Below, piece by piece: positions 1-28,280 of a stretch of 28,280 bases of DNA. Under the pieces are notes generated by a model. It was not told the origin of the DNA, did no database searches, and saw only the letters and a list, made by a program, of their open reading frames with translations. A program made the translations under genes and the position numbers. Position 1 is the stretch's first letter. Each line of letters opens with the position of its first letter. Source of the stretch: Eremomyces bilateralis CBS 781.70 (Eukaryota). The stretch is from the NCBI GenBank assembly GCA_010015585.1, contig ML975151.1. The stretch is one strand, 5' to 3'.

Positions 1-2829
1 GCACCGCTCGGCCCGCCGAAGAAACCGCTGGAGATACGGCTGCTGGAGCTGCGGCGCGCCTGCAGCAGGCGGCGCTCGAGCGTATTGATGTAGCGGTTTT
101 TGTCGGCGACGTCGGCGCGCAGCGCGTGCAGTTGGGTTGAGAGGGACGCGGTGCCGTCGCCGTTGCTACCGAGGCTGTCGGTCGAGTCGGCGTCGGAGGC
201 GGCAAAGTTGAGGGCTGGGGATGGGTGCACGCCGTGGGTGGCGGGGGTGGAGGCGGTGGAGAGGCGGGAGGCGGAGGTGTGGCGCTGGAGGGAGCGGAGG
301 GAAGCGGAGCCGGATTCGGTGCGGCGAAGGGCGGTGGGAGGATGTGGAGCGCCGTTTGCGTCGAGGGTGGTCGTGGAGGCAGATCGGGCGGAGGTGGTGG
401 ACGCTTGGCGGCTGAGAGGGAGTTGAAGATCGGCGGCGGACATGAGGGATTGGCGGGAGGAATGGGCAGTAGGCCTATTGCCCAGGGCGGAGACGCTGCG
501 AGGTACGGTCATATTATGTGTGTGATTGACGCCGATGGATTTCGATGATAGAATGAGGCGGTTGAGGTGCTCGATTCGCTCTTTCAGGGCGGTACGTGCA
601 AGCTGCATCTCGAGCATTTGCTCTTCGTGGCGAGCTTGCATCTCTTCCTCTTCTTTGGCCTTCCGCTCACGCTCTTCCTCGGCGTCGAGAGCGGCCGACT
701 CCGGATCATGATCGGGCTCGCCTATCGCGCCCGATGCGCCGCCTTTGGATGAAACGTCCTTCTGCCCTTCGAGCTGGCGACGGAGCTCGAGGATTTCCAC
801 TCGATACCGGTCAAGAAGAGCTCGGGAAGTTGCATCACCTGCGAGAGCTTCCTCCGCCTTTTTGGCGTGCGAGACGATATTGTTCTTGGCACGAGAAGCG
901 AACTTGAGAGTATTCAACGTCTCGCCAGTGTGATTCTGAGCGCTCGCCACGGATCCCGCAGACCCGATTTGGATGGTACAAAGGATTGAAACCAGAGAGT
1001 TCCCTGAGAGTGCGGGTTGGAGGAGTCGGGTGAGTTTCGAGTCGCGGTAAGGTAAATGCTTGAGGCCGTCTTTACCATCTTTCTCCTTGCCATCCCCCTT
1101 CTTGTCTCCATCTTTATCCCCGGACAATCTTCCGATGACAGTTCCAAGCGTAAGCAGGGACTTATTGATGTGCGCTCCCTCCGTCCTTCGCTCCTTATTT
1201 TCTGCAGCCCGTTCACTCCCGGCCAAATCGATCAAGCTTAGTGTACTCACGCGAACACCACCTGGAGCAATACCCGTTCGCTTGTCGGCGCCTGGGGCCG
1301 AGGCGCCAGGTGGTGAACTTCGTTCCCGCGACTCAACGACGATCTGCACGACGGCATGCGAACGGGAACTTCTCGCGTTATATTGCGTCGATCCGGTCCG
1401 CCTAGAATTGTCACCTCTAGCGATCACTCTCAGCAACTGCGTCGGGCTCTGTACGATCTCTTCCTTCAGCGGCGTGGCGTAGACGCCTCTCTTGCTATCC
1501 TCCCGTAGTTTAATCTCTTCTTGCGGACCTCCCGTCATTCCGTTCACACCGGCAGCCGGGGTCGATAGCAGGTCGTGGATCTTCTCGTTGTAGATTTCCA
1601 GATAGCTGACCCGCAGCAAGAATTCTCGATGGGGCGTTTCGCGGATGAAGGAGAAGATGTCGGTGATGGCAAGTGGGATCACACCAGGGCTGGTGGCCGT
1701 ACCTTGCATGGAAAAGGTCTTACCAGTGCCTGTCATACCATAGGCGAAAACGGTGCCGTGGTAACCCTCCATGACACGGCGCACGAGACGCTTTGCGGCA
1801 GAATCGTAGACTTTGGCATTCTGGTCGTGCGCAGCGAAGACATTGTCTAGAACATGGCTGTTAGCACAATATATGAGCACGTGCAATCGCCGGGAACTTA
1901 CCATAATAATACTCTCCCCCTTCCCTTCCACGATACGATATCAAAGACCGTCTTCCGTCAACCATCCACTCCAATTCGCTCTTTTGTCCATCATGCCCAA
2001 CATCAGGCCGCACTCGGACACTGACCAGCACGTTCCCCTTTCCCCCATCCTTTTCACTGTGTCTGCGACCCCCTTCCACCGACTTCCCACTACCATAGGC
2101 CATGTCTTCTTTACTCCCCCTCATCAAATCCCGCCCCCTCCCAAAATCGTCGTCGTCCTCGAATGTGATCGAGGATAGGTTGTCCACGCTAGATGCACGG
2201 CTGAGGGGTGAGGTAGGTAGTGAGAGCAACGTGGCGCTGTTGATCGATCGGTATTCACCACCGGACAGAAGCGATACGGCTGAAGTAGTGGAGGAAGATT
2301 TGCGAAGCGAGACGCGTGGGTGGGGTTTGGAGGAGGTGCGGGGAGGTACGACGCGAGAGGTATGGGTGCCCGACGGGGTGCGAAGCGTCTTAAGAGTGTC
2401 TCCAGAGGCGTTGGTAGCGGAGTGGGAGAGGGGAGACGGGGGGTGTGAAGTGGAGCGTTGAGCGTTCCGGGGAGGTTGTGGAAAGGCGCCAATGCTGACC
2501 GTTTGACGGAGAGAACGTCCAGGAGTGGCAGTGCCCGAGGGAGTGGTGGTAGAAGCGGATGGCGGCTTCGAAGCACCGTTTACGGTCGGTATTGCGGGTG
2601 TAGAAGCATTCTTTGGGGGTCGTGTCGGGATTCCAGAGGACACCGATCGCGATGCGGAAGGTTTTGGGGCGGACGGGACAGTGATTGATGCCGCCGAGCC
2701 ACGACGGCCCTGTGAAGGAGCTGTATGAATGGAAGAGACTGAGGATTTTCGCGATTTCGAGACCGGTAACGAGGGTAGTGGTGTGGTTGGAGGTCGTGAA
2801 GGCCGTGGTAAAGTGGTGGTAGTCGCCAT
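1..2829 (-). CDS. kipA: Kinesin-7 family motor (KipA/Kip2-like); exons 2829-1902 and 1846-<1; 3' end lies outside the window
   Basis: Ser/Pro-rich N-terminus, then VSVRVRP. A 55-bp intron at 1847-1901 (GTAAGT...CTAAC...TAG) restores YYY-D-NVF. Motor motifs: P-loop AYGMTGTGKT, switch I NARSSRSH, switch II LIDLAGSE, HINKSLLTLG, HLPYRDSKLTRLLQ. A coiled-coil tail (EQMLEMQLARTALKERIEHLNRLIL) stays open to position 1. Confidence 0.95.
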
Positions 2830-2894
2830 GATGGATGGCTCGTTGCTTCCTCGTTACACCAGAACAATCTTACTTTCCTTCGGATTGCTTTCCG

Positions 2895-2936
2895 GCTCAC
2901 TTCTCGGCTCACTTCTCTGCTCACTTCTCTGCTCAC
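2895..2936. repeat. 12-bp tandem repeat (GCTCACTTCTCK x3.5) just upstream of the kinesin start codon
   Basis: gctcacttctcg gctcacttctct gctcacttctct gctcac, read directly. Confidence 0.85.
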
Positions 2937-5900
2937 ACTCTTTTACTCGGTTGTGCAGTAAGCAGAGTCTGCAGAAGTGAAAGCTGCGCAAGAACCGCGC
3001 AGTCCCTGTTCACATGAATACCGGTATGTAAGCCGTCTAAGCGACCAGCAGCCACCAAAGAGCCCAAGGACCCGTCTATGCGTCGTCGGATGGGGTGAAT
3101 CGATCCATCCAGGCTCCGAAACTTCGGTCGAATCGGTCGGCGTGTCTCTCGAGTCTGGTATTGTGATGCAGCGGGATTTTGCTGGCTTCTACAAAGAGAG
3201 GAGGAGGGAAAAGACGAATGCGTGGAGACAATCGTTGGCACCGTCGGCTCAGACCAGCTTGATGATCCTTTGCCTCAGGACTTTCCGACTTTCAACGCCT
3301 GCTCGTTCCTGGGCAAGTGGACGTTCCCTGATAGCCAGGGCCAATGCGGTCCCTGTTACGGGGTCCCTGGGAATTGGGACGGAAGCGAGGGGGGGAATGG
3401 AGAGTGGCCCGTCGCGGCGTAGCACCTGTCGGAACACCAGGGTGGAGTTTTTAGCTTGTTGATGGACAGGGTAACGAGCAAGGGGGAGTTTGCTCCCAGT
3501 CGCGGACAGACGGATAGTGACTCAAGATAGAATTCCTCTCAGTATTCAGGCTATGATGAGGGTTGGGAATGATGAGGGGATGGCTACAACACTACGCATT
3601 TACAGCCACGCGTATTAAGTATTCCAATGTATTGGAGCGGCTATCCAGAACAGAGCATCGAGAGTCGAGAGTCGAATCCAAAAACGAAGAATGAGCAGAG
3701 TCAAAAATGGATAGCGTGAGAACAAGCCCGCTGCTAAGTGCTAGGCACTACTGTACGGCGGGTCCGGGATGGGAATATCACCAGATATTAAATACCTACT
3801 TATCACAAGAGCAGGCACCTAATAATATTAATAAGCACCAGCAGCACAAGAACGAGGAATAATCTGTGATGGGATTGGACGACGCTGTTGAAGAGGATAG
3901 GGAGTGCTCTGTACTCCGTAGGGGCGGAGATACATGCGATATGAGGATTGAGGCGAGGTTGGTGACCTCCACTGCTGATGACGAGCAATTCGAGCCCGAG
4001 GGAAAGGAGATGTCGATCAAAAGTGGCCATCTGCACCATCATGGTTTCGGAATATCAATGACTTGTAGATAAATGCTGCGAACGGGATAAAATGTACTCT
4101 GATTTTCGGAACTTAGGACTAGCATTTGGATCCAGCATCTGCAAGATTTGCCGGTTAAGAATTAAGCTGTAGGATGAGTGCAGGTTTCCTCTCGGCTGAG
4201 GCGCCATTTCCGCCATTTCCCGCGCTACCGGGTGCCTCTCATCTCGAAATTCGAATATTATCATCCCCTGAATCATCCATCGTGCTCCTTTTCTCATCAG
4301 CCAATGGGCCGAATCGTAGGTATTTGATATTTCGCTCTCCGACTTGATATTTAAAGGAAGCCTTTCTTTACTCCATATTATCTCCAATCATCCAATACCC
4401 ACCTCCCATTTCTATCCGACGAATGACGGAAATGATGCTGAGCGGATCCATCCTCCCAGCCCCATGTAGCCTAGCGCGCCACAATCACACCCCCAAATCC
4501 CAATCCCCCCTTACCGGACCTTGGACCTTGACTCCTTGGACCTTGAGTGATGAGACGGGAAACTGTGATCACAGTGGCTGATCACCCCCAAATGCGGCAC
4601 CGTGCTCGATGGAACATTTCGAAGTTCAAACGTCCTTGGGAAAGAGGGGAGGGCCAGGGGAGGGACTGTGTCCATTAGGTATAACTTTACTACATACGTA
4701 GTAATACCCTCCAGCCTCCGGAGTCCAGATGTTTAGATGAGAATAAGAAAGAGAAAAATCACTAAGGGGACTTTATCTCGAATACAAGTCAAGGTCATCG
4801 ATGTGAATCCGCAGGAGGAACCGTTCAAAAAGCTGATGTCCAACAGCTGCTGTTGTGAACTTCTATCCAGTGATTCCAGTCAGATGCCCCCGAAGGCCGA
4901 AAGTGTTGTACTAATATTATTGCGATAATCATAAATCAACAGCCACCAACAGTCTAACTAACCCACACTCTTGATTTAGGTATTCCTGGATGCGCGACCA
5001 ACCAAATAATCCATCTGGTGGAGCTTATGCAACACAAGTCTTAATCGACGAGAAAGGCTCTGTGCCCTCCGATCGTTGGAATTCAGGAATTCTGCATGAA
5101 TATCGATTCCTGCAAGTATGATGTAGGACGGAGGTAACTGTTCACCCCCATTCAAATTTCAAAGCCCTCCCCTTGTCAAGTGTCACTCACTTGTCAGTTG
5201 TTACTGAGACACCGACCTCGAAAGTCCAAGGTCTAAGGCCCAACATCTAACACCTAAGAGATGAGGCGGCGAGCCGACCTTCCCCACCCCTGAATCACTG
5301 GCAAGCGGCAGTCTGTCCGGCACACATCCCCGACAAGGGTTCCACGGAAATATCTGCATTAAATACGGAGTATGTATTAATATTCCATTTTTCCTTTTTA
5401 CCATTAGTTAGTACATACTTATTTACAGTCCTAACTCCCAAACCGCAGACCTCACGGACCACGGTCCTCCATCCGTTCCGAGTTTGCGGCCCCCCCTTTG
5501 CGGGTCCGAGTGTTGCAGCTTGTTGGACAGAACCCAGCAATACGGATGACCTAACAGCCGCATGAGACGACAGGCAGATAATTCTCATCACGGGACATTG
5601 GTTCTCTGACTGTTGCACCTTCGTTGGGCAAGCCATCCTTATGTGGCGCGAATCATATCCGCCCGCTCCAGTACCACCCTTAGTTACCCCTCAGTCCAGG
5701 CATATGAATGGGTGGTGTAGGATCACAAATCTAACGACGTCGTATCCTCACAACCAATCGTGGCCGTGACATAAACGATATACCACACCTGGTTGAATAA
5801 CCATTTGTACCACGAGGAGAATCTGCGGTGATGTGCAGTTATTGACTATGTTGCTCACCCTCAGAATGGGAGATGTACCACCCGTAATGGCCGTCATGAA

Positions 5901-8216
5901 CTCATGATGGCCATATACTCGTCTCCACGGCTCGGGCAAGCCGACAGCATCGATTCTGCAAATGAGCAAGTTCTTATTCATGTACTGTGGGGTTCTGGTT
6001 CTGATAACGAAGGCGGGGAATCTGGGACAATGGACGGTCGAGGTGTTCCTTCGCATTGTCGGATGTGTATCATCATATTATCCGTTCGCGTACCTCTGCT
6101 TCACATCAGTCCATGCGTCCAATGCTTGAATATATACTCCCTTATCTTACAGCCCAAACAGTCGAGCCTCGTCTTGCGGAGACGAACAATATGGTGCGGC
6201 TGTACTGACAACCCCCCGGCTTTCAAGAGACTCGGAAATGCATATGGATTATCCGAAAATTTCATGTCATATGTCAAATCTATCCAGTCAGTCGTTCATC
6301 CGTAAAGCTATCCATTCAGTTTCCATCTACATCGTCTTGTTACTAAAATTCAGGGTTGTTTTTCTTTATACAAACATCTAGAGAGATGTCTAGGTCTGTT
6401 CCCTCAACCTCCACTCGTTCAGATTAGAAAGATACATTCTGATAGTTAATTCTCTATCCGTTCTCCTTAGCATATGTTAGTGTGTTTATATTCTAATGAA
6501 ACTGGCTGAATGTATAGCAAGTATGCGTAAGACGGAACAATATGCACTCTTTTCAATTCTCCGATTACCCTCACTGCTGCCCTATATTCATGAGTTCCAA
6601 GTCATCTTTTGCGGCTAAAGGTTCATTTTCCAAACTCATCTATATCATGAACACTATATATCCACTATATTGTCTCCGTCTGAAATTACCTACCTACGTC
6701 AGTGGATTCAGTCTGTCTCGCGGGAAAACAAGATAATGTATCTACTCTGTGCTACAAAGAGTGAAAGCAGAGGTCGGTGTGGATTGTTCCTTCTCAGCTA
6801 AATGATGCAATGAATACCAATCTCCTACGAATCTCTCAGCTTGATCAAATACCCTGACCTCCCAGCTGGGCGTCTTCTGCGGATTTGCCCTCGGTCATGC
6901 AGTTTACAATCATGATCACTCCCTATAAGCTGACCTGTTGTAGTCGTTCGACATGAGGACCATCTGGAGGACATGGAGAGCTGCAGCATGTCCGAATCGC
7001 CTAGACATGATCATATACCTCTATAGCGACTGGACGGACAAAATACACTTATTGACCAGAACACCCGTCGTCTTGGGCTAGGCTTACACCACATTCCCTC
7101 CCTTCCTACACATTTCGAACAGACTTGAAGTACATTCGACAATATCTTCTAGGTCTAGTGGAATGCTAGCAATCTCCGTCGCTCACCGAGCGAAGCAGAT
7201 TTAGGAAAAGTCGTCAGCTCCGCGCTCATCAGCGAAATACCCCAGTCGTACTACGGAGCAGTATAAGGGACTATGAATGCTGATTGCGAGTGTAGAATGG
7301 ACATCGCCAGATCCCCGAACGGCAAAGTTCCCTGAACGAAACTCCAACCCAGCTCCCAACATCTCCTGCATTTCTTTCCGTGTGCTTCTGTTCGAGAAAC
7401 ATACTACAACCGTCCAAGATGGATCCATTTCCCTCTCGCTGGTCATGGTTATCATCCTCAGAGGGACCCCTTTCCGAAGGAGATGACACGGTAAGGTGAA
7501 CTGATTGATGGCTCTAGGATATGCGCTGGCCTACCTAGAACATTACAAACGATACACGGAGTTCTGAATGACGGGAGGGCGAGCAGGATGTGACGGTTTG
7601 ATAACTAGGTGTGGTGAGGGTGGCGACATATGTCAACTGAACAGTGGATATCACTGATCATTACGATTAGAGTCTCGGTTGAGATGTCGATGGAGGTGTA
7701 ATGGGGTTGCTACGAATGCAAAAATTGTAAATCGCAATAGCAAATCTTTACCTAGGGCGACTAGACTCTTAAACCCTTTCCTATTACTGACCTGTAATGG
7801 GAACGGCCATGAAGTGGATGCCCCCGTCTAGTGCCTTTCACCACGAAGGCCTCTGTTATTATTGTATCATAGTAAGCGTCCGGGAGGGAGCAGCGATTTC
7901 GGCGTGTCACCACAACAAAGCAATCTCCTCAACCTCCTCGCAGAACTAGCATATGAGTCTACGGCGGCGCATCTGCACCTGATTAAAGCGGGCTGTGTAC
8001 AGCCTGAGTTCGTAGGTCGTCTATATCAGTTCCACAACATACATATATATATATAATACATCGAATGACGTGAACATGTTCCCCAGTTCCCCTTCCCAAC
8101 AGAAAAAGGTCGCCCAAAATCCCTTCAGCCTCCAAACGTCGATACATTCTACTGCAATTCTACGCTGCCACTGACGCCCGGAAGGCGACCGCGGCACCCC
8201 AAAGGACCGCGAAACC

Positions 8217-10042
8217 CTAGTGTGGCTGCACGCCGACATACTCGCCGGGCGCCGGGAACTTCCCCGTCAGCTCCGCAATGAGATACCCGGCGAGCTTCAC
8301 GGGGTCAGGGCCCGGCTTCGAGTCGGTGATTGGCGCCGCGGTAGTGTTCGAAGCACCGGTCGCGAAGCAGACGCGCCCGTCGATGAACTGGCGCTGCTCG
8401 GCGTTGATGCCGGGGGTGGTCCAGAAGACATTTTTTGGGTCGTATTTGGTCTTGATGCCGGAGAGGCGGTTGTAGTTATCGAGGCCCCAGAAGTTCTGCT
8501 TCCAGTTCGGGTCGTCGGCCCAGCCCTAGGAATGGTGAGTTAGTGGTGTGAATGTGAGTGTGGAGGGGAACGTACCTCGTTGATATATCCGCCCATATCC
8601 GGCGCGAACGCGCGTGCGGCGTCCGCGTTGCCCAGTTCGCCCAGGTTGATGGTCGTCATGAGCGCCGTGGCCTTCCTCCAGCCTGGATGGGCGGAGGTCT
8701 GCTTGCCGATATTTGTGGTGGTGCCGGGTTTGGGAGTGGTCATGATCATATTCCATAAGGCTTGGGTTTTGATGACGCCCAGAAGGGCGGGGTCCTTCAT
8801 GTGGTCGGGTCCGAACAGCACGCTGTCGGTCGGGACCCAGCCAAAACCGCGCGGGGCGGGCGGGTCGTCAGCGTCGTGACGTTTGGCTTTGGCGTTGTAA
8901 TCCGGTCCGGTGGGGGCGGCGAGCCAGGATCGCGCGCCGTATGTGGTGTCGTAGTATTCCTTGAAGTTTGCGTAGACGAATGGCCGGGACTGGAACGGGA
9001 GGACGCCCTCGTAGGACTGCATTTTCTCGAGCACCGGAATCCAAGCGTTGTAAGCGTCGGTAACGTTCGAAAGCTCACCAACGTGGACGCTGGTACCTCG
9101 GATGTATCCCGGTGATCCGAAGAAGTAGCCCGAGATACCGCTGGCCTGGATGTCCGGCAGTGCGGCCCAGAGGGCTTGCGAAGCCTTTTCGAGACCCTCG
9201 CTATTGACATCCGGAGTCGTCGAGTTGAGCCAGAAGTTAATGCCGGTGACGGGTACGTCCGGGTAGACCTTCATGGTGGCCTCGACGACCACGCCGAAGC
9301 CGCCCCCGCCGCCTCGGATGGCCCAGAAGAGATCGGAATTAGAGACGGAGTTGACAACGCGAAGCTTGCCATCCGCAGTGACGACCTTTGCCTCGAGCCA
9401 CTGGTCGACGCCCAGGCCAAACTGGTTGGCGAGCGGGCTATGGCCGGCGGTCTGACCCCATCCGCCGGCCGGGGCGACGGCACCGTGATTTCCAGCGACC
9501 GCAACCATTCCAACAGCAGAAAGAGCATCGTTCAACGGCTGGCCCCCATAGCTAGCGCCAAACGTTACGACGGCTTCCTTGCATGAGTCCTTGAGGGCTT
9601 TGGGGGTTTCGTCGCTACGGATGGGGGTGACGCCTGCAGTTTTAGCTTTGAAGCTCGACGAGAGTCTGATGCCCGTGAGGAGGGAGACGTCGAGGAGAAG
9701 ACCGGAAGAGCTGGTGCTACGGCACAAAAAGTCGTGTCCGGAAGTGATGACCGTCAATCGGATGTTGTACTTGGTCGCGAACTTCACGGCATTCACAACA
9801 TCTGTGGAAGTTCGCGGACGATAGCGGTAATCGGGGGCGGGATCAGTCCCGAACGCTGAGGGGTCGATGGCCGTGACGCCTGGAAGCGCTTGCTGCCAGA
9901 CGCTCTTCGCCGGGTAGTCCGTATCTGTAGCGATCTTGTGGCATCCGCTGGCTACGGTAGCGGCGGCGGCCTGGCGTTTGAGGGGACCAAGGGCGACAGC
10001 GCTGGCCGCCAGCTGAATTACGAGAAAAACGAGTGACTTCAT
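8217..10042 (-). CDS. Secreted FAD-linked oxidoreductase, berberine-bridge-enzyme (BBE)/VAO-like; exons 10042-8576 and 8525-8217; 591 aa
   Basis: Signal peptide MKSLVFLVIQLAASAVA, FAD-binding motifs SGHDFLCRS, GGWGQTAGHSP, GLGVDQWLEAKVVTADG and DLFWAIRGGGG. A 50-bp intron at 8526-8575 (GTACGT...CTAAC...TAG) joins GYINE to a BBE C-terminal motif (WKQNFWGLDNYNRLSGIKTKYDPKNVFW). Confidence 0.93.
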
Positions 10043-11957
10043 GTCTGGGAACCAGACGGCAAAAAAAAATAACTAAAAAAAATATAGCGAGCGACTGCAA
10101 ATCATAAAGGAGGGGATGAAGCGCGCCGTGTGACAGTTCTTGAACGGGAGTCAGACAATATATCAATTACTGGCGATCGGAGTCGGCCCGCAATGACCAG
10201 TCAGCGAAGGTCGCTTAGAAGAAAGCTTTCTAATAACTAGTATATTGACTTCTAGATGCCCATGTGGCATGTGCCTAGTAATCTTGCCCAAAGCGATATC
10301 GTTACCACGACGCTGGAATTCCGACCAATGATTACAAGTGACCAAGCCAGAAACTCCCAACGCAATCCTGGAAACAAACAAAGGAAATGAGCGCGTCGAA
10401 GATAATGAACGAAATGTTGAAGGCTAGAAGCGCATACGGTATGTAGTACGTACCTACTTGCGCGGAGAGGGTTTAGTACCAACTCCCAACCTCTGGGGGT
10501 TCCTAACTAGGCAGAATCCTACGCGCCACAGAAGGCAGTTCAGTCATTTTAGTAGCTTTAGTTCAACGTACTATTACCAAGCTGGCGGATAGAGCGAGAG
10601 CAAGCATTTATACGAGCAACGGGATGCATACTAGTATACTACGTAGTATGCCCAGCTCACCCGCGGCCATAGCTCCCCTTACCGTATCGTTGACTCGTGG
10701 AGGCATCCGCGACTTCCCTCATCCGACAGCATAGCACCATAAAGAGAGAGCATCAGTTGGCAATTGGTTGTGATAACTGATAGCAGATCGAGCAAAGTTG
10801 CAGTTAAACATCAACACTATGTCGATGAACTGAAATCACCACTGCGTCGGGTCGATTAGACAGGAAAGACCTGGAAGTTGATCGAGCAGCAGGCTGACCG
10901 CCATGATCCCACCGACCGACCCCAGGAACTTGTATCGACTATCGTCCACTGTCCAAGAGTTGAAGCTTGAAGCCCTAAACGGATCTCGGATGTAATTTTA
11001 ACTTCAGACGGAACCCTTGGCTGATGGATCATGGATCATGGATGGCTTGACAAGTTGACATCAAATTTGCGATCAGGTCCATGTCTCCTGCACAGGGAAG
11101 TCACCTGCACACGCATGCAACGCTGCTGACGGTGGCGTTTGTGGCAGTGCGCAAAGGCACTCCGGGGTCCCCGCAGGCACCTCCGCCAACTACCACTCCC
11201 TATTTCGACTCCCTAGCCTGCTACCTAGTGCCTAACATCTTATCTCCATGTCAAAATTGTTGGCGAACGGCCAACGGCCAACGATCAAATCGATAGCTTT
11301 GCGTGGCTGCGTCGCTTATTTAGTTCGCTCCTTCGACGATTCGAACTGCATAAGTCATAAATGCAAGAAATATCCTGGGATGTGAGGGTGTCGTACACTC
11401 AGGGGACGGGGATGCCACGCGAGCGGGCGTGGAGGTTATGAGGAGGGATCCCCAACATCGGTCCGTGGAGGGTGAAGACTGAAGAGTGGGGAACTGAAGA
11501 TGGTCATCAACGAGGGTCGAGGCTCAAGGGATTGAGAATTTTCCTTAGTTAGGCAGCTATTCCGCACTTACATACGGACACGTGAGAGACAGGGAATCTG
11601 ATTCAGGAGTTAAAAGTCCCATTCCGGATGTGACGAAGAAGGGGAAGCTAACTGCTAACTGCTGGGGAAAGTCTTCAAGCGGCTCAAGGAGGTAAGGACA
11701 TGAGTTGATGCGAACGGGAGGACATTAACGGAGTAGGTACCTATCATCTGGACTATTGATATCGGACGAACAATGTACACGCTAAACATGAGGACTATTG
11801 AAGCATCCTATTGTTAGATTTCGTGCTCGCTACCGAGACAACGTTTGAGTAGTACCTATGCAACAACAGCCATTCGTAAGTAAACCAGCGTACTGCGGTA
11901 CATCCATATCCCACATCCCTCACGCCACGTTGGGTGAAATCAGACAACAACCGTGTC

Positions 11958-14774
11958 CTAGTCCTCCAACTCGCCCGTCCGGTCCACATCGCTTGCGTCC
12001 GCCATATCATACTCCCGCGAATCACTCGCCGGGTAGCCAGCGTTCATCGCCAGGCCCTCGTCCTCATCGCCCACCAAGTCCTCATCGATCTCTCCTTCAT
12101 ACTCCTCACCATCCACATCCATAACCTCCCCAGTCTGATCCACCCCCTCACCATCCCCATCCCCATCACCATCCCCATCCCCATCACCATCACCATCACC
12201 ATCCCCATCCCCATCACCATCACCATCCCCATCCCCATCCCCATCACCATCACCATCCCCATCCCCATCCCCATCCCCATCCCCATCCCCATCCCCATCC
12301 CCCTCCCCATCCCCCTCCCCCTCCCCCACACTCATCACCGCCTCCCTCACCGGCGAACTCGCCACCACCACCAACTCCTCCATCACCTTCGCCCCCCGCT
12401 TCCTCCCACCCTTCTTCTTCCCCCCCTTCCGCTTCTTCCCCACCGGCTCCACGGCCACCTCCTCCTCTTCTTCCATCTCAAACCTTGGCTCTGACCTCAC
12501 CCGCTTCGCCCGCTTTACCACCGGAAGTCCCTTCTCCCGCCGCTCCACGCGCCGCTCCCACCGCCGCAGCGCGCTCGCCAAGCTCCCGGCTTCCTCGCCC
12601 CAGTCGTCCTCGGGATTTCCCTCGATCTCGTCAGGGCGTTTGCTTTCTTGCTCCCAGGGCCGGGGATAGAGCCCGGCGAGGAGCGGCGCGCCGCCCATGG
12701 CGCCCGTCCGCTCGGCCACGTGCATCGGGTGCGCGAGCAGCTCCTCGTCGCTGTCGTAGTCGCTCCCGAGGTCCTGGCAGCGCATCCAGGCGCGGAGGAA
12801 GAGGCCGTCGCGGTCGCGGCGGTGTTTGGAGGCGGACAATTTCTCGCGGAGGCGGCGGTCGAGGATGTATTCGACGCGGCGCTTGCGGTATTTTTCGACA
12901 GCTTGCTGGTGGTTGGTGAGTGGGCGGGAGCGCTTGTGGGAGGGCTCGGCGCCGTTGAGGGGGAGATAGAAGCCGTGGGGGCCGATGACGGGGCTGGAGC
13001 CGCCGGCTGGGGAATCGGTGCGGGGAACGGGCTCGGCGGGTGGGGCGTTTTTGTCGGGGTGGCGGTTGTAGGGACGTTTGGTATTGGGGTCGCGTCGCCA
13101 GTTGCCGCGGCCGCGTCCTTTGATGGTGGGGTTGGCGTGCGACGCTGACGAAGAGGAACGGGCGGGGTCGTTCAATAGGGTGTTGATGTGCAGGCCTGAT
13201 GCTTTGGATGGCAGAGGGCTCGCGGATCTCGTTCGGTCCGAGTCATCGGCGGGATCGTGTTTGATTCCCGCGAGAGAAGAGCGGAGTGATTCGTTTCCGT
13301 CATCATGTACCGCCGCAAACTTGCGTTTACCACGGCCTAGAGTAGAATGTTAGTATATACAAATATGAACAGAGTTGACTGTATTTCTTACCTTTGTGCG
13401 GAGGGACTGGGGAGTCTCTCGCAGGACTTGCACCGTCATCGGAGTGCAAGTTAAAGGCCGGGCTATTGCCGAAGCCTCCCGACTTTCGACCAACGCCTCT
13501 CTTACCGCCTGCTGATGATGCGGGCACGTCGGATTGCAGGATGGCTGGAACAATATTAGCCAATGTTTACGATATCCAACGTTTCATAAAGGAATCATAC
13601 CGATCCGTTCCAACCGCTTCAATTCGCCGAACTCTTTTTCGCTGTCGGTATCAACATTCTCCAGATCCGCCTGTTCTTTAGATAGGTATTCAAATTGCGG
13701 GCATTTGATGGGTAATTCCTCGGGATCGTCCTTGGAAACGCGGCCGAGTCCATACGGGTTGCGGAGCGCATCCTCCTTGGAGAAGTTGCTCTCGAGATAC
13801 CACCACATCAGCCAAAGGAACGCCGTGGCGCGGCTAGCGCTGCTCAGCTCGGGCTTCATCACCAGATCGAAAAAATCACGCGGGACATCGAAGTGCATGG
13901 CGGAGACTCTGGGTGCATATTGCGCCAGGACGAAGATGAGATTGACGGGGTTGGTTCGCGGGATAGGGGCCGACATGATGTCGTCGAGATTGCTGGGCTG
14001 CTCAATGTCCTCGGTAGCACCTTTCAGGATGGATTTGAGTCGCGGAGCGTCTTGGAGTTGTTTGTATGCGCTGGGATCTTGATGTGCTTGGAGGGAAGGG
14101 ATGGAGTGATAGGTTCGTAGTTGTGCGCGCATCTCCGGAAAGACTGTCGTGTGTTAGTGCTGGACTTATCCTTGCCATTGGCATAACTCACAGTTCAAAG
14201 TTGTATTCATCCGACCGACGTTGACCAGCAAGCAGACCATCGCCATATTGATAGCCTGCGGACGCTCGGTGAGAAGCTTATCTTTTAGGATCTTGCTACA
14301 TTTGCTACTCTTGGCCATGGCATCCAGGTAGATATCCGAGAACCGATGACCAAACGACCCATCCGACGTCTTGTGGAAAACCGGCTTCTCGTCCTCGAAC
14401 ACCGTCCGCAGGAACTCATACTGGATATCCTTCCGCCACAGCGGCACCCCGTCCTCTTTCTTCAGGTGCCGGATCTTGTTCCCGGAATACACCGACGACA
14501 CGCTCCCGTTCGCGTTGCGGCGCGTTGTAGTCGGGTTGGCCGTGTACTGCGGCACCTCGGAGCCGGGAGCGGGCGTCCCGAGCGATGATGCGCGCTCCTC
14601 GGGGCTGGGATCGGCCAGATCGTTCGTGGGTGAGACGGGAGCGGTGGCGGTGGTGGCTTCGTTGGAGGATGCATCTCCTTGGGGGTCGGCGGAGAGGACA
14701 TGTTCGAGTCGGCTGCGAGGGTCGGGTTCTTCAGCGCGAGCGGTGGGCGCGGAGGTGGGAGTTTCCGCATCCAT
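11958..14774 (-). CDS. IES1: INO80 chromatin-remodelling complex subunit Ies1; exons 14774-14192, 14143-13601, 13544-13392, 13336-11958; 885 aa
   Basis: Ies1 signature blocks KIRHLKKEDGVPLWRKDIQY, SSKCSKILKDKL, CLLVNVGRMNTTLNFFPEMRAQLRTYHSIPSLQ, YKQLQDAPRLKSILKGA, PRTNPVNLIF, AFLWLMWWYLE and ENVDT. Three canonical introns (14144-14191, 13545-13600, 13337-13391) preserve frame. Confidence 0.93.
12144..12326 (-). repeat. Coding hexamer microsatellite (GGGGAT/GGTGAT)n encoding ~30 Gly-Asp/Gly-Glu dipeptides in the Ies1 C-terminus
   Basis: + strand ccatcc/ccatca array; the translation reads GEGEGDGEGDGD...GDGEG. Confidence 0.95.
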
Positions 14775-15953
14775 CGCGGAAGAATCAGAGGCAGAAGGCG
14801 AAGGGTGATGGCGGGTTGAACCCTTTTAAGTATGTTGGACGAGGAAACGTGCCGATCACGATACGGCGAAAGGAGGTGGAAAACGAGGGTTTAAACTAGG
14901 TGATGCTGATCATTGTGAAGAGAAGAAGGAAATCGATGTGTGAGGTGGAGAAAGGAAGGTGGGTTGATGAAGAGGAAGATGTGGAAGCTGAAGAGTGAAG
15001 GGAGATAAAGTGGTGGTGGAATTATTGATTGACGTCCAGAGCATCGCATCGCAACTCCAATCTGCACCTGGCGATGGATGAGTGATGGATCAATGGAATG
15101 ATGGAAATAGAGAGAGCACTTGACCAGATCCAGTTAGCCGTCATCCGGCTCCGTCTTTAATTCCTTATCGATCCTTAGTCTTTGCGTAGTAATTCCCTTA
15201 TTACTGATCGCCATGTAAATACCGTATAGATCTACGGAATATCCCCGAGCCCCATGTCCAAGACAAAGTCTCTCGACAAATATCCTTCTCTCACTCCTCA
15301 CCAAGGCCATTAATCCAGCAATTCATATATTCATCTGCAAGTGAATAGTCCCGTAAGTACATTTCGTTCAGTGCGCCATGCATATGCCCCAGATTTGGCA
15401 TAGATTTGCGCTAGCTGTGTCATCTATCCGTCAACCGCATTGAGTCCTTCCACCCTCAGTTCCATGTCGAACCGGTGTGCAATGTTTCGTGCCCGCCGCT
15501 TCGTAGGGCCTCTCGGCGTCCTGCGATGCTTTTTTTCCTGCACCTTCGTACTTCGTTCGTTCATGTCCGCTTCCAGTACCGTTGTCTCATGTACCACCGC
15601 TGCCGGACGTTGGGTCCGTCGCTGAAGCGTCGGTTGGGTCCAAGGAGTCAACGACGCTCCCAAGGAGAGATCCGGCCAGGGGTGGCGATGCATGCTGCCG
15701 TTGAAGCGTGCCTTGCTACCTCCAATTCCTCCAACGCGAAGGATTGGGTCGGTATCGTGACCTCCACGTCCGCCTCGTTTGTGAACCGTCAGTTGATTGG
15801 TGCCGTCCGCCGGCGGTTAAGTGCGGAGAGAATCTCGCCTCTCCTCCTCGTTCCCTCTCCATGACTTCGCAGCATCGTCCACCCATTCGAGCACTGCGCC
15901 TGCGCGTCGCCCGCGAACTCCCTCTACCTCTTCAAATCCCACATGACACCACC

Positions 15954-17097
15954 ATGGCCACCGACATTCCCCCAGATGGTACCGTCCCCCTCCTCCTTTC
16001 CAACCCCTCAACTAACCCCCCTCAAAGCCCCCCTCCACATATCCCTCTCCCTCCGCATCCCCCAACCCCACATCTACGCCCAGCTCCTCGACCATCTCCG
16101 CTCTCACCCCCACCCCCTCGCCCCCCTGGCCCTCCGCGCCCTCGCCTGGGCCGCCGTCGCGCCCCGCCCCCTCGCCCTCAACGAACTCGCCTGCGGCCTC
16201 GCCGTCGACCCCGCCCACCCCGCCGTCCTCTCCAATGCCTGGGCCGACGTCTCACAGATCCTGCGCCTGGCAACGCGGCTCCTCGAGCAGCGCCACGGCG
16301 CCGTTCACCTCGCCCACGAATCCCTCCGCGATTTCCTACCCGCGTATCTAGCCCGCCATAGCAGTGGTAGTGATGGTGGCGCCGGGGAGCCCGCGATCGA
16401 CCCCCACGAGGACCTAGCCTCTGCCTGCCTCACCTACCTAACCATGCCCCCGTTCCGCACGCCCTGCGTCTCCCCCACCGAACTCCACAACCGCCTCCGC
16501 ACCTACCCCTTTCTCTCCTACGCCTCCCAGCACTGGTTCCGCCACGCGCAGCGCGTCCGCGGCCGCTTCTGCGGCCCCTTCGAAGGCCTGATCCGCCTCG
16601 CCCTGGTGCCCGGATCCGATGGGAGTAACTTCCCCACCAGCTGGATGCAGGCAGCGCGGCCATTAATCGAGGAGCTCGGGGTGACGCACATCGCGCAGCT
16701 GCCGGCGGACGATAATCGATGGATGCTGAACTTGTTGGCGAAGGAGGGATCGATGCGGGTGTTGAATTACTTTTTGGCGGGGGGGATGACGAGGGAGATG
16801 AGGGAGGGAGTAGGGGGGTGGAGTCCGTTGAGGGTGGCGGCGCGGTATGGGCGGGTGGAGGTGGTGGAGGAGTTGGTGGGTGCGGGGGCGTATCGGGTGG
16901 AGGGGGAAAGGGAGGAGGCGTTGGGGCTTGCGTGTCAGAGTGGGTCAGTGGAGATGCTGAGGTTGTTATTGGCGGCGGGGGATCTGAATGGGGGTTCGGA
17001 GACGGCGCCTGGAGTAGTGACGGTGGAGGGGTGGGATCGTGAGATCACGAGGGAGTTGGTGGCCGCTGGTGGGAGGATATACCCGGTTGTTCAGTGA
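15954..17097 (+). CDS. Winged-helix/helical domain + ankyrin-repeat protein resembling the C-terminal part of fungal NACHT-ANK (NLR-like) proteins; exons 15954-15978 and 16028-17097; 364 aa
   Basis: ATG in strong context (accaccATGG). A 49-bp intron at 15979-16027 (GTACCG...ACTAAC...AAG) joins two ORF-track frames. Post-NACHT motifs: ALAWAAVAPRPLALNELACGLAV, VHLAHESLRDFL, HEDLASACLTYL, YPFLSYASQHWFRHA. Ankyrin-like SPLRVAARYGRVEVVEELVGAGA and ALGLACQSGSVEMLRLLL. An alternative in-frame ATG lies at 15861. Confidence 0.8.
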
Positions 17098-17458
17098 ATT
17101 TGGATATTGGGATGGTTAACACAAAAGTACTGGCGTGGTAGTCTAATATTCAAGTTTGGTCGTTTGTATCAAGATCGCTCCTTAGAATTGTAGTGAAGGA
17201 AAATGTAAAGGGGTCGTCTTAATAAAGCAGGGGTCTGTCTTGGAGTTAAGGTCGAATTGTAGTGCGAAGACGCTGAGCCAGGAGATATTCGATGCCAATC
17301 CAGCTCAGGGATCGAGCGTTGCGATTCAACCCCTCCCCTGAGTTCTTATATACTTCGATTTTGTTAACAGTTCGGGGTATCACTGCCTTTATCGTACACA
17401 TACAGGTAGACACGGATCCACGCCCAATGAGAACCCCCACCCAAACTTCGAACCAAGT

Positions 17459-18555
17459 CTACTGCACCCCCGCCGCCTTCAACCTCCCCTCCAACTCCTT
17501 CATCACCTCCCCGTCCTTCCCCTGATTCATCAACCCCCCCTTCTCCATCATCTCCTTCATCTGTCCCCACACCCTCTGCCTCTCCTGCCGCAACGCCTCG
17601 ATCCGCCGATCATACACGAATGTCTGGATGCCCACCCGCCCGCCGTTGTAGTGCTTGAACGTGATCTCCGGCGCCAGGCTCTGCATCGCACGCCACGGGT
17701 ACAGGAAGCCGCCTTTGCCGAGCATGCTGATCACGCCGATCAGGGAGGGGAGCATGTCGGTGCGGGGAGAGGAGCGGTCGGAGAGGTAGGCGCGGAGGGG
17801 GGTGCGCGCGCGGGAGTTTTCGGTGCGGAGCTGGGGGGTATTAACGTTTGCTATCAATCATTGGGGTTGGGTTACGTACTGCGTCCAGGACGCCGTCTAG
17901 GTCCTTCGGATATCGAGTGATGAAGCCGCGGAGCATCTTCGTGGCGTTCCTCGTGGTTGCTGGTAATGGCTTCATCGATGCTTTGTTGTAGGTGTAAATA
18001 CTATGCTGCCAGTAGAGCGTTGCCGGCGGCTTGTATCGCCCAGGGTTTGTTCTCGGGCGGGGTCGTTGCGTCGCATTTTCCAACGGCACTATCTCATGTC
18101 CTTCACAGAGTCAGCATGATCGGTCTACCATCCCAATTCCGTGCCTTACCCGTCCGCCGTTTCTGCTTCTTCCTCGCAATGGCCGGCACGTCCACCAAAT
18201 CCGCCTTCCCCTCCTCTCTCAACTGCTGCTCCCTCGGACTCCATATCCGCTCCGTCGCACCCAACCTTGCGAGCTGCGTGTTCTCCGCCGGGTCGCCCGA
18301 CCCCGCGCCCTGATGCACGACAGTGAGCCCTGCGCGCCGCTGGATGGCGACGATGGGGTGGCCGAGCTTCTTCCAGGCGTCGTGGTTCGACTGGCCGCGT
18401 GTCGGCTGAATGTGCGGGACACCCAGGTCTTCCATCGTGGCGAGGGGGTGCATGGATACCTCGGCGGCGCGGAGGAGGCGGAGGGCGGGTCGACGGAAAC
18501 CTTTGAGGCGGACGGGGGTCCTTTTTTGAAGGATGGGGGAGGGTTTGAACATCAT
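17459..18555 (-). CDS. Putative nuclear-encoded mitochondrial protein homologous to the N-terminal domain of fungal mitochondrial ribosomal protein Rps3/uS3m; exons 18555-18150, 18100-17880, 17830-17459; 332 aa
   Basis: Two 49-bp introns (18101-18149 GTAAGG...GCTGAC...AAG; 17831-17879 GTACGT...GTTAAT...CAG) link three ORF-track ORFs in frame. The N-terminus is basic and free of acidic residues (MMFKPSPILQKRTPVRLKGFRRPALRLLR). GRYKPPATLYWQHSIYTYNKASMKPLP and EITFKHYNGGRVGIQTFVYDRR resemble conserved mt-Rps3 N-terminal blocks. The gene structure is more secure than the product call. Confidence 0.72.
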
Positions 18556-18982
18556 TTTGGGGGAGTTGGGGGAGATTAGGAGGAGATAGTGTCCCAGAGG
18601 GCTTCGGCCTTAGCCGGTAGCTTTAATTCCGTCAATGGCTTCGTTTTGGAAGGGATCGTGTATGGTCAACTTGGAATATTTTGATATGATGTTCTTGAAA
18701 TGGAATTGAAGATTAAGTCGTGATACTTTCTGCCAAGACTGATGGACGTTGCAGGGATGGCATTTGATAGAAGCTTTGATATCAGGACTTGGGGGACTAC
18801 AAAGGACTACCGTTCTTAACCATTTCTCCGATTCAGTCTCAAATTCTTGAAAATCGGCGTTCCCATTGAATAATATACCAAAAGAAGCCATATGGTTCAT
18901 AGAGAGAGATAAACCAATCTCCCTTTGTTCCTCGAACGACCATCACAAGCTCAGAGCAAAGACACCACCGCGAACTGCCAAC

Positions 18983-19645
18983 ATGAACACCTCCGCCGAT
19001 ACCCTTCAACAAACCGCTGAACAGCCCCCTCAAACCTCAAACACAATGCCCCCAACACTCGACGAGAATGAGCGACTATCAATGCTCCCGACCCAACGCC
19101 TAATGACCGGTTCCTTCGCCGCCGCGGCGTCTGGTTTTCTCCTAGGAACTTTCAAAGGCGGCCAGGAAGCCGGCTACGTCTTCCGGGCTGAGAACGCCCA
19201 CCGCCTCCCCACGTCGCAGCGCGGTTGGTTTTTCTACCACAAGACCAAGAACTACCAAGCGGCGTACGGCGGCGTGCGGGAGGGGATCAAGATGGGGGTC
19301 AAGCTGGGGGGTTGGACCGCCGCATTCTTGTTGGCCGAGCAGGCGGTCGACTCGTTGCGGCCGGATGAGGGGAAGGATGCGTTGAGTACTGTGGTGGCTG
19401 CGACGGGTACAACTGGTGCTTTTAGTCTTTGGAGTACGTGGATCACGTTGCCGTATAGATTGGTGGCAGAGTACTGACAGATATTAGACCGGTTCCCGGC
19501 AGCCACTGCTGCCCGTACGGCGAGACTCGGAATTGGCATTGGTATATGCTATGGATTACTGCAAGATGCACTCGGCTTAGTACGTGGGCGTAAGATTGGT
19601 TATATCGAGGACATCCGGACTTTGAGGGAGTCGTCAAAGTGGTAG
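18983..19645 (+). CDS. Conserved fungal membrane protein, Tim17/Tim22/Tim23-like family; exons 18983-19433 and 19488-19645; 202 aa
   Basis: Conserved motif FRAENAHRLPTSQRGWFFYHKTKNY with flanking Gly-rich hydrophobic helices. A 54-bp intron at 19434-19487 (GTACGT...CTGAC...TAG) gives FSLW-N-RFPAATAARTA...YGLLQDAL. Alternative start at 19046. Confidence 0.82.
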
Positions 19646-20185
19646 TTCTAAACCCCACAGTTGTCTTTTTTGAACTACTGTCTCCAAGACCTACCCTACG
19701 CATTAACGCAAAATGCACGCCGCGCAAGGTCACTATACTCACTGGATCCTGTCTTCTGACTAACACCCCCTTACCCACCCCAAGCATGAAATCCACCCAA
19801 CGCAACCTGCTCACACTGGCTTCGCAATCAGGTTGGCTGGCTGCCAAAGCGAATCACATACTATCAAGGTCAGTCCATGCAAAGGAAAAACATAGAATTC
19901 TTCTAATTGTATCTCAGGCTAATCAATTGGTCAGTCAGTTGAAAAGAATACCAACTGTGCTTCAAAGCATTCTATTGGTTAGGCATTCTATATGCGGAAA
20001 CGACTGTTGTTAGAGTTGCACAGTACTTACCGTTACCTGGACGGTCCATGGTTGCGGAAGAGCTAGGGTTCAGTTTGCCTTGCAAGTCTTGTGAAGGGAT
20101 TTCGACCAGAGTCGAACGGGTGCGAACGGTGCGAACGGTGCGCAGTCAAGGTTGGAGAGCGTGTTTTAGTCCGCGATACCCCCTC

Positions 20186-20740
20186 TCAACCGTCAAGAAC
20201 GCTCCCAATCGCGGATCTGATATTCTCCCCACGGTCGATGCGGTGGAAAATCTTGTCCCAATCGCGTTCCGCCTTGCGGATCCTGTCGGCCTCAAGATGC
20301 GGATGTTTCGCCCGCCACTTCCGCTCCGGACCGTCATCCTCCTTCAAGACCCGGAAGAAATCCCGCGTGGACTCCATATCGGCCTTGGCCGCTTGAATGT
20401 GCTCGTCCGCCATCTCGCACAGCGCCACGAAATGGTCGCCGCGGTGCTTCTTCACTCGCAGATTGGTCGCCTGCACGAGGTTCCCGGCGATCTTGAGATT
20501 CGCGAGGAAGGTGGTCTGGATGTCTTCGCACTTCGCGAGGCGGTTGGACTTGAGATCAGCGTCGAGGGCCGCGCGGAGAATCACTCGGACCTCCGCCTCA
20601 TTGCGGTCTTTCTGGAGCCCGAGTTTAGTCATCGGGGTGAAGTTGGCGTATTGGTCGCTCAGCTTGATATACTCGGCTTTCACTGCGCGATAGTCGGCCT
20701 CGAGGGCCTCGAGGCACTGCTTTGCGGCGGCTGGGTCCAT
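20186..20740 (-). CDS. Hypothetical alpha-helical protein, 184 aa
   Basis: Intronless ORF with the strong C/G-ending codon bias of neighbouring genes and a cccATGG start; no motif recognised. Confidence 0.65.
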   Translation of the reverse strand: MDPAAAKQCLEALEADYRAVKAEYIKLSDQYANFTPMTKLGLQKDRNEAEVRVILRAALDADLKSNRLAKCEDIQTTFLANLKIAGNLVQATNLRVKKHRGDHFVALCEMADEHIQAAKADMESTRDFFRVLKEDDGPERKWRAKHPHLEADRIRKAERDWDKIFHRIDRGENIRSAIGSVLDG

Positions 20741-21884
20741 GGGGTGTGGTTTCTTCTTTACTTTCGACGATGGGTTGCAAATGTTCTGGTTTTCTGGTGA
20801 TGGAGAAGGGCAGAAATGGGTTCTGCAGGCTCGGACGCATATTTATGACCAAGTGATAGTCCTTTGGATCTAAAAGTCACAATGACTCTTTGTCCATTCA
20901 TGAGTCTACGCATCTCTATTGCGAACCGTTGTGTCAACAATTTCATTGTCCACGTCTCTTTGAGGATCTTTGTCTATTGACTGGTTATATATACCATCGT
21001 ACAATGATATTGGGTGACATTATCTTTGGGCCTTTCCGCCTTACTCGTCTGCTCAAGAGGGTCAATGACGGACTCTGCAAACTTGTGCAAATTGTCCTTG
21101 GCCTTTATTGAAGCTTCTGAGAGACATCATACTGTCTGCATTGACGATAATATTGCGGCCGGAGCTCCATTGCTCATTTGCTCCAAACCATTAGGAAGCT
21201 CGGACCACATGGAAGGATTTCAACATCACGACTGCGAGCTCCCGACTCAAAATATTAAACAACACTTCGAACATCCCATTCATTCATTCAATTCCTTCAA
21301 TTGGCTCAGATTAAATTGTTGAACTCGGAATTTATTGGCAGGATCAACTCATTGCAACCCTACGATCTTGTTGTTGTTGAACCACTATCTCACATTCACA
21401 ATGGAGTCATTTCGCGAAGCAATGCGTCGATTCGTTCATCTGACGAAAGCGATGAAGTATGAATCCATCTCTGTCACCTAAACAAAACCAAGCTTACAAT
21501 GGACCAGGTCACTGGAAAAGCTGCACTCAGAAGGATATCCTCAGCTCGCCCGAAGTGCTCTGCAGCCACATGTGTACAGCAAAACCCGGCGCCATTGGCC
21601 GCTTGCCTACACGCTGGAGAAGGATACATTGAAAATGACCGAAGCGAAAGGAAGCGATAAAGCCGGCATGAGACGGGCGGTCAATAATATTGAACGGGGA
21701 GACAGCATCGTGCTGCAAAAGCGGGCAATGGCTGTACCAATGGAGGCTACGGCGCTTAAAATTCGAGAAAAATTCCGACCGCGGGTAAAGGCGACGGAGA
21801 CTAGGGGGAACTGAACGTATGTCTTGTGAGCTATGTATATCCTCATCGATATTTGCTAATCTATCGAACACAGGCAATGAGCTA

Positions 21885-22988
21885 TCAAAACCCGAGCCTG
21901 GCCCCGTCCTCGGCCAATTTCAGAACCGGCTTCATCCGTGCCGGCTGCACACGATCCCACAGCGAACCCAACCCCTCTTTCTCCCCCTTCTCCTGTTCCC
22001 TCCGGAAATACTCCTCCACCGTCCGGATCCGGTTCGGATGGATCTCGTCCAGCAACTGATAATCGCGGCGGATGACCCCCGTGTTGTTTCCGGAGTCCCG
22101 GAATAGGTTCCAAAAGCCCGTGAAGGTTTGCTGGCGCGTCAGGCTGGCCGGGTCCTTTGGATCGGCGTGGATGGCGCTACTCAACTGTGCCCCATCACCG
22201 CCGAAGGGGGAGGTTTTCCAGTATTCTTCGAGAGAGATGTCGATGAACTGTGCGGGATGGCCGCTCACTTTCTCGAAGGCTGCGGCAACGTCCTCATACT
22301 GGATGTGGTCGATGGCAACTTCCAGATCCATTCCGTTGGCGCGCTCTTGGTTGTCGAAGAGCCAGCGGACATAATGGGCGCAATCATCCAACGAGACGTG
22401 GGGGACGGCCCCATCGCCCAGCGGGAGCCTCCACGTCAGCACCCCGTCTTCCATCGTCGGCATCATGGGTGTCCCATACGCGATCGCCATCTCAATATAC
22501 GGCCCACTCGTAAACACCGCCGCCCCCATCCGCCCCCGATTCTCCCGATTCTGCCACAACATCCACTCTCCCACCCTCCCCTTCCCATCATAATGCCCCG
22601 TCCGATACTTCGCATCATACCCTCCCTTCTTCGTCCCATAGTCCAGATTTCCATACACGAAAAACTTCACCCCCTCGTCGATCGCCAGCTCGTACGCCCG
22701 CATCGCCCAGAACATCTCGCCCTTTTCGCCGGTGGTGAACCCATCGATGTTGACGTACGCGCCCGCGCACCCGCGGAACCCGGCGCGTAGGCGGGATTCG
22801 TTGGCGAAGGAGCCGACGACGAGCTCGACGTTGCCGAGCGCTTGCAGGTCTTGGGCGCGCTTGGAGGTGATGTCGCGGGTGAGGACGCGGACTTGGTATT
22901 TCCCGTCTTCGACCAGGCCGCGGACGATGGGTATGCCCTGCGCCCCGGTGCCGCCGATGACGAAGATTTTTGGAACGGATGAGGACAT
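21885..22988 (-). CDS. NmrA-like NAD(P)-binding Rossmann-fold protein, 367 aa
   Basis: KIFVIGGTGAQG dinucleotide-binding motif, VRVLTRD, GHYDGKGRVGEW, LPLGDGAVPHVSLDDCAHYVRWLFD; intronless. Confidence 0.92.
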   Translation of the reverse strand: MSSSVPKIFVIGGTGAQGIPIVRGLVEDGKYQVRVLTRDITSKRAQDLQALGNVELVVGSFANESRLRAGFRGCAGAYVNIDGFTTGEKGEMFWAMRAYELAIDEGVKFFVYGNLDYGTKKGGYDAKYRTGHYDGKGRVGEWMLWQNRENRGRMGAAVFTSGPYIEMAIAYGTPMMPTMEDGVLTWRLPLGDGAVPHVSLDDCAHYVRWLFDNQERANGMDLEVAIDHIQYEDVAAAFEKVSGHPAQFIDISLEEYWKTSPFGGDGAQLSSAIHADPKDPASLTRQQTFTGFWNLFRDSGNNTGVIRRDYQLLDEIHPNRIRTVEEYFRREQEKGEKEGLGSLWDRVQPARMKPVLKLAEDGARLGF

Positions 22989-23865
22989 GGTGCTTGTTGG
23001 AAGGCAGCTGCGATTAGGATGTGGACTGTAGTGTTCTCGATCTTGAATAGTTCTTCCAGTTATCTAGCTGCAGCGACTCTTGTGTTTATATAGACGATTT
23101 CCACCCCTTTGATTACTATCGTCTACATTGTCTAGGCAATTCCTTAGCTTTTTTTCCATATCTCGTGCATCCGCGGCGCCTAGCTATTTTAACAGTATAG
23201 TAATCCGTCACAGGGAAAGTCGACTCAAGTTCACGTGCCAGTGATACCAGTGGTACCAGTGGTACTACTGCTATGACCAGTGCATGTTCAGCTCGCCACA
23301 TCAACGCCATTTCGATTCCTTGGTGCCTAGGCAACTCCCTTCTAGTTCATTGAGCATTCCGATAAGGTTTTCCTTGGCCCTATTCTCAACAAAATGCGGG
23401 CCGAGAAGCTTCGCATGATGACTGAGCGCAGTACAGGAGCTGTATATTAATCACGACAGCTGTGGCGACATTGCATGGTGGCACGAAAGCTTGGGGTCGA
23501 ATTGGTTGAAAATGTAATCATATGGCTGACTAGCTCAGAGAATCTATGGTTTCTATCAATATGGGCATGTTTACAGTAAGTTTACGGTGACACGCTGAAT
23601 GATCCCTCGCTAGGACATTTGCCCACTCGAATTAGCCAGTGCAAGTAGTAGAACGATACTGGATCACCATCCATGCATTTGGTACCGTAGATATATCCAC
23701 TCGACATCAGTCAATCCATTCACCAGCTGTTGTCTCCGCTAAGTAAAATGCTCATGAATTCAAAATGCACGCAAATCAAGGGGTATCATAAAACCAGCTT
23801 CCCAACCCCATCCTAACCCATACTCCAACCCCCAGCCCAACCCCATCCTAACCCAGTCCCCTTCC

Positions 23866-24750
23866 TCAACTCCCCACCCACGCACCCGATCGTTTATACT
23901 CCCTCAACACTTCCGCCGCCCCCCCCAACTCCTCCTCACTCAGCCACGTCCCGTCCGCCTCCCCGTACCCCACCCACTTGGCGAAGTAGAACATCATCCC
24001 GCCGATGTCCTGGTGCCGGAGGATGCGTTCGATTTCGTATTCGTCGGCGGGTGGGGGCGCAACGGCTTGGAGCATGGAGTATTTCCGCTTGGTGCTGTCG
24101 GGTGGTGGGGAGGAGGTGGAGAGCGAGGTGGAGGAGGGTTGATGGGGTCGGGTGAGTGGAGTGACGGCGCGGGACGGGGATTGTGATGTCGACGAGTTGA
24201 ATCGACTAGGTAACGCGAGATGCTGCCCTCCTTTGGTAGTGAGATCCTTTTTCCTGACCCCCGCTGGTTTCCCTCGCTTCTTCACTTTATTCGCCGAGCC
24301 ATTCACGACCGGCACAACGATATTCGAGCGTTTCTTCTTCGGATGCACGAACTCATCGCTCGACTCCCCATCCACCCGCGACGGCGCCGTCGTTACGATC
24401 CGGCTCTTCGGCGACCGTTTGCGCTTCTTCGGCGGGATGTCCTTCCCATTGACCTTGATGATCGGCGGCTCCTGTTCCGGGTGCTCGAAGCGCCAGTTCT
24501 CGAAGTCCTCGAGGTGCGCAGGGGAGACGTATTCGAGGATCGCGTCGACGGCGATGTGAAGTGGCGGGCCGATGAGGAGGTCGGCGGCGTCTTGCTCGTA
24601 GACGACGTAGATGCAGGGGCCGTCGGGGAGGCTGAGGCGGTCGTCGATGAAGTAGCGGGTGGTGGTGGGAGGGGTGGAGGAGGGGGAAAGGGTGATGGGG
24701 GGGATGTCGCTCCGCGGGATGTAGGTGATGGGGATGACGGCCTCAGTCAT
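23866..24750 (-). CDS. Chromodomain-containing protein with a single C-terminal chromodomain, 294 aa
   Basis: EYEIERILRHQ...FYFAKWVGYGEADGTWLSEEEL with the aromatic cage residues (Y, W, Y) intact. Basic NLS-like runs PPKKRKR and PKKKR. The first in-frame ATG is 24750; the ORF track start at 24765 is TTG. Confidence 0.88.
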   Translation of the reverse strand: MTEAVIPITYIPRSDIPPITLSPSSTPPTTTRYFIDDRLSLPDGPCIYVVYEQDAADLLIGPPLHIAVDAILEYVSPAHLEDFENWRFEHPEQEPPIIKVNGKDIPPKKRKRSPKSRIVTTAPSRVDGESSDEFVHPKKKRSNIVVPVVNGSANKVKKRGKPAGVRKKDLTTKGGQHLALPSRFNSSTSQSPSRAVTPLTRPHQPSSTSLSTSSPPPDSTKRKYSMLQAVAPPPADEYEIERILRHQDIGGMMFYFAKWVGYGEADGTWLSEEELGGAAEVLREYKRSGAWVGS

Positions 24751-24875
24751 GTGGAAGAGGTGCAATTGCGCTTCATCCGGAGACGCGTCGTCGCTCGTCG
24801 ATCGATTTCGTCGTAGTGTGCGGCGATAGATGGGGAGGGCGTTAAATGAGGTTATTTTGTTGTTTTAGAGCTAGA

Positions 24876-24883
24876 TCACGTGA
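24876..24883. promoter_or_regulatory. Palindromic E-box TCACGTGA (possible bHLH/Cbf1-type site) ~125 bp upstream of the chromodomain gene
   Basis: Exact motif at a promoter-proximal position; function is inferred and the motif could occur by chance. Confidence 0.3.
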
Positions 24884-25085
24884 GACGCTAAAATAGCTAT
24901 AAGATTTAGGCTTTAAAGGGTAGGGTTTAAGTAAGATAAATAGAAGGGATGATTTGAAAGGTTTGCTTTGTGATCACGGTGACACGGTCTGGATGCGCAA
25001 GATCTGCGATTACCAAGTTCCATTAATCTAAACTGAAGAGAGAGGGAGAAGAAATCTCCCGGCACCTTTGTGCGCGAGATAGCGA

Positions 25086-25638
25086 CTCTCCTCTCCAATG
25101 CCCTAATGCTGTGTTACCATGTTTGTTTGCTTCTGTTGTGAAGACGACAATAGTAGAAGACTGATTATATTGATTGATTTCTATGGAGACTAGAGAGAGA
25201 GAGATTCATACACCCTTCAGGCCTCTCTGCGAGGCCCATGTGGGGATCTATGGAGACTAACTAGTTGGGGATGTCTAATTAACTAGAACTGTAGATATAG
25301 ATGGTTGATCACCTGACGATTGATGCCTGAGGCATCAATACTTGAGGATAACCGTAACAGCTTCTCTGATATAATCCACCAGCTACGTCTTCAGCCACAA
25401 CCAAGGGAACAGGCCGCAGGCCTGGGACCATAACATATAAAGCCGATGAAGGGGAGGTCATTATCCTCAGTAAGAATAGGCTAAACGTAGCTTCTTAATC
25501 TTCTTATTCAGGCGATATGTGTTATGGTCCCAAGCCTGCGGCCTGTTCCCTTGGTTGTGGCTGAAGACGTGGCTGGTGGATTATATCAGAGAAGCAAACA
25601 AACATAGTAACACAGCATTAGGGCATTGGAATGGAGAG
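25086..25638. mobile_element. Non-autonomous foldback/MITE-like element with 119-bp inverted arms; left arm interrupted by a solo LTR
   Basis: Left arm 25086-25133 + 25365-25435 matches the reverse complement of 25520-25638 at 114/119 positions by hand alignment, around an ~84-bp spacer. No outer TSD is visible, and the right end abuts another LTR-like segment. Confidence 0.82.
25134..25359. mobile_element. Solo LTR (226 bp) with 5-bp target-site duplication GCTTC
   Basis: Termini TGTTG...TAACA; GCTTC at 25129-25133 and at 25360-25364. The opposite arm of the host element preserves the empty site with a single GCTTC. Confidence 0.9.
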
Positions 25639-26070
25639 TGTTATGGGCATGGCCCATGGTTGGCATAGACTGAGAGCCTAAGCCTAATCAAGCCTAGTAG
25701 CACCGAGATGGAACCTCATCAAGATTCCTGTCGCAAGATGCCTCTGTTGGTTTCTACTGCCACCTAACATTCCTTTCACTGCCCCCTACCCCTGGGCTAG
25801 GCCTAATCAGGACTCTTCAGTTTTCTCCTATGTATTTAAGTTATCTCATCTGGCTACTAGCTAGATCTCTTTTCCTAGACGATGTGAATCGTTAATACCA
25901 ATTTGCGTTATGACTCTACAGTAACTGAGCTTAAGCAGCAATCGTGCTTAATCATCATCCCCGCATTAATGCGACAATTCCTCTGTCACAGATACCTTTA
26001 CTCTTCATCTCAATCTAGAATATCTTTGGCTACGCGTATGTTGTGTGCATCCAGCTACCGTGCCGTAACA
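25639..26070 (+). mobile_element. Probable solo LTR (432 bp) without TSD
   Basis: Imperfect inverted termini TGTTATGGGCA...TGCCGTAACA; internal TATA-like TATTTAAG near 25833; no convincing ORF; flanks GAGAG/ATACA do not match. Confidence 0.6.
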
Positions 26071-26170
26071 ATACAACTGGAATTAGGTTTAGTATCCTCT
26101 TCTGCTACGGCTCCGACAAGGCTAGAGGCTTGAATAAAATCTGAAATTGACATTCCCATTTTATAGACTC

Positions 26171-27190
26171 TTACAAAGACCATTCTAGCGTAACATCGTT
26201 TTCCAGAAACCAATCGATGCTCGTCTTCACCCCATCGTGATCAACCACCCAGACTTTATTCTGGACAAGCTCCGCCCACTTTTGAAGAATATCTGCAAGC
26301 CGAGGATAACGATTCGGCCCCCAGGGGCAGTGTGGTGGTCGATAACGTAGGATCTCTCGGCTACTACCAACAGAGTCGACCAGCTTGACACCATCAGCGC
26401 AGTATGCGTCCGGGGTCGTATAAAGACCAGCTCGACGAGCAACCGTAAACCTCGCAAATCCCTCGCTATCAGCGGAGTCAGGACCCGCGGGATAAGGTAT
26501 AGAGCATTCGGCTGGGGGAATCAGCGTCGCAACTTCATTCAAGTCTGGATCCTCGTGCGGGGGCAATCGTGGAGAATCGCGTAGCTCGGAGGAATAAACG
26601 GCATAGAAAAAGTCCAGAGTGAAATGGGTTACCCCTGGAGCAACATATTTGAATGAAGGTAATCGTGCCCGCGAAAGGAATGCTTTAGTGAATGGACTCA
26701 GCGTATACTGGTCGAGGATATTCGTCGGTAAGGGGTTTTCACGGCGGGACTCGACGGTATAGCCAGGCATATTTGCCTCGATAACGTTTAAAAGAGTCTC
26801 CCATGCTTGAATAGCCTCTTCTAAGTCTTGGGCGGTCCACGGTATATAAATAGGACTATTACCAGAAAAGGAGAATTTTCCCCTTTCGAACTCGGAGAGC
26901 CACTTTCTAAGAATAGAGTCTAATACATCCTAATCGAAAAAAATACTTCCAGGGGACGGCTGAAGTGCGAAAGGCGTTATATCTAGAACTCGGTTGTGGC
27001 TGTCGGAAACTATATTAAATTGCGACAGCAATCGGTAGATTGGGAGCTCGGTCACATTTGGGATGTCCAAAAGGTGCGGATACACCTGAAATATAAGGTC
27101 CGTCAAGTTACGACTAGTGGTTCCTTCAGATATTCCCTCTGGTCTTTAGATTATTTCGCTATGCCTGTAATTAATAACTACCAAGCGACC
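26171..27190 (-). pseudogene. Pseudogene of a conserved fungal hypothetical protein family
   Basis: The ORF-track frame (26770-26171; ARLPSFKYVAPG, LADILQKWAELVQNKVWVVDHDGV) continues upstream with protein-like sequence (PWTAQDLEEAIQAWETLLNVIEANMP; LDSILRKWLSEFERGKF). It is interrupted by in-frame TAG (26932-26930) and TAA (27148-27146). The 5' limit is approximate. Confidence 0.7.
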
Positions 27191-27475
27191 CTAGCATCAC
27201 AGGCTTCATCCATGGCTCCATAGAGACGTATGTGCTGGCAAATTGGTAAAGTTTGCGTCGAAATACGTGCTCATGAACTGCCTGTAGGTCGGCCTTCTGT
27301 ATCAATTCCAGATATATGGGTTACATTAAAGCCTTGCGATCAATGGAGGTAACCAGGTACTGAGTTCCGCGGTGTGCGATAGGTGTTCTGATTCGCCTTT
27401 GAAATACTTCCACAGTTCGAACACTGTGAGATTTTCGACTGAGGATAGCTGGTCCCTGGGGATGATGGTCATCCA

Positions 27476-27732
27476 TGTTACGAAGAAGTGCCCGGAGTCT
27501 TTCGTAGGTCCCTCCCGATGACGATGGCACTCGAGGTATTTATATTGATGATGTGTCATAGTCTTGGACTGTCGGCCCAGACTGTGGATTGTTGGCCTTA
27601 CGGCCTGAGGCAGCATCACAATGTGAGGCTTACATAGATCATTCCGGACACACACTTGGAACTTCCTTCTTCTATAGCTAAATTCATAACGTTACCACCG
27701 GTGTCATCACTCATCTATCGTGGTCCGTTACA
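27476..27732 (-). mobile_element. Probable solo LTR (257 bp) without TSD
   Basis: On the minus strand it starts TGTAACGG and ends TTCGTAACA, with TATAAATA at 27544-27537. It begins exactly where the DUF6589-like sequence stops. + strand flanks ATCCA/GGTGA do not match. Confidence 0.7.
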
Positions 27733-28280
27733 GGTGAGCCGCTTTAGATAGAGCATTTCGAACTCGAAGTAAAAGCAACAGACACCAATGACTCGATCGA
27801 TGAGTCCTATATCTCCGTTCTTGATGCCGTACTTTAAGGTCTTGTATACAACCATCTGTTGAAGGTATCGAGCATGACTGAGGAACTCCTCATCAACTAT
27901 ATTGTTGGTATGCTTCTCCTTGGACGATTGCCAGGCTTGCGGCTCAAATGCGGATCTGCGAACATCCTCCACTAGGTCCATAAAGCCTCTGGTATTTATA
28001 TTCCAAATTGCCTTATCAACCTCATCTTGATCCGAGATATCGATGCCGCACTGCTCGAGGCGAGTATAGAGTAGTCCAATAACCCGAGCGTCGAAATTGT
28101 AAAGCACCAGCTCTTCCAGAACTTGAAAAGCTGCACGGCCCGCTGGAATATTCTTTCGTCCCCAGAAGTTCATGTTGTGATAGAGAGTTGAAGCATCCTG
28201 TTGCTCCATGTTTCCATTATGTGTCTTTTGCATGAGCCATAGAAAATTCATGCGCAGGTGAAAGAGAGCAGCGACTCCTA
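27733..28280 (-). pseudogene. Truncated DUF6589-like (RNase H-fold, putative DNA transposase) gene fragment; 5' part lies outside the window
   Basis: GVAALFHLRMNFL, DEEFLSHARYLQQ, LKYGIKNGDIG and FEMLYL match my recollection of the family pattern (GLFH..M; AIK.GD.G; YA.E.L). The frame is cut by an LTR after LKRLT. Confidence 0.7.

Follow-up and report, generated by a model that had tools for sequence, protein, structure and literature searches.

The window examined here, the whole stretch of 28,280 nucleotides that was analyzed, comes from Eremomyces bilateralis CBS 781.70, a fungus placed by a taxonomy look-up in the Dothideomycetes, order Eremomycetales. It contains a minus-strand gene of three exons (Table 1). 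Joining the exons by script yields a 999-nt coding sequence with a single terminal stop, a GC content of 63% and a GC3 of 82%. The encoded protein of 332 aa, here called P0004, has the sequence of the NCBI/UniRef entry 'hypothetical protein P152DRAFT_455212 [Eremomyces bilateralis CBS 781.70]'.

Table 1. Features of the P0004 gene, with positions numbered along the window.
Feature	Position	Strand	Remarks
Exon 1	18555-18150	minus	ATG at 18555; residues 1-135 and first base of codon 136
Intron 1, 49 bp, phase 1	18149-18101	minus	GTAAGG...CTGAC...AAG
Exon 2	18100-17880	minus	residues 136-209
Intron 2, 49 bp, phase 0	17879-17831	minus	GTACGT...CAG
Exon 3	17830-17459	minus	residues 210-332 and TAG stop at 17461-17459
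Conserved basic N-terminus, 30 residues	18466..18555	minus	family motif MFKPT..LQKR.E.RLRGFR.P..RILR
Block 1, residues 157-204	17895..18038	minus	homologous to fungal mitochondrial uS3m residues ~43-90
Block 2, residues 262-299	17561..17674	minus	weak in-register match to mitochondrial uS3m 'AE[IL]KHTN..I.LY.YNK'
Upstream stretch under the spliced contig	18556..18570	minus	end of the contig, not a mapped 5' end
Likely 3' UTR	17100..17458	minus	covered by the spliced contig with no joint; overlaps the end of the convergent ankyrin-repeat ORF

The structure of the gene could be compared with assembled contigs from three of five listed sequencing runs, matching positions 17100-18900. In run X3, whose type is a guessed RNA and whose contigs indicate neither true ends nor strand, a single contig of 1496 nt omits exactly positions 17831-17879 and 49 nt at 18100-18149. 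Otherwise it is colinear with the window from 18570 to beyond 17100, passing through the stop codon without a further joint. A spliced mRNA would be expected to lack just these two GT..AG intervals, and, since the frame closes at TAG within unbroken contig sequence, no additional exon contributes a C-terminal domain. Contigs of the DNA-labelled runs X1 and X2, which may come from the window's own source sample, are unspliced and colinear with the window. The sequence-only reading of this DNA had joined three ORFs through two 49-bp introns into a GC-rich gene of 332 codons; the script-joined coding sequence agrees with P0004 letter for letter, the X3 contig is spliced in that manner, and it joins no extra exon before the stop. 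Furthermore, the base composition, the two GT..AG introns and neighbours that include kinesin, ankyrin-repeat and NmrA-like genes are those of a nuclear gene rather than of a gene in AT-rich mtDNA. The nuclear location and the splicing of the P0004 gene are firm.

Two neighbours lie close to the gene. An ORF on the plus strand (18851-19477) is divergent from it, about 280 bp from its start, and gives a weak match to the Tim17/Tim22/Tim23/Pmp24 family (E=1.8e-4, 22.2 bits, under the 32.7-bit cut-off); a second X3 contig starts at 18853. A bidirectional promoter may serve both genes, and both may be organelle-related. On the other side, a convergent plus-strand ORF with ankyrin repeats (15865-17097; Ank_2, E=3e-8) overlaps the stretch that follows the stop codon in the spliced contig. 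The 3' ends of the two genes probably overlap, and a contig does not separate the transcript of the P0004 gene from that of the ankyrin-repeat ORF. The other neighbours are ordinary nuclear genes, all on the minus strand (23866-24864, 3-1940, 8540-10072 and 21885-23063), with products listed as a chromo-domain ORF, a kinesin motor, a FAD_binding_4 oxidase and an NmrA-like protein.

P0004 belongs to a small family of short proteins. An exhaustive phmmer search of 1.84 billion representative sequences returned 38 proteins at E<=1e-3, P0004 included, all of 92-350 aa. Names were looked up for 30 of the 37 other clusters and gave three species, Bathelium mastoideum (a MAG), Lepidopterella palustris and Lojkania enalia, a count whose bearing on taxonomic range is bounded by the fact that cluster names cover only members at 90% identity; the remaining looked-up clusters come from metagenome or read-archive assemblies. 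We take the three species to be Dothideomycetes, and the Lojkania enalia member comes from a species of the Pleosporales. A search with alignment A3 added five short soil contigs carrying close relatives of protein P0005, each a single intronless ORF of ~270-300 aa that stops soon past block 2, so that the two introns of E. bilateralis are not common to these relatives. All 10 pairs of soil relatives have dN/dS values of 0.26-0.33, which indicates that the family is under purifying selection. Branches in the family tree are long (median terminal length 0.65), and the Lepidopterella and Lojkania proteins group together at 99/97; the Lojkania protein is the longest-branched of the named members and has a degraded block 2. 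Judged from these comparisons, the family is fast-evolving yet under purifying selection (dN/dS ~0.3). A subgroup of three members (P0009, P0017 and P0021; support 100/99) has a long insertion between blocks 1 and 2 (columns 280-380 of the family alignment A1) and carries 'HVHEG' in place of the 'FVYDRR' of other members.

The N-terminus of P0004 is basic, with 9 K+R and 0 D+E among residues 1-30, just as the presequence-like N-terminus of the sequence-only reading would have it. This is a property of the family, since 20 of the 21 motif-bearing members have 7-10 K+R and 0-2 D+E in this region. Of the 'targeting peptide' proposed on this ground, only the basic character stands; residues 1-30 show a family-wide conservation that exceeds what a simple cleavable presequence would need. 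The N-terminal extension, put at ~130 aa in the earlier reading, is real: family members have ~130-150 aa ahead of the part that resembles mitochondrial uS3m. The N-terminal 40 residues of this extension are without a detectable counterpart in mitochondrial uS3m, and the family N-terminus compared with the uS3m N-terminus gave no likeness (E=0.6).

The part of P0004 that follows the extension resembles uS3m, the product of mitochondrial rps3. When P0004 by itself was compared with the PDB by phmmer, the Neurospora crassa 'ribosomal protein S5' (uS3m, 6yw5_CC) came first among three sequences at E<=10, with a marginal E of 0.099, P0004 residues 156-201 pairing with chain residues 46-91. Using instead A1, the profile of 27 family proteins, against the 177,635 PDB sequences, the same chain was matched at E=2.8e-8 (profile positions 84-162 on chain residues 40-117); the sole other match had E=0.21. 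That faint match, probably due to chance, is to the Tetrahymena ATP synthase subunit ATPTT8 (6ynx_n), through a stretch resembling 'W..S.Y.Y.NK..LK.LP'.

A word-indexed search with the family alignment returned nine proteins, among them P0047, a protein of 418 aa whose match to N. crassa uS3m (E=5.9e-35) extends over both N- and C-parts. Searching with the C-domain of P0047 gave 643 relatives, including Exserohilum rostratum 'ribosomal protein S3' and Curvularia trifolii 'uS3m'; P0047 can therefore stand for the mtDNA-encoded uS3m of Pleosporales. The best 120 of the 643 are all of the mtDNA type, and a diverged nuclear C-half may sit among the others. The family profile A1 aligns with full-length P0047 at E=6e-8 (hhalign), and with A2, an alignment of 17 Pleosporales-type mitochondrial uS3m proteins, at E=7.1e-9 and probability 95.8, over 48 columns that place P0004 residues 157-204 on P0047 residues 43-90; the significant homology spans these 48 columns only, and it derives from the family profile, not from P0004 by itself. 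The real score was 69.1, against a maximum of 18.3 and a mean of 13.0 in 100 column shuffles. In the reverse direction, P0004 alone scored 15.2 bits on the profile of the mitochondrial N-domain. The likeness of block 1 to fungal mitochondrial Rps3, which had been noted in the sequence-only reading, is thus borne out as a significant profile match, and we consider that block 1 is real homology to fungal mitochondrial uS3m, as established through the family profile.

For block 2, which had been noted in the same reading, the outcome is mixed. The sub-alignments place '..ITFKHY....I..FVYD.R' of the family over 'AE[IL]KHTN..I.LY.YNK' of mitochondrial uS3m, in the expected register and in the same order relative to block 1, the nuclear family having an insertion of ~35 aa ahead of the block. 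By itself this match is weak and not significant (E=0.054, with 2 of 200 column shuffles attaining the real score), and its collinearity with block 1 adds some weight. These data also bear on whether the likeness has anything to do with ribosomes. The 48 columns could represent a shared short motif or convergence in a family of unrelated function, as might be argued from there being a single significant block, from the lack of a Pfam family or usable structural match, and from the similar motif faintly present in the Tetrahymena ATP synthase subunit. In the ESM Atlas the model of P0004 has a pLDDT of 0.37 and every structural row has TM<0.4, so that no usable match was obtained and the rows are meaningless. 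We nevertheless regard this explanation as very improbable, because three independent comparisons gave E values of 3e-8 to 7e-9 with a supporting shuffle control, the profile search works reciprocally, block 2 comes next in the correct order and register, and uS3m is, apart from the faint match, the only chain found in the whole PDB set.

The uS3m C-domain was searched for with a profile made from the conserved middle and C-terminal part of mitochondrial uS3m (P0047 residues 255-418). There was no real match in the six frames of the 28-kb window (best score -1.3 bits), in 47 family proteins (<=8.0 bits) or in the five related metagenome loci L001-L005 (<=3.2 bits). Pfam searches with the three exons, with P0004 (E<=10) and with each of the 27 aligned members found nothing of relevance, neither VAR1 (PF05316) nor Ribosomal_S3_C (PF00189), and a word-indexed search for longer proteins containing the exon 3 peptide returned P0004 itself only. 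The ORF stops 33 residues past block 2. The earlier statement that no S3 C-domain lies downstream holds, and it extends to the whole window. The homologous part of the nuclear family terminates at the first length-variable insertion of mitochondrial uS3m (A2 columns 201-400). Blocks 1 and 2 would correspond to most of the N-terminal domain of bacterial uS3, in which the strand completing the N-domain sits just ahead of the C-domain. With the composition, the introns and the block 1 homology described above, these results uphold the proposal of a nuclear, intron-containing gene for the N-part of uS3m, and we hold firmly, from comparison of the sequences, that the P0004 gene is a homologue of the N-part of Pezizomycotina mitochondrial uS3m, without the C-part. 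On mitochondrial uS3m itself Pfam VAR1 covers only the last ~165 residues, so that standard domain models detect only the C-half of the protein, and a gene for the N-half only would be left as a 'hypothetical protein' with no domain annotation.

A separate observation may concern the same variable region in mtDNA. In the mtDNA of Bipolaris sorokiniana two adjacent short ORFs are annotated as 'rps3' (399 bp) and 'rps5' (555 bp) (PMC7225605), and related Pleosporaceae have one uS3m ORF of 488-490 aa. The two ORFs may be one gene annotated as two halves, or may reflect a break at this region at the mtDNA level.

A gene for the N-domain only might simply be what is left of uS3m, if the mitoribosome in this lineage no longer has the C-domain. 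This has a precedent in Holozoa, where, according to PMC7326499, the uS3m C-domain has been 'completely deleted', and it would agree with the lack of a C-domain in every family member tested and with the searches of Franco et al., in which BLAST reportedly gave no nuclear rps3 counterpart in Dothideomycetes (PMC5626475). However, no part of fungal mitochondrial uS3m is better conserved than the C-domain, as seen in A2 and in the C-domain relatives, and PMC7560712 has the fungal mitoribosomes studied so far retaining an mRNA entry site made of uS3m, uS4m and uS5m. Moreover, failure to find a diverged C-half by sequence search is weak evidence, because even yeast Var1 escapes the Pleosporales uS3m profile (no match at E<=0.01). 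We therefore consider loss of the C-domain improbable.

The single ribosomal protein gene kept by most fungal mtDNAs is rps3. In the literature, rnl is described as intronless in Dothideomycetes and rps3 as free-standing in Pleosporales, and the mtDNAs of Zymoseptoria and Zasmidium as lacking rps3. More generally, rps3 is given as absent from some Dothideomycete mtDNAs, with negative BLAST searches for a nuclear counterpart, in three papers (PMC5626475, PMC6221350, PMC11167856), and Korovesi et al. 2018 are cited, in PMC8979003 and PMC11881002, on several fungi whose rps3 is either missing or nuclear.

Against this background, the nuclear gene could be a paralogue, a fragment retained from an old mtDNA-to-nucleus transfer and since given an accessory or altered function, for instance in assembly or as an additional mitoribosomal protein, while the mtDNA keeps a full-length uS3m. 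Pleosporales belong to the same class as E. bilateralis and have full-length mitochondrial uS3m with both N blocks (A2), and the nuclear family has a Pleosporales member in Lojkania enalia, so that a nuclear N-half and an intact mitochondrial gene may coexist in some lineages; this is also the chief argument against a split of uS3m. The force of this case is reduced by the branch of the Lojkania protein, the longest among the named members, and by its degraded block 2, as well as by some Pleosporales mitogenomes being reported without rps3 in PMC11167856. The family has also gained ~150 aa of new N-terminal sequence and the insertion before block 2, and P0004 is divergent from the mitochondrial profile, as its 15.2 bits indicate, all of which speaks for this reading. 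On the other hand, the uS3m-like blocks are exactly where purifying selection acts, long-term redundancy of one domain would be unusual, and the family is found in few named genomes (four species, counting E. bilateralis and the 30 clusters looked up). On balance we judge a paralogue to be unlikely, while giving it more weight than loss of the C-domain.

The explanation that we favor, tentatively and at somewhat below an even chance, is that uS3m has been split: the spliced nuclear gene of E. bilateralis would derive from a Pezizomycotina-type mitochondrial rps3, of which it keeps the 5' part, and encode the N-module of uS3m, the C-module being encoded separately. The family matches Pezizomycotina uS3m clearly, while the Pleosporales profile misses Var1, which points to transfer from mtDNA within this fungal lineage rather than to an ancient nuclear gene. 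P0004 would be synthesized in the cytosol and, as its basic N-terminus suggests, imported into mitochondria. By homology it would then join the small mitoribosomal subunit and sit in its head, at the mRNA entry, as the N-terminal part of uS3m does in N. crassa, where, according to PMC7560712, uS3m, uS4m and uS5m form the mRNA channel entry and an extension of uS3m joins the mRNA-loading platform. The rRNA-binding C-module would be supplied by a separate polypeptide, coming either from a shortened mtDNA rps3 or from a second nuclear gene too diverged to recognize. Extending this to a set of Dothideomycetes, in which uS3m would consist of an imported nuclear N-module of the P0004 family and a C-module encoded apart in mtDNA or nucleus, is a possibility that we hold with a little more reserve.

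If this is true, fungal mitoribosomes would have their first case of a split ribosomal protein, half of the gene having moved from mtDNA to the nucleus, and the question of the 'missing rps3' in Dothideomycete mitogenomes would gain its first starting point. The conserved nuclear N-half gene indicates that rps3 has, at least in part, been transferred to the nucleus in Dothideomycetes, and the P0004 family provides a concrete query with which to map the fate of the rest. Our literature searches found no description of a fungal nuclear gene for only the N-half of uS3m.

The closest known counterpart of P0004 is the fungal mitochondrial uS3m itself, represented by chain CC of 6YW5 and by Pleosporales rps3. 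The two are alike in block 1 (W-H-S-I-Y-x-Y-N-K...L-P...Y-x-N-M) and weakly alike in block 2 (..FKH....I..FVYD.R), and in uS3m both blocks stand in the same order within N-terminal residues 40-150. In contrast, the P0004 gene lies in the nucleus, with 63% GC and a pair of spliceosomal introns, and its protein lacks the entire middle and C-terminal part (the region of Pfam VAR1 and S3_C), while possessing the new extension of ~150 aa and the insertion of ~35 aa before block 2. Holozoan uS3m is likewise nuclear-encoded and consists of the N-domain only, as stated in PMC7326499, but no sequence match to P0004 was found, P0004 being hit by no Pfam family.

The feature typical of split uS3m, an N-domain polypeptide encoded apart from the C-domain, is present in P0004. 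In Tetrahymena thermophila, as described in PMC7326499, uS3m is formed by two nuclear N-domain proteins (mS92 and mS31) and an mtDNA-encoded C-domain protein (Ymf64/uS3m) that lends one strand to the N-domain, an arrangement that corresponds to the strand position given above for bacterial uS3. As in P0004, the nuclear N-domain is separate from the C-domain and the break falls inside or at the end of the N-domain; in Tetrahymena, however, the protein that carries the C-domain is known and cryo-EM shows every part, whereas for P0004 such a partner is hypothetical. Polytomella magna also has separate uS3m polypeptides, including a nuclear N-part, according to PMC9576764; there, in a green alga and in an independent event, the protein is made of two nuclear fragments, and both have been shown structurally. 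If the split is confirmed, the P0004 family would offer an independent fungal parallel to the split uS3m of ciliates and green algae, and might represent a step on the way to the N-domain-only uS3m found in animals.
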